A DNA stretch of 64,000 nt, the filler included. It is 3 parts of 3 records of this genome, joined end to end, with 100 filler letters (N's around TTAATTAATTAA, not from the genome) between each part and the next. Parts side by side here need not be neighbours in the genome. Positions count along the whole stretch, not along the records: positions 1 to 28,986 come from SRR20825006_1318; 2 more parts are not named here. One strand, written 5' to 3'. The position numbers were made by a program, and so were the translations under genes. How positions within the stretch are numbered: the stretch's first letter is position 1; each line of letters begins with the position of its first letter. The notes beneath the pieces were generated by a model. That model was not told the origin of the DNA and did not search any database. It saw nothing but the letters and a program-made list of their open reading frames with translations. Shown piece by piece: positions 1-64,000 of the stretch.

Positions 1-1036
1 CATGCACACCATCGGCGCTGGCGGCGGCTCACTGGCCTATGTGGATGACGCGGGCCTGCTGCACGTGGGCCCGCAATCCGCAGGTGCCGACCCCGGCCCC
101 GCCTGTTACGGCAAAGGCGGGCGCCAAGTCACCGTCACCGATGCCAATGTGGTGCTGGGCCGGCTGCAGCCGGACTTTGCCCTCGGTGGCTCACTGGCGC
201 TGGATGTGCCCGCCGCGGAACAGGCCATGGACCGGCTCGCCCAGGCCCTGGGCCTGACTCGCCAGCAAGCCGCCGACGGGGTGCTGGCCCTGGCCAACGA
301 ACACATGACCCAAGCACTGCGGGTGATCTCCATCCAAAAAGGCTTCGACCCCGCGGACTTCGCCCTGATGAGCTTTGGTGGCGCCGGCGGCCTGCATGTC
401 TGCGCGCTGGCCGACAACCTGGGCATGACCCAGGCCATTGTGCCGCAACGGGCAGGCGTCCTGTCTGCCGAAGGGCTGGTCTACGCCCCGCGCAAACGGG
501 AAATGCTGCAAGCACTGCCCGCACAGGTGGACGAGCCCCTGTTGCACGAGCGCATTGCGCAGCTGCAACAACAGGGCCAGACGGAACTCATTGCCGAAGG
601 CGTCAGCGCAGACCGGATTCGCCACCGGGTGTTTGTGGACATGTGCTACCGGGGGCAATCCTCCGTCCTGCAGATTGACTGGGAACCCACCCTTGCCGAC
701 CGGGAAAGCCGCTTCCACACCGCCCACCAGCAGCGCTTCGGCCATCAGCTGGGGCTCCCCGTTGAGCAGGTCAACCTGCGCGTCCAGAGCCAGGCCCAGA
801 GCAACCCGCCAACCCAGCCGGACCGCCATACCCAGGTCGCGCCAGCAGAACGCCACATCCTGCTACCGGGCATGCACACAGCGGCGGCCGTGTATAACCG
901 TGAATCACTGGGCGCCGGCCAACGCATCAGCGGGCCCGCCCTGATCTACGAGGCCGTGGGCACGACCTGGCTGGCCGCAGACTGGCATGCCACCGTCGAT
1001 CCCCAGGGCCACCTGTTGTTACAGCGCAACGCATAA
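1..1036 (+). CDS. Hydantoinase A/5-oxoprolinase family protein, C-terminal part (5' truncated by window edge)
   Basis: Motifs HTIGAGGGS, VGPQSAGADPGPACY, TVTDAN, FGGAGGLH, DMCYRGQS; the ORF opens on an internal family motif, so the true start is upstream. Confidence 0.9.
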   Translation, partial: MHTIGAGGGSLAYVDDAGLLHVGPQSAGADPGPACYGKGGRQVTVTDANVVLGRLQPDFALGGSLALDVPAAEQAMDRLAQALGLTRQQAADGVLALANEHMTQALRVISIQKGFDPADFALMSFGGAGGLHVCALADNLGMTQAIVPQRAGVLSAEGLVYAPRKREMLQALPAQVDEPLLHERIAQLQQQGQTELIAEGVSADRIRHRVFVDMCYRGQSSVLQIDWEPTLADRESRFHTAHQQRFGHQLGLPVEQVNLRVQSQAQSNPPTQPDRHTQVAPAERHILLPGMHTAAAVYNRESLGAGQRISGPALIYEAVGTTWLAADWHATVDPQGHLLLQRNA

Positions 1037-1178
1037 CGGCCGCAGCCATCCGTCAGTCAACAGGCACCTTTGGGACCCTGATTGGCCGTAAAGTCCGAAT
1101 TTGACCCGTTTAGTGTCTTATGTCCGTCATCCCGGGTAGGGCACAATAGCGGCTCCGTCTTTTTACTGTGCGACATCT

Positions 1179-2366
1179 ATGCTGAATTATCTGAGTGAGG
1201 GCCTGCTGGCTCCGAGTCTCGGTGCCCTGGTGCTGATCACCCTGGCCATGACCCACGTGACCATTGTCAGCGTCACCGTCTACCTGCACCGCTATTCCGC
1301 GCACCGGGCGCTGGACATGCACCCGGTGCTCAAGCATTTCTTCCGTTTCTGGCTGTGGCTCACCACCGCCCAGAACACCCTGGAGTGGACCGCCATCCAC
1401 CGCAAACACCACGCCAAGTGCGAGACCGAAGAGGACCCACACAGCCCGGTGGTGAAAGGCATTCGCAAGGTACTCAGCGAAGGGGCCGAACTGTACCGTG
1501 AAGAAGCGGAAAACGAAGAGACCCTGAAAAAGTATGGCGCTGGCTGCCCCAATGACTGGGTGGAACGCAACGTGTATTCCCGTTTCCCCATGGGCGGCAT
1601 TGCCCTGATGGCGGTCATCGATCTGCTGTTGTTTGGCGCCGCAGGCATTACCGTGTGGGCCGTGCAGATGATCTGGATTCCGCTGTTCGCCGCTGGCGTC
1701 ATTAACGGCCTGGGGCACTACTGGGGCTACCGGAACTTCGAGTGCGCCGATGCGTCGCGCAACATTTCCCCCTGGGGCATCCTGATTGGCGGCGAAGAGC
1801 TGCACAACAATCACCACACCTACCCGAACTCAGCCAAGCTGTCCGTACGCCGCTTTGAATTCGATGCTGGCTGGGCCTGGATTCGTCTGTTCGAAATAGT
1901 GGGACTGGCCAAGGTGAAGAAAGTGGCCCCGAAACCAGCCCTGGAAAAAAGCGCCCGCGGGATCGATCTGGACGCACTTCGCGGCGTCATGCAACACCGT
2001 TTCCAGGTCATGCGCCATTACCGCAAGACCGTGATTACACCGGTCTTCAAACAAGAACAGGCACGCGCCTGTGACGCCACCCGCGATCTATATGGCCGCG
2101 CCAAGGCGTTGCTGCACCGGGACCTCACCCTGATCAAGCCGAGTCAGGAACTACGCCTGAAAAGCCTGACCGAGAACAACGAAACACTGGAAGCGATTTA
2201 CCAGTTCCGTCTGCGCCTGCAGGATATCTGGACACAGACCAGCCGCAGCTCATCGGAAATGGTGGACGCATTGGAGAAGTGGTGCCACGACGCCCGCGAA
2301 TCCGGCATCCATGCACTTCAGGAATTCGCCGACCGGTTACCTCATTACCGGCACGCTACTGCCTGA
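1179..2366 (+). CDS. desA: Membrane fatty-acid (acyl-CoA, delta-9 type) desaturase, DesA family, with C-terminal helical extension
   Basis: Three His boxes HRYSAH, HRKHH, HNNHH; hydrophobic segments; GEELHNNHH motif. Confidence 0.88.
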   Translation: MLNYLSEGLLAPSLGALVLITLAMTHVTIVSVTVYLHRYSAHRALDMHPVLKHFFRFWLWLTTAQNTLEWTAIHRKHHAKCETEEDPHSPVVKGIRKVLSEGAELYREEAENEETLKKYGAGCPNDWVERNVYSRFPMGGIALMAVIDLLLFGAAGITVWAVQMIWIPLFAAGVINGLGHYWGYRNFECADASRNISPWGILIGGEELHNNHHTYPNSAKLSVRRFEFDAGWAWIRLFEIVGLAKVKKVAPKPALEKSARGIDLDALRGVMQHRFQVMRHYRKTVITPVFKQEQARACDATRDLYGRAKALLHRDLTLIKPSQELRLKSLTENNETLEAIYQFRLRLQDIWTQTSRSSSEMVDALEKWCHDARESGIHALQEFADRLPHYRHATA

Positions 2367-2369
2367 AAC

Positions 2370-2399
2370 AAAAACGGCCGCTAATGCGGCCGTTTTTTT
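2370..2399. terminator. Bidirectional intrinsic terminator between convergent desA and tadG
   Basis: AAAAACGGCCGC-TAAT-GCGGCCGTTTTT perfect hairpin with A-run before and T-run after. Confidence 0.85.
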
Positions 2400-2502
2400 A
2401 ACTCTCAAAAGCTAGCTTGTTATGACGCCAAGGCAACGCCTCCTTAGCTCCTTGCATCCATGCTGATCATAAAAAATATAATCCCCAAGCACTCAGACGA
2501 GC

Positions 2503-4167
2503 CTAAATTCCACGTTCAATCAAAGTATAACTTTGTCCGACTGACTCAAGCGTTAACTCAGCCGGGGCCAGGGAAATACCAAGAGCCCCGAGCAAGGGGG
2601 CAAGCAGGGAATCAACCAATTGCCCCAGAATATCTATCACTGGACCTAACCCCCCCCCCAATAATCCGTTTAATAGTCCACCGAGACAAATAGGTATACC
2701 CAAAAGATTTACACACACCTCAGCACTATTTATCAGGCCAGTGAGCAAACTGCTCAATGAAGTATTCGTACCAGAAAACTGCCTGGATTGTTTAGGCGTC
2801 ATGTCATTATAAATGCCCATATCAATATTATTGAAACTGGTATCGATAGCTCCCGCCAATACACTTTGTGTATCCAAATCGACATTTGCTCCAGCGAGCC
2901 CCAAAACACTCACATCGATATCGGCAGAGAGCGCAATTAAATCACTGCGCCCATCGAGATCAATGTAAGGGATCACGTTATTATCGCCTGAAACGCAATC
3001 AGCAGCCCTGAGCTCAACACTTGCTTTAGCTGTCTCCAAGCTTAGCGCAATATATATAAGTCCTAGCGTTGTCAGCTCTATATCAGCGGTAATCGCTGAA
3101 CTTGTTGCTCTTGGCCAATTACCATCAGCGTCTGTTCTTGCCGCAGCAATAAAAAAGCCAGGAGATGGCGTGATGCTTAAATCAACATTGATATCGGCCA
3201 ACAGAGACAACAGCCCTCCCAGGCCGGCGACCCCGCCCAAGTCACTCAAATTCAAATTAATACTTTTAGGAAGCGCACCATCAATATTAAGAATCACTGA
3301 CTGAACAAGCGCCAGCGTAGACACCTTAGAACCGGGAGGCACCTCTGCGTCATTCACCCCTTGTATAACATCATCCACAGAAACATTGTTACCTACCGCA
3401 GCATTAACCAGCTGTTGCACTACTGAAGCGGCGGGGCCAGTCACTCCTTCACTGGCATCCAGCACGTCCATCAGTAATGTATCAACCGGAACGGCATTGA
3501 CAGCTGACGCCAGGCCCGCAGCATCAACCAGGTCTCCAACATCGGTCAGCGCATTACTAAGCTGGGTTAAACCAACACCATCCAGTGTCAATTTCTGCCC
3601 CAGGATATCACCAAAAACCAAACCAAGAAGTGCAGACTCACTCGTATCTAACGATGCGACTTCACTTGAAATGGTTGCACCGACCACTAACTCTTTGCGC
3701 ACAGAGGCTTCGGCAGAAAGCGGCTTATCAAATGCGAAAGACAACAACCCGCTGACGGGCTTTTGTAGCCTCACCGCCACACCGTTACTCTCTAACGGAG
3801 AATCCACCTCGGTAACGACATAAGTGTTATTGCCTTCTCCATCAGGCACCTCAATCAGCACCAGTGAAGCGTACCCAATTGTTGTGTTTGTTGGCGCCTC
3901 CCCAACCCCTATCATTTGGCTTAATTCTGCCTGGGCACTCCCGCCTACATCAATCCCACCCGCAACACCACTACAGGTCTGCCCCTCTTCTGCAATACGC
4001 GTAGCTAATGAATTTGCCGCACTCTGAAGCTTTTTTTGCTCGAAATACAAGCGCCCAGAATCCACGACCAAGGCTGCCATCATAAATATGAAGAACAATG
4101 ACACCAGCCAAATTAGAACCGTACCCTGTTGTTTTTTCTGTCCGGCTAAAGTCATCATTTGAACCAT
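2503..4167 (-). CDS. tadG: TadG-like pilus tip/pseudopilin protein (start may be 4158)
   Basis: N-terminal QQG-hydrophobic helix-VVDSGRLY...LQSAA..LA Tad motif; last gene of the tad operon; Gly/Leu-rich C-terminus. Confidence 0.8.
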   Translation of the reverse strand: MVQMMTLAGQKKQQGTVLIWLVSLFFIFMMAALVVDSGRLYFEQKKLQSAANSLATRIAEEGQTCSGVAGGIDVGGSAQAELSQMIGVGEAPTNTTIGYASLVLIEVPDGEGNNTYVVTEVDSPLESNGVAVRLQKPVSGLLSFAFDKPLSAEASVRKELVVGATISSEVASLDTSESALLGLVFGDILGQKLTLDGVGLTQLSNALTDVGDLVDAAGLASAVNAVPVDTLLMDVLDASEGVTGPAASVVQQLVNAAVGNNVSVDDVIQGVNDAEVPPGSKVSTLALVQSVILNIDGALPKSINLNLSDLGGVAGLGGLLSLLADINVDLSITPSPGFFIAAARTDADGNWPRATSSAITADIELTTLGLIYIALSLETAKASVELRAADCVSGDNNVIPYIDLDGRSDLIALSADIDVSVLGLAGANVDLDTQSVLAGAIDTSFNNIDMGIYNDMTPKQSRQFSGTNTSLSSLLTGLINSAEVCVNLLGIPICLGGLLNGLLGGGLGPVIDILGQLVDSLLAPLLGALGISLAPAELTLESVGQSYTLIERGI

Positions 4168-4187
4168 CCCAAAGCACTTAGACTCTG

Positions 4188-4478
4188 CTAATCACTTTGC
4201 TTTAAAGAATCAGCCTTTTCCTGCAAGCTTTCAGGAATACTAAGCTTAAAGGTATCACTAATACGACGCTGGCTATCCACATACAATTGTGCGGGAAGCT
4301 CACTCTCCGATGGAGGGCTAGCATTGCGTTGCTGCTCTAACATTTTTTCTGTGACGGTTTCAGACCTCATGCTATAAGCAGGACCGGACAGGCCAAATTC
4401 ATAGCCCGCTGAGTCAGCAAAAAGCACACCGCATGAAAAAAAGGCCACAATAAAAACAATTACTTTTTTCATTTTCAT
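4188..4478 (-). CDS. Small exported Tad-locus protein (DUF3613-like)
   Basis: Signal peptide; T..MLEQQR...Y..SQRR..DTF...IPE pattern; position between tadD and tadG as in Pseudomonas tad loci. Confidence 0.65.
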   Translation of the reverse strand: MKMKKVIVFIVAFFSCGVLFADSAGYEFGLSGPAYSMRSETVTEKMLEQQRNASPPSESELPAQLYVDSQRRISDTFKLSIPESLQEKADSLKQSD

Positions 4479-5158
4479 CTCCTTATCTGTGAAGCCATCC
4501 TTTCAGCGTGGGCAAGCTCATCACCTGTATACGCATATTCACTTTCAAGCATTGACAGCCCTTTGTCATTTCCAGCCAAGAAATAGGCAATCGCCAAATT
4601 TTGGCGTGACTTCCCTTTGCCATTCTCCAGCTCCAGGGCGGTTCTCAAATGCAATTGCGCTTTTTCGTCATAACCGGCCAACATTAATGCATAGCCATAA
4701 TCATTCCTGACTGAGGCAGAGGCTGGCATAAGATTTAAAGCTTGCTCAAAATACGACAGCGACAAACTGAGGTCACCACTCTTCAAGGCCACCATGCCAA
4801 GCCCATGATAGGCCTCGCCGTTACCACATCGCTCTTTAAGCTCTTCAAAAACCAAACTGGCTCGATCTAAGTCGCCAATTTTGGCAAGCAGCTGCCCATA
4901 ACGATGCCAATACTCCTGCCCCTCCTGCTGATCACCTTGCAGCTGAGCGAGCGCTGCATAATTACGCCCCCTCGACATAAGGGTATCAACCATTTCCAGC
5001 TTCACCCGACTCTCAGGGTCAACGTTTGCCGAGCAGCGTATTTCAGGGTTGAACTGTGAAAGCTCTGATGACGAGATCGTCGTCGAGTGGCTAGCACAGG
5101 CTCCGAGAAACAATAGCGAACTGGTCACTGTACTGATTTTCATCCATTTCTTTTTCAT
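4475..5158 (-). CDS. tadD: TadD-like TPR lipoprotein (pilotin)
   Basis: Lipobox LGAC; TPR helices (AYHGLGMVAL, VRNDYGYALM, RQNLAIAY); tad context. Confidence 0.82.
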   Translation of the reverse strand: MKKKWMKISTVTSSLLFLGACASHSTTISSSELSQFNPEIRCSANVDPESRVKLEMVDTLMSRGRNYAALAQLQGDQQEGQEYWHRYGQLLAKIGDLDRASLVFEELKERCGNGEAYHGLGMVALKSGDLSLSLSYFEQALNLMPASASVRNDYGYALMLAGYDEKAQLHLRTALELENGKGKSRQNLAIAYFLAGNDKGLSMLESEYAYTGDELAHAERMASQIRR

Positions 5159-5175
5159 ACTAACGCCTATCTCAA

Positions 5176-6042
5176 TTAACGAGCCAACGCTTCGACGATA
5201 TTGATTCCCGCTGGACCACCAACAATAATAAAAAGCGCTGGCATCATAAAAACCATCATTACCACCGTCATCTTGGCTCCAACCTTATTAACCTTTTCCT
5301 TGATCTGGCTTTTTTCTACATCCAATGCTTCATCGATTAACTGCTCAATACTTTCCGTAATCGCGCCACCCAGCGCGCCACTTTGCTTCAAAAGCCTGGT
5401 CAGGCCATGCAAAACCGGAATATCTTTTCCTTCGCCAATATCATCCAAGGCGGCACCTCTATCTGCACCGCTTTCCATCAAACGGTTAAACCGATCCAGA
5501 CGATAAGCCAGGCCAGGGATCAATGGTCTCGCCTGTAACGCCGCCACCCTGAACCCCCTTTCCACTGTAAGCCCAGCCTCAAGCAACATAGATAACATTT
5601 GCGCAAGATCGATTGCTTCCAGATTTTGCTGATAACAGGCTTTCTGCCCCAAACCACGAATATACCGCCTGGACCCAATAAAGCTGACTGCCCCCAAGAA
5701 CATCGCGCCAAAGAATCCAGCAACCATTGCACCCAAAACGATTAGCATCAGGGGCAAGCCCCAACAAACCAGCAAATAAATAGTTTGAATTTTTTCCGGT
5801 TCTCGCCCAGTCAAGCGTAAGGCATCAAACGCTTCTTTATAATCGCTTTGCATCAAAGGAGACGCAGTAAGCCGTGAGGCCAGCCCTCCCGCTGCATCAT
5901 TAGTCGAGCCTTCTTCCCGGCTCACACCCCGATGCTTCAGCCGACTCAGAACCAGCCTTCGCCTCTGCCAGCGCCCGGTCTGGAATACCGCCAACCAGCT
6001 GGCTACAGCGGCGCATAAAATAGCCAAAAAAAAGCTAACCAC
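5176..6042 (-). CDS. tadC: Tad inner-membrane platform protein TadC (T2SS F family)
   Basis: LEAGLTVERG motif; C-terminal KMTVVMMVFMMPALFIIVGGP; follows tadB. Confidence 0.88.
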   Translation of the reverse strand: MVSFFLAILCAAVASWLAVFQTGRWQRRRLVLSRLKHRGVSREEGSTNDAAGGLASRLTASPLMQSDYKEAFDALRLTGREPEKIQTIYLLVCWGLPLMLIVLGAMVAGFFGAMFLGAVSFIGSRRYIRGLGQKACYQQNLEAIDLAQMLSMLLEAGLTVERGFRVAALQARPLIPGLAYRLDRFNRLMESGADRGAALDDIGEGKDIPVLHGLTRLLKQSGALGGAITESIEQLIDEALDVEKSQIKEKVNKVGAKMTVVMMVFMMPALFIIVGGPAGINIVEALAR

Positions 6043-6958
6043 GGCCCACCCCTTGCACCATGCGGAAAATAATCAAGGTCCCTACGACAACCAATCCTAT
6101 GGATACCCCTAAAAGCTTATGCCCTATAGCCGTATCGAGAAGCACATGACGAAACCCTTCATTTATGGCTATCAACCCGACACCGATCCCAATAGGCAGC
6201 ACAGCAAATGCCACCGCAGTAAAACGTATCTCCGCAGTGGCTGCGATAAACTCCCTGCGCATCTCTTGCTGCGATCGCAACGCCTGGGATACTTTCTTCA
6301 ATACCGGGCGAATCGAACTACCAAACCGGCTAGATGTACGCAGAGCCACAGCCACAAACACCAACGGCGGCACGCTGTATAACCTGGCAAAGTCGTCCAT
6401 CAAGCCGGTGTAATCCCGCCCCCCTTCTACAGCACTACGTAAGCGAAAGCTTAAAGGGGCAAACACCGGGGCGGCGTTATTGAAGGAATCCACCAGTGCC
6501 AGCTCCAGGGAGCGCCCAGCATCAACCCCCCTAAGCACATCATCAATAACATCAGGCAAGCCTTCAAACACAGCTCGACGGCGTCGCTGGTAGCGAAAAT
6601 TCCAATAAGCTGCGGCTAACACAATCGCTACAACAGGCACAAAAATGGCAAGCAAAACCCCAAACAGAAACCCAACCAACAGGGTTGCCGCAATTACACT
6701 CAGCATCATTAAAAACAAGCTGGATTGTTCGAGCTCCAACCCTGCCTTTAGCTGCAATCGCTCAAAACGGCCGCCAACTAACTTAACGTCTTGCTCTTCC
6801 AGCTGCGTATCAACGATCGAACTTTTCAAGCGAGCTTCAACATGACGCTTGCTGATTTGTCGCGACCTGACTCTCAATAGCCACCATTGGCCAACCAAGA
6901 GAAACATCGACAGAATGGCAATATTCTTTGCCGCAGACAGAAAGAATTCCGCGTCCAT
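6035..6958 (-). CDS. tadB: Tad inner-membrane platform protein TadB
   Basis: LPDVIDDVLRGVDAGRSL motif; transmembrane helices; follows the ATPase. Confidence 0.88.
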   Translation of the reverse strand: MDAEFFLSAAKNIAILSMFLLVGQWWLLRVRSRQISKRHVEARLKSSIVDTQLEEQDVKLVGGRFERLQLKAGLELEQSSLFLMMLSVIAATLLVGFLFGVLLAIFVPVVAIVLAAAYWNFRYQRRRRAVFEGLPDVIDDVLRGVDAGRSLELALVDSFNNAAPVFAPLSFRLRSAVEGGRDYTGLMDDFARLYSVPPLVFVAVALRTSSRFGSSIRPVLKKVSQALRSQQEMRREFIAATAEIRFTAVAFAVLPIGIGVGLIAINEGFRHVLLDTAIGHKLLGVSIGLVVVGTLIIFRMVQGVGRG

Positions 6959-8169
6959 TATGGAGCACCCTCTTCACTGCTACGGTACAGATACTCCAAG
7001 TGATACTCCCCTTTCTCTGAGGACTTGATTGCAACCACCTCACTCACCTGTCGCCGCCCATCAGGCAATCTTTTTAACTGGATTATCATGTCCAGAGCTG
7101 AACTGATGAGACGCCCAATCGCTTGCTCACTGGCTTCATAACCACTCACAGCCAACAATGTCTCAATTCTCACCAGAGCATCACGAGTACCATTTGCGTG
7201 AATAGTGCTCATGGAGCCTTCATGCCCCGTATTCATTGCCTGGAGCAATTCAATAATTTCGTTCGAGCGCACTTCACCAAGAATAATACGGTCCGGTCTC
7301 ATCCGTAGTGAATTTATCACCAACTCCCGAGCCGTCACGCAGCCTTTCCCTTCTGCGTTTGCAGGGCGAGTTTCCAGCCTGACGACATGCGGATGATCAA
7401 GTGTTAGTTCTGCAGAGTCTTCAATGGTGAGAATGCGTTGATTGCGCGCAATATACTGGCTGATCAGATTCAGCATTGTCGTTTTGCCGGTCCCCGTACC
7501 TCCGCTTACCAGAATATTTCGACGACTTTGCACGGCATTAATCAGGACCTGTAAACACTCCTCTGTCATCGCTCCGCTGCGAATCAGGTCTTCTGCGTTA
7601 AGATGGTGGCGATTGAATTTTCGTATAGAAATTGAAGGACCATCCAAAGCCAGGGGAGGAATAATGGCATTAACCCTTGAACCATCCGGCAAGCGGGCAT
7701 CAACCATCGGGCTTGCCTCATCCAGGCGTCGCCCCAAAGGAGAGAGGATACGGCGAATCACTCGAATTACATGGGCATCATCAACGAAACGCACCTGGGC
7801 TCGCTGCAGCACACCCGAAATCTCCACAAACACATTTTCCGGACCATTGACCAGCACATCATTAATTCGGCTATCCCGGAGCATTGGCTCCAATGGTCCA
7901 AACCCGGTGACTTCATCAATGATGTCCCGAACCAACTGGTTCAAGTCCTGAGTGGACAGTGGCGTGCGGCGCTCCGCTATATGCTGATGTACAGCGCGGG
8001 TAATCGCATCGTTCACACGAGTTCGATTACTTTTAGCAACCTCCACGCCATCTTCATCCAGCTTATCCACAACACGCTGATGTGTGTGTGCCTTTAGCTG
8101 TTGGTATTCTTCATCAATTCGTCCCGCCACCATGCTCCTCGCTATGTTAGTGCTTGCAGCCTGCAGCAT
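6958..8169 (-). CDS. tadA: Flp pilus assembly ATPase CpaF/TadA
   Basis: Walker [40 protein letters not shown]. Confidence 0.95.
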
Positions 8170-8230
8170 GAATACAGGGCCAGCTTTCCCTCCGCGGCCT
8201 CATTATCTGGCCTCCGACAAGGCATCTTCC

Positions 8231-9394
8231 CTATAACCACTTCCGTTTTTTACTCTGTACTTCCTGGCCAACCAATACATTCGCCAGCGCACGAATTTTT
8301 TTACTATAGGAGCTTTTCAGCGCACTCTCTTGCATAGGCAAACCCAGATTGATTGCCTCCAGGCGATGCTTCCAGTCCATCGGAAGCGCTGCAGCCACCC
8401 CCAAACCTGTACTCTCAGCAATCTCGTCTGCGCTCGGGGGCAGCGAAGGCTCATGCCCGTCCAAAACCAAATGCACATGGCTTGAGGAAGGAAGGTGCGG
8501 ACGCCAGCTGGCAAGGTGCTCACGCACAGATCGCAGTTGAACCACTTCTGGATTAGTGACGACCAATAAATCTTTGACATGCACGCCGATAGACTTAACC
8601 CAGGCAGATTGTTGCTCACTACCCACGTTCAGAAGTATCAGGTCAAACATGCCCATTAACCGAGACAGCGCAATAAATAAGTCCGCCCCCCTGTCCCCAA
8701 GAAAGCCTGCCCCATCGCCACTACCCAATAGCCGTAATCCAGGACGGAACTCCTCTAAGGCATTATCGATCAGCGTTTGATCTAGCGTATCCGGGCTTGA
8801 TAACAACTGAGACAGATCAAAACCACTATGCCCATCTAAATGAAAGATCTGCTCATTTTGGCTGGCAACATCGATTGCCAGAATCCGAGAGCCGGGCTTT
8901 ACTTCTGACAACGCCACTGAAAGGTTTTGGGCAAGGAACGCTGTATCTACACGACAATCAACACCGGCAACCAATACCAGATTACGATGCTGTGACTGCA
9001 GCTCCTCATTCCAGTGGCCAGGACGCACCATCTGGTGCCTGCGCAAGCGATCTTTTAGCTCGGTAGGATCACTACCCACGGCCACACAATCACGAGCCCC
9101 TGCGCGCATACAATGCAGCAAAGTTTCCTGGTCTACCAAGCGGCACAGCGCGATCACTGTTACCCACGGCTGAGCGTTACTTAATGCTGTGATGGCTGCC
9201 ATAGCCTGACCAGTATCACGCTCGGAAACCTCCACCAGCGCGATACCCGCCCCTGTGGCTTCCAGCAGCCGCAGAACTCTGCCCAGATCGGTACAACTGA
9301 CTTTCTCAACCCGTCCTGCTCCCTGCAAGGCATTATCCAGCCAAGCTTCAGTGCCGGAATCTTCCACCACTGCCAGCACGCTTTCCTCTGTCAT
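8231..9394 (-). CDS. tadZ: CpaE/TadZ pilus localisation protein (atypical receiver plus degenerate MinD-like domain)
   Basis: Receiver-like N-terminus with CMRAGARD; degenerate P-loop region followed by TAFLAQNLS; AINLGLP near the C-terminus. Confidence 0.8.
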   Translation of the reverse strand: MTEESVLAVVEDSGTEAWLDNALQGAGRVEKVSCTDLGRVLRLLEATGAGIALVEVSERDTGQAMAAITALSNAQPWVTVIALCRLVDQETLLHCMRAGARDCVAVGSDPTELKDRLRRHQMVRPGHWNEELQSQHRNLVLVAGVDCRVDTAFLAQNLSVALSEVKPGSRILAIDVASQNEQIFHLDGHSGFDLSQLLSSPDTLDQTLIDNALEEFRPGLRLLGSGDGAGFLGDRGADLFIALSRLMGMFDLILLNVGSEQQSAWVKSIGVHVKDLLVVTNPEVVQLRSVREHLASWRPHLPSSSHVHLVLDGHEPSLPPSADEIAESTGLGVAAALPMDWKHRLEAINLGLPMQESALKSSYSKKIRALANVLVGQEVQSKKRKWL

Positions 9395-9403
9395 GCTACC
9401 CCC

Positions 9404-10609
9404 TTACCAGCTCAGTCCGTGGCGTACAGCCTGAGAACCCCGGCGTGTCTCGGTCATCATATCCAGCCATCCCGTGCTGCTATTGTGATACCCGGAGCCG
9501 GGCAAAGGGTCCCGCGGCATATCAGCCGACTTGGGAGAAACCAGGTGTGGCGTTACAACCATAACCAGTTCTTTATCTTCCCGCTCAATACGACCAGAAC
9601 GGAAAAAAGCCCCCAATACAGGCAAATTACCCAAACCCGGTATCCGGTCGCTGTTGTTTACGGTATTCCGACTGACCAAGCCACTAATGATAAAGGTTTC
9701 ACCCGGCGCCATAGACACTGTGGTTTCGGAACGTCGCACCCTTAAACCTGGCACCGAAACACCACCCGTCGTCACTCCTGATGAAAAGTCCAATTCACTC
9801 ACTTCCGGCGCCACCTTAAGAATGACCTGACCCTCATCGATGACTGTCGGGGTAAGCGCCAAGCCAACCCCGAAGCTTTTGAACTCGATCTGCACGCCGT
9901 CATTGTTACTCTGGGTCGGAACCGGGAATTCACCACCGGAAAGGAATGATGCAGTCTGTCCGCTTAATGCCGTAAGTGATGGCTCAGCCAACGTGTAAGC
10001 AAAGCCACCACTTTCCAACGCATTAATAATCGTTGTGGAGTTCTTGCCTAATCGGAAGAGACTGAAGCTATCGCCTGATGCTTGCACAGCCCCACCCGGT
10101 GTCGAAACACCGACTGTAGTATTGCCGCCATCAAAGATATTGGAATATTGAAAACCAAAGCTATTAAGCTCACTACGACTAACCTCCAGAATACGGATAT
10201 CAGTCTGCACCTGTGTTCCAAAAGGCAACGCATTGCCTGCCGTATCGGCAATCACCACAGTGCTTCGCAAAGGCTGCTCCATACCTTTAAGCCATACGGA
10301 CAATATAGAAGAACCTTCTGCCTTGGCCGTCAGCAACAGCTCCCGCGAAGCACTCACCGCCACCGCCGTCACCGCAGGATCCGAGGTTGCGACTTTCGTC
10401 ACCCTTTCAGGAAACGTAAGCACTTGCTGATCACCCGGCGCCATTTGCAACACTTCATCCATAGGCTCAGCAGCGACCGCCAGTGACGGCAAGGCAACGA
10501 TTGAGATAAGAAATACCAATACAGACGCTAACAAGAAACCAGAGTGCAACTGCTCCTGAAAGCAATTCTTTGGACCCGGCCCCCCCTGCCTATCCAGATT
10601 GGCCGGCAT
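9404..10609 (-). CDS. rcpA: Tad secretin CpaC/RcpA (start 10609 inferred; ORF track extends into cpaB)
   Basis: LAEPSLTALSGQTASFLSGGEFPVP, APEVSELD, IPGLGNLPVLGAFF, ELVMVVTPHLV secretin motifs. Confidence 0.92.
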   Translation of the reverse strand: MPANLDRQGGPGPKNCFQEQLHSGFLLASVLVFLISIVALPSLAVAAEPMDEVLQMAPGDQQVLTFPERVTKVATSDPAVTAVAVSASRELLLTAKAEGSSILSVWLKGMEQPLRSTVVIADTAGNALPFGTQVQTDIRILEVSRSELNSFGFQYSNIFDGGNTTVGVSTPGGAVQASGDSFSLFRLGKNSTTIINALESGGFAYTLAEPSLTALSGQTASFLSGGEFPVPTQSNNDGVQIEFKSFGVGLALTPTVIDEGQVILKVAPEVSELDFSSGVTTGGVSVPGLRVRRSETTVSMAPGETFIISGLVSRNTVNNSDRIPGLGNLPVLGAFFRSGRIEREDKELVMVVTPHLVSPKSADMPRDPLPGSGYHNSSTGWLDMMTETRRGSQAVRHGLSW

Positions 10610-10622
10610 TAGTTCCGTCCGT

Positions 10623-11516
10623 TCAGCGTACATAGGTGCTCCTTGAGGTAGATCCTTCATATACTTGCACCCTGTCCCCTCTGGGGGCAGAGCGTCGCAC
10701 CGGTTGGGTTTTTTGCGGGAATAATGTATCAAGCTTTGTTGTCATCTTGATGTCGTTCTGCTCGGACGCTTTCTTCGCGATTTGCTCTTCCCCGTCTGAC
10801 ACCTCAGCAGGATCCTGCTGAAGGGCTTCACCTGCCATCACCAGACGTAATTCACCATTGCTGTCCGCCAGCAACAGGCGCGGCAATTCTTCACGCGGGA
10901 CCGCCAGCACAACAGTACTGTTGCGGTTACGGTTTTGCGCTCTTTCGTCCTCGGCAGGAGCATCCTGAAGCCGGCCCTTCACCGCCAGCACCTCAACACC
11001 ATCAAGCAACACTAAAGCGGTAGGCTCTTTGTCTTCGCCCTTTTTAAAATGCGCCAAAACATCCACCAGGTCTCCCGGTTCAAGCAACCCCCCCACCGCT
11101 GACGTATTATCAATCGCCACTGCAAACGCCCGAAAATCAGGCGGCACTGCCTGTGCCAGCCGATTGCTAACCTCAAGATGGGATTCGGCAAGGATTTCGC
11201 CTTCATGGAGATCGCGTCGCAGCAATTGATTGGCTATCGGCGTATCCGCCGTTACTGCTGCAGACAGTGGCGCAGAAACGCCCACTTTACGGAAATCTTC
11301 TTCCTCGATGGTATCGCCGACACTCAACTCGCGAGTCGCGACCCAATAGGAGAACTTCAATGCATCGGCTATTTGCTCTTCAGTAACTTGCGTCACCGCA
11401 TCTGAAGCACCTTCTTCGGATGGAACAGGATCCCTGGCGAGACCCACTAACGCCAATGCGACAGCGACGACACTGAGAATCAGCGCCGGCAACATGTAGA
11501 GCCAACGAGCCCCCAT
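10623..11516 (-). CDS. cpaB: Flp pilus assembly protein CpaB/RcpC
   Basis: SAF-like domain; VGGLLEPGDLVDV; AAGGAGG Shine-Dalgarno upstream of the ATG at 11516. Confidence 0.9.
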   Translation of the reverse strand: MGARWLYMLPALILSVVAVALALVGLARDPVPSEEGASDAVTQVTEEQIADALKFSYWVATRELSVGDTIEEEDFRKVGVSAPLSAAVTADTPIANQLLRRDLHEGEILAESHLEVSNRLAQAVPPDFRAFAVAIDNTSAVGGLLEPGDLVDVLAHFKKGEDKEPTALVLLDGVEVLAVKGRLQDAPAEDERAQNRNRNSTVVLAVPREELPRLLLADSNGELRLVMAGEALQQDPAEVSDGEEQIAKKASEQNDIKMTTKLDTLFPQKTQPVRRSAPRGDRVQVYEGSTSRSTYVR

Positions 11517-11724
11517 GGACCCCTCCTTGGTTGTTGTGCGGTGCGCAGCTGGCGCAACGTGCTGGCTTACCCCTTTAGACAAACAGGTTATTGCTCCACG
11601 CGCGCTTTGCCTACCTTTACTTCTTTAAAAAAAGCGCCCAACACTCTGCTTTCGCGACCTTGCGCGTCCCTCGACCAAACGCAGGGAGTCAGCAATCAGC
11701 AATAGGGCAAAGCCAATCCAAACC

Positions 11725-12180
11725 TCAGAACGCTACCCGGGCACTAGCAGACAAGCAGTCCGGCAATGGCGGAAAACCACCCAAAAAACCCAACTGCTTC
11801 GGTGCATCAGCACCAGCGGTAGCGACACCCGCAGGACACCCTCCGTCCAATGGCACCCCAAGCTCGCAGACAATCATATCCGGAGAGCCAGCTTCAAACG
11901 TGCAGACATCCCCCCCCGAAAGATCACCCAAGAACGCCAGATCCATTTGCTCCAGCGCGGCACTAGCGAGAGCGGCGGCGGCAACCGCTGGTTCCGCAGT
12001 AGAACTCCGGTCCAGCGACATCACCGCAGCAGCGGAACGATCAACCGCGGACTGCATCTTGAACTGCCAGGTAAACATGACACCATATACACCCGCCGCA
12101 TAGATCAACCCCACAATCAAGGGGAATAGCAACAGAAACTCCAACGCCACTACCCCTGATGCGCCACGCCTTTCAATCAT
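11725..12180 (-). CDS. tadE: TadE-like pseudopilin
   Basis: G-VVALEFLLLFP prepilin-like motif after a basic leader; start 12180 lies just downstream of the flp stop. Confidence 0.82.
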   Translation of the reverse strand: MIERRGASGVVALEFLLLFPLIVGLIYAAGVYGVMFTWQFKMQSAVDRSAAAVMSLDRSSTAEPAVAAAALASAALEQMDLAFLGDLSGGDVCTFEAGSPDMIVCELGVPLDGGCPAGVATAGADAPKQLGFLGGFPPLPDCLSASARVAF

Positions 12181-12190
12181 ATCAGCAGCA

Positions 12191-12430
12191 CTATTCTGAA
12201 GGTTCAGCGGCACCACCAGGAAGCGCGTCAGCTATATTCTGGAAGGTAGTTTCGATTGGGTTGCCGTCACTGGTAAGCAACAACGCCCCAGCAGAGACAG
12301 CAAGCACAATCACCGCCGCCAAAACAATGTACTCCAGCGCACTGGCGCCACGCTGATTACGCGCCCGACCAGGCAACTGGGTAAAAAGGCGAACAAACAA
12401 CGCTTGGGAAAGGGTCTTCAACATATCCAT
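12191..12430 (-). CDS. flp: Flp type IVb pilin
   Basis: RNQRG|ASALEY motif followed by a hydrophobic helix; GGAGAG RBS upstream of ATG 12430. Confidence 0.9.
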   Translation of the reverse strand: MDMLKTLSQALFVRLFTQLPGRARNQRGASALEYIVLAAVIVLAVSAGALLLTSDGNPIETTFQNIADALPGGAAEPSE

Positions 12431-12476
12431 AATGCTCTCCATGCATGTTACTGCGTAGACTGTTGTGTGAATTTAA

Positions 12477-12624
12477 TGTGAATCTATGCACAAATATGAA
12501 CTGACTTCGAACAGATACTATTCAACCGTGATGTGCATCACAACTTGCCAACTGTAGCCTTTTGTTGCGAAACATCCCGGTCCTGTAAAGCTAGCACCGT
12601 CGCCGTTTTGTGACGTAGATCAAA
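12477..12624. promoter_or_regulatory. Three CRP/Vfr-like boxes upstream of flp
   Basis: TGTGA-ATCTAT-GCACA (12477-12492), CGTGA-TGTGCA-TCACA (12527-12542), TGTGA-CGTAGA-TCAAA (12609-12624); each matches TGTGA-N6-TCACA at 9 of 10 positions. Confidence 0.65.
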
Positions 12625-12718
12625 CCTCTATTCGGAGCGGGAAAGACGATAAACGGACATTACACGCGCAGATTTGATATGCAAATTAACTAAATTTCAC
12701 ACTCTTTTCTCCAGACAT

Positions 12719-12749
12719 AAAAAAAACCCGGGAAATCCCGGGTTCTTTT
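12719..12749 (-). terminator. Intrinsic terminator of rpmB-rpmG
   Basis: AACCCGGGA-TT-TCCCGGGTT stem followed by a T-run on the minus strand, about 35 bp after the rpmG stop. Confidence 0.85.
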
Positions 12750-12783
12750 ATGTCCGCTGCCAGGCAGGCAAGCCAGAAGATCA

Positions 12784-12951
12784 TTACTTGATCTTCGCTT
12801 CCTTATAGGCCACATGCTTACGCACGACCGGATCATACTTCTTGGTTTCCATCTTTTCAGGATGAAGACGCTTGTTCTTGGTGGTGGTGTAAAAATGACC
12901 AGTGCCAGCAGAGGACACCAGGCGGATTTTTTCACGAATAGGACCGGCCAT
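12784..12951 (-). CDS. rpmG: 50S ribosomal protein L33 (55 aa, below the ORF-track cutoff)
   Basis: Manual translation [64 protein letters not shown]. Confidence 0.97.
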
Positions 12952-12974
12952 GGGTTTAACTCCTTCTGTTAGCC

Positions 12975-13211
12975 TTAAACGCGATCGCCGCGAGAACGGA
13001 TATCGGTCAGTACAGAATCGATACCTTTCTTGTCGATGATGCGCATACCTTTAGAGCTCACCCGCAGACGCACGAAACGCTTCTCGGACTCAACCCAGAA
13101 ACGGTGGTGGTGCAGGTTCGGCTCGAAACGACGCTTGGTCTTGATGTTCGAGTGGGAAACGCGATTGCCCGTTACAGGGCGCTTACCGGTCACCTGGCAA
13201 ACTTTGGACAT
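12975..13211 (-). CDS. rpmB: 50S ribosomal protein L28
   Basis: [33 protein letters not shown]. Confidence 0.98.
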
Positions 13212-13268
13212 TGTCTTGCTCCGTAAATCTTCTTGCGGGGGGACGGTAGAGCCCCGGAAAAGGCGCGT

Positions 13269-13297
13269 TTTATACCAGTACGGCGATCAGGATTCAA
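13269..13297 (-). promoter_or_regulatory. Probable sigma70 promoter of rpmB
   Basis: Minus strand TTGAAT-17 bp-TATAAA with TG extended -10 and a GC-rich discriminator (ACGCGCC). Confidence 0.6.
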
Positions 13298-13448
13298 GTA
13301 TTCTTTGCCTTATACTATCTGCCAGCTCACTTCCAGCACCCACAAAAACAACCTAATGTGTTGATTGGTAAGCGGAACAATAAATTCACTCGATATTCAT
13401 ATTTTACCGTTATTGATGAGGCCCTCATTCACACAGGACGCCTCTATC

Positions 13449-15017
13449 ATGCCCGCTGATCGATCAACCTGCAGCCAGCCAGCCCCCACCGAACCGGGTG
13501 CCACTTCCCGCCGGACCTTCCTTGCAGGCCTGGCGGGCGCCGCCACCGTACTGTCGGGCTGTGGTGGAAGCAACAGCGACTCGCCATCCGACAACATCGC
13601 CAGCCCGAGCCAGCCCACGGGACCGGATCCGGGGCCGGATATTGATCCACCGGTGGAGCCCCCGGAACCGCCGGCGCCTTTCCCTCCCCGGGGGGTTCAC
13701 GCCAGCATTGAGGAGAGCAGCCTGACCTCCCGGTCTATTACCTGGTTTACTGACACCAGTCATGCACCGGCGCAGCTGCTCGAATACGACCAGGAGCCCC
13801 TGCTGGAAGGACAGCAAAACACGCCTGTTTTTCTCCATCAGCGCCACGCCAGCTCTGAAGCAACCTTCGGAGTAGACGCCCAAACCCACCGTTTCAAAAT
13901 AGACGGGCTTGATCCGGATAAACCCGTGCGCTACCGCGTCGGCTCTCCTTCCGGAGGCTGGTCTCCTGTTTACCAGTTAACGCCAATCAACACCCAGAAC
14001 TGGTCGTTTGTGCATTACGGCGATCAAGGGGTTAGCGTTCGCGCCCAACGGGTTACCGAAGAAATCCTCAAACAACCCCGCGACCTGGCCATCATCGCTG
14101 GCGACCTTTCCTATGCTGATGGCGATCAATCGGTATGGGACACGTGGTTTGATTTGGTGGAACCCCTGCTGGCCAACACCATCACCATGGCGGCGGCGGG
14201 CAACCATGAGTCCAAAGATGGCGACGGCCTGCAATCCGGCAAGGCCTTCAAATCACGCCTGACTCACCCTGACCCACTACTGAACAATCTCAATCCCAAC
14301 CCCGGCAGCACCTACTATGGCTTTGACATCGGTCGGGTGCATTTCTTTGTCAGCAGTGCAGGAGCCTTGATCGATGACTTCACCCTGGCCGAAGAACTGA
14401 TCAACCTGGAGATTGATCTTGCTAAAGCGGCACTGCGGCGTGCCCGCGGCGAACTGGACTTCATCATACTGATCCAGCACTACCCCATCTGGACTGACCA
14501 GGATGGCCGCAGCCCCGCCAACCTGACGCTGGTTGCCCTGCAGGAAAACATCCTGCTTCGCTACGGCGTAGATCTGCTGCTGGTCGGCCATGACCACATT
14601 TACCAACGCTCCGTCCCCATGGGCTTTGGCATTCCCTCCCTGCTGGGTTATGTGCAGGTGCTTACCGGCACTGGCGGCCAATCCGTCCGGCTGTTTGATG
14701 ACAACGGGATACAGCGCTGGTCTGCCAGCGAATTCGTTGGCATCGGTTTCTCCCGTTTCGAAGTGGAACCCGGCCGCATCAAGGGCTATTTCTACGGCGC
14801 GGCCCCCCAGGGCCTGGGAGACGACGTTCGCCAGACGGTCACCGACCCCTTTGCCCTGCATGATGAATTTGAGGTGGAACAGCGCAACTGGCTGGCCTGC
14901 CAGAACTGCGCCGTACCTGCCCGCCCGGCCAGCGAACTACTACAAGACTTCCCGGCGCTGGTTGCGCACACCCGGGAACGTAACCGACGCGCCATGGAGC
15001 ACCACAGCCATGGCTGA
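13449..15017 (+). CDS. Purple acid phosphatase-family metallophosphoesterase, Tat-exported lipoprotein
   Basis: SRRTFL twin-arginine motif plus LSGC lipobox; metal-ligand motifs GDQG, GDLSY, GNHE, GHDHIY; FN3-like N-domain (YRVGS...WS); start 13449 inferred. Confidence 0.85.
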   Translation: MPADRSTCSQPAPTEPGATSRRTFLAGLAGAATVLSGCGGSNSDSPSDNIASPSQPTGPDPGPDIDPPVEPPEPPAPFPPRGVHASIEESSLTSRSITWFTDTSHAPAQLLEYDQEPLLEGQQNTPVFLHQRHASSEATFGVDAQTHRFKIDGLDPDKPVRYRVGSPSGGWSPVYQLTPINTQNWSFVHYGDQGVSVRAQRVTEEILKQPRDLAIIAGDLSYADGDQSVWDTWFDLVEPLLANTITMAAAGNHESKDGDGLQSGKAFKSRLTHPDPLLNNLNPNPGSTYYGFDIGRVHFFVSSAGALIDDFTLAEELINLEIDLAKAALRRARGELDFIILIQHYPIWTDQDGRSPANLTLVALQENILLRYGVDLLLVGHDHIYQRSVPMGFGIPSLLGYVQVLTGTGGQSVRLFDDNGIQRWSASEFVGIGFSRFEVEPGRIKGYFYGAAPQGLGDDVRQTVTDPFALHDEFEVEQRNWLACQNCAVPARPASELLQDFPALVAHTRERNRRAMEHHSHG

Positions 15018-15027
15018 TCTGGACGGT

Positions 15028-15702
15028 TCACAACGCTCCTCGCGAAGCCAGTGACACCCAGCCACCATCACCGATTACCAGATGGTCTAACACTCGGACC
15101 TCCACCAATCCTAGCGCCTCCACCAATCGCCGGGTGATGGCATGGTCCGACTGGCTGGGCTCGGCCACGCCCGATGGGTGATTGTGGGCCAGGATCACGG
15201 CCGCGGCGTTGTGCTCCATGGCCCTACGCACCACTTCCCGCGGATAAACCGCCGCCGCATCGATGGTGCCCTGAAACAACTTCTCAAAGGCGATCAGGCG
15301 ATGCTTATTATCCAGGAACAGGCAAGCGAACACCTCAAACGGTAACCCGCGCAACTGGGCCATAAGCAGTTGCCCGGCCTTGTCCGGGTTATCCAGCGGC
15401 TGACCGCGCTCCAGAGGCTCCGCCAGATAGCGTCGCCCCAGCTCCAGCGCCGCCAGCAACAGCGCCCGCCGGGCAGTCCCCATACCCGGCAAATGCGCCA
15501 TGCGCTCCGGGCTCAGGTCCAGCATGGCCCGCAAACCGCCGCTGCCCGCCAACTGCCGGCGCGCCAGATCCACCGCCGTCATGCCCTGCTGGCCAGTACG
15601 CAGAAAGATCGCCAACAGCTCGGCATCACTAAGCGCCCCGGCACCCCGCACCAACAATTTCTCACGCGGCCGCTCATCCGTCGGCCAGTCTGTTATGGCC
15701 AC
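15028..15702 (-). CDS. radC: RadC (JAB/MPN domain) protein
   Basis: [34 protein letters not shown]. Confidence 0.95.
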
Positions 15703-15705
15703 AGG

Positions 15706-15741
15706 AACGCTCCACGCACCATGCCCGCGCGCAACACGGAA
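15706..15741 (+). repeat. Heptamer array A (left arm around the four-helix-bundle gene)
   Basis: AACGCTC CACGCAC CATGCCC g CGCGCAA CACGGAA. Confidence 0.65.
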
Positions 15742-15751
15742 AAATCACACA

Positions 15752-16102
15752 TCACTTTGCCTCCAGCTTTCTCAACATGCCCGACAGAAGGGCAAACACT
15801 TTTTCGATCATGGGTTTCAGATCCTCTTTCCCGCCATACCCAAGACGCTCCGCCACCATAAGCTGTGTCTCCAGCTCAAAGAGCGACCCTCTCGCAATGC
15901 GCAGGAAGCGCCTGAACTCCACATCACCACCCCGTCCATAGCCTTCCGCAATATTGGACGGCACACTCAGGCCGGCTCGCTGCATCTGCGACGCCAGCCC
16001 GAAAATCTCCCCTTGAGGAAACCCGCGCGACAGTCCATACGTAGCCACAGCCAGCTCCATCGCCGCCTGCCACACTCGCAATTCCTTATATCGCCGGCTC
16101 AA
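15752..16102 (-). CDS. Four-helix-bundle protein (TIGR02436 / 23S-IVS-protein family, structurally Avd-like)
   Basis: LRVWQAA, FP..E.FGL.SQM.RA..SVPSNIAEG..R, F.RFL.IARGSL.ELETQL; GGAGGT SD before the TTG start. Confidence 0.92.
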   Translation of the reverse strand: MSRRYKELRVWQAAMELAVATYGLSRGFPQGEIFGLASQMQRAGLSVPSNIAEGYGRGGDVEFRRFLRIARGSLFELETQLMVAERLGYGGKEDLKPMIEKVFALLSGMLRKLEAK

Positions 16103-16132
16103 AACTCACCACCTCCGATGTCACATTTTGTT

Positions 16133-16167
16133 TTGCGTGCAGCCTGTTGCGTCCTGCGTGCCGCGTC
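16133..16167 (-). repeat. Heptamer array B (right arm, inverted relative to A)
   Basis: TTGCGTG CAGCCTG TTGCGTC CTGCGTG CCGCGTC, exact 7-bp period. Confidence 0.75.
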
Positions 16168-16272
16168 TCTTATACAGTGCTACTCTATGCAGCCTGACTT
16201 GATAGCAGCCTTGGCGCTGCAGCGGCAGGGGAGATTCGCCATGACTGCCGTCATCCAAACAAGGGTTTTTGC

Positions 16273-17472
16273 ATGCAACGTCTGATGAACAAACGGGTCC
16301 TGTTGGGCGTCACCGGCGGCATTGCCGCCTATAAAGCCGCTGATCTGGTACGTCGGCTGCAAGATGTGGGCGCCCAAGTACGGGTAGTCATGACCCAGGG
16401 GGCCTGCGAGTTCATCACCCCGCTGACCATGCAGGCCCTGTCCGGCCACCCAGTACACACCACCCTGCTGGACCCCACCGCCGAAGCGGCCATGGGCCAT
16501 ATCGAGCTGGCCCGCTGGGCAGACCTGGTGCTGATTGCCCCCGCGTCCGCCAATTTCATGGCTCGCCTGGCGCACGGCCACGGCAACGACCTGCTCACCA
16601 CCCTGTGCCTGGCCACTGGTGCCCCCATCGCCATTGCCCCGGCCATGAACCAGCAGATGTGGGCTGACCTCAGCACCCAGAAGAACCAGCTGATCCTGCA
16701 GGAAAAGGGCATCACCATTTTCGGCCCGGGCAGCGGCAGCCAGGCCTGTGGAGAAGTGGGTGCCGGGCGCATGATCGAGCCACTGGAGATCATTCAGCAG
16801 GCCGCGGAAGTGTTCGACTACCAGCTGCTCACCGGCAAGCATGTGGTGATTACCGCGGGCCCCACCCGCGAATCCATCGACCCGGTGCGTTACATCACCA
16901 ACAAGAGCTCCGGGAAAATGGGCTTTGCGCTGGCCGAAGCCGCCGCCGAAGCCGGGGCCAAGGTCACCCTGATTGCCGGGCCGGTGTATCTGCCCACCCC
17001 GTCACGGGTAGAGCGCGTGGATGTGGTGCGCGCCGTGGACATGTACGAAACTTGCATGGACGTGGTGGAAAAAGGCTGTGATGTGTTTATCGCCACCGCC
17101 GCCGTGGCCGATTACCGGCCCACCGTGACCGCTGACCACAAGATCAAGAAATCCACCGAGGAAATTCACCTGACGCTGGTGAAAAACCCGGACATCGTGG
17201 CGTCCGTGGCCGAGCACGCCAAGCGCCCCTTTACCGTGGGCTTTGCCGCGGAAACCCAGGACGTGATGGCCTACGCCCAGGGCAAGCTGGTTAACAAGAA
17301 GCTGGACATGATCGCCACCAACGACGTTTCCGGCACCAACGTGGGCTTCAACAGCGACAACAACGCCCTCACGGTGATCTGGCCCAGCGGCCACAAGGTG
17401 CTGCCACTGGCCTCCAAGGCACAGATTGCCAAGCAGCTGATCGAATTGATCGCGATAAGGTATAAAGACTGA
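16273..17472 (+). CDS. coaBC: Bifunctional phosphopantothenoylcysteine decarboxylase/synthetase
   Basis: GVTGGIAAYK, MGHIELARWAD, PAMNQQMW, ITAGPTRESIDPVRYITNKSSGKMG, VGFAAET. Confidence 0.97.
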   Translation: MQRLMNKRVLLGVTGGIAAYKAADLVRRLQDVGAQVRVVMTQGACEFITPLTMQALSGHPVHTTLLDPTAEAAMGHIELARWADLVLIAPASANFMARLAHGHGNDLLTTLCLATGAPIAIAPAMNQQMWADLSTQKNQLILQEKGITIFGPGSGSQACGEVGAGRMIEPLEIIQQAAEVFDYQLLTGKHVVITAGPTRESIDPVRYITNKSSGKMGFALAEAAAEAGAKVTLIAGPVYLPTPSRVERVDVVRAVDMYETCMDVVEKGCDVFIATAAVADYRPTVTADHKIKKSTEEIHLTLVKNPDIVASVAEHAKRPFTVGFAAETQDVMAYAQGKLVNKKLDMIATNDVSGTNVGFNSDNNALTVIWPSGHKVLPLASKAQIAKQLIELIAIRYKD

Positions 17473-17473
17473 C

Positions 17474-17540
17474 AAAGCAACACGCACCACGCTTCATGCA
17501 CCACGCCGCCTGTTGCGTGAAGCGTGCCGCGTGATGCATG
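17474..17540. repeat. Heptamer inverted-repeat hairpin with no cargo, between coaBC and dut
   Basis: AAAGCAA CACGCAC CACGCTT CATGCAC CACGCCG then (CCGCCTG) TTGCGTG AAGCGTG CCGCGTG ATGCATG. Confidence 0.8.
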
Positions 17541-17556
17541 ACCGAAGGGAACATCC

Positions 17557-18009
17557 ATGAAACTGCAATACCGGGTACTCGACGCCCGCCTTGGCGACAG
17601 CATTCCTCTGCCTCATTACGCCACCGACGGCTCCGCCGGGCTGGACCTGCGCGCCATGGTCAAGGAACCGATGACACTGCAACCCGGGGATACCGAGCTG
17701 CTGCCCACCGGCATGTCCATCTTTATTGACGACCCGGGCTACGCCGGCATGATCCTGCCGCGCTCCGGTCTGGGCCATAAGCACGGCATCGTGCTGGGCA
17801 ATCTGGTGGGGCTGATCGACTCCGACTACCAGGGCGAGCTGATGGTGTCCTGCTGGAACCGCGGGCAACAGCCCTTCACCCTGGAGCCTGGGGAGCGCAT
17901 CGCCCAGCTGGTGATCGTGCCGGTCATGCAGGTGGAACTGGAACAGGTGGAAAGCTTCAGCGCCAGCGAACGGGGCGAAGGCGGTTTCGGTCACAGCGGG
18001 CGTCACTGA
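17557..18009 (+). CDS. dut: dUTP diphosphatase
   Basis: [38 protein letters not shown]. Confidence 0.97.
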
Positions 18010-18132
18010 GGCCTGACACAGAAAAAACACAAGACAAACAACAACAACCACAGCAGCACAAGCACGCACCACAGCGCGCACCACGACCCAACCACAACAA
18101 TACCGTGGCAGCGCCGGGCAAGCGGAGGGGAT

Positions 18133-20532
18133 ATGGGGAACAAGAGCGACAACAAGCAAGGCAAGTCCACCAGCGCCATGAAGCAGCTACTGCCTCTGGT
18201 CGCCGCCGGCATCGTGGCCGTGGTCGCCGCCACCGGCTGCCTCTACGCCTACCAGGCCAGCCAACTGCAGCCCGAGCAACAGAACGCCCAAGCCCGGCTG
18301 CTGGCCCAATCACTGGCCAGCCAGGCGAGCAACACCATCCAGGCCTCCCGTCAGCAGCTGGACATCCTCAGCGACCGCAGCGATGTGAACAAAGCGCTCT
18401 CCGACGGCAACCTGTCCAGCTTTAACGTACACCAGAACCAGTGGCTTCCTGATGCCACCGTGCAGCTTGTCCCGCGCCGTGGCGCAGACACCGCCCAGTT
18501 CAGCTACACCGCCCAGGAACTCCTCAAGGATGTCCGCCTGGGCCAGCAGCCCGGCCCGGTGATTATTACCGGCAAAACACCCCAGCTGGTGATGGCCCGC
18601 GCCACCAAAAACCAGACCGGCACCCTGCTGCTCACCCAGTCCCTGGCTCCACTGGCCGACACCCTGCGTGCCGCCATGCCGGACGGCAGCGCGCTCAGCG
18701 TCACCTACGGCGGCAGCCCCCTGTTCGATAACAAACAACAGGCCAACGGCGGCACCGCCCAGGTCAGCCAGGGCCCGGTTCAGGTTACCCTGACCCTGCG
18801 CGCCCCCGACGGCAACAGCCTGATCGTGGCCACCCTGGGCATCGCCCTGGGTGTGGTGGTGATCCTGTTATGCACCCTGCTGGTGAACCGGCTACTGACC
18901 CGGGCCCTGCGCCAGGACGCCGCCGAACTGATTCGCTACAGCGATGAGCTGACGCGCCAACCCGGCGTCACCGCCCGCGACCATTTCCACTTCCCGCTCT
19001 TCACCAGCGTCAACGATGCCTCCGCCCGCCTGGCCAAAAAACTGCGCGACCGCGCCGGCCCCGCACGCCCCCAGGCCACCGCCAAACCCGATGCCCTGAT
19101 AGTGGAAGAAAGCGACGACGACAGCATTCTGTTGATGGATGACGACAATGGCGGCGAGTCCCTGCCGGACAGTATTTTCCGCGCTTACGATATCCGCGGC
19201 GTGGCCGGCGACACCCTCACCGCCCAGGGCGTTTACCTGCTGGGCCGCGCCATTGGCACCGAAGCCGGCGAACTGGGCCAGCAAACCGTGCTGGTGGCCC
19301 GCGATGGCCGCCTGTCCAGCCCGGAGTTAAGCCGCTCACTGATCAAGGGCTTGCTGGAATCCGGCCGCGACGTGGTCAACCTGGGCCTGGTGCCCACCCC
19401 GGTGCTCTACTACGGCACCGAAGTGCTGGAAACCCAAACCGGCATCATGCTCACCGGTAGCCACAACCCATCGCAACATAACGGCCTGAAAATCGTCATG
19501 AACGGCGAAACCCTGCACGGCGACCGCATTCAGGCCTTCAAGCAACGCATCCACAACAAGGCCTTCAGCGAAGGCAGCGGCCACGAAGAAGAACGCGATA
19601 TCAGCGACCGCTACCTGAACGATATCGCCAACGACATCGTGCTGGCCCGGCCCCTGAAAATTGCCATCGACTGTGGCAACGGAGTCACCGGCGAGCTGGC
19701 CCCACGGCTGTTCACCCAGCTGGGCTGCGAGGTGACGCCGCTGTACACCGAGATCGACGGCAACTTCCCCAACCACGCCCCGGACACCGGTAACCCGGAC
19801 AACCTGGCCGACCTGATCCGCATCGTCCAGCAGGAAGACCTGGACCTGGGCCTGGCGTTCGACGGCGACGGCGACCGCGTGGCCGTGGTCACCAACAGCG
19901 GCGAAATCATCTGGCCGGACCGCCTGCTCATGCTGTTTGCCAAGGACCTGCTCGGCCGCAGCCCCGGCGCCGACATCCTCTTCGACGTGAAATGCAGCCG
20001 CGCCCTGCCCGCCATTATCCGCAAGAACGGCGGCCGCCCCCTGATGTACAAAACCGGGCACTCTCTGATCAAGGCAAAAATGAAGGAAAGCGGCGCCGCC
20101 CTGGCTGGGGAAATCAGCGGGCATATCTTCTTTGCCGACCGCTGGTTCGGCTGCGACGACGGCGCCTATGCCGGCGCCCGGCTGCTGGAAATCCTCTCCT
20201 TGCAGGACGACACCGCTGGCCAGGTGTTCGACCAGCTGAAAACCGGTGTCACCACCCCGGCGCTCTATATTGATGCCAGCGATGACAACAAGTTTGCGCT
20301 GATCGATGCTCTTACGGCCCGCGCCGAACAATTCGCCGGTGGCCGACCTACCACCATCGACGGACTGCGTGTGGATTTCCCCGATGGCTGGGGGCTGGTG
20401 CGCGCCTCCAATACCACGCCCTCGCTGGTGGCCCGCTTCGAAGGCCGCGACGAAGAGGCACTGGAACGGGTCAAAAACCAGTTCCGCAAGCACCTGCAAG
20501 CTGTGGATGAGAGCCTGACACTGCCGTTTTGA
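18133..20532 (+). CDS. algC: Phosphomannomutase/phosphoglucomutase, long form with an N-terminal membrane-anchored extension of about 340 aa
   Basis: IFRAYDIRG, TGSHNP catalytic Ser, FDGDGDR metal loop, GEISGH; two hydrophobic helices in the extension; GGAGG RBS. Confidence 0.93.
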   Translation: MGNKSDNKQGKSTSAMKQLLPLVAAGIVAVVAATGCLYAYQASQLQPEQQNAQARLLAQSLASQASNTIQASRQQLDILSDRSDVNKALSDGNLSSFNVHQNQWLPDATVQLVPRRGADTAQFSYTAQELLKDVRLGQQPGPVIITGKTPQLVMARATKNQTGTLLLTQSLAPLADTLRAAMPDGSALSVTYGGSPLFDNKQQANGGTAQVSQGPVQVTLTLRAPDGNSLIVATLGIALGVVVILLCTLLVNRLLTRALRQDAAELIRYSDELTRQPGVTARDHFHFPLFTSVNDASARLAKKLRDRAGPARPQATAKPDALIVEESDDDSILLMDDDNGGESLPDSIFRAYDIRGVAGDTLTAQGVYLLGRAIGTEAGELGQQTVLVARDGRLSSPELSRSLIKGLLESGRDVVNLGLVPTPVLYYGTEVLETQTGIMLTGSHNPSQHNGLKIVMNGETLHGDRIQAFKQRIHNKAFSEGSGHEEERDISDRYLNDIANDIVLARPLKIAIDCGNGVTGELAPRLFTQLGCEVTPLYTEIDGNFPNHAPDTGNPDNLADLIRIVQQEDLDLGLAFDGDGDRVAVVTNSGEIIWPDRLLMLFAKDLLGRSPGADILFDVKCSRALPAIIRKNGGRPLMYKTGHSLIKAKMKESGAALAGEISGHIFFADRWFGCDDGAYAGARLLEILSLQDDTAGQVFDQLKTGVTTPALYIDASDDNKFALIDALTARAEQFAGGRPTTIDGLRVDFPDGWGLVRASNTTPSLVARFEGRDEEALERVKNQFRKHLQAVDESLTLPF

Positions 20533-20544
20533 TCAAGTTAGCCG

Positions 20545-21632
<1,088 letters not shown>

Positions 21633-21635
<3 letters not shown>

Positions 21636-21789
21636 TTGAAAGATGAAAGTTCAAAGTTGAAAGCGCGCCAAACGTGTTTTTGGTTTTTAACGGCAGCAGC
21701 CCGCGCCCTTACCGGCAATCGCGGGCACGCCCCTGCAAAATCCACAGACTCAAACCGCGTTTCAACTTTAAACTTTTCACTTTCAACTA
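21633..21789. repeat. Second-family heptamer inverted-repeat element (GTTGAAA units)
   Basis: TA-GTTGAAA-GATGAAA-GTTCAAA-GTTGAAA-GCGCG ... CGCG-TTTCAAC-TTTAAAC-TTTTCAC-TTTCAAC-TA. Confidence 0.85.
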
Positions 21790-21949
21790 AACCTGCGGCA
21801 AAGGGGATTGCCGCGAAACGCTACAACAGTGAAAAATAAAACCGCAGTAACAAGCCCGGGAACGTTGGGCGCGGTGTTTGCCTGTGATATACCTCTGGCA
21901 CTCGCGTTGCAACCAGAAACTTGTTGCTTAGAACTGGGAACGATACTTC

Positions 21950-22534
21950 ATGACCGATAAAACACCGTCGCGCAAAGAGCAGATTCTGCAGTCGCTCGCC
22001 CACATGCTGGAAGCCGCTCCCGGTGGGCGCATTACCACCGCCGGGCTGGCAAAAGAAGTGGGGGTATCCGAGGCGGCGCTGTACCGACATTTTCCCAGCA
22101 AGGCGAAAATGTTCGAAGGGCTGATCAGCTTTATTGAAGAGGCCATTTTTTCGCGCATCAACCGCATCATGGAAGACGGCAAGGCCAGTGATCAGGTAGA
22201 ACAGATTCTCACCCTGCTGCTGGCGTTTACCGAGCGCAACCCGGGCATCACCCGGTTGCTCACCGGCGACGCCCTCACCGGTGAAAACGCCCGTCTGCAC
22301 CAACGTATCCAGCAGTTCTACGATCGGGTGGAAAGCCAGGTAAAACAGGTGCTGCGTGATGCAGAGTTCAAGGAAGGGTTGCGCACCCAGGCCACTCCGA
22401 CCATTACCGCCAACCTGCTGTTGGCCGTGGCCGAAGGGCGCATCGCGCAATTTGTGCGTTCCGGTTTCAAGACCCTGCCCAGCCAGGACTGGCCAGCGCA
22501 ATGGGCGCTACTGCAACCCACCCTGTTTCGTTAA
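21950..22534 (+). CDS. slmA: Nucleoid occlusion factor SlmA (TetR family)
   Basis: RKEQILQSLAHML, ITTAGLAKEVGVSEAALYRHFPSKAKMFEGLI. Confidence 0.93.
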   Translation: MTDKTPSRKEQILQSLAHMLEAAPGGRITTAGLAKEVGVSEAALYRHFPSKAKMFEGLISFIEEAIFSRINRIMEDGKASDQVEQILTLLLAFTERNPGITRLLTGDALTGENARLHQRIQQFYDRVESQVKQVLRDAEFKEGLRTQATPTITANLLLAVAEGRIAQFVRSGFKTLPSQDWPAQWALLQPTLFR

Positions 22535-22543
22535 GCGCTCACG

Positions 22544-22575
22544 ACGAAGGCGGCCTCAGCCGCCTTCGTTTTGTT
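22544..22575 (+). terminator. Intrinsic terminator after slmA, overlapping the convergent gene's stop
   Basis: ACGAAGGCGGC-CTCA-GCCGCCTTCGT followed by TTTGTTG. Confidence 0.7.
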
Positions 22576-23182
22576 GTTTCTCAATCGCCTCAAGCCGCTC
22601 GATAATCGGGGCGTATTGCTGGTTGGCCTGTTCGATTTCCTTGTCGAATTCCAGCAGCTTTTGCTCCGCCGCCTGAATCTGGCGCTGCAGGCGGTCGATG
22701 GCCTCTTTCACCACCTCCGGCACGTCCCGGCCCGCCCTTTCGTTGCGCGCCGCCGTGGCAATTTCGTCATCCAGCTTCATCTGCAACTGGGCAAGATTGT
22801 TCTCTTCGTAGCTGATGCTCAGCTCCAGCGCCTCGACCTTGCGATCGCGCGCCCGTACCGCATCTTCCGGGCCGGCATACAGACGTAGCATGTCCCGGTC
22901 CTCGCGGGCCTGGCGAGCCTGCTGCATCCGCTGGGCTTTCGCCTCGGCGTCATTCAGCTGCACCCCCTCCACGTCTTCCAGCACCCGGCCATACTGATCC
23001 AGTAACTGATAGCCGTTACGGATGGCATCCATGGTCAGGGTTCGGTTCAGGTGAACCACGCCGTCAGAGGTTTCATACCGAAAGTAGGCGCCATCCGGCA
23101 TGCGCTCATTGGCACGTTGCCCCGAGCGAGCCCACACCGACGAAGTCAGGATCAGCGCCATCAACAAGACGACGATTTTCAT
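22556..23182 (-). CDS. Exported coiled-coil protein (DUF4124-like N-terminus), downstream of pyrE
   Basis: Signal peptide; YFRY...DGVVH; R.D..L.LY...ED..RARDR pattern; long coiled coil. Confidence 0.6.
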   Translation of the reverse strand: MKIVVLLMALILTSSVWARSGQRANERMPDGAYFRYETSDGVVHLNRTLTMDAIRNGYQLLDQYGRVLEDVEGVQLNDAEAKAQRMQQARQAREDRDMLRLYAGPEDAVRARDRKVEALELSISYEENNLAQLQMKLDDEIATAARNERAGRDVPEVVKEAIDRLQRQIQAAEQKLLEFDKEIEQANQQYAPIIERLEAIEKQQNEGG

Positions 23183-23184
23183 TA

Positions 23185-23847
23185 TTATTGCACTCCATAA
23201 CGCTCCCGGTACTCACGCATAGGCGCCACCATTGTCTGGCTGTCCGGTTGCTGTTCCAGCCAGTCGATGATATCGCTCATGGTGACGATACAGCCCACTG
23301 GCACCCCCAAAGCTTGTTCCACTTCCTGGATCGCCGACAGGCCCTTGCCCGCCTCGGAAGGCTCTTTCGCGCACTCCTGCCGATCCAGTGCCACCATCAC
23401 CCCCGCCATGGTCGCATCCGTCTTCTCGAACAGCGTCGCCACTTCACGAATCGCCGTTCCCGCCGTGATCACATCATCTATCACCAGCGCCCGGCCCTGC
23501 AATGGCGCGCCGACCAGCCAGCCGCCCTCACCATGGTCCTTGGCTTCCTTGCGATTGAACGCCCAGGGGTAATCCCGGCCATGGTGCTCAGCCAATGCCA
23601 CAGACACCGCCGCCACCAGCGGGATGCCTTTATAGGCCGGCCCGAACAACATATCGAATTCCAGCCCGGATGCCATGATCGCATCCGCATAATAGCGACC
23701 CAACCGGGCCAGGGCCTCACCGGTGTGAAAAGTGCCCGCATTGAAGAAATACGGACTCTTGCGCCCGGACTTCAGGGTAAATTCCCCGAATTTCAGCGCG
23801 TCACGCTCTTCAGCAAAGCGCAGAAAGTGCTTCTTGTAGTTCTTCAT
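23185..23847 (-). CDS. pyrE: Orotate phosphoribosyltransferase
   Basis: [49 protein letters not shown]. Confidence 0.97.
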
Positions 23848-23936
23848 ACTCAAGCCTGTGTGCTAGCCAGTCTGTTCGCAACTGCGCGACGCCGTGCCGC
23901 CACAACGGCACGGCCCGCCTTTTTGTCTTTAGCGTG

Positions 23937-24653
23937 TTACCAGCCCAGTGCCACTTGCTGGGCCTTGATGATCTCGCCAATGCCTTTTTCCGCCAGCCCC
24001 AACAGGCTATCGGACTGCTCACGGGTAAATGGCGCGCCCTCTGCGGAGCCCTGAATCTCGATAAAACCGCCCTGCTGGGTCATCACCACGTTCATGTCGG
24101 TGCCCGCATTGGAATCTTCGGCGTAATCCAGATCCAGCACCGGAGCATCTTCGTACATGCCCACGGATACCGCGCCCACCAAGCCGGTGAGCGGGTCACT
24201 CTTGATCTTCTTGGTTTCCAGCAGGTGGGTAAAGGCATCCACCAACGCCACGCAGGCCCCGGAAATGGATGCAGTACGCGTGCCACCGTCGGCCTGCAGC
24301 ACGTCGCAATCCAGGTAGATAGTGCGCTCGCCCAGCGCCTTCATGTCCACCGCCGCACGCAGGGAGCGGCCGATCAGGCGCTGAATTTCCAGCGTGCGTC
24401 CGCCCTGCTTGCCCCGTGTCGCCTCACGGCCAGAGCGGGTGTGGGTGGAACGCGGCAGCATACTGTACTCTGCGGTCAACCAGCCCTGGCCCTTGCCCTT
24501 GAGAAAGCGCGGCACGCCCTCTTCCACGGACGCGGTACACAGCACCTTGGTGTTCCCGAACGCCACCAATACGCTGCCCTCGGCATGAACGGTGTAGTTG
24601 CGGGTAAAGCTCAGTTCACGCAATTGGTCGGGGGCTCGGCCGGATGGGCGCAT
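23937..24653 (-). CDS. rph: Ribonuclease PH
   Basis: [42 protein letters not shown]. Confidence 0.97.
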
Positions 24654-24772
24654 GGAATCTCCTGGTAGTCTTGGAATCAAAAGGGCGACCATTGTAGCAA
24701 ACACCAGCGCCAATGCCTGCCTTGCACCCAACCCCGTCTCGACTAGACTAGAGAGCCCGGCAACAGCCCACT

Positions 24773-24828
24773 GTGGGAGCTTGCCTGCAAGCGAAGGTTT
24801 CCTCGCCTGTCGGCATGCAGACTGCTAC
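24773..24828. repeat. REP/REPIN-like element in the divergent rph-yicC spacer
   Basis: GTGG-GA-GCTTGC-CT-GCAAGC-GAA followed by a degenerate inverted copy ending in CTAC. Confidence 0.55.
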
Positions 24829-24882
24829 AGAGCCGCAATGCCGAGAAACGTCCCATCCATCGATTCGAGTTCGAGGTTCACC

Positions 24883-25746
24883 ATGATTTGCAGCATGACC
24901 GCTTTTGCCCGCGCCGACCGCCCGCTTGAAGGCTACGGCCTGGTCTGGGAAATCAAGGCCGTGAACCACCGTTACCTCGAAATCAGCCCACGCCTGCCCG
25001 ACGCCCTGCGCTCACTGGAAAACGCCGTGCGCGAGCGCTGCCGCAAGGCGCTGGCCCGGGGCAAGGTGGAGGTCACCCTGCGCTACCAGCAGGACGTCAG
25101 CGACGCCGCTCTGGAACTCAACGAGCCCCTGGTCAAACAGCTGTCCGAGATCTCCCGCCGGGTCGGCGACCTGGTGCAGCACCCCGGCCAGGTCAACCCC
25201 ATGGAAATCCTCCGCCACCCCGGCGTGCTCAGCACCCGGGAACTGGACGTGGACCTGCTACAACGAGAATCCCTCACCTTGCTGGATGAAGCGCTCCAGG
25301 CCCTGATCGACACCCGCAGCCGCGAAGGCGAACAACTGGGCAAACTGATCGAAGAACGCCTCGACGGGATCATCACCCAGGTGGAGATCGTCAAAACCGC
25401 CGTGCCGCGCATCAAAGAAGCCCAACGCGAACGTCTGCGCAGCCGCATCCAGGACGTAATCGACTCCCCGGACCCGGATCGCCTGGAACAGGAGCTGGTG
25501 CTGCTGGCACAAAAAATGGACGTGGACGAAGAACTGGACCGCCTGCTCACCCACGTCACCGAAGTGCGCCGCATCCTCAAAAAAGGCGGCCACATCGGCC
25601 GGCGCCTGGATTTCCTCATGCAGGAACTCAACCGCGAAGCCAACACCCTGGGCAGCAAATCCGTCGACAGCGAAACCACAGCGGCGGCGGTGGAATTGAA
25701 GGTGTTGATCGAACAGATGCGGGAGCAGATTCAGAATATCGAGTAA
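24883..25746 (+). CDS. yicC: YicC/YloC family endoribonuclease
   Basis: SMTAFAR, VNHRYLE, RGKVE, DVDEELDRL, GRRLDFLMQELNREANTLGSK, EQMREQIQNIE. Confidence 0.96.
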   Translation: MICSMTAFARADRPLEGYGLVWEIKAVNHRYLEISPRLPDALRSLENAVRERCRKALARGKVEVTLRYQQDVSDAALELNEPLVKQLSEISRRVGDLVQHPGQVNPMEILRHPGVLSTRELDVDLLQRESLTLLDEALQALIDTRSREGEQLGKLIEERLDGIITQVEIVKTAVPRIKEAQRERLRSRIQDVIDSPDPDRLEQELVLLAQKMDVDEELDRLLTHVTEVRRILKKGGHIGRRLDFLMQELNREANTLGSKSVDSETTAAAVELKVLIEQMREQIQNIE

Positions 25747-25852
25747 AATCCAGGGAAGTCCATAATCGTATTTAATTCATTGTTTTTAAAGAATTAAATG
25801 CGAATCTCAGTCCATGGAAATCCACTGCCACCCACCCCTATCCAGACAAAAG

Positions 25853-26002
25853 TGGTGGGCAAAATGGTGGGCAAAAACGTGACTTTTTCCTCCCCCGCAC
25901 CTATATTGACCTGAAATGGTGGGCAGCTCTCAAGGGGCTGCCTGCAAACCATTGATGACAGAGAATTTTTCTCTTCAATCAACAAACAAAAAGTGGTGGG
26001 CA
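25853..26002 (+). repeat. Four direct copies of TGGTGGGCA (candidate integrase arm-type sites)
   Basis: Copies at 25853-25861, 25865-25873, 25917-25925, 25994-26002. Confidence 0.75.
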
Positions 26003-26038
26003 GCCTGTTTTTATAGGCTCAAACGCCACAAGGTCAAA

Positions 26039-27256
26039 ATGAGCAAACTCACCGCCACTCAGATCAAGTCCCTGGCAAAGCAGGCCCCCAAGAAACACAC
26101 CGATGGCGGCGGCCTCTATTTCTGTGTACGCAAGTCCGGCATGCCCTACTGGATGCTGCGCTACAGCGCCCAGGGCAAGCGCCACGAAATCACCTTGGGC
26201 CAATACCCACAGATGTCCCTGGGTGACGCCCGGGAAGCCGCTGTGCTAACCAAGCAAGGCATCCGCACGGGCACCGATCCAATCCAGGAAAGAGCCAAAG
26301 TTGTCCAGCCCGACATCCGCACCGTCAAAGACCTTTTCCAGGACTGGCATGAGACCGATCTGTCCCGGCGCCTGAAACACCCCAACATCCCCAAGCGCAT
26401 CTACCAGAAAGAAATTCACCCGGTGATCGGCCTCTACCCGATTGCCGACGTCACCCCAAGGGATATCCGGGCCGTCCTGCAGCGCGTCCAGCGCAGCAAC
26501 CGCCCCACCATCGCCAATGACACCCTGATGTACATGAAGCAGTTGTTTCGTCATGGCATCAAACTGGACCTGTGCCAGAACAACCCGGCCAGCCCATTCA
26601 CCGTCAGCGACGCCGGCGGCGTCGAAGCCAGCCGGGAGCGCACCCTGACGCAGGAAGAAATCGAACATGCCTTTGGGGTCTTCCGTGAACACATCAGCAG
26701 CTTTGGTCGAGACAACTATCGGGCCTGCTGCTTGTTCCTGGTGCTAGGCGTGAGAAAAAGCGAGCTATGCGAGGCCCGCTGGGAAGAATTCGATCTGGAA
26801 GCCGGAATCTGGGATCTCTCCAAAGAGCGCAGCAAGACTGGCGCAGCGATCACCATCCCTCTGCCAACCCAAGCCATTGAGTGGCTAAAGGTACAGCAAG
26901 GCCATGCCTGCGGCTCCCCCTATGTGTTCCCTGCCAGGCGCGCCAGCAAACGCCCACACATGGGCCCTGACACCCTGAACCGCGCCATTTCCAAGCTATT
27001 TGGCCGAGAGCCAGGCCGGAAGGTGCAGCCACCCAACAAAATGGGCGACCTGGAACACTTCACCATCCACGACCTGCGACGCACCTTCCGCAGCCTTGCG
27101 GCTGCGGAAGGCGTGCCGAGTCATGTGGCGGAACGGTGTTTGAATCACAAGCTGAAGGGAGTTGAGGGTATTTATGATCGGTATGATTATTTTGAGGAGC
27201 GAAAAGTGGCTCACCAGAGAGTAGCTAGCCTCATAGAAACTATGACACACCCATGA
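26039..27256 (+). CDS. Tyrosine recombinase/integrase, P4-like, with N-terminal arm-binding domain
   Basis: DGGGLY...W.LRY...GKR..ITLG.YP.MSL.DARE; catalytic R (GVRKSE), HDLRR, LNH and Y (IYDRY). Confidence 0.95.
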   Translation: MSKLTATQIKSLAKQAPKKHTDGGGLYFCVRKSGMPYWMLRYSAQGKRHEITLGQYPQMSLGDAREAAVLTKQGIRTGTDPIQERAKVVQPDIRTVKDLFQDWHETDLSRRLKHPNIPKRIYQKEIHPVIGLYPIADVTPRDIRAVLQRVQRSNRPTIANDTLMYMKQLFRHGIKLDLCQNNPASPFTVSDAGGVEASRERTLTQEEIEHAFGVFREHISSFGRDNYRACCLFLVLGVRKSELCEARWEEFDLEAGIWDLSKERSKTGAAITIPLPTQAIEWLKVQQGHACGSPYVFPARRASKRPHMGPDTLNRAISKLFGREPGRKVQPPNKMGDLEHFTIHDLRRTFRSLAAAEGVPSHVAERCLNHKLKGVEGIYDRYDYFEERKVAHQRVASLIETMTHP

Positions 27257-27441
27257 TGCACAGGTGTGTTTGCGGCTGTTTTTACTGCTTTGGATAAGGG
27301 ATATAAGGCTAGCTACACCATAAGCTATACAAAAACCGTGGTTTCAGCTGGATGGACATGGACACTCTTGGACGAAAGTACGACCTTCATTGACACACCT
27401 CGTCATTAAGACCGGTTACAGATAACAATTAGTTCCGTACT

Positions 27442-28674
27442 TCAGATTAAAGACTTCAGTTCAAAATTCAGATCACGCAATGCTTTAGCGCTGATGCTTT
27501 TGCGTTGCTGCACCAGCTTCTTACCCACCATGAAAGCAATAGGCAGATTGACTGCATCAACAGCAATGACACACCCCTCGCATAGATAGAAAACTGCAAA
27601 TTCCTTGTCAGTGATGTTGCCACGTAGTACGCGCTGGTCATGATTTTGCGACAACCCTACCATCTGCAGGCGAACGTCATACTGGTTCGACCAGAACCAG
27701 GGGGCGCTATCGTAGGGCTTCTCCTCGCCCATAAGAGTCGCCGCCGCCGTACGCGCTTGATCCACAGCGTTAGCCACAGATTCAAGGCGCTGCCTCTTGT
27801 CGAAGAATAGATTCCGGTGGCGGGTACAATCGCCGATTGCCAAGATGTCAGGATCATCGGTGCGAGTAAATTCATCGACGACAATGCCGTCATCACAGAG
27901 CAGGCCAGCATGCTCAGCCAAGACCGTTTCCGGTATTACACCAATTGAGACAAGCACGATATCCGCTGGCACCTTGCCCCCACCGGACAAGGTCACGCCA
28001 GAGACGTGCCCCTGACCATCTGATTCAAAACCGGTTACAGCCGTCTCCAAGCGTACATCAACGCCGGCCCTCGCATGTTTGGCGTAGAAAAATTCGGACA
28101 TCTCTGGCCCCGTAACACGCTGCATCAGACGCTCAGCAGCTTCCAGGACGGTAACATTAACACCTTGCTTGGTCGCACTGGCTGCCACTTCAAGTCCGAT
28201 ATAACCGCCCCCCACGATGACTAGGCGTTTGCCGGGTGCTAGCTCACTACGCAGGGCATCCGTGTCCGCGATATCATGCAAATAATGAATGCCTTTCAAA
28301 TCTGAGCCCGGCGCGTTAAGGCGGCGGACATGTGAGCCAGTGGCCAAGACCAGTCGGTCGTACTGTAAGGTGCTTTGATCTGACAAAATGAGGTTTTTGT
28401 CGTCTCTGTTAATCTGTTCTACGCGCACGCCGAGCCGTAATTGCTGTCCCGCATTCTCGTAAACCGAAGGCGGTTTAAGGTATAACGATGCCTGATCAAC
28501 CTCCCCCGCAAGGTAATTCTTTGACAAGGGCGGCCGCTGGTAGGGAGGGTGTGGTTCTTCGCTAACCAAAATCACTTCATTTGGGTATTTTTTTTGCAGC
28601 AAGGCGGTCAGAAGTGTTCCCGCTGCGTGTCCACCACCAATGATGACGGTGGTCTCTTTCTTTTTTTTGGTCAT
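27442..28674 (-). CDS. Ferredoxin-NAD(P)H reductase (putidaredoxin-reductase-like, CYP153-associated type)
   Basis: GGGHAAG, PYQRPPLSK, ATGS, GGGYIGLE, AIGDC, RLESVANA, PWFWSNQY. Confidence 0.9.
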   Translation of the reverse strand: MTKKKKETTVIIGGGHAAGTLLTALLQKKYPNEVILVSEEPHPPYQRPPLSKNYLAGEVDQASLYLKPPSVYENAGQQLRLGVRVEQINRDDKNLILSDQSTLQYDRLVLATGSHVRRLNAPGSDLKGIHYLHDIADTDALRSELAPGKRLVIVGGGYIGLEVAASATKQGVNVTVLEAAERLMQRVTGPEMSEFFYAKHARAGVDVRLETAVTGFESDGQGHVSGVTLSGGGKVPADIVLVSIGVIPETVLAEHAGLLCDDGIVVDEFTRTDDPDILAIGDCTRHRNLFFDKRQRLESVANAVDQARTAAATLMGEEKPYDSAPWFWSNQYDVRLQMVGLSQNHDQRVLRGNITDKEFAVFYLCEGCVIAVDAVNLPIAFMVGKKLVQQRKSISAKALRDLNFELKSLI

Positions 28675-28776
28675 AACTTGTCTCTTTCTATGCGCCTTGG
28701 AACCGAGTTATCCATAAGCCAAAAACTTAGTGAAGAACAAGAAACTGTAATATCCAGCGAGCTAGGCACATGATGC

Positions 28777-28986
28777 CTAACCGCCTGCCATCGCGGCGTC
28801 CTCAAGAATCATCGCAGCCCCTTTCTCACCGATCATGGTCACCGGCTGATTAGTATTCCCACCAACCAGCGTTGGCATGATGGAAGCATCAACCACCCGC
28901 AACGATTGCAAACCGTGCACGCGAAGTCGGGAATCCACCACAGCCATCGGATCTCTCCCCATCTTGCAGGTGCCGACCGGGTGATA
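28777..28986 (-). CDS. GMC oxidoreductase C-terminus (AlkJ-like alcohol dehydrogenase), 5' truncated by the contig end
   Basis: [10 protein letters not shown]...[23 protein letters not shown]...GNTN. Confidence 0.88.
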
Positions 28987-29086
28987 NNNNNNNNNNNNNN
29001 NNNNNNNNNNNNNNNNNNNNNNNNNNNNNNTTAATTAATTAANNNNNNNNNNNNNNNNNNNNNNNNNNNNNNNNNNNNNNNNNNNN
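28987..29086. other. Artificial contig linker
   Basis: N44-TTAATTAATTAA-N44; stops in all six frames; gene families and codon style change across it. Confidence 0.98.
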
Positions 29087-29144
29087 CTCGGTGGGGGACC
29101 ACCGAGCTACAGGTTGATGGCCGAATTCTGGCGAATCCGGCTAC
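29087..29144 (-). repeat. Two tandem GTAG-type REP-like palindromes
   Basis: Minus strand GTAG-CCGGATTC-GCCA-GAATTCGG (29121-29144) and GTAG-CTCGGTGG-TCCC-CCACCGAG (29087-29110). Confidence 0.7.
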
Positions 29145-29165
29145 GTCGTTTCTGAGGCGAACAAC

Positions 29166-30512
29166 TTAACCGGCCACGGCTTCAGCGACTGATGGTCGTC
29201 GCGTTCGTTCGGACACCTTCGCATACAAACGACGCAAAGCCTTTGTGATCGGTTGCTCGATCCGATTGGTAATTACCAACGCCAATGCGAACGAGAACAC
29301 GATCACAATCGCCAAACATGCCAACGGTGGCAGGCCGGCTTGATCGAACGTGTTCAACAACACGCAGCCAAGGTTGTTGTGACACAGATACAACGCGTAC
29401 GAGATCGCACTGATAGTCACGAAAGGCTTCAATCGCAGGACGGGAATCTTTCCGTACGCGGCCATCGTGACCAGACCAATGATCAGCGCCGTCGCGGCTG
29501 GGTTGTGCTTGCCGTGATCAATGCTGTGGAAGACACCCGCGGCGACAACGATGCCGAGCAAGTTCTTCCACTTTGGACCGACTCCGGTCTTGATCATGTA
29601 GAGCAAGAACCCGATCGCGAACAATGGAACGAAGTCGAGAACCAGCAAGTGCCTGACCGCGGACAGTGCGGCGAACAATGATGTGTGTCCATAGCTGGCC
29701 TGTGCCGCATCCAATGCCGGGCACAATACCAAGGAAGCCGCCAGCAACGATCCCCAACCAACGAAGTAACGCTGCAAGTAGCCTTTGCAGAACAGCGTCA
29801 CCAAGACGAAGTAGAACATCATCTCGACTTGCAAGGTCCACATCACCGGATCGATGCATTCGTAGCCAAAGACACGTGGCATCAACGTCAAATTAGCCAG
29901 GAACTGTTGCGTTGAAACCGGCTGGCCGTTCAGCGGAGCGAACGTCACGATCCAAAGGTTCGCGAAGATCACCATCAGGAACAGTGGCACAATTCGAATC
30001 AATCGAGCAGCCACAAAATCAACAGGCTTGCCACGACGCATCAGCGACATGCTGTTGACGAAACCGCTCAGGATGAAGAAGAGCTCGACTCCGTAGGCAC
30101 CATAAGGCCACTCCCCGCCCAACGGACTGGAGAAACCGAACTTGACGGCGTAAACGTGCGTGAAGTGAAACAGCACCAAGTTGATGGCTGCCATCGCTCG
30201 CAATGCGTCCAGCTCTAAAATCCGGCGATGCGGCTTCAGGGTGGACGGCGTTACGACGGCGTCAGCCTCGCTCGTGTCTTGATCAGAATCTGCCGGCGAG
30301 AAACCAGCGAGAGACACATCACGGCCTTTGCGAACCGCACGTGCCAACTGGCGAACCTCTAGAGAGGACCGGACGGCGGGCAGTATCAGTGCAGACGGTT
30401 CTTCCCAGGTTTCCTGAACGGGCGGATTGTCCCATGCATGCTCAGGCGGAAAATGACCTGAAAAAGGGCCATTCGCCGAGTCGGAATCCGATGGGGATGG
30501 GGCAGATTGCAT
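29166..30512 (-). CDS. Acyltransferase-3 (OafA/YrhL-like) membrane O-acyltransferase; start uncertain
   Basis: LDALRAMA...VLFH, GVELFFILSGF, RLIRIVP, WTLQVEMMFY, ISYALYLCH, IEQP. Confidence 0.88.
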   Translation of the reverse strand: MQSAPSPSDSDSANGPFSGHFPPEHAWDNPPVQETWEEPSALILPAVRSSLEVRQLARAVRKGRDVSLAGFSPADSDQDTSEADAVVTPSTLKPHRRILELDALRAMAAINLVLFHFTHVYAVKFGFSSPLGGEWPYGAYGVELFFILSGFVNSMSLMRRGKPVDFVAARLIRIVPLFLMVIFANLWIVTFAPLNGQPVSTQQFLANLTLMPRVFGYECIDPVMWTLQVEMMFYFVLVTLFCKGYLQRYFVGWGSLLAASLVLCPALDAAQASYGHTSLFAALSAVRHLLVLDFVPLFAIGFLLYMIKTGVGPKWKNLLGIVVAAGVFHSIDHGKHNPAATALIIGLVTMAAYGKIPVLRLKPFVTISAISYALYLCHNNLGCVLLNTFDQAGLPPLACLAIVIVFSFALALVITNRIEQPITKALRRLYAKVSERTRRPSVAEAVAG

Positions 30513-30783
30513 CGTTTAAAAATGGACCGGGAACGAAGAGGATCTCTGTGTCCGCTCAAGGATGGGTCAGCCCCTCCCTCTGCACCATCAATTTTTACTC
30601 GTCTGGTCAAACTCCGATCCTCTGCGTGGAAGACTGCATGGATCAGTCCGAAGTCAACGATGACGCCAATCGGATCAATTTTGCCGGTTCTTGCGACGCT
30701 GGTTTCTATCGGGCCCTTTCGTTTTCGCGGGCGTTCAACGAAACTGCCGCAATTCTTTCGACCATCCAGGCGGAGCCTTCGCC

Positions 30784-32025
30784 ATGAAATATGTCCTGAT
30801 CATTCCCGACGGCTGTGCCGACGAGCCCCTCGAATCACTGAACGGCCGCACACCGCTGCAAGCCGCGAATCTGCCTGCGATGGATCAAATCGCTTCGCGG
30901 GGTCGTGTTGGGGTGACCGACAACACGCCCATTGACTTTCCCGCCGGCAGCGAAATCGCCAACCTGTGCCTGTTGGGATACGATCCGAACGTTTGCTTCA
31001 CCGGCCGAGCCCCCTTGGAAGCCGCTGCCCAGGGCATCGAGCTGGGGCCTTACGATTGCGCCGTGCGATGCAATTTGGTCACCATTCGCGACCAGACGAT
31101 GATCGACTTCACCGCCGATCACATCAGCACCGAAGAAGCGACGACATTGCTGGAAGATCTGTCGAAGGAATTGTTCGGCGAAAACGGACCGCTCAGCGAC
31201 AGCGACTTGGCCGGCCGATTGGAATTTGTCCCCGGAGTCAGCTATCGCAATTTGATGCTGTATCGCGGCGACGCGGATCATCCGTCGCCATTCACCACCG
31301 CGACACGGTCGAGCGCCCCGCACGACTTAACCGATCTAAGCGTGATGGACGATTTTCCGCGTGGTCCCGGCAGTCAGATCTTGGTCGATCTGATGAACGC
31401 GTCGGCCGATATTCTGGCCAAACATCCGATCAACGTCGCTCGCAAAGCGGCCGGTAAAGACGTCGCGACTCATGTTTGGTTGTGGAGCTCGGGCGGAGCA
31501 CCCAAATTGTCGACGTTCGAGGAACGTTATGGAATTCGCGGCGTGATGATCACTGCCGTTGACCTGCTTCGCGGAATCGGTGCCTTGGCCGGTTGGCCAA
31601 GGATCGAAGTCGAAGGAGCCACCGGATACCTCGATACGAATTATGCGGGCAAAGGCGAAGCGGCAATCCAAGCTCTCGCTGACTATGATTTCGTCTGCGT
31701 CCACATCGAAGCTCCCGACGAAGCGTCCCACGAGGGCAACGTCGAAGCCAAGATCGAAGCGCTCCAGCAAATCGACCAGCACATCGTCGCTCCGCTTTGG
31801 GAAGCCCTTTCCAAGTACGACGAACACCGCATGTTGATCTTGCCCGATCACCCAACGTTCTGCCGAACCAAGAAACACACGCACGGTCCGGTCCCACTGA
31901 CCATGGCCGGTACCGGCATCGAATCTGATTCGGCGAACACCTTTGACGAGGTTTCCGCCAACGCATCGGGATGGGTGTTCGATCCCGGTTGGACCATGAT
32001 GGACGCCTACATTCAAAAAGGCTGA
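30784..32025 (+). CDS. apgM: Cofactor-independent phosphoglycerate mutase, ApgM family
   Basis: IPDGCADEP, TPL, GSEIANL.LLGY, HIEAPDEASHEG, PDHPT; GGAG RBS before ATG 30784. Confidence 0.88.
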   Translation: MKYVLIIPDGCADEPLESLNGRTPLQAANLPAMDQIASRGRVGVTDNTPIDFPAGSEIANLCLLGYDPNVCFTGRAPLEAAAQGIELGPYDCAVRCNLVTIRDQTMIDFTADHISTEEATTLLEDLSKELFGENGPLSDSDLAGRLEFVPGVSYRNLMLYRGDADHPSPFTTATRSSAPHDLTDLSVMDDFPRGPGSQILVDLMNASADILAKHPINVARKAAGKDVATHVWLWSSGGAPKLSTFEERYGIRGVMITAVDLLRGIGALAGWPRIEVEGATGYLDTNYAGKGEAAIQALADYDFVCVHIEAPDEASHEGNVEAKIEALQQIDQHIVAPLWEALSKYDEHRMLILPDHPTFCRTKKHTHGPVPLTMAGTGIESDSANTFDEVSANASGWVFDPGWTMMDAYIQKG

Positions 32026-32103
32026 TTCGCCGGGTTCGAGGGCAACGTCGGTTGCTTATCCCCTTCCCCACTCCGCTTCCTTCCGTTTCGCTTCGTCACT
32101 TCC

Positions 32104-33891
32104 ATGTCCCTGATCGTTCAAAAATTTGGCGGCACGTCCGTTGCCGACACCGAAAAGATTCGCGCCGCGGCTCGGAAGGCCATTCGTGCTCAAAAAGCCG
32201 GCCATCGAGTCGTGATGGTTGTCAGCGCAATGGGCAAGAACACCGACACGTTGCTCGATCTGGCGTCGCAAATCAGTGATGAACCACCGGCACGCGAAAT
32301 GGACATGTTGCTCAGCACGGGCGAACAGGTCAGCGTCGCATTGGTCGCGATGGCGATTCATAGCATGGGATCCAAAGCGGTCAGTCTGACCGGCGGCCAA
32401 ATCGGCTTAAAAACCGACAACAGCTTCAGCAAGGCACGAATCCAATCGATCGACACCGGTCGCATCGAACGCTTGCTCGACGCAGGCAACATCGTTGTTG
32501 CGGCGGGTTTCCAAGGCATCGACGATGACCTGAACATCACGACGCTCGGACGAGGCGGCAGCGACACCACCGCGGTGGCGCTGGCTGCTGTTCTGGGTGC
32601 GGACGCTTGCGAGATCAACACCGATGTCGATGGCGTTTACACCACCGATCCACGACTGTTGGCCGAAGCTCGTCGCGTGGACGTGATCAGCTACGACGAA
32701 ATGTTGGAACTGGCGTCTCTGGGTGCCGGAGTGATGCACTCGCGATCCATCGAATTCGCCAAGAAATTCGAGGTACCGATTCACGTTCGCAGCAGTTTCT
32801 CGGACCAAGACGGCACGATGATCGTCGCCCAACCCGAATCGGAAACCGCTCCGGTATCAGGCGCTGCCCTGACCCGAGATGAGGCTCGCGTGACCGTGCT
32901 GGGCGTCCCGGATGTTCCCGGTATGAGCCAAAAGATTTTCTCGGCAATCGCTGCTCAGAAAGTCGCCGTGGACATGGTGGTTCAAAACGTCGGGACGTCA
33001 GGCAAAGCCGATGTCTCGTTCACCGTCGCCGGCGGCGAACTGAAAAAAACTCTCGCTGCACTCGAAGGAATCTTGGATTCACTCGGTGCCGACGGCGTTA
33101 CTCATGATGATCAAGTGTCCAAGGTCAGCGTCGTTGGTTTGGGCATGGCTCACCAAAAGGCCGTCGCCGCCAGCATGTTCCGCGCTTTGGCCGAAGCCAA
33201 CGTGAACATCCACATGATCACGACCAGCGAGATCAAAATTTCGTGCTTGGTCCCTCGCGATCAAGCGAACGAAGCTTTGCGGGCGGTTCACGAAGCGTTC
33301 TCGTTGGACCAACGGCCAAGTGATGCGAAAACATGGAACGAGATCAAGGCGAGCAACGCGAAGGAAGCCGATGTGGCCGATGTCGTCGCACGTCTGCAAA
33401 ACGATGCGCTGGAAGCTCTCACGCTCACCGACATTTCAATCGTTCCCGCTCAAGCCCGCGTGACCCTCGATGGTGTGCCTGACCAAGTCGGTGTGGCAGC
33501 GGACATGTTCGAACAGATCGGTGAAGCCGGCATTTTCGTCGACATGATCGTGCAAGGCTACGACGGCGAAGACGGAAGCACGAGCGTCAGCTTCACGGTC
33601 GAACAAGCCGACCTGGATGCCGCACAAAAGGTTGCTCGCGAGATTTGCGGTAAGCACTCGATGCGAGACGTCCGCGGTGCATCGGGAATCACCAAACTCA
33701 GCGTCAGTGGCATCGGATTGCGAAGCCACACGCAAGTCGGCACGGTGCTATTTGAACAATTGGCCAGCGCCGGGATCAACGTCGAAATGATTGCGACGAG
33801 CGAACTTCAAGTGAACGTGGTCATCCAAAGCGACCAAGCTGGCGACGCCGCTACGAGATTGAAGCAAGCCTTCGCCGAAGCTCTGCACTGA
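32104..33891 (+). CDS. lysC: Aspartate kinase, long form with four ACT domains
   Basis: VQKFGGTSV, TTLGRGGSDTTAV, TDVDGVYTTDPR; duplicated ACT pairs (GVPDVPG...TSEIKIS and GVPDQVG...TSELQVN). Confidence 0.95.
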   Translation: MSLIVQKFGGTSVADTEKIRAAARKAIRAQKAGHRVVMVVSAMGKNTDTLLDLASQISDEPPAREMDMLLSTGEQVSVALVAMAIHSMGSKAVSLTGGQIGLKTDNSFSKARIQSIDTGRIERLLDAGNIVVAAGFQGIDDDLNITTLGRGGSDTTAVALAAVLGADACEINTDVDGVYTTDPRLLAEARRVDVISYDEMLELASLGAGVMHSRSIEFAKKFEVPIHVRSSFSDQDGTMIVAQPESETAPVSGAALTRDEARVTVLGVPDVPGMSQKIFSAIAAQKVAVDMVVQNVGTSGKADVSFTVAGGELKKTLAALEGILDSLGADGVTHDDQVSKVSVVGLGMAHQKAVAASMFRALAEANVNIHMITTSEIKISCLVPRDQANEALRAVHEAFSLDQRPSDAKTWNEIKASNAKEADVADVVARLQNDALEALTLTDISIVPAQARVTLDGVPDQVGVAADMFEQIGEAGIFVDMIVQGYDGEDGSTSVSFTVEQADLDAAQKVAREICGKHSMRDVRGASGITKLSVSGIGLRSHTQVGTVLFEQLASAGINVEMIATSELQVNVVIQSDQAGDAATRLKQAFAEALH

Positions 33892-33916
33892 AGTCACTTC
33901 GATTGATGGCCAACGT

Positions 33917-33940
33917 CCCAGTTCCGGCGAATTCGGCTAC
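33917..33940 (-). repeat. GTAG-type REP-like copy after lysC
   Basis: Minus strand GTAGCCGAATTCGCCGGAACTGGG, similar to 29121-29144. Confidence 0.6.
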
Positions 33941-34086
33941 GCCCATTCATCCCAATTCGTAGGCCAGGTTGTACCTGGCAACCTCGCTCGATGCTTTGGA
34001 ACAAAGCGAGGCGTGCGACCCAAACTCGCTCGCGTCCGCATCACCGCCTCGCATTTCACCCGGCCAGGTGGGACTTGGCCTACGTA

Positions 34087-35511
34087 TTACCGGATGGCAA
34101 CTTCGGTCGGCTTGGGATCTTCGGTGGACTCTTCTTCCGGTTCCGGTGGCGTTTGCAACGAACGCAAGTAGTTGATCAAGTGCCACACGTCGTCTTCTTC
34201 GAACTCGCCATCAACAAACGTCGCCGCTGGCATTGGTGAACCTTCGATGCCTTGCGTGATCCGGATGTACAAATCGTTCGCGGTTCCACCACCGTGGAAC
34301 AATCCAGTTGTGAAGTTTCGTGGCTTGGCGTTGATGGGTGGCAATGCTCCGCGAGCGAGCAAGGGAATCAATGCATCGCGGTTCTCAGGTTTGATGCCAA
34401 TGCCGAGCGTCCACTCCTTTGTCCAATCGTCGAAGTCGGTCGTCTGACCATCGCCCAATCCGTTGACTCCGTGACACTTGCTGCACAGGGCGATCTTGCC
34501 AACGTATAGCTCTTGTCCTCGCTTGATCGACTCAGCCAATGCCTCGGCTTGCTCACCGTTTTGGAAAGCGACGAATTCCTCGTAATTGTCAGCGACAGGC
34601 AGGTCCGCGGGTGGTTCAGGAACTTCGACAATTGCATCAGGAGCAGCCAACCAAGCGTCGGCAATTTCTAGCGCGTAGTCTTCGGCGATCTCCCAACCTT
34701 CTTCGAACAGTTCCTTCTCTTCTTCGTCGGTGGAGTTCTTGTGAGCAGGATTGATGATCCGATCCCCCCCGTCCAAATCCAACTCGAAGATTGCGTCGTC
34801 GATCAAAGTTCGTTCCAACTCACCTCGCCACGAAAGATAGATCACGTAGTCGGTCAAAGCTTCGGTTTGTTGGTCGATTACCTCTTCGTTGACCGCTTCG
34901 ACTTCGTCGTCGCTGAGCGTATCGATCGCTTTGCCAATGTGAGCTTCGATTTGTTCGTCGGTCAACTTGGGCAAAGCAACCATCGCAGTACCTTGGATGC
35001 CGTTTTTGATCAGCGTGGCCAAGTCTTCTCGCGTGGGTTTCTCACCTCGTTCTGTCGATTTGAACTTAAAAATACCTTTGCGGTAGTCGCGAGGATACGG
35101 GTTCAAGATCGCCGATGATGAACCACGTCCATCTCCGCTGATCCCGTGACAAATGGCACAGTGTTTTTGATAGAGCCCACGGCCTTCGGCGTCGGCAGGC
35201 CCTGATGCCATCATCAGGTTGTCGAGCGACACAAGCGATGCGAAGTCCTCGTCTTCCATGGCGACTTCCGGCAACTTGGGTTGCTCCGGAGTCCCAAACA
35301 TTTCAGTCACGATCCAAAACGCATCTTTGGAAGCTTGTTCCATTTCGATGCCTTCCTTCAACTCGTACTTCATTGAATGCACGAGGTTGGGTTCGAACGT
35401 CATCGGTTTCGGTTCGCTGCAACCGCTGATGAATACCGAACCTGCCGCGATCGTGAACGCCCCGGCCAAAGGTGAAAAGGATTTCAGGCAATGAAGAAAT
35501 TTGGACGGCAT
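34087..35511 (-). CDS. Di-heme cytochrome c lipoprotein
   Basis: Lipobox ISGC; heme motifs CAICH and CSKCH; distal Met candidates in GTAM and GSPMP. Confidence 0.85.
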   Translation of the reverse strand: MPSKFLHCLKSFSPLAGAFTIAAGSVFISGCSEPKPMTFEPNLVHSMKYELKEGIEMEQASKDAFWIVTEMFGTPEQPKLPEVAMEDEDFASLVSLDNLMMASGPADAEGRGLYQKHCAICHGISGDGRGSSSAILNPYPRDYRKGIFKFKSTERGEKPTREDLATLIKNGIQGTAMVALPKLTDEQIEAHIGKAIDTLSDDEVEAVNEEVIDQQTEALTDYVIYLSWRGELERTLIDDAIFELDLDGGDRIINPAHKNSTDEEEKELFEEGWEIAEDYALEIADAWLAAPDAIVEVPEPPADLPVADNYEEFVAFQNGEQAEALAESIKRGQELYVGKIALCSKCHGVNGLGDGQTTDFDDWTKEWTLGIGIKPENRDALIPLLARGALPPINAKPRNFTTGLFHGGGTANDLYIRITQGIEGSPMPAATFVDGEFEEDDVWHLINYLRSLQTPPEPEEESTEDPKPTEVAIR

Positions 35512-35545
35512 GATCGTGTTGGCGTGAGATGAGTTGAAATGCGAC

Positions 35546-36772
35546 TCAGGCCAACAATTTGGCCTCTTGGGACAACGATGTCACCATTGTATGCAGTTGT
35601 TCCCGCAATTGGCAAAGCACCGGATCGGCTTCTCCACGAGGTGGCCGGCCGACCGGAACCGGAATGGCTTCTCCGACATCGATGACAACCTTCATCGAAA
35701 GAGACTCCTTCGCTTTCCCAAAAATCGCTTCTTGGATGCGTTGAATCGTTTCCACGATGCGAGTGTCGGTGATTTTCCCCGGTGTTAAGTATTCATCGGG
35801 AAACGAAAGGAGAAACTGTGCCAGGTCCGCGCGTTCCGCGTCGCGACGAAAAGTCGCAGGGTCACGATCCGCATCATCGGTCGCGAAGTAAGTGGCGGAC
35901 ACCGCGGCGCGAATTTTACGCACGCGTTCCCGCACATCCTCAGTGGGCTTCGCCACCAAGCTATACCGTTCTTCCGCCTGCACAAGCAACTGCTCAATCA
36001 ACCGATCTCGTCGAGGACTGAGTTCGCCCGAAGAGGCGTGTCCGGTGAACTCGATCTCTTTGAGTGCCAAATAGGCCTGCGAAACTCGCAGCAATCGTTC
36101 AATCAGTTTGCCGATCGATCCCGGGTTAAAATCCGGTTGCCAACTCAGCGTTCGCTCGAGTTCGGCCAATTGCACATGCGCCCATTCGTGAGCGTCTTCC
36201 AAGCACAAATACTTCAATCCAACCGGGTGAATGACAACTTGCCCCTTCTCTTGCTTGGCTCGTTTCTTCGCGGCGGATCGAGCGATGAATGAAACGCCGT
36301 CGAGCAAAGGTTTCAAAATGTCGTTGGTCCGGTTGGTCGTGCCTTCGGGGAACAAAACCAACGGTCGTTCGCCACTGACCAAAATATCGATCGCTGTTTC
36401 CAAAGCCTTGCGATCATTGCCTTCGCGAAAAATGCTGAAGGCCCCCATCCGCCGAAGTGCAAACTGCTCGAACTTGTTCGTATTGAACAAATGCCAAGAT
36501 GCCATCGCATACAAATGCGTGCGAACCTGACGAGCCAACCACCCCAGCACGATTGGATCGGCGTAGCGGCAGTGGTTGGGCGCGAGGATGATCCCGTGAC
36601 CGGCCTTCAACGATTCGGCAAATCGTTCCGCATTGCGACACTCGCCACTAAGAACGGCCTCCTTCGTTCGAAGGTGCCAATCGATCAAGCGAAAGTTTTG
36701 AATCGCGGTAGGCCAAAGATTTCCGCGATAGGGCGGGACAAATTCGTAGGGCCGATCAAGAACTACAGTCAA
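35546..36772 (-). CDS. PlsC-family (glycerolipid) acyltransferase
   Basis: NHCRYAD (HX4D), FSIFRE, LFPEGT. Confidence 0.85.
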   Translation of the reverse strand: MTVVLDRPYEFVPPYRGNLWPTAIQNFRLIDWHLRTKEAVLSGECRNAERFAESLKAGHGIILAPNHCRYADPIVLGWLARQVRTHLYAMASWHLFNTNKFEQFALRRMGAFSIFREGNDRKALETAIDILVSGERPLVLFPEGTTNRTNDILKPLLDGVSFIARSAAKKRAKQEKGQVVIHPVGLKYLCLEDAHEWAHVQLAELERTLSWQPDFNPGSIGKLIERLLRVSQAYLALKEIEFTGHASSGELSPRRDRLIEQLLVQAEERYSLVAKPTEDVRERVRKIRAAVSATYFATDDADRDPATFRRDAERADLAQFLLSFPDEYLTPGKITDTRIVETIQRIQEAIFGKAKESLSMKVVIDVGEAIPVPVGRPPRGEADPVLCQLREQLHTMVTSLSQEAKLLA

Positions 36773-38301
36773 GACGTCACTTTCGCGAGAAAATATCCCA
36801 GTGCCAATGCGGCGACGAATAGCGAAGTCACCACGGTGCCCAACAAGACCGGATCGATGCCCTTGCTCCGGTTGTCAGCAAGTTGTGTGCGAGTGTCTGA
36901 AGGCTTGCCGCGATCGATGCCCGAACCAACCCCGCGTCGACTTCCTGAACTGGGAGCCCGTGCCGTCGGTCCCTTGTACCCGGACTCGACTTCCAGATCG
37001 AGAAAACTTCCCTCCAACATATCGGCGGGTGTTCCCATCGAACCGACCTTCACCAATCGACCGCTCTCGCTGGCCGCTTGGTTCTGCTCTCGAATCAGCT
37101 TCGAACGGCTGCTCGCCAGCGTGTCGTCGTTTTTGTTCGTCAGAGTGTCTTGGTTGGACTGCGTGACCATCGACCCCGAGCTGCTGTCGAAATCCATCGA
37201 AGACAAACTGCTGTCTTCATCCGGACCTTCGCCCAACCCGACTCGAATCGCTTCGCCCTTGGGTACCGCGGCTGCGAACTTTTCCAAAACCTCGGCCACG
37301 TCGGTGGCGTTTTGATAGCGATAGCGAGGATCCTTTTGGATCATCTTCACCACGATGCCTTCGAGTTCGCCGGGACACTCCGGCCGCAATTCTCGAATCG
37401 CTTTTGGCATCTCGTTTTGGTGCTTCGCGATGCGCTGGGCGAGCGTGCCTTCGGCGAACGGCGGACGACCGGTCAACAAGAAATACAACGTGCAACCAAG
37501 ACCGTAGATATCGACACGGTGGTCGACCGTGTGACTGTTCAGAGCTTGCTCAGGTGCCAAGTAGTCGGCCGTGCCGAGAACATTTTCGTTGTTGGCGACG
37601 GTCAGTGATTCGTCGTCACCGGTTTTTGAAACCAGCGCCAATCCCATGTCCAGCAATCGAACGCGGCCATCGCTGTCGATCAACAAGTTGGCTGGTTTGA
37701 CGTCACGATGCACCACGCCGCGATTGTGCGCGTGCGCCAATCCGCGAGCGGCTTGAGAGATGAGTTCGGCGGCGGTTGAAAAATCCAGCGGTCCGTCTCG
37801 CCGCACCAACACCTGCAAATCCACTCCGTCGACGTACTCCATCACGATGTAGTGGACGTCGCCGTCGTTGTCGATGTCGTGCGCCAACACAATGTTCGGG
37901 TGGTTCAGCGACGCGATCGCTTTCGCTTCCAGTTTGAAGCGAGCCAGATAAGAAGCATCGTTGACGCGTTTCTTCGGCAGCACCTTGATCGCACGCTTGT
38001 CGCCCAAGCCAATGTGCTCGGCCAGATAAACACTGCTCATCCCGCCCGAACCGATGTGACCGAGCAGTTTGTATTTGCCGAGGAAGAATCCCTTGTACTT
38101 CCCGGTGAACAACTTCTCGATGTGCCAATCCGTCAGCAGGCCGGCCTTTTTGTAGGCCAACGCCAACTTCTTCGAACTGGCCGGCAGGTTGCCTTCGCAC
38201 TTCTCACGGACCTTTTTCAGGAACCGTTCCTGCGTGGCTTCGTCGACCAAGTTGCTACGTGCAACCATCTCGACAAATCGTTCCGATGTGATCGAAGCCA
38301 T
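36769..38301 (-). CDS. Hanks-type Ser/Thr protein kinase with C-terminal membrane anchor
   Basis: IGSGGMSSVY, AIKVL, HRDVKPANLL, DMG, GTADYLAPEQ, DIYGLG. Confidence 0.95.
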   Translation of the reverse strand: MASITSERFVEMVARSNLVDEATQERFLKKVREKCEGNLPASSKKLALAYKKAGLLTDWHIEKLFTGKYKGFFLGKYKLLGHIGSGGMSSVYLAEHIGLGDKRAIKVLPKKRVNDASYLARFKLEAKAIASLNHPNIVLAHDIDNDGDVHYIVMEYVDGVDLQVLVRRDGPLDFSTAAELISQAARGLAHAHNRGVVHRDVKPANLLIDSDGRVRLLDMGLALVSKTGDDESLTVANNENVLGTADYLAPEQALNSHTVDHRVDIYGLGCTLYFLLTGRPPFAEGTLAQRIAKHQNEMPKAIRELRPECPGELEGIVVKMIQKDPRYRYQNATDVAEVLEKFAAAVPKGEAIRVGLGEGPDEDSSLSSMDFDSSSGSMVTQSNQDTLTNKNDDTLASSRSKLIREQNQAASESGRLVKVGSMGTPADMLEGSFLDLEVESGYKGPTARAPSSGSRRGVGSGIDRGKPSDTRTQLADNRSKGIDPVLLGTVVTSLFVAALALGYFLAKVTS

Positions 38302-38561
38302 GGCGTGTGGAAAGAAATCCCGCTAGAAGACAAGTCCGTTGCTGAACATCTCGGTGGAAGAGACGCCTTTCAAAGGAAGTGAGCGACGCGGCGAAGGTAT
38401 CCCCGCGCGATCGCCCGCTCAATCAAGTTTAACCAAAACTTCGCGTTCGACAGAACGAAATTGCTGGATTGCCGAACGCCAAGGGCGGAATTGTAAACGA
38501 ATCCGACATCGCTGAGTGGTCGCACCCGTGGCCGTTTCCTGACTCCGTCGAATCATTTTTC

Positions 38562-39371
38562 ATGCCCAACTCGTCGAAGACTCCGCTTCGCCCACTCACA
38601 ACTTCCGACTCGTCGATCCGCAAGCTCGGCGTGATGGCCAAAGTCGCGATCGAAGGCAGGGTCAAAACACGCCTCGGCAACACCATTGGTTTCGACAAAT
38701 CAGCCCAAATTCACCAGCGATTCCTCGATCATCTGTTCAAGGTGTTCCAAGATTGGGGCGACGAGCGGCACTGGGTCGTCTCCCCCATCGAATCCATTTC
38801 TCCGACGACACCCAAACCAACCTCCGATTGGCAAATCATTGACCAAGGTGGAGGAAATTTGGGCGATCGGATGCGGCGATGGTTTGCCAACCACGCCTTC
38901 AGCCACCCTGCCCTGCCCCGCACCCATGCAATTCTGATTGGCGCCGACTGTCCTCTGCTGAGTCCCGCAGAAATGGACCAGACCAGTCGACTCTTTCGTG
39001 ATTGCGACCTGGTACTCGGCCCCGCGACCGATGGCGGCTACTACCTAATCGGGCTATCTGTGCCCGCCGATTCGCCGAACGAAAACAATCCCCCGAACCG
39101 GGACACGCTCCCGTCCCGCACAAGTCTGAACACCCTGTGGAACGACATCCCCTGGAGCACGGATGAGGTTTTCGATCGCACGGTGGCGGCGGCCGAAGCG
39201 ATTGGGCTGCGGATCGGCAGGCTTCCAGTCCGTTCGGATGTCGACACAGAAGAGGATCTGACTGCCCTCCTTCATCAAATTGAACATCCAGTCGACAATA
39301 CGGACGTGTCCTCCGATCACATTGAACTCGCTCGAGACATTCGCCGCATCCTATCTCAACCCATGATCTGA
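38562..39371 (+). CDS. DUF2064 / TIGR04282-like glycosyltransferase-fold protein
   Basis: MAK...GRVKTRL, QGGGNLGDRM, IGADCP, VLGPATDGGYYLIG, IPWST, DVDTEEDL. Confidence 0.82.
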   Translation: MPNSSKTPLRPLTTSDSSIRKLGVMAKVAIEGRVKTRLGNTIGFDKSAQIHQRFLDHLFKVFQDWGDERHWVVSPIESISPTTPKPTSDWQIIDQGGGNLGDRMRRWFANHAFSHPALPRTHAILIGADCPLLSPAEMDQTSRLFRDCDLVLGPATDGGYYLIGLSVPADSPNENNPPNRDTLPSRTSLNTLWNDIPWSTDEVFDRTVAAAEAIGLRIGRLPVRSDVDTEEDLTALLHQIEHPVDNTDVSSDHIELARDIRRILSQPMI

Positions 39372-39372
39372 A

Positions 39373-40587
39373 TTGTCCGCCCCTCCATCTTTCACCAGCG
39401 ATCGCGTCAGCCAACCTCAACAAGAGTCCACCGGCACGCTGGTTGTGGGCGGTGGAGCAATCGGACTTTCCATCGCTTGGGAATTGGTTCGTCGAGGCGA
39501 GAAAGTAACCGTGATCGACCGTGGCCCGATCGCGCACGGAACGTCGTGGGCGGCCGCCGGAATCTTCCCGCCCGCCAACTTTGATCGTGCAACCGACCCG
39601 ATCGATCGCCTTCGCGGATTCAGCCATACGCTGTGGCCCCTGTGGTGCAAACAACTCGTGGATCAAACCGGTATCGATCCCGGGCTGATCCGATGTGGTG
39701 GCTACTACCTGGCCGAAACGGTTGGAGAGGCGTCCGCCCTGACCGGCATGATGTCTTACTGGGACGACCTTGCCGTGGAATGCCAACGGATCGAATTAAC
39801 GGAGTTGCTTCGCCAGCAACCTCGACTGACAAAATGGTCGCAAACCAATCCCTGGATCCAGAAACATCCAGAAAGCGCCGCTTGGTGGACACCCGACGAA
39901 TATCAGATCCGTCCATCTCGATTGCTGACGGCATTGGCCACGGCGTGCCAAAGCCTAGGCGTGGAACTGTTGCCGCACACGACGATCCTCGATGTCTCGT
40001 CCGACAACTCCGGATGCACCGCGAAGACGTTGACTCGGGATGCGGTGGAGCATTGCTTACACAGTGACCGGACGATCCTTTGCGGTGGCGCGGCGATCGG
40101 CAGCATTTGTCCAGAGATCCGCTTGGAATCATCCGTCATACCCATTCGAGGCCAGATCCTGCTGCTGCACAGTGACACGTTCACCGACCCAATCGTTCTC
40201 AATGTTGGCAACCGTTACTTGGTTGCTCGCGGCGATGGAAACGTGCTGGTCGGATCTTGCGAAGAAGAAGTTGGCTTTGAACAAGGCACTACCGACGATG
40301 TCATTGACGGCCTACGAAGCTTTGCAAATCGCGTCTGCCCAGAACTGGAATCAGCGACGGTCGCGTCGCAGTGGTCAGGGCACCGTCCCATGACCTTCGA
40401 CGGGTTTCCGATGATCGGACGCGTGCCTGATCAACGAAACGTGTTCGTTGCCGGTGGCCATTACCGCAGCGGAATTCACTTGGCATCCGGAACCGCTGTT
40501 GCAATGGCCGACGTGATCGAAGGCAAACGATCGTTCATGGAACTGTCTGACTTCTCCGTCGGCAAGCAACAAACCGTTTCGCGCTGA
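39373..40587 (+). CDS. FAD-dependent oxidoreductase, glycine oxidase ThiO/DAO family
   Basis: VVGGGAIGLSIAW, SWAAAGI, PIRGQI, WSGHRP, GHYRSGIHLA. Confidence 0.85.
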   Translation: MSAPPSFTSDRVSQPQQESTGTLVVGGGAIGLSIAWELVRRGEKVTVIDRGPIAHGTSWAAAGIFPPANFDRATDPIDRLRGFSHTLWPLWCKQLVDQTGIDPGLIRCGGYYLAETVGEASALTGMMSYWDDLAVECQRIELTELLRQQPRLTKWSQTNPWIQKHPESAAWWTPDEYQIRPSRLLTALATACQSLGVELLPHTTILDVSSDNSGCTAKTLTRDAVEHCLHSDRTILCGGAAIGSICPEIRLESSVIPIRGQILLLHSDTFTDPIVLNVGNRYLVARGDGNVLVGSCEEEVGFEQGTTDDVIDGLRSFANRVCPELESATVASQWSGHRPMTFDGFPMIGRVPDQRNVFVAGGHYRSGIHLASGTAVAMADVIEGKRSFMELSDFSVGKQQTVSR

Positions 40588-40633
40588 TCCGTTCCGCGCT
40601 GATCCGTTCCGCGCTGATCTGTTTCGCGTTGAA
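40574..40633 (+). repeat. 15-bp tandem repeat, four copies, starting over the oxidase stop codon
   Basis: CCGTTTCGCGCTGAT CCGTTCCGCGCTGAT CCGTTCCGCGCTGAT CTGTTTCGCGTTGAA. Confidence 0.9.
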
Positions 40634-40641
40634 GCCGCGAC

Positions 40642-42324
40642 TCACTCAAAACAGCGATTGCGAACCGTTGCCCCACCGGAAAGGTTCTGAACATCGAATC
40701 CGTTCTGACGCAAAATCCGAGCGGCGATGTGCCCGCGGACGCCAACAGCACAACTGACCACCGTGGGCATGGAACGATCCAGTTCACTCAATCGCTCTCG
40801 AAGCTCATCGACCGGAATGTGAATCGCCCCCGATGCTTCGCGAAGGGGAGTCTTCTCAATCTCGCCGGCACCGCGAACGTCGACAACCTGGACTTCGTCC
40901 AAAGAATCGTCCGAATCGCGAAACGACTCGATTTCGTCCAGCGCGTTGCACGCTGCGAATGCGGCCATATGTACCGGGTCCTTGGCCGAACCAAACGGGG
41001 GTGCGTAAGCCAAATCCAACCCAGCCAAATCGCGAACCGTGCCGCCAAAGTGCATCGCCGTTGCGATCACATCAATGCGTTTGTCGATGCCTTCACTACC
41101 GACGCACTGAGCCCCCAAGACCTTGCCGGTGGCTGGTTCGAAGGCCAGCTTTAGCGTCATCACCTCCGCACCGGGGAAGTACCCCGCGTGATGCTTCGCG
41201 ACGATCGTCACGCTGGAGGCATCTCTTCCAAACCGCTTCGCAGAGGCTCGCGTCAAACCAGTCATGCCAACCGAGACGTCGAACACTCGCACGACACTGG
41301 TTCCCCAAACGGGCGTCGCGGCAGCGGATTGGCCGGTCACAGCATGCTCACCCGCCAATCGACCGGATCGGTTGGCCGGGCCAGCCAACGGAACTCGCAT
41401 CGGCGTTCCCGTCGGACCGTACACGGGCTCGGATGCATCACCGACCGCATAGATATCTGAATCACTCGTGCGTGAAAACTCGTCGATGGTGATCCCACCC
41501 GTGCTTCCAATCTCCAAACCAGCTTCCTTGGCCAGTTCCGAATTGGGTCGAACACCGATCCCCAAAATCACCAATTCAGTTGACAGTTCCGTTCCATTGC
41601 TCAACCGAACCGAAGTCGCCCGGTCACCATCAAGCTGGATGGATTCCAACCCAACGCCCATGTGAACACCAACATTGTTTCGGCGCAGTGCATCCTCGAT
41701 CGGCCGAGCCATCTCGTGATCGAGCAACGGCAAGACCTGCTCGCGAAGCTCAATCAAATCGACATCCATCTCGCGACGCCGCAGCTGCTCAACCATTTCC
41801 AATCCGATGTAACCGGCACCCACCACGACCGCTCGGCGAACCGATCCGGAATCCACGCGGGCCTTGATCCGGTCCATGTCAACCAAGTTGCGCAGGGTCA
41901 ACACGTTGCTGGCATCTACGCCCGGTAACGCCGGGACGATTGGAGAAGCTCCCGGTGCCAAGATCAGCTTGTCGTATGGCTGCTCGTACGTCTTGTCTTG
42001 TTCCGAGGTCGCACCATGTCGGACGACGGTCACACATCGCTTTTCACGATTGATCGAAACGACTTCCTCGCGGGTTCTCACATCCAACTGAAAACGTCGC
42101 CGAAGAAAATCAGCCGAAGCGACCACCAAGGCGTCCCGATTTTTGATCTCTTCCCCGATGTGATAGGGCAGACCACAATTGGCAAAGGAGACATCCTCGT
42201 CCTTTTCAAACAGAATGATCTCTGCTTGTTCGTTCATCCGTCGGGCTCGAGTGGCCGCCGAAGCTCCTCCCGCGACACCGCCGACGATGACCAAGCGAAC
42301 GGGTGCATTGTGTTCCACCGACAT
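40642..42324 (-). CDS. CoA-disulfide/persulfide reductase with C-terminal rhodanese domain
   Basis: GGVAGGASAA, SFANCGLPY active-site Cys, GAGYIGLE, LAYAPPF; rhodanese VDVR...CAVGVRG. Confidence 0.92.
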   Translation of the reverse strand: MSVEHNAPVRLVIVGGVAGGASAATRARRMNEQAEIILFEKDEDVSFANCGLPYHIGEEIKNRDALVVASADFLRRRFQLDVRTREEVVSINREKRCVTVVRHGATSEQDKTYEQPYDKLILAPGASPIVPALPGVDASNVLTLRNLVDMDRIKARVDSGSVRRAVVVGAGYIGLEMVEQLRRREMDVDLIELREQVLPLLDHEMARPIEDALRRNNVGVHMGVGLESIQLDGDRATSVRLSNGTELSTELVILGIGVRPNSELAKEAGLEIGSTGGITIDEFSRTSDSDIYAVGDASEPVYGPTGTPMRVPLAGPANRSGRLAGEHAVTGQSAAATPVWGTSVVRVFDVSVGMTGLTRASAKRFGRDASSVTIVAKHHAGYFPGAEVMTLKLAFEPATGKVLGAQCVGSEGIDKRIDVIATAMHFGGTVRDLAGLDLAYAPPFGSAKDPVHMAAFAACNALDEIESFRDSDDSLDEVQVVDVRGAGEIEKTPLREASGAIHIPVDELRERLSELDRSMPTVVSCAVGVRGHIAARILRQNGFDVQNLSGGATVRNRCFE

Positions 42325-42409
42325 TTGACTTTCCTTTTCAGTCGTTACCTCGTAACATCACGACACATAAATATCGATTCCCCCTCTTCAGTGCAACTGC
42401 TCCTTCGCA

Positions 42410-42757
42410 ATGGCCTCTTCAAAACCTCGCACCGGCAAACGTGCTCCGGAAGACCCCACCAAACCGACCGGCGACGTGCAATCGTTCTCCGAGGCTGCGG
42501 AGTGCTTGAAAACGCTGGCCCACCCGGTTCGGCTGCGGATTGTTCAATTGCTTTTGCACAGTCGGTACACGGTCGGAGAAATCGCCGCGGATTGCGAAAT
42601 CGCGGATAACTTGGCGTCTGAGCACCTTCGCTTGCTGCAGCGATGTGGTTTTTTGGACAGCGAACGAGAAGGTCGCCGCGTTTACTATCAGGTGGTCGAG
42701 CCGCATCTGAGCCAATTGATGGCGTGCATTGAATCGAGATTTCTGACCGGCGAATGA
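42410..42757 (+). CDS. ArsR/SmtB family repressor, divergent from the CoA-disulfide reductase
   Basis: LKTLAHPVRLRIV, SEHLRLL, REGRRVYY; four Cys residues. Confidence 0.9.
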   Translation: MASSKPRTGKRAPEDPTKPTGDVQSFSEAAECLKTLAHPVRLRIVQLLLHSRYTVGEIAADCEIADNLASEHLRLLQRCGFLDSEREGRRVYYQVVEPHLSQLMACIESRFLTGE

Positions 42758-42905
42758 CTTCGAACAAGTGTCAATGCTGAGAAATCCCAAGTGACAACTG
42801 ATGCGTGACCGCTTGAGGCATCTGGGAGAATGATTGACGATACGGGTCGAACTCAATGGAGTTCCTTCGCGTCCGTCCCACCTCGTCGCAGAAAGATTGC
42901 CTGCT

Positions 42906-44501
42906 ATGTCCATCGCTTCTCCCGCCACGCACCCTGTTTTGATCGCTGGAACTTGGCGTGAAGCCAACGCCGAGTCCACCTTCCAGGCCACGGATCCCAA
43001 TCGCAACGAAAAACTCGACGCTGCATTTCCCGTCAGCAGTTGGAAAGATTGCGACGAAGCACTCGACGCCGCCGTGGAAGCCGCCGCTGAACTTCGCAAA
43101 CTCGGCCCGGCCAAAATCGCTGATTTCATGGAAGCGTACGCGGACAAGATTGATGCCGCAAAAGATCAATTGGTCGAAACCGCATTCGCCGAAACCGGTT
43201 TGGCTCGTTCACCACGTTTAGCCGATGTCGAATTGCCTCGGACCAGCAATCAATTGCGTGCGGCTGCCAAAGCATGCCGGACCGGCAACTGGGCCATGCC
43301 AACCATCGACACTCAAACGGGCATCCGTTCCTGCCTGGGACCCCTGGGCCCCGTGTGCGTGTTCGGTCCCAACAACTTTCCGTTCGCATTCGGCAGCGTT
43401 TCCGGTGGCGATTTTGCTGCAGCCATCGCAGCCGGCAACCCGGTGATTGGCAAAGCCAACAGTTCGCATCCTGACACAACACGTTTGTTTGCAGAATTGG
43501 CACTCGAAGCCCTCACCGAAACCGGACTCCCCGCCGCAACGGTGCAATTGATTTATCGAACCAGCCACGCCGATGGCGAGAAACTGGTTTCTGATCCGCG
43601 TATCGGCGCGACCGGCTACACGGGCAGTCGCGGTGCGGGACTGACGCTGAAATCCGCCGCGGACAAAGCAGGAAAGCCAATCTACTTGGAACTGTCCAGC
43701 GTCAATCCCGTGGTCATCACCCCCGCGGCACTCGAAGAACGCGGCGATGCCATTGTCGACGAGTTCATCACCAGTGTTCTGATGGGAACGGGTCAATTCT
43801 GCACGAATCCCGGCATGGTGATGCTCGTCAAAGGTGAAGCGACGGACAAGTTCATTACCGCGGTGAAGGAACGCTTCACTGCCGCTCCGGCCGGAACGTT
43901 GCTGTCTCCCGCCGTGGCATCTTCCCTCGGAAAAAGCATCGAACAATTGGTTGGATTCGGTGCCGAACTGCTAGCTGGCGGTGGCGAAGCCGAATCGGAC
44001 CGATGTGCGATGGCCAACACTCTTCTCAAAACCAGTGGCACGGACTTCCTCGGCAACCCAGAAGGTTTCCAAACCGAAGCCTTTGGAAACGCATCCTTGA
44101 TCGTGGTGGCAGACAACCTTGATCAGCTCTGTGAATCCATCCGTCATCTGGAAGGCAACCTGACCGGCTGTGTCTACACTTCGACCAACGGCGGCGACGA
44201 AGACGCATACTCACAAATTGCGTTTGAATTGGAACCCAAAGTAGGTCGAATGCTGAATGACAAAATGCCAACCGGAGTCGCGGTGAGTGCCGCGATGAAT
44301 CATGGCGGTCCTTATCCCGCGACTGGTCACCCGGGCTTCACCGCCGTGGGAGTCCCCGGATCGTTGATCCGATTTGGAAAGCTCACCAGTTTCGACAACG
44401 TCCGAGAATCTCGCCTTCCCGCTTTGTTGCAATCCACTCCACCAACCGCTGACACATGGCGTTTGGTAGACGGAGCTTGGACAAAAGACGCGATTTCTTA
44501 A
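42906..44501 (+). CDS. NADP-dependent aldehyde dehydrogenase, alpha-ketoglutaric semialdehyde dehydrogenase type
   Basis: FGPNNFPFAF...GGDFAAA, YTGS, ELSSVNP, GQFCTNPG, EAFG, HGGPYPAT. Confidence 0.9.
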   Translation: MSIASPATHPVLIAGTWREANAESTFQATDPNRNEKLDAAFPVSSWKDCDEALDAAVEAAAELRKLGPAKIADFMEAYADKIDAAKDQLVETAFAETGLARSPRLADVELPRTSNQLRAAAKACRTGNWAMPTIDTQTGIRSCLGPLGPVCVFGPNNFPFAFGSVSGGDFAAAIAAGNPVIGKANSSHPDTTRLFAELALEALTETGLPAATVQLIYRTSHADGEKLVSDPRIGATGYTGSRGAGLTLKSAADKAGKPIYLELSSVNPVVITPAALEERGDAIVDEFITSVLMGTGQFCTNPGMVMLVKGEATDKFITAVKERFTAAPAGTLLSPAVASSLGKSIEQLVGFGAELLAGGGEAESDRCAMANTLLKTSGTDFLGNPEGFQTEAFGNASLIVVADNLDQLCESIRHLEGNLTGCVYTSTNGGDEDAYSQIAFELEPKVGRMLNDKMPTGVAVSAAMNHGGPYPATGHPGFTAVGVPGSLIRFGKLTSFDNVRESRLPALLQSTPPTADTWRLVDGAWTKDAIS

Positions 44502-44790
44502 AGAAGAGAACGAATTCCCTGGCCTGAATCTCAAGATTTTTCAAAAAAATCTCAAAAAGGCCAGTGTCTAGGAACCCGCCCTTCGCTCTCGTTTCCGGAA
44601 ACATGCCGACAGTTGAGTTTGTCACCATGCACCGGTTCCGTCAATTTTCGCGATGGGGGCTTTGTCCCCATCGCGTTTGATATTTGGCGCCCTGAAAAAA
44701 GTGCCTATGGTCATTGCAGTGGCTGAGTAAGAGAACGGCGGAGCATTCAAACTCTTGCCGGCCATTTGGTTTATCACCTTATAGGACCAA

Positions 44791-44991
44791 ATGATGACTG
44801 CACGATTAGGCCTAGTGGGCAAATGGATGACCGCCGGTCTGCTTCTCTCGGCATTGACCGGTTGCGGCGTCCCCCAACCGAAAATCATTCCGCTCGCATC
44901 AATGGATGAAGAGCAGGCATCTATCGAAGCAACCATGGGACGAGCCAACACAGCGGTGACTCAGTTGCCGGGTGAATGTGATTTCAAATGA
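44791..44991 (+). CDS. Small putative lipoprotein upstream of the DUF1559 gene
   Basis: Hydrophobic leader with LTGC lipobox; stop overlaps the next ATG (ATGA). Confidence 0.5.
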   Translation: MMTARLGLVGKWMTAGLLLSALTGCGVPQPKIIPLASMDEEQASIEATMGRANTAVTQLPGECDFK

Positions 44992-46265
44992 ACACAGCAT
45001 CACCTAGAAACTTTTCATTGCCCGTTGGCCAAACATCTCAAGGTGTCCTCATGTTCGCTTCCACTCCGCTACCTGAGCACGCACGCTCGCGACGCTCACC
45101 AAAACGTCTCAATCGGCAAGCATTTTCGTTGGTCGAACTGGTTGTCGTGATCGCGATTCTTGCCGCCTTGGCCGGATTGCTGCTACCGGCCGTCCAGGCC
45201 GCTCGGGAAGCAACTCGGCGAATGAACTGCAACAACAACTTCAAAATGTTGGGGTTGGCACTCCACAACTACCACGCCGCCTACAACAACTTCCCATATA
45301 GCCGCATCGTCAATGACACGAACTGGCGTGGCTATGGTCCGGTCGTTGGCATGCTTCCGTTCATGGAACAACAAGCCGCTTGGGAGATGATCTCTCATCC
45401 TCATACCAGCGACAGCGGCAACCAATACGTCGCATTTGGTGGTTTTCCTTGGACGGCAGACTACACGCCCAACCGCATCCAAATCCCTTCGCTTCGTTGC
45501 CCTTCCGATCCAGCAGAAAACGAAACGATTGGTCGCTTGAACTATGGATTCTGCTACGGCGATGCGGCTCGCTACATTTCCTTCTATTGGTTTCATCCCG
45601 ATCAGAATCGTTCCGACCCCGCCTACGACTGGTTAGGTGATGAGGCCGTCGACCGCGGCATGTTCACGTGGAATAAAAGAAAACGATTTCGCGATTGCAA
45701 GGATGGGACCAGTCAAACGATGCTGATGGGCGAGATGGCAACCTTCTTGGATGACCGCTCGATCATCGGGACCGCAGCGGTGTTTGATGACCGGCAATTT
45801 CAAACCGACCTTCAACAGTGTGCGAGCACTTATGATCCTGAACGTCCGCAATTCTATAAGCCTGGACAAGAACTGATCGGCTTCGGCAACTTCGCTGGTC
45901 AGTCCAACCGAGGGCGTTGGTGGACGGATCCGATCGCGTGCAACACTGCAGTCAACACGATCTTTGCCCCCAATCGAGTCAGCTGCACCTACAGCACCGG
46001 ACCAGGCTCGGACTGGTATGGCGGCGTCTACACCGTCACCAGCCGTCACCCAGGAGGCGCGCACATCCTGATGACCGATGGTTCGATCAAATTTGTGACC
46101 GAATCGATTGATTCAGCAACCAAAGGCGTGGACTCCAACACGACCGTCACACGCTATGCCCCGGGGCCCGTCCACCCAGCCGGCTCGGAAAGTCCCTTCG
46201 GTGTCTGGGGAGCTTTGGGCACGTCCAGCTCTCAAGAGATGAGGGCGAACGAAGCCGAACTTTGA
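44988..46265 (+). CDS. DUF1559 prepilin-type protein with H-X9-DG C-terminal motif
   Basis: AFSLVELVVVIAI...LLLPAVQAAREA.RR..C.NN.K..GLALHNY; CPSD; DGTSQT; SRHPGGAHILMTDGS. Confidence 0.95.
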   Translation: MNTASPRNFSLPVGQTSQGVLMFASTPLPEHARSRRSPKRLNRQAFSLVELVVVIAILAALAGLLLPAVQAAREATRRMNCNNNFKMLGLALHNYHAAYNNFPYSRIVNDTNWRGYGPVVGMLPFMEQQAAWEMISHPHTSDSGNQYVAFGGFPWTADYTPNRIQIPSLRCPSDPAENETIGRLNYGFCYGDAARYISFYWFHPDQNRSDPAYDWLGDEAVDRGMFTWNKRKRFRDCKDGTSQTMLMGEMATFLDDRSIIGTAAVFDDRQFQTDLQQCASTYDPERPQFYKPGQELIGFGNFAGQSNRGRWWTDPIACNTAVNTIFAPNRVSCTYSTGPGSDWYGGVYTVTSRHPGGAHILMTDGSIKFVTESIDSATKGVDSNTTVTRYAPGPVHPAGSESPFGVWGALGTSSSQEMRANEAEL

Positions 46266-46438
46266 ACGAATGAGCGGCCGATCAAACGGTCGCTTGCGAA
46301 TTCTCTTCCGCACAAAAATCAAGCGAACCCGAAGCGTTTCTCCTCTGACGGTCTCTAGTGGGGAATCCTTTGGCCTAGATTGGTCGGTCTCGACCGCGTC
46401 AATCTCGGTCCTTCGCTTGCTTTTTCTCTGCGGTTTCC

Positions 46439-49400
46439 ATGATGGAAGTGCTGTTTTTCATCGCGATCGGGTGGCTGATCGTCACGATGGTCGGCCACCT
46501 GACCTGGGTCGTTTTCGCGACCATCTTTCGCCTGGCATTCGCTCCTAAAACGCTCTACCCGCCACCGCCGTCACGGGTCGAGACACCGGAAACCCAACGC
46601 TTTCCCACCCAAAACCAGCAAGGCTCGCCAGCTTCCGACGAACGACCATCGGCCTCCGCCGACTTGGCCGCGTTTTCGAGAATGATGGATGCGCTGACCG
46701 CCAACGACCAAGTCGATGCAGGAACCGCCAGCCAACTGAAAGCGTCCGCTCGAGACCTGGCCCGGACCTCGACACCGGCAAGCGTCGATCCGGTTGTCGA
46801 CGTGGTGCCTCCCACGACAACCGTTGCGAGTTCCCCACCAACCGTGGATTCAGTGGTCCCGGTCAAAGCAACCGCAACGTCGCGAACTGAACTCGGCCCC
46901 ACGCCTCCCCTCCCGATCGCAGAAGAAGCGGTCGCTGCGGAAGTGGTTGCCGCCGAAGCCATCTACGATCCACCTGCCCCAACGACGCCCAAGCGAGCGT
47001 TGTCGGAAGTCATCACCTCGTTCCTGGCTCGCAACAACATTCGCTGGGGCGAACTGGTTGCGGGGCTCTTGGTCGTGGTCTGTTCGATCGGCTTGGTCGT
47101 CAGTCTCTGGAACACGTTGACGTCGGCCCACCGAGTCGTGCCCTCGTTGATCTTCATGTCCGCCGACGCGGCAATTTTTGCAGCCGGTCTGTACACGGTG
47201 CGGCGATGGAAACTGCGACACACCAGCCGCGCGGTGTTGATCATCGCGACGCTGCTGGTCCCTTTGTGTGTGCTGGCAGGCATGGCCGCGGCGGGTGCCG
47301 GATTGGATTCAGTCACGCTTTCCGATCCAGCGACGCTGGGCACGATCGTGGCTGGATTGGCCGGTTGCGGTTGGCTGCTGCTTCAATCGTCTCGCAGCTT
47401 GGTTGGTCGTGCTGACGCACTGCCGATGACGGCCAGCGTCATCACACCAACGTTGGCGTTGCCACTGCTTCCCACCGCCGCACGGCTGCTTGGCCCCAAC
47501 GCGGGACTGGCGGTTTTGGCCCCCGCGATCTGTGTGGCCGCTGCGTTGCTCTGGCCCCAGCGCACGCGACAAAAACATCTTCAGTCGCACGAACGCACAA
47601 ACTTGGTTGGCGGCCGGAGGCACTGGAAGAATCGTTGGCTATCGCTTGGGATCGCTTCCTCCGCGATGGTCAGTGTTTTGGTCTACGCCGCGTTTCTGCT
47701 GAGTGGTCTCGAAAACGAATTCGCGGTTCAGGCCGCTTGGATTCAGATCGCGATCGCATCGATTCCGTTTTGGATCGCAATTGCGTCGAGCTGTCACAAC
47801 GACTCGACGATACTTCGCCAAACAAATTCGCTCTCAAGCGAACGTGGCTGGATGGCCAACTCGAACTTGATCGCAACTGTTCTGACGCTGCTATCAATGG
47901 GCGTGGTGTTGGCGATCCTTCCCGCTTCGCTTCGCAGGCTGGACTGGATGTGGATGCACGCGGTGGTTGCGGCGGCCTCATGGCTCGCGGCATCGATCGC
48001 ACTGCGACAACCTTCACGCATCATCGGCGCGACGCTGCCGCTTGGGATCGCCGCGATGCTGTCGTCGCCCGTTTGGATGGGCGATATCAACTGGGGCGAC
48101 CTACCGCTATGGCGTCTGGTTCTGGGTGGCGAACCGATGGTCACATCGCTTGGCATCGCCGCGTTGCTTGGTGGCATCGGATTCACCCTGAACCAAATCG
48201 CGAAAGAGAAATCGTGGGTTCGCGAATTCGTCGCGTCGAGCTGGTTTGCTGCTTGTACGTGGGGAGCACTCGCGTTTGTCCAAGCGTTGGTACTCAGCGT
48301 TGCACCGGTCACTTGGCTGGGGCAGGTGCGGCCGGTGTTGATCGATGTGGTGCTGGGCCTATCCGCTTTGGGATGCATCCTGGGATCCTTCAAAGATTCG
48401 CGAGCCTCACTGGCAACACCGGTGATTCTGATCGCGTTCTGGACTTCCGTGCTGGGATTGTTGACTTGGCCGGACGGTCGCCTTCACGCGGACCTCACGC
48501 TGACACCTTGGATCGGGCTCGCGGTCACAATGTCATTGATGGTTGCTGCCGGTCTCGCGAAATTTCTGCTTCAGCGTCTATCAACCTCTGGCGAACGACC
48601 TGGCCTTCTCGAACGCCCTGGCTTCCTCGAACGATCAAGCTCGCTTTCGCGAACTGCGGATCAGTCGATGCGACGTCATGCATCATCGGCGGGAGTGATG
48701 GCGTGTTTGTCCGCCGCGGCCCTGGGTGGGATCGCTTTGTTTTCACTCTCGTCCGGCGGCTTCGAAGCGCCGGGGTGGTGGTCCGCCAGCGGCCAACTTT
48801 GGCTGCTCGTTGGATCGTTGTCTGGAGTCGCGATTCTGTTGCGAGAACGCGGTTGGCTGCAAACTTCGATGGGACTGTCCGCGATCACGGTCGCGACCAC
48901 ACTCACCGCTTTCTTGGGCGTGACGGTTTGGCATTCGGAGTCTTGGCTGGGCGGGATTGCGACGTGGTGGGTCGCGGCAATCTTCGCATCAACTTCGGCG
49001 CTGTGGATGCTCGTTCGAACAACCGCGCCATTGCGAACGTGGTTCCCGAGCAACAAACACCATTCAGCTCATCTGAACTGGCCTCAAATGCCCGACGGTT
49101 TGTTCGCGATGTTGGCGACAGGCACCATCGTCTTCACCGTCGCTCGCCAGTACGCCGCGATCGTGGCGGGGCCCTTGGAAGAGATCGCTCAGTGGTCCAC
49201 CAACGACTGGATCGCAGCGGCCAACTTTGCTTGGTTCGAATCAGCGGCGTGCCTGGGATTGGTCGCCGGCACCTCGGCGTTGTTCGTCCTTTCGCGAAGC
49301 CACACCGAAGACTCGCTCTGGTCAGAAAACGGCTGGCAAGATTGGTTCTTGGGTTTGCTCGGGGCAGCCAGTCTGTACCTGGCGAGCCAACTTGGATTGG

Positions 49401-52400
49401 CATGGACCGACACCGCTGCAACGTGCTTGGTCATCACGACAACGCTCGCCTGTGCGTTCTTGTTCGCCTGGAAATTCCGCTTACGAATCACCACTCAGCC
49501 ATCGCTCGCGTTTCTGTCACCGAGCTCGTCGGAGCGACTTGCAATCCACTCGATGATTACAGGATTGGTGGCCGCAGCATCATTGGTCTTGCTTGGGACA
49601 GGCTGGCTGGCACCGCTGTCGAACAACCAATCACCTGATCGATTCAGCACCCTCGCGGTGGCAAGTTGGTGGGTCATCGCCTCGATCGGATTGCTTTGGT
49701 CCAAGCCAGACTCCGCACGCGAAACCAAATCCAACTCATTACTTTCCAGCGTCTTGCTTCCTGCGGCGGTTGGCATTGCCACCCCGGCAATTGCGACGCG
49801 AGTTCCTTTCGTGAACCAGCCCTTGGTGTGGGTGCAGATGTCAGTGTTTGGATCGCTTGCATGGTGGCTGCTCGAACGGTTGGTCAGCAAGGATTTAGGA
49901 TCGCTTGCCAACGCTCCATCACGCTTCATCACCGGTGCCCACCTTTCGCGGGTCTGGATCCTGGTTGTCGGCTTGGTGTGTTGCATTGTCTCAGGATCCA
50001 TCGCGTACTCGTCGACGGGAACGATGCTGCAATCTCCGTTCTCGTTGTGGACGCTGCCCATCGGTGGATTGGTGTCGCTCATCGCGGTCATGGTGGCGAT
50101 GCGATGTTACGTGACTCCCGCTCGTGATTCGTGGCCATTCGCGATCAGTCTGCTGTCCGGACACGCAACCGTTTTGGTTGTCTGGATACAGTGGATTCAT
50201 CCTGATTCGGCACTGACACTGCTGTGCAGCATCTGGCTCGTCGCATCGATCGGCTCAGCAGTCCTTCACTGGATCCGAAACATCCCATTGCACGCTTGGC
50301 ACATGACGTTGCTAACGTTCGCGATGGCGTGGGTCGGTTTGTTCGACAACGACACCGCACCATGGGCACTGTCTTCGCTCGCCGTCGTCGGCCTTGCCGT
50401 TGCGGGGATTTCATGCACACGATTTGGACGAACGATCGCAAGCGACGAAAAGTCCGAAACCGACGCCGCCCCACCACGACGCTCCTCTTGGCAAACGATC
50501 GGTTCGGTCAATTCCCTGGCCGGATGGAACTGGCGATTCGTCTTGCCTCGATTGCTGGGTTGGACCACCGTTGGAGTTGGCGGTTTTTTGCTTTGGAACA
50601 CCGCTTTGGATCCGATCGTCGCGGTGGCCAAGTTTGACCCAACCTCGATCTGGTTGGCTTGGATGGCATTGTGGGTGATCGTTTGGCGAAGCGTGAGAAA
50701 CGATCGCTCGGCTCCACTGGCCGACATCGAAACCGCTTGTGCGATGATTCCGATCGCGGCGTTGGGTTGGATCGAGTCTCACCTGGCACTGCCCCGTTCA
50801 GCCTTTGCTGGCTCCGGTTGGATTGGCGTGACCAGCGGCACGCTGACGTTGGCTTCGCTTGGATTGGTGACCGCCTCGGCATGGCTGCGTCCTCGCGGCC
50901 GCACAGTTTGGTTTGTCAGTTTGGTCCTTTCGTGCATCGCGATTAGCGAAGTGGCTCTCTGGATCGGGTCACAAGGCGGCCTGACGACCAACCTCGGTTT
51001 CGCGGTGACTCACTTGGCCGTCTCGGCCACGTTGGTGGCTTGGACGTATGGGTCATCGCTGATCGGACAAGCTCGCCTGCAGTTGGCTGGTTCTCTCGAA
51101 CGGGTGACGTTGATCTGGGTCGGCTTGAGTTCGCTGCTGGCGTGCTGGTTGTTGGTCGACCACATCAACGAACCATGGCCACGCATTTGCATCCTCACGA
51201 CGGGAGCCCTCGCGTGGGTGTTCTTCGAATTGTCGGAAAGGAACCTCGCCAGCGATCCAGCGACCACTGCCAGACGCCGTCACATCACCGTCGGCATCGT
51301 GCTTTGGTCGGTCGCGTTGATGGCCGTGCTGACTGGACTGCCTCTGAAGCACCCAGCCCTGATTGCCGTGATGCGTTTGCTGATCGCGGGTGTCTTGATG
51401 GTGGCTGTGTTGCTGCTGGCGATTCCCAAGTTGTTCAATGGTCCGTTCATGGACCGCTGGAGCGAAGCGACAACCCGCGGTGGGTTGATATCAGGCATCG
51501 TCTCCATCGGATCACTGATCATCATGCTGGCTTTGGAAACCGCGGTTCGCAAATCGGTGATTGGCATTCCTGGAATCAGCATGCCAGTTGTGATTGCGGT
51601 CGCGATCACGCTGGGCGGACTGGCGGCAATGGCGGGCGTGTTGGCGGTTTTGACCGGCCCTAATTCACGATTGCCAAACGCAATCCAAAACGTGCGACTC
51701 ACCGACTCACAACGCAAATGGTTGCTGTATGTCGCACAAGGAGTCGCAGCGACGACTTGGTTGCATCTGTTTCTCTGCCGAACCGGAATCGCGTTCTTGG
51801 GACTGCGGCAAGTCTGGCCATACGTGGTGATGGTGATCGCATTTGCCAGCGTTGGCCTGACTCAGTGGGCGATCCGTCGAGGCGACCAAGTGCTGGCCGA
51901 CGTGATGCGTCGCACCTCCATGTTCCTGCCGATGATTCCGGTCGTCGGGTTCTGGCTGAGCGGTTCGTACGCGGTGGTGACACAGTCGGAAGCTTGGTCG
52001 TGGACCTTCTTCCGAGGCACGACTTCTTATCAAGGCTTGCTGCTGGTCGGTGCGATTTATTACGGCATGATGTCGTTGCTGTGGAAGAACGGGTTGCCGC
52101 GAGTCGCGACGGTGGTGCTCGCCAACGCGGCGCTGTGGGTCACGTTGACCCAGGTGCCAGGCTGGGACTTCATCACTCACCCGCAAGCCTGGCTGATTCC
52201 GCCGGCCGTTTGCGTTTTGCTGGTCGCTCATTTGCAACGCGATCGCTTGGACGCGGCCATGGGATCGGCAATCCGATATGCGTGCACCTTGGTGATCTAT
52301 CTCAGCAGCACGGCTGACATGCTGCTATCGGAAGTCGGTCGCTCGCTGTGGGGACCGGTGATTTTGGTGCTGCTTGCACTGGCGGGGATGGCACTCGGCG

Positions 52401-52624
52401 TGATTCTGCGAGTCAAACCTTTCCTCTACTTGGGCACGATCTTTGTGTTCCTCGGCGTGACCAGCATGGTTTGGCATTCGACTCAAGCGATCGATGCCGT
52501 TTGGCCTTGGTGGGCGTTTGGAATCACAACGGGACTGCTACTGCTGACCGGGTTGGCGATGATCGAGAAACACCGACCGCGACTGAACCAATGGGCGAGC
52601 CAACTGGCGAGTTGGGAAAGTTAG
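46439..52624 (+). CDS. Very large (2061 aa) polytopic membrane protein of unknown function
   Basis: Uninterrupted 6.2-kb ORF with dozens of hydrophobic helices after a Pro/Thr-rich N-terminal linker. Confidence 0.85.
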   Translation: MMEVLFFIAIGWLIVTMVGHLTWVVFATIFRLAFAPKTLYPPPPSRVETPETQRFPTQNQQGSPASDERPSASADLAAFSRMMDALTANDQVDAGTASQLKASARDLARTSTPASVDPVVDVVPPTTTVASSPPTVDSVVPVKATATSRTELGPTPPLPIAEEAVAAEVVAAEAIYDPPAPTTPKRALSEVITSFLARNNIRWGELVAGLLVVVCSIGLVVSLWNTLTSAHRVVPSLIFMSADAAIFAAGLYTVRRWKLRHTSRAVLIIATLLVPLCVLAGMAAAGAGLDSVTLSDPATLGTIVAGLAGCGWLLLQSSRSLVGRADALPMTASVITPTLALPLLPTAARLLGPNAGLAVLAPAICVAAALLWPQRTRQKHLQSHERTNLVGGRRHWKNRWLSLGIASSAMVSVLVYAAFLLSGLENEFAVQAAWIQIAIASIPFWIAIASSCHNDSTILRQTNSLSSERGWMANSNLIATVLTLLSMGVVLAILPASLRRLDWMWMHAVVAAASWLAASIALRQPSRIIGATLPLGIAAMLSSPVWMGDINWGDLPLWRLVLGGEPMVTSLGIAALLGGIGFTLNQIAKEKSWVREFVASSWFAACTWGALAFVQALVLSVAPVTWLGQVRPVLIDVVLGLSALGCILGSFKDSRASLATPVILIAFWTSVLGLLTWPDGRLHADLTLTPWIGLAVTMSLMVAAGLAKFLLQRLSTSGERPGLLERPGFLERSSSLSRTADQSMRRHASSAGVMACLSAAALGGIALFSLSSGGFEAPGWWSASGQLWLLVGSLSGVAILLRERGWLQTSMGLSAITVATTLTAFLGVTVWHSESWLGGIATWWVAAIFASTSALWMLVRTTAPLRTWFPSNKHHSAHLNWPQMPDGLFAMLATGTIVFTVARQYAAIVAGPLEEIAQWSTNDWIAAANFAWFESAACLGLVAGTSALFVLSRSHTEDSLWSENGWQDWFLGLLGAASLYLASQLGLAWTDTAATCLVITTTLACAFLFAWKFRLRITTQPSLAFLSPSSSERLAIHSMITGLVAAASLVLLGTGWLAPLSNNQSPDRFSTLAVASWWVIASIGLLWSKPDSARETKSNSLLSSVLLPAAVGIATPAIATRVPFVNQPLVWVQMSVFGSLAWWLLERLVSKDLGSLANAPSRFITGAHLSRVWILVVGLVCCIVSGSIAYSSTGTMLQSPFSLWTLPIGGLVSLIAVMVAMRCYVTPARDSWPFAISLLSGHATVLVVWIQWIHPDSALTLLCSIWLVASIGSAVLHWIRNIPLHAWHMTLLTFAMAWVGLFDNDTAPWALSSLAVVGLAVAGISCTRFGRTIASDEKSETDAAPPRRSSWQTIGSVNSLAGWNWRFVLPRLLGWTTVGVGGFLLWNTALDPIVAVAKFDPTSIWLAWMALWVIVWRSVRNDRSAPLADIETACAMIPIAALGWIESHLALPRSAFAGSGWIGVTSGTLTLASLGLVTASAWLRPRGRTVWFVSLVLSCIAISEVALWIGSQGGLTTNLGFAVTHLAVSATLVAWTYGSSLIGQARLQLAGSLERVTLIWVGLSSLLACWLLVDHINEPWPRICILTTGALAWVFFELSERNLASDPATTARRRHITVGIVLWSVALMAVLTGLPLKHPALIAVMRLLIAGVLMVAVLLLAIPKLFNGPFMDRWSEATTRGGLISGIVSIGSLIIMLALETAVRKSVIGIPGISMPVVIAVAITLGGLAAMAGVLAVLTGPNSRLPNAIQNVRLTDSQRKWLLYVAQGVAATTWLHLFLCRTGIAFLGLRQVWPYVVMVIAFASVGLTQWAIRRGDQVLADVMRRTSMFLPMIPVVGFWLSGSYAVVTQSEAWSWTFFRGTTSYQGLLLVGAIYYGMMSLLWKNGLPRVATVVLANAALWVTLTQVPGWDFITHPQAWLIPPAVCVLLVAHLQRDRLDAAMGSAIRYACTLVIYLSSTADMLLSEVGRSLWGPVILVLLALAGMALGVILRVKPFLYLGTIFVFLGVTSMVWHSTQAIDAVWPWWAFGITTGLLLLTGLAMIEKHRPRLNQWASQLASWES

Positions 52625-52728
52625 TCCAATCAGGCAAAACAGGTCTCTCGTCTGGTGAGTCAAGTTCGCTAGACTAGCGGCGCGCTCGAACGAGTGAAAA
52701 AACCCTGCTCAAACACGGAGGATCAACG

Positions 52729-53460
52729 ATGGCAAAATCAGAACAACAAAAGCAAAAGAAGCTGGCCAAACAGAAAGCTAAAGAGCAACGCAAAAAGAAG
52801 GAGCTCGCTCGCCAGCAGCAGATGATGGCGTCGATGGCAGGCAAAATGCGAGCCGCCGCCACCGGGACAATCAAGGACTGCATGATCAGCGGTAACCTGT
52901 TGATGCAAAACCCAACCACTCCCGCGATTGGGCACGTGATGCTTTCGCGAATTGCCCCCGGCAGCCAAATCGCCACGGCGTTCTTCCTGGTGGACCTGGG
53001 CTGCATGGGCGTTAAAGACGTGGCCGGGAACTACCGCACCCTGACCGAATACAGCGACGTGATCACGGACATGCAGTCGCGTCAGATGCTGCAACCGTGC
53101 GAGCCTGAGTTCGCTCGCGGGGTGGTGGAAGCCGCGATCGCGTACGCCGAATCATGCGGTCTGCAACCGCACCCCGACTACAGCAAGTACGCGCCACTTT
53201 GGCACAACATCGAACCCGCGTCGGTGGGAGATGCAATCTCCTTTGGCATGAACGGGAAACCGACCTACATCGCGGGCCCGTACGACGACATGGGCCGGCA
53301 AACGCAGATCTACAACCGCATGCTCAACACCCTCGGCGAAGGCAACTTTGAGTTCGCAATGGCCACGTCGGGGGCCCAGAACTTCGATGACTTCGAGCTG
53401 GATGAAGAAATCGAGCTCGATGAAGAAAGCTCGATCGTGCGCCTCGATTCCGCAGAGTGA
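52729..53460 (+). CDS. Hypothetical protein with Lys-rich N-terminus and acidic C-terminus
   Basis: GGAGG RBS; globular core FLVDLGCMGVKD...A.AYA..CGL.PHPDY...FG..GKP.YIAGPYD. Confidence 0.75.
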   Translation: MAKSEQQKQKKLAKQKAKEQRKKKELARQQQMMASMAGKMRAAATGTIKDCMISGNLLMQNPTTPAIGHVMLSRIAPGSQIATAFFLVDLGCMGVKDVAGNYRTLTEYSDVITDMQSRQMLQPCEPEFARGVVEAAIAYAESCGLQPHPDYSKYAPLWHNIEPASVGDAISFGMNGKPTYIAGPYDDMGRQTQIYNRMLNTLGEGNFEFAMATSGAQNFDDFELDEEIELDEESSIVRLDSAE

Positions 53461-53578
53461 ATCTCTGATCTGATTGTCAGAACCAAACCGAACCGAACTT
53501 CAAATTCGCTGGTCGATTGATTCGCAAGCGAATGATCCGGTTTGCACCATCAGCAAACCAGACCATCGCATCGGACGA

Positions 53579-55567
53579 TCAGCGATCCAGCGCGTGCCAA
53601 CCTGACTCTTGATGCTGAGTGGCTCTTGGCGTGGCAGGCTGCTGGACTCGGGGTGCTGCAATGACTGGCGCCATGGCAGGTCGACGTGTTTGAACGCGAG
53701 CAGGGCGTTCCTGCGTCGGTTGACGGACGGGCTGACGAACAGGTTGATAGTCACCAACTGGTTCTGTCAAAGCAGCGGTCTTTGGCATCGATGGTCGACG
53801 CTCGGTCAACGAAGCTTCGCGAACTTTGTATCCCCACTGGACCGGTCCTTCGTCTTCCATCGAAGAATCCAGCCGCGATTGGGCTTGTTCGTAGGCTCCG
53901 CCACCGGTGCGTGGCGGCGGTGGCAAAGCTGGCAACAAATCCGGTGCTCGCAACTGCCCCGTTTCCGAAGTCGATGATGGCGACAGCGATGGGATCGAAC
54001 GAACCGGTGCGGTGCTCGGACGAGCAACCGGTGCAGCGGAATCCATGCCACGGTCATCGAATGCGTGCCGGTAACCTTCCGGTGCTGGGATCGGACGCAC
54101 GCGTGGTGCGGCGGATGGATCTGCGGAAACGTTTCCAGACGTCAATCGACGCAGATCTTCGCGATCGCGAAGAACCTCTTGTCGGCTTCGGCTGAGGTAG
54201 TCATCCAGCGAATTTTGTTGGCTCTCTTCGGCATCGCCCTGCTCTTCTGACTCAGGCTGATAGCGATAACTGTCGTAGACATCGTTTGGATAGTTGTCTT
54301 CGGCTTGGCTTGGTTCATCCGCCTGATTATTGGACCGAGCGGGCGGTTCAATGCTGTAACGATACTGCGTTGCCGGAGGCTGATCCGATGGCGAAGGCTG
54401 TGACTCCGATGGAGCTTCGCTTGCGTAGGGCGAACCCGTCAATGGAGAAAGCGTTTGTTGCTGAGCATCGAACGGTTGCAAGTTCGATGGAGTCGAAACC
54501 GGCGGTGCCATTGGTTGCAAGTCGCTGGTTTGTGCCACTCCGCCATAGCCACCCGGATCGATCGAACTAGGGATCGACGAAGCGGAGGGACCGCCCCAAT
54601 TTGGCTGTGCCGCGTAAGAATCGACAGGTGCCGACTGCGTATACGGCGAAGCCGCATAAGGTGATGCGCCATAGGGGCTGGTCACCGGTGCAGCCGAAGT
54701 TGCGACACCACACGAATCGACCGTGGTCATGCACGGATCAATCGTGGTTGACGGCACCATGGCGGGTTGCGATGCCAAGCCTTGAAAGGTTGTGTATGGC
54801 GTTCGTTGCAATTGCTGAACCGTCGACTCACAAGCACGCTGGACAGTAACGGTGGTCCCGGTGACGGGGTCCAAAGTCGTGGCGGGCCGGTAGTAAGTGA
54901 TCGGTGCGGTGTAATACGAACTGCGGTAGCCGGTGCCGAGCAACGAATTGAAGAATCGAGACAAACCGCTTCGGATCGGAGTCGGATAGCCGGTTGTCGC
55001 TGGATAGCCAGTTGCGGGTCGGTAAGCCGTGACAGGCTGGACACCTGCGACATTCGTCGCGTAGCTGCTGTTCGGATACACATTGCCCGTTCCCAAGAAC
55101 GGACTTCCGGTCGAGACCGCACCGCGATAGCCGGCGACGACTGGCGAGCTCACTGTCGGCAGTCCCGTGTACACCGAGGGGTTGTCCAGCGGAACAGCTC
55201 CGTAGGCAGGTCGCTGCAATGAATAAGGCTGAGACGGCGCGTAAATGCTGGCAGGATTCAGCGGCAACACCGAAGAATTGGGTGCGGCAGTCATCAGAGG
55301 TGTGTAACCGGCGGTGTAGCCCGGGTAGTTGGCCGCGTAACCCGGAGGCGGCGCAATCGCGGGAGCCCCCGTGGTGATTCCGGGTGTGGTCGTGATCGTC
55401 GTGACAGGCGCACCCGCAACCGGTGCGTAGCCGGCGACGTAAGCGGGTTGTTTGCCATACAGCCAATCCGTCAAACAACAAGCGTTGACGGAGGGCGTGG
55501 CAAACGAGCCCACAAACTGGCTCAGGACGACAAACGGGAGGACATATCGGCGATGACACCAACGCAT
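53579..55567 (-). CDS. Exported low-complexity (Pro/Tyr/Thr/Ala-rich) hypothetical protein
   Basis: Signal peptide ending in VNA-CCLTDW; YYTAPITYYRP...DPVTG core; start 55567 or 55579. Confidence 0.72.
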   Translation of the reverse strand: MRWCHRRYVLPFVVLSQFVGSFATPSVNACCLTDWLYGKQPAYVAGYAPVAGAPVTTITTTPGITTGAPAIAPPPGYAANYPGYTAGYTPLMTAAPNSSVLPLNPASIYAPSQPYSLQRPAYGAVPLDNPSVYTGLPTVSSPVVAGYRGAVSTGSPFLGTGNVYPNSSYATNVAGVQPVTAYRPATGYPATTGYPTPIRSGLSRFFNSLLGTGYRSSYYTAPITYYRPATTLDPVTGTTVTVQRACESTVQQLQRTPYTTFQGLASQPAMVPSTTIDPCMTTVDSCGVATSAAPVTSPYGASPYAASPYTQSAPVDSYAAQPNWGGPSASSIPSSIDPGGYGGVAQTSDLQPMAPPVSTPSNLQPFDAQQQTLSPLTGSPYASEAPSESQPSPSDQPPATQYRYSIEPPARSNNQADEPSQAEDNYPNDVYDSYRYQPESEEQGDAEESQQNSLDDYLSRSRQEVLRDREDLRRLTSGNVSADPSAAPRVRPIPAPEGYRHAFDDRGMDSAAPVARPSTAPVRSIPSLSPSSTSETGQLRAPDLLPALPPPPRTGGGAYEQAQSRLDSSMEDEGPVQWGYKVREASLTERRPSMPKTAALTEPVGDYQPVRQPVRQPTQERPARVQTRRPAMAPVIAAPRVQQPATPRATQHQESGWHALDR

Positions 55568-55929
55568 CGGCACAACCAATCAGGTTTGAATCATTTTGGG
55601 CGGGACGGACTGAAGCCACCGCAGATTGCGGACCGGAACAGTCACGAACACAACTCTTCGAACACCACGCAACGACGCGCAGTTGCCACAAGTGAAGGTT
55701 TTGAAAGCCAAAAGGTCAATGATTCTTGAGCTGCAGTTATTCGCTTGGCAAGCATTTCGGGCCGTCAGCTACCGGTCGAAACGATTGCATCGGTTGGGAA
55801 AGATCCTGACCGGACACGTGGAGATTTCACGCTCGCGGAATGCCCCCTGCCACGTTGGCAACCAACGCTCATCGATCGAGCCAAGCGACAATCGGCCGAC
55901 AAACCGACAATTCGCCTAACTCTTTCTGA

Positions 55930-57897
<1,968 letters not shown>

Positions 57898-57997
57898 NNN
57901 NNNNNNNNNNNNNNNNNNNNNNNNNNNNNNNNNNNNNNNNNTTAATTAATTAANNNNNNNNNNNNNNNNNNNNNNNNNNNNNNNNNNNNNNNNNNNN
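57898..57997. other. Artificial contig linker
   Basis: N44-TTAATTAATTAA-N44. Confidence 0.98.
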
Positions 57998-58825
57998 ATA
58001 GGGCATCAGCACGGTCTGGGTGACGCCACGCTCACGGCCGAGGCCGATATTGACCATGGCCCCGAGAGCCGGTGTGCTCTCAAGCGGGTCCGACGGCGCA
58101 AGAGCCGCGTCGGTCACAGCCGCCGCGCCACGCCGGATAGCCTCCGCGTCGAGCCCGACGATCATGGCCGGCAGCAAACCGTTCAGGGTCAGGCCGGAAT
58201 AACGCCCGCCAATAGCCGGATCATGATCCAGACACCGGCACCCGATCTTCTCCGCGAACTGGCGGAGCGGGCGCGGGCCCGGTTCGGTGACCGTGATGAA
58301 ATGCTGCGCCGGATCGAGTCCCGCCGCGACAAACGCATCATGGCAAATCAGGGTCTGACACAATGTCTCCGCCGTGCCGCCGGATTTGGAGATGGCGATC
58401 ACAGCCGTCTTCTCCAGCGCGATGCGCCGGAAGATCGAAGTGAAGGTCGCCGGGTCGATATTGTCGAGGAAATGCAGCTTTGGCGCATCCGGAGAGAAGG
58501 CCGTGCCCTTCTCCGCCAGCCGACAGATCGTCGCCCCGCCGAGACTGGAGCCGCCAATGCCGAGCACCAGCACGTGCCGGGCCCAGCCGCGCAGTTCCTG
58601 CGCCAGTGCCCTGCCTGCTTCCAGATCGTCCCGCCGCCAGGGCAGCGAGAGCAGCGGCAGAGCCCCGCTCTCCTTCTTCTCCCGAAGGCCTGCAAGCGAC
58701 GAGGCGGCGGCCGGAGCCAATGCCTGAAGAGCGGCAAAGGAGAGACCGGCATCGCCGAGCCGGTCCTCGGATGTCGCGGAAAAATCATGCCGGAGCGGGC
58801 CGGCCACCAAGGGACACGTTTTCAT
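57998..58825 (-). CDS. pgi: Glucose-6-phosphate isomerase, N-terminal part (3' truncated)
   Basis: LGIGGSSLG, DNIDP, ISKSGGTAET, IGGRYS. Confidence 0.9.
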
Positions 58826-58909
58826 AGTACTCGAATCTAGCAGATGCCCGGAGCCGGAACCACCATCCGAACAGGGCTGTTAAGCATATAATCGCATTTG
58901 GCCCGTGCT

Positions 58910-60268
58910 TCAGGATCTCGGTTCAGGCGCCGACGCCGTGGGCGTCACGCCCTTTGGCTGGCCAACCACGGAAAAGGTCAGCTCGTCCGCCAGAAACAGC
59001 CGCTTCGCCACCCGCTTCAAATCCGCCATCGTGACCGCATTGATCCGCTCAACCCGCCCGTCCAGATAATCGATGGGCCGCCCGTTCCGCTGCAGTGAGA
59101 CCAGCAACCCGGCAATCGGCCGGGAACTCGTCAGGCGCATCGGGAAAGAGCCGTTGAGATATGTCTTGGCGTCGCTCACTTCTTCTTCGGTCGGCCCGTT
59201 CGCCGCCATCTCCGCCCAGATCTCGCGCACAAGCCCCACCGTCTCGGCGACCTTGTCATTCCGGGTCGAGACCCCGCCCATCACCAGCTCCGTGTCTTCA
59301 AGGGGGAGCGTGTAGGCATAGATGCCGTATGTCAGGCCGCGTTTCTCACGAATTTCCTCGGTCAGGCGGGAGCCGAAACCACCGGCCATGACTTCCATCA
59401 GGATGGCGGCGGCGAACCTGTCCGGATCATCCCGCGCGATGCCGCGATGGCCGAACACGACGACCGATTGCGGCACCGGGCTCTCGACCACGAAGGTCTC
59501 CCCGATGGCTGCCGGTTTCGCCGGCACCGGCGGAATCGAAACACCCGTCTCCGGCAAAGCCCCGAAGGTCCTGTCCAGCAGGGTGCCCAGTCGCTCCGAC
59601 GTGATATCGCCGACAACGCCGATCTTCATCCCGCTCCGGGTCAGCACCCGATTGGCGAAAGCCTTCATGTCTTCCGTTGTGATCCGCCCGACACTGTCCA
59701 CAGTGCCCCGGGAGGGACGGCCATAGGGATGGTCCGGGAAAGCCGCCTGCCACCAGACCCGGCTGACGATGGTCTGCGGCCGGTTCTCGCTGCGCTTCAG
59801 CCCGGCGATGATCTGCGCCCGGATACGCTCCACCGGCTCGGCATCGAACCGCGGCTCTGTCATGGCCAGCCGCAGCAGCTCAAAGGCCGTATCGGTATTT
59901 TCGGTCAGGGTCTGCAGGCTGGCGCCGAAATTGTCCTGGCCCGCACTGAAGCCAAGACCGATCACCAGATCCTCCAGCTTGCGCCGGAAAGCATCGCTGT
60001 CATAGGACCCGGCGCCTTCATCCAGCAGGCTGGAGGTCAGCACGGCGAGACCTTCCTTGCCTTCCGGATCTGCCGCCGCACCGCCTTCAAAACTGGCGGA
60101 GAGCGTGATGATCGGGTTCTTGTGATCCTCGACCAGCCAGGCCTCGATGCCGCCGGGGCTGACCACACGCTGGATCTCGATGGCCTCCGCCATGCCCGGC
60201 CGTACCAGCAGGAGGGTGGCGAAAACCAGAAACGGGACAGAAGCCCGTGCAAATAGGGTCCGCATCAT
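58910..60268 (-). CDS. M16 family peptidase, non-catalytic subunit
   Basis: SPGGIEAWLVED, GLA...SLLDEGAG (no HXXEH), SRLTEEIREKRGLTYG. Confidence 0.9.
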   Translation of the reverse strand: MMRTLFARASVPFLVFATLLLVRPGMAEAIEIQRVVSPGGIEAWLVEDHKNPIITLSASFEGGAAADPEGKEGLAVLTSSLLDEGAGSYDSDAFRRKLEDLVIGLGFSAGQDNFGASLQTLTENTDTAFELLRLAMTEPRFDAEPVERIRAQIIAGLKRSENRPQTIVSRVWWQAAFPDHPYGRPSRGTVDSVGRITTEDMKAFANRVLTRSGMKIGVVGDITSERLGTLLDRTFGALPETGVSIPPVPAKPAAIGETFVVESPVPQSVVVFGHRGIARDDPDRFAAAILMEVMAGGFGSRLTEEIREKRGLTYGIYAYTLPLEDTELVMGGVSTRNDKVAETVGLVREIWAEMAANGPTEEEVSDAKTYLNGSFPMRLTSSRPIAGLLVSLQRNGRPIDYLDGRVERINAVTMADLKRVAKRLFLADELTFSVVGQPKGVTPTASAPEPRS

Positions 60269-60275
60269 ATTTTCC

Positions 60276-61622
60276 TCAGCTTGCCGGTTTCGGGCGCAGG
60301 ATGCTTGTGACGTGCGCAGGCGTTTCCAGAACGTCCCGCGCCGCCTGCATGACCTGTTCCAGTGTCACCGCACCAACCTGGTCCGGCCAGCTTTCGATAT
60401 CGTCAATTGTGCGTCCGATGGCGAGCGCCTGCCCCACGGCATGGGCCGGTGCGGTCACGCTGTCCCGGGCATAGACCGCGCTGGCCTTCATCGATTTGAC
60501 CGCGCGTGCGACTTCCTGCGCATCGACACCGTCACGCAGAATGGCGGCAAGTTCCGCCTCGAAGGCCGCTTCAAGCTTTTCAACGGCGACTCCCTCGGCG
60601 GGCACGCCATAAAAAGAGAACGTGCCGGGTCCGATGCTGCTCCCGCTATAAGACGCACCGGCAGAAAGGGCGATCTTCCGGTCGATCACCAGCGCCTTGT
60701 AGAGCCGGCTGGTTGCCCCGCCGCCAATCACTTCCGCCAGCACGGCGAGCGGCATGGCCTGATCGCTTGCGCCATAGAACTGGCTCGGCGCCAGATAACG
60801 GCGGCTCCAGCTGACCTGGCCGACCTGCGGATGGGCAAACTCAATGCGGCGGGCGCTGATCTGCTCCGGCTCCAGCGGACGGTTGCGGTCCGGTACGGCG
60901 CGGGCGGGGATCACACCGTAATATTTCTCCGCCAGCGGCTTCAACTCATCCATGGTGATGTCGCCCGCAACCACCAGCACGGCGTTATTCGGGGCATACC
61001 ATTTGCGATAGAAGGCCAGCGCGTTCTCGCGGGTCAGCGCCTTGATCTCATGCGCCCAGCCGATCAGCGGATGGCGATAGGGGTAGTTGAGATAAAGCGC
61101 CGCGTTGGTCCGCTCGTTCAACAACGCGCCCGGGCTGTTGTCGATCCGGGAGCGGCGTTCTTCCAGCACCACCTCGCGTTCCGCCGCGACCTCGTCCGGG
61201 TCCAGCGTCAGGTTCACCATGCGGTCCGCTTCCATCTCCATCATCAGCGGCAGCTTGTCCGAGGCGATGGTCTGGAAGAAAGCGGTGTAATCGTAGCCGG
61301 TGAAGGCATTGCCCTCCCCGCCATTACGGGAGACGGTGCGGGAGAACTCGCCCGAGGGCACTTTCTCCGTGCCCTTGAAGAGAAGGTGCTCAAGAAAATG
61401 TGCCAGCCCTGTCTCGCCCGGCGCCTCGTCCGCCCCGCCGACCTTGTACCAGACCATATGGGTTACCACCGGCACCCGGTGATCGGTGATGGCGACCACC
61501 TGCATGCCGTTCGCCAGCGTGATGCTCTCGGGCTCGTAGACTTTCGCATCCGCCCGCCCGGCGATCATGACGACACATACCATCGCCAGGGTCAGCCGCT
61601 TCGCGATCGCCAATGATTTCAC
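60276..61622 (-). CDS. M16 family zinc peptidase, catalytic subunit
   Basis: WYKVGGADE..G.TGLAHFLEHLLFKGT (HXXEH); signal peptide; GGAG RBS before GTG 61622. Confidence 0.93.
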   Translation of the reverse strand: MKSLAIAKRLTLAMVCVVMIAGRADAKVYEPESITLANGMQVVAITDHRVPVVTHMVWYKVGGADEAPGETGLAHFLEHLLFKGTEKVPSGEFSRTVSRNGGEGNAFTGYDYTAFFQTIASDKLPLMMEMEADRMVNLTLDPDEVAAEREVVLEERRSRIDNSPGALLNERTNAALYLNYPYRHPLIGWAHEIKALTRENALAFYRKWYAPNNAVLVVAGDITMDELKPLAEKYYGVIPARAVPDRNRPLEPEQISARRIEFAHPQVGQVSWSRRYLAPSQFYGASDQAMPLAVLAEVIGGGATSRLYKALVIDRKIALSAGASYSGSSIGPGTFSFYGVPAEGVAVEKLEAAFEAELAAILRDGVDAQEVARAVKSMKASAVYARDSVTAPAHAVGQALAIGRTIDDIESWPDQVGAVTLEQVMQAARDVLETPAHVTSILRPKPAS

Positions 61623-61724
61623 TGTCAGTCTCCTGCCTCCGGTAACGGAGCGTTCCGGTATCCGATCATCCGAGATATGGAAAAATTTACGGCATGAACA
61701 AGGCACTCCGGTCAGAGTGCCGTT

Positions 61725-62459
61725 TCAGGGCAGATCAAAACCATGCGCCAAGAGCACCGTCTGTCCCTCGGAGCCGAGGATGAAATCCCGCAATCCCGTC
61801 GCCTGTTCGGGAGCATTCTTCATCACCGTGATGCCGTATTCCGCGCCAACGCGCAGGGCTTCCGGCACTTCCACGATCTGAAGCCCCGTCACCTCGCGTG
61901 CGGCGAGGACGGCATTAGTCCTGTAGGTCAGGAACAGATCCGTCCGTCCCTGCTCCAGCATCCAGCCATAGAGGTTGCGTCCTCCCGGCACCGGGGCCGA
62001 AATTGACCCGCCCGTCAGTTTCTGTGCCTTGGCATCCAGGGTCTCGTACGCTCCGGGCCGGATCACGCCGGCTTTCTGGAACAGCCGCCAGGCATAATCG
62101 CCGGACGGATCCGCGTCCGGCGTGGAGGTTCCGACCCGAATGTCCGGATCGAGGAGCGTTTCCAGCAGAGTATCGCTTTCCGCCACGATCCCCGCACGGA
62201 CGATCGCCACAAGCTCGTTCCGGGCAAACAGTCTTGTACGCCCGGCCAGACCGCGCCGGTGCAGCACACGGGGATGCTCCATGTCGGCCGAGGCGAACAG
62301 ATCGGCCCGTGCACCGGTTTCAATGCGTTTCCGCATCAGGCCGGACGGTCCGAAACTCATATCGACGGGCCTCCCCGTCGTCTGTTCGAACCGCGAGCAG
62401 ATATCCTGAAGCACGGCTGCGAGGCTTCCCGCGGCGAAAAAAACAAGACGATCAGGCAT
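61725..62459 (-). CDS. ModA-like molybdate/oxyanion-binding protein
   Basis: AAGSL, FGPSGL, ADLFASADM, FARN, STPDADPSGDYAW, YRTN, GAEYG. Confidence 0.85.
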   Translation of the reverse strand: MPDRLVFFAAGSLAAVLQDICSRFEQTTGRPVDMSFGPSGLMRKRIETGARADLFASADMEHPRVLHRRGLAGRTRLFARNELVAIVRAGIVAESDTLLETLLDPDIRVGTSTPDADPSGDYAWRLFQKAGVIRPGAYETLDAKAQKLTGGSISAPVPGGRNLYGWMLEQGRTDLFLTYRTNAVLAAREVTGLQIVEVPEALRVGAEYGITVMKNAPEQATGLRDFILGSEGQTVLLAHGFDLP

Positions 62460-62475
62460 GATCGAGACCGTCGGC

Positions 62476-63066
62476 CTAGAACAGCCCCTTGCGCTTGCGC
62501 TCAATGACCGGCGTGGTGCCCGCTGTCGGCTCGTTGCCGAGGGCCGCGTTTTCCTGCAGGCGCTTCTGCTCCGCCTGGGCATCGACAACCACGCCGCGCG
62601 GAGCCTTCTCACGCCAGAAAAGCAGATTGTCGATCAGATATTCCTCTTCGTAGAGGAAGGTGCTGGTTTCCCGGTTCACCGTCTGGCGGATACCCGGCTC
62701 GGCACTGGCGGTATTCAGCAATTGCCGCATCTTCGCTTCGCCCGGCGTTTCCCGCGAAACAGCCGTGCTCGGTGCCGAAGCAGGCACATTCCCGGCGGTA
62801 CCGGATACCGTACTCCGGGTGCCGTTACCCAGCACCAGCCGCTCCGCACTCTTCGTCACGTCGCGTTCCTGCGGGCGCGGCTCGCCTGGGGTCGGCGGGC
62901 GCAGGGCAAAGTTCGGCGGCACGCTGAGCGGCGGCCGCGCAACCACGGCGAACTCATCCGGTGCCTGCTTTGTGTTGCCGACTGCTTTCTGGATTTCGCT
63001 GCACCCCTGCAAGCCGATCACCACGGCGCAGAGGGTGAAGCCGACAGTACGACTGACCCTGATCAT
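62476..63066 (-). CDS. DUF3035 family lipoprotein
   Basis: Lipobox LQGC; K.APDEFAVV.RPPL.VPP.F.LRPP.PG.PRPQE; follows lspA. Confidence 0.85.
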   Translation of the reverse strand: MIRVSRTVGFTLCAVVIGLQGCSEIQKAVGNTKQAPDEFAVVARPPLSVPPNFALRPPTPGEPRPQERDVTKSAERLVLGNGTRSTVSGTAGNVPASAPSTAVSRETPGEAKMRQLLNTASAEPGIRQTVNRETSTFLYEEEYLIDNLLFWREKAPRGVVVDAQAEQKRLQENAALGNEPTAGTTPVIERKRKGLF

Positions 63067-63097
63067 TCCATGCTACTCCGGTCGATGGCTATCCCGT

Positions 63098-63616
63098 TCA
63101 TTCTCCGTCTCCCCTGGATATCTGGGAATCCGAACTCTGCGAGTCACCAAGAAAGCTATCAAACAATAAAAATACTACGCCAACCGATATCGCACTATCG
63201 GCAAGATTAAAAGCTGGCCAGTGATATCCGAACGCATGCCAGTCAATGAAATCGACAACCGCATTATAGCGCAACCGGTCAATCACATTCCCGATCGCCC
63301 CGCCGATGATCAGGCCAAGCGAAATCCGCAGCAATTGAGTGGGCGCCCGTGCCAGCCAGACCGTAAGCCCGATCACAACGGCGACAGCGAACCCGGACAG
63401 GTAGAAAGGCGTCATCGGATCGTCACTCGCCAGCAGGCCGAAACTGACACCCCGGTTCCAGACGGCGACCAGATTGAAAAACGGCGTCACCTCGACCACC
63501 GCTCCGTCACGGAACAATGTCGCCAGCGCCCATTCCTTGGTCACCTGATCGGCAAGCACCACCAGCAGAGCCAGTAGCCCGCCGGTCACAAGGTTGCGTT
63601 TCAACGAGCCCGGCAC
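63098..63616 (-). CDS. lspA: Lipoprotein signal peptidase II
   Basis: DQVTK, NRGVSFG, GGAIGNVIDR, VVDFI, WPAFNLADSAI. Confidence 0.96.
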   Translation of the reverse strand: MPGSLKRNLVTGGLLALLVVLADQVTKEWALATLFRDGAVVEVTPFFNLVAVWNRGVSFGLLASDDPMTPFYLSGFAVAVVIGLTVWLARAPTQLLRISLGLIIGGAIGNVIDRLRYNAVVDFIDWHAFGYHWPAFNLADSAISVGVVFLLFDSFLGDSQSSDSQISRGDGE

Positions 63617-63619
63617 CGG

Positions 63620-64000
63620 TTATTCAGCCGCGGTTTCGAGCGAGCCGACCGCGTCCGCGCAGCGTTTGCAAACCGGCGGCTCGACAACCTCGGGCAGAAT
63701 TTTCCAGCACCGCTCGCATTTTCCGCCGTCGGCCAGGGCCGGTACCACGGAGATACCTTCCACATCATCCAGCCGGAAAGCGTCGTCAGGGCCGGAGCCG
63801 GCGAGCAGCGTGGCATCGGACGTGATGAAAAGCTCGGCCGGGTCCAGCCCGTCGAATGCCTTCAGTGCGGCATCGCTGACGAAAACCTGCGGGGCCGCCT
63901 GCAGGGAAGACCCGATACGCTTCGCGTTGCGTTCCAGCTCCAGCGCGCCGGTGACGACACGGCGGACATTCCGGATCTCGGCCCAGCGTGCCGCGACCGC
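63620..64000 (-). CDS. ileS: Isoleucine-tRNA ligase, C-terminal part (not in the ORF track; 5' truncated)
   Basis: Manual translation ...RRVVTGALELERNAKRIGSSLQAA...KCERCWKILPEV...CKRCADAV...AAE*; directly upstream of lspA. Confidence 0.95.
   Translation of the reverse strand, partial: AVAARWAEIRNVRRVVTGALELERNAKRIGSSLQAAPQVFVSDAALKAFDGLDPAELFITSDATLLAGSGPDDAFRLDDVEGISVVPALADGGKCERCWKILPEVVEPPVCKRCADAVGSLETAAE

Follow-up and report, generated by a model that had tools for sequence, protein, structure and literature searches.

Between radC and coaBC, the window (the whole 64-kb stretch of DNA analyzed here) has a cassette that is apparently one copy of a widespread, exchangeable gene-plus-hairpin package otherwise described only inside rRNA genes. 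Among known systems, it is closest to the ORF-bearing 23S rRNA intervening sequence (IVS) and is best regarded as a variant of it located outside rRNA. We consider it probable, with some reserve, that the ORF and its two flanking arms form an IVS-type hairpin cassette, in which a PF05635 gene lies within inverted arrays of 7-nt units and the whole is transcribed with a host gene, processed by RNase III at its stem, and spread by way of its arms. Transcription together with the host gene would here take place in the radC leader, and the arms would zip into a long stem enclosing the ORF; by analogy with the rRNA-borne members, this stem may be an RNase III substrate, such that cleavage would set the ORF RNA free and reduce damage to the transcript of the host gene. 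Cassettes are predicted to spread horizontally into existing arrays through recombination in the arms, the complementarity of which is probably upheld mainly by homogenization at the DNA level.

The PF05635/TIGR02436 proteins form a large, conserved family of solved structure to which no function has been assigned other than in DGRs, and if it is true that gene, arms, and solo hairpins constitute one system, then the puzzles of family function and of heptamer excess can be tested jointly. Cassettes are also located within operons and gene leaders, where the long stem could affect expression, for example of radC, and their arms fragment assemblies and can lead annotation astray.

The cassette between radC and coaBC

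The four-helix-bundle gene reported in the first-pass annotation is located at 15752-16102 on the minus strand and codes for a 116-aa protein, and the assignment is supported by matches to both PF05635 (E = 8.2e-34; bit score 116.5, cut-off 33.8; positions 1-98 of a 106-position profile) and TIGR02436 (E = 1.2e-31; bit score 109.2, cut-off 24; positions 1-108 of a 109-position profile). It has a TTG start preceded by a GGAGG ribosome-binding site, and residues 3 to 113 of the product match chain 2gsc_A of the PDB (E = 6.7e-25), 2GSC being a solved Xanthomonas protein whose entry has five chains. The cassette protein is under purifying selection, with dN/dS values of 0.10 to 0.15 for the window ORF relative to alleles L119, L120, and L121, and of 0.02 to 0.15 for cassette ORFs overall (11 estimable pairs; four further pairs are synonymously saturated and are left out). 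A PADLOC search gives no match for the cassette protein.

The radC gene (15028-15702, minus strand; Pfam RadC, E = 6.2e-45) is downstream of the cassette ORF and transcribed in the same direction, and coaBC (16273-17472, plus strand; Pfam DFP and Flavoprotein) is the divergent neighbor across the spacer. The ORF stop codon is 49 nt before the radC GTG, and the cassette therefore lies within the radC leader, with its left arm containing the radC GGAG ribosome-binding site. The cassette had been said to interrupt a normally adjacent divergent pair, and this agrees with 32 of 36 more distant loci holding both genes, in which the radC/coaBC start-to-start distance is 31 to 182 nt, without a homologue of the cassette gene. 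A scan based on the RadC protein places the locus in Alcanivorax; G001 and its genus were rejected as kin of the window, as the radC/coaBC DNA matches only in fragments of 52 to 151 nt.

Nine neighboring genes between 12.8 and 22.5 kb, described as housekeeping genes, were scanned with Pfam and code for L33, L28, a metallophosphatase, RadC, CoaBC, a dUTPase, a phosphomannomutase, an amino-acid kinase, and one product without a Pfam family. PF05635 is the Pfam family commonest in DGR neighborhoods and is stated to resemble the DGR accessory protein Avd, with which the cassette protein shares a homologous four-helix-bundle fold (accessible text of PMC10053308). Unlike in a DGR, however, none of the nine scanned neighbors is a reverse transcriptase, in agreement with the earlier claim that there is none nearby, and heptamer arms are not a described DGR feature. 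The claim that no rRNA gene is nearby also holds, with no Rfam family, rRNA included, reaching its gathering score anywhere in the 64-kb window. At E values up to 10, Rfam gives only two chance-level matches between 15000 and 16800. For three Alcanivorax loci, it gives one sub-threshold miRNA match. A promoter scan of the radC-coaBC spacer gives no sites, and the two terminator-like sites in the spacer (0.8 expected) both lie away from the arms.

On the gene strand, the 5′ arm (16133-16167, minus strand) is upstream of the GGAGG and TTG of the ORF and is a clear (CACGCAN)5 array, its five heptamers, as originally annotated, being GACGCGG, CACGCAG, GACGCAA, CAGGCTG, and CACGCAA. It agrees with (CACGCA)5 at 25 of 30 fixed positions. 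With the two strands of the 64-kb window taken together, no more than three places score as high, namely this arm and the two arms of an ORF-less element at 17474-17540. Its period-7 score (18/28) is within the top 0.03% of window positions, and it is kept as an array in alleles L041, L042, L050, L045, and L047. The 3′ arm (15706-15741, minus strand) contains NTGCGTG-type heptamers and overlaps the radC ribosome-binding site, and the five units described there are recovered only if a 1-nt slip is allowed: AACGCTC, CACGCAC, CATGCCC, a single G at the slip, CGCGCAA, and CACGGAA then match at 24 of 30 positions, but at only 14 of 30 in strict 7-nt register. The period-7 score of this arm is 16/28 (top 0.16% of window positions), and better-kept versions are present in L041 and L042. 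With up to three mismatches, (CACGCAN)x3 has nine matches in the window versus 0.14 expected, a number reached in 0 of 100 shuffles; these are located on the 5′ arm and on 17474-17540, with none on the 3′ arm.

The two arms had been presented as reverse complements of each other, and this stands as the design of the family, whereas pairing in the window's own copy is at background level. The local alignment score of the window arms is 18, compared to a cross-locus mean of 18.4, and an inverted-repeat search finds no more than a 12-nt match at 83% and a 10-nt match at 90%. The minimum-energy fold does pair the 3′ arm with the 5′ arm across the ORF, with a z-score of -1.71 for the whole cassette. 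By RNAduplex, the terminal stem around the ORF has z-scores of -4.7 in L042 and -2.2 in L041, but -0.53 in the window copy, for which 148 of 500 shuffles are equally good. The window copy is an intact gene with worn arms, and the observation is thus genuine for the class, of which this is a worn example; the window alone would not prove the point that the first-pass annotation made from it. The non-significant complementarity of these arms is what would be expected if the heptamers were a coincidence of GC-rich intergenic sequence, but this explanation has next to no chance of being correct, as the score of the 5′ arm recurs only at element arms, the pattern matches far exceed expectation, and orthologous alleles hold better arms at the same positions, such that it is contradicted by the comparative data.

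Inverted heptamer arrays in the PF05635 family

Comparison of gene flanks shows the inverted heptamer-array design to be a property of the whole PF05635 gene family. The 74 loci compared constitute three sets, with 30 loci from an unrelated order around G001, 29 from Pseudomonadota (201 genomes sampled, 32 with a PF05635 match), and 15 from Alcanivorax, including the window. The period-7 check proposed in the first-pass annotation gives a periodicity of at least 20/28 in 68 of 146 flanks, with a period of 7 in 63 of these 68, compared to 7 of 140 control segments 700 to 900 nt away. The heptamer unit varies among loci, yet there is an inverted match between the two flanks of each locus: the median score of an upstream flank against its own reverse-complemented downstream flank is 33 to 36.5 in the three sets, versus 16 for cross-locus pairs, and the flank pair exceeds the cross-locus 95th percentile at 27 of 30, 17 of 27, and 7 of 15 loci, respectively. 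With regard to the suggestion that the protein may recognize the repeats, L172 and L176 code for proteins that are 93% identical and have units differing at two of seven positions. The presence of this layout in unrelated genomes, together with the presence/absence variation of the spacer described below, supports the claim that arms and gene form a single cassette.

The complementary part of the arms begins a median of 7.5 to 12 nt past the stop codon and has a median length of 33 nt (∼4.7 units). This length, the five units in each of the window arms, and the five chains of the 2GSC entry, which is called a homopentamer (PMC4990558, in its accessible part), all agree with an earlier suggestion that the five heptamers of an arm are read by a homopentameric ring, with one unit per subunit. 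Such a correspondence is nonetheless very unlikely and finds no support across the family, as the complementary part ranges from 19 to 74 nt, the arms of one cassette are often unequal in unit number (5 versus 11 in L134, and at least 9 versus ∼4 in L122), and solo arrays reach dozens of units.

The helix-45 IVS of Coxiella burnetii 23S rRNA, as described in the accessible part of PMC4990558, contains an S23p ORF of the PF05635 family within a 28-bp terminal stem that is cleaved by RNase III in vitro, and has two to three tandem GACAGAT heptamers, variable in number among strains, upstream of the ORF. ORF-less and ORF-decayed IVS forms exist, and Leptospira and other IVS cases are cited in the same paper (PMC4990558). 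In CPR bacteria, the PF05635 family is present in insertions in both 16S and 23S rRNA (bioRxiv 10.1101/2024.02.27.582315, in the part available). The likeness to the ORF-bearing 23S IVS is in the PF05635-family ORF being located in the loop of a terminal-inverted-repeat stem, which applies family-wide, with the window arms at chance level, and the five CACGCAN-type heptamers upstream of the window ORF are similarly reminiscent of the Coxiella GACAGAT units. Unlike the 23S IVS, however, the window cassette is outside rRNA and occupies a protein-coding gene's leader, and other cassettes are between genes of operons; RNase III cutting is known for the rRNA-borne members, from one paper (PMC4990558).

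The first-pass annotation knew of no mechanistic description of such a cassette, and this is correct only in part: the Coxiella 23S IVS, with the same ORF family and a stem cut by RNase III, is one such description (PMC4990558), and no paper generalizing the architecture was found in a search of full-text literature outside subscription journals and supplementary files, which yielded just the Coxiella IVS paper and the paper on Xanthomonas and Nostoc repeats discussed below. The accessible text of the Coxiella paper concerns the upstream direct heptamers of a single species, not family-wide inverted arrays with cassette-specific units (PMC4990558). A lead to the HEPN superfamily was dropped, as PMC3710099 is without any occurrence of IVS, S23, Avd, or four-helix.

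Cassette turnover and arm evolution in Alcanivorax

The radC-coaBC spacer was compared at 18 Alcanivorax-clade loci, the genomes of which represent distinct species, not strains. Relatives had been proposed as the place to look for gene-less alleles, and both presence/absence variation and allele replacement are found among Alcanivorax species: an intact cassette is present in the window and at 5 of the 18 loci, a truncated one or a remnant at 6, and none at 7. The cassette gene of L039 has an internal deletion, the cassettes of L045, L047, and L055 are decayed, L046 has a remnant of another cassette type, and L049 has arms only. The intact cassettes at this site are of two types, with proteins that are ∼47% identical (53.5% in the tblastn local alignment) and units that are related yet different (CACGCAN versus GAYGCCN), and the outermost units of both arms are common to the two types. 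L050 has a window-type cassette and, after it, the 3′ end of a cassette of the other type. The shared outermost units and the composite in L050 thus point to cassette replacement by recombination inside the arms.

As gauged by synonymous divergence, the history of the cassette is decoupled from that of the flanking genes. Between the window and L041, dS is 0.13 for the cassette but 0.72 for radC and 0.31 for coaBC, whereas the window and L040 differ little in radC (dS of 0.17) and coaBC (0.19) and have cassettes of different types, with proteins that are 47% identical. The radC sites with and without a cassette have diverged too far for junctions to be drawn, and no target-site duplication is definable. 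It is reasonable to read the cassette as a selfish or exchangeable element.

There are zero to four PF05635 genes per genome in 15 Alcanivorax genomes, and the cassettes recur at no fewer than four fixed intergenic sites: coaBC|radC, upstream of an ahcY-like gene, upstream of a gene beginning MSSPYQEK, and between a glyA-like gene and nrdR. Several cassette types are found at each, and a cassette may be intact there, replaced by one of another type, decayed, or missing, making this non-pathogenic, culturable genus a natural series of states at four fixed sites. The glyA|nrdR site is represented by 12 orthologous cassettes with GTTAACA, ATTAATA, ATTGATA, or GTTGACA units, in which the protein clusters track the unit type and substitutions are present in every unit of both arms. 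In the RNAalifold alignment of these cassettes, columns 39-69 pair with columns 474-504, giving 28 arm pairs in which 95.8% of cells are paired. Eleven of the 28 pairs have changed on both sides (39 cells), and the covariation score is matched by 0 of 500 shuffles, with slid controls pairing in only 17 to 55% of cells. The glyA|nrdR cassette is kept in most Alcanivorax genomes under strong purifying selection, and this long retention is equally compatible with a useful resident gene and with a selfish one. The four-site allelic series, the compensatory and concerted evolution of the arms, and the polarity of arm composition are new.

This polarity is seen as an excess of G over C in the 5′ arm at 24 of 29 and 23 of 24 loci in two broad samples, and at 6 of 12 loci in Alcanivorax; the window-type 5′ arm is C-rich, contrary to the majority. 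At 53 loci at which both neighbors are callable, albeit by crude ORF-based calls, both are co-directional with the cassette at 35 and both are opposite at 5. The G/C polarity of the 5′ arm argues for constraint at the transcript level, and sense orientation together with a G-rich 5′ arm favors a transcript-level role. Mismatches in the arms have no wobble bias, either at 65 loci (73 G·U-type versus 88 A·C-type, with 200 transversions) or among the 12 glyA|nrdR orthologues (10 G·U versus 10 A·C cells), and the covariation may therefore stem from DNA-level conversion between the arms and not from selection on an RNA stem. Conversion between inverted DNA repeats, combined with slippage, would give concerted change in all units of both arms. 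Taken with this concerted change, the lack of wobble bias means that the covariation shows complementarity to be maintained, but not how. Two public runs contain a relative with the other cassette type, as assembled contigs in which transcript ends are not visible, and an RNA library yields one 4.3-kb contig that covers the stretch, at 63 differences, but, being assembled, is silent on transcription, ends, and processing.

ORF-less hairpins and dispersed heptamer arrays

The window contains two ORF-less elements. The first (17474-17540, plus strand) fills the coaBC-dut spacer with CACGCAN/NTGCGTG units, has (CACGCAN)x3 pattern matches on both strands, and folds at -35.4 kcal/mol (z-score of -5.2; 0 of 200 shuffles equally good). 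The same spacer has different heptamer hairpins in different Alcanivorax species and is merely 12 to 30 nt, without a hairpin, in more distant Alcanivoracaceae. The second (21636-21788, plus strand) is directly 3′ of the stop codon of the amino-acid-kinase gene called by Pfam and is organized as four TTGAAAG-type units, a ∼97-nt loop, and four inverted units; Tandem Repeats Finder reports period 7 at 21634-21663 and 21760-21788, and the element folds at -60.8 kcal/mol (z-score of -6.55).

Similar arrays are dispersed in related genomes. Counts of (CACGCAN)x3, which are inflated by long arrays, are 316, 374, 343, and 802 (39, 50, 29, and 104, respectively, for the reversed-pattern control) in four genomes that have an intact cognate gene and are related to one another, compared to 7 to 160 in eleven genomes without an intact cognate gene. 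Nine of 20 array sites in G062, taken non-randomly from the best-matching hits, are hairpins with an inverted partner, at -35 to -77 kcal/mol. ORF-less hairpins of the cassette units are abundant in the cassette-bearing genomes and dispersed through them, and this link between cassettes and ORF-less heptamer hairpins is new. The reciprocal test with CTACRAG fails, with 305 matches in G269, where the search for PF05635 genes came up empty, and 684 in G065, a genome without the cognate gene, whereas G272 has the cognate gene yet only 10 matches, all of them at the cassette. The array counts are therefore suggestive of solo arrays tracking their cognate gene for CACGCAN and contradict it for CTACRAG, and with the failure of the reciprocal test a cognate autonomous/non-autonomous relationship is not established.

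Such a relationship is central to an alternative in which the cassette is a DNA element, with arms that are recombination or transposition ends, a protein that is an arm-binding factor, and ORF-less hairpins that are MITE-like and mobilized in trans. The higher CACGCAN counts in genomes with the cognate gene, the hairpins at G062 array sites, the species-differing hairpins in coaBC-dut-type spacers, and the small number of PF05635 genes per genome are all consistent with this, as are the lack of G·U bias and the unit changes running through all units of both arms. We nonetheless regard it as unlikely, if still to be reckoned with, as the high-count genomes are mutually related, the CTACRAG test fails, no target-site duplication can be defined, and an element acting purely at the DNA level would not be expected to have either a bias to sense orientation or a G-rich 5′ arm. 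To our knowledge there is also no catalytic domain in the PF05635 family, a further point against a DNA element. The ORF-less elements resemble REP elements and MITEs in being short, dispersed, intergenic hairpin repeats with many more copies than there are protein genes associated with them, but unlike these they have arms of tandem 7-nt units and many sequence families per genome.

Heptameric repeats are over-represented in many bacteria, an excess that is unexplained and for which polymerase slippage has been proposed; Xanthomonas campestris has 186 GGGAATC patterns, 70 of them in inverted pairs, and the Nostoc repeat is GGGGA(C/T)T (Rehm et al., PMC4692102, in its accessible part). Like the arrays described here, these are intergenic 7-nt arrays, often with about four units, that are frequently in convergent inverted pairs and vary in length between close relatives (PMC4692102). 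Unlike in the cassette reading, however, the arrays are treated as quadruplex-forming, and neither "intervening" nor "S23" occurs in the accessible text of that paper (PMC4692102).

The arrays could accordingly be slippage-prone simple repeats, or REP-like hairpins that stabilize or terminate mRNA, with the gene a resident that is regulated by or embedded in them and without mobility as a package. The slippage proposed for Xanthomonas and other genomes (PMC4692102), the variation in unit number between arms and between genomes, and the wide retention of the glyA|nrdR cassette under strong purifying selection lend this some credit, but it is improbable overall. Slippage by itself does not give gene-specific, inversion-matched units on both sides of the gene in unrelated phyla, the cassette history is decoupled from that of the flanking genes, the same site is occupied by different cassette types with different units, and the package is also present within rRNA genes (PMC4990558; bioRxiv 10.1101/2024.02.27.582315).

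A broader extension of the IVS-type hairpin cassette is put forward tentatively. PF05635 cassettes and their ORF-less derivatives may be one widespread hairpin class that is the source of the bacterial heptamer excess, including the Xanthomonas GGGAATC arrays, possibly those of cyanobacteria, and those of Alcanivorax, which number several hundred in each genome; the four-helix-bundle pentamer would act on the arms, and solo hairpins would serve as landing pads for the gene through arm recombination. Among 401 Pseudomonadota genomes, (GGGAATC)x3 is present in one, G320. The only PF05635 gene of this genome, apparently frameshifted, has accB-like and accC-like genes as its neighbors on either side, with GGGAATC-type units on its 5′ side and GATTCCC-type units on its 3′ side.

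Composition of the window

The window consists of three contigs (1-28986, 29087-57897 and 57998-64000) that are artificially joined, since at both junctions (28987-29086 and 57898-57997) two N runs flank a TTAATTAATTAA linker. The GC fractions of these contigs are 0.566, 0.572 and 0.635, respectively. The window has 21% of its words in common with G001, the genome offered as nearest, and the artificial join may be the reason for this level of sharing despite the lack of a match in G001 to the radC locus of the window.

Cassette locations in other genomes

Among the sampled Pseudomonadota, the same operon junctions are occupied by cassettes in different genomes (L139, L141, L143 and L153; L134, L135 and L140). 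At one recurrent junction the cassette lies 5' of a gene starting MAETSVRNFNINFGPQHP, and at the other it separates an acyl-CoA-dehydrogenase-like end from a gene that begins with MTTIAFIGLG. Cassettes that share a junction have units that are different or expanded (e.g., 5 versus 11 units). Five loci from an unrelated order (L008, L013, L014, L021 and L025) have T-arm motifs in the cassette flanks and, judged by these motifs, the cassettes appear to lie between tRNA-like sequences, within stable-RNA precursors. These tRNA-like flanks recall the rRNA location of intervening sequences.

Alcanivorax cassettes and spacers

An alignment of 12 orthologous cassettes at the glyA|nrdR site (L127-L183) contains a GC-rich hairpin followed by TTTT (columns 114-142) that is invariant in all 12, lies in the early part of the ORF, within its first ~25 codons, and is adjoined by variable codons; in sequence, it resembles an intrinsic terminator. 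In two Alcanivorax species (L050 and L051), an additional ORF of ~190 aa is present on the opposite strand between coaBC and radC. The coaBC-dut spacers of L038, L041, L039, L046 and L049 contain elements of 157 to 189 nt with arms of GACGCC-type heptamers and a non-coding core (60 to 100 nt) that itself contains a hairpin. These elements have no match in Rfam, and the arms may therefore bear cargo other than the four-helix-bundle gene.

Array growth and cassette decay

Heptamer arrays can expand far past arm size. Genome G275 contains a perfect CTACGAG tandem array of ~320 nt and ~46 units (C3:204962-205283), at which no PF05635 gene is reported. G320, the sole genome with (GGGAATC)x3 among 401 Pseudomonadota searched, carries a PF05635 cassette (L205, 1450-1930) flanked by accB-like and accC-like genes. 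Its ORF looks frameshifted, because the PF05635 profile match is confined to positions 1-64 of 106; its GGGAATC/GATTCCC arms are retained.
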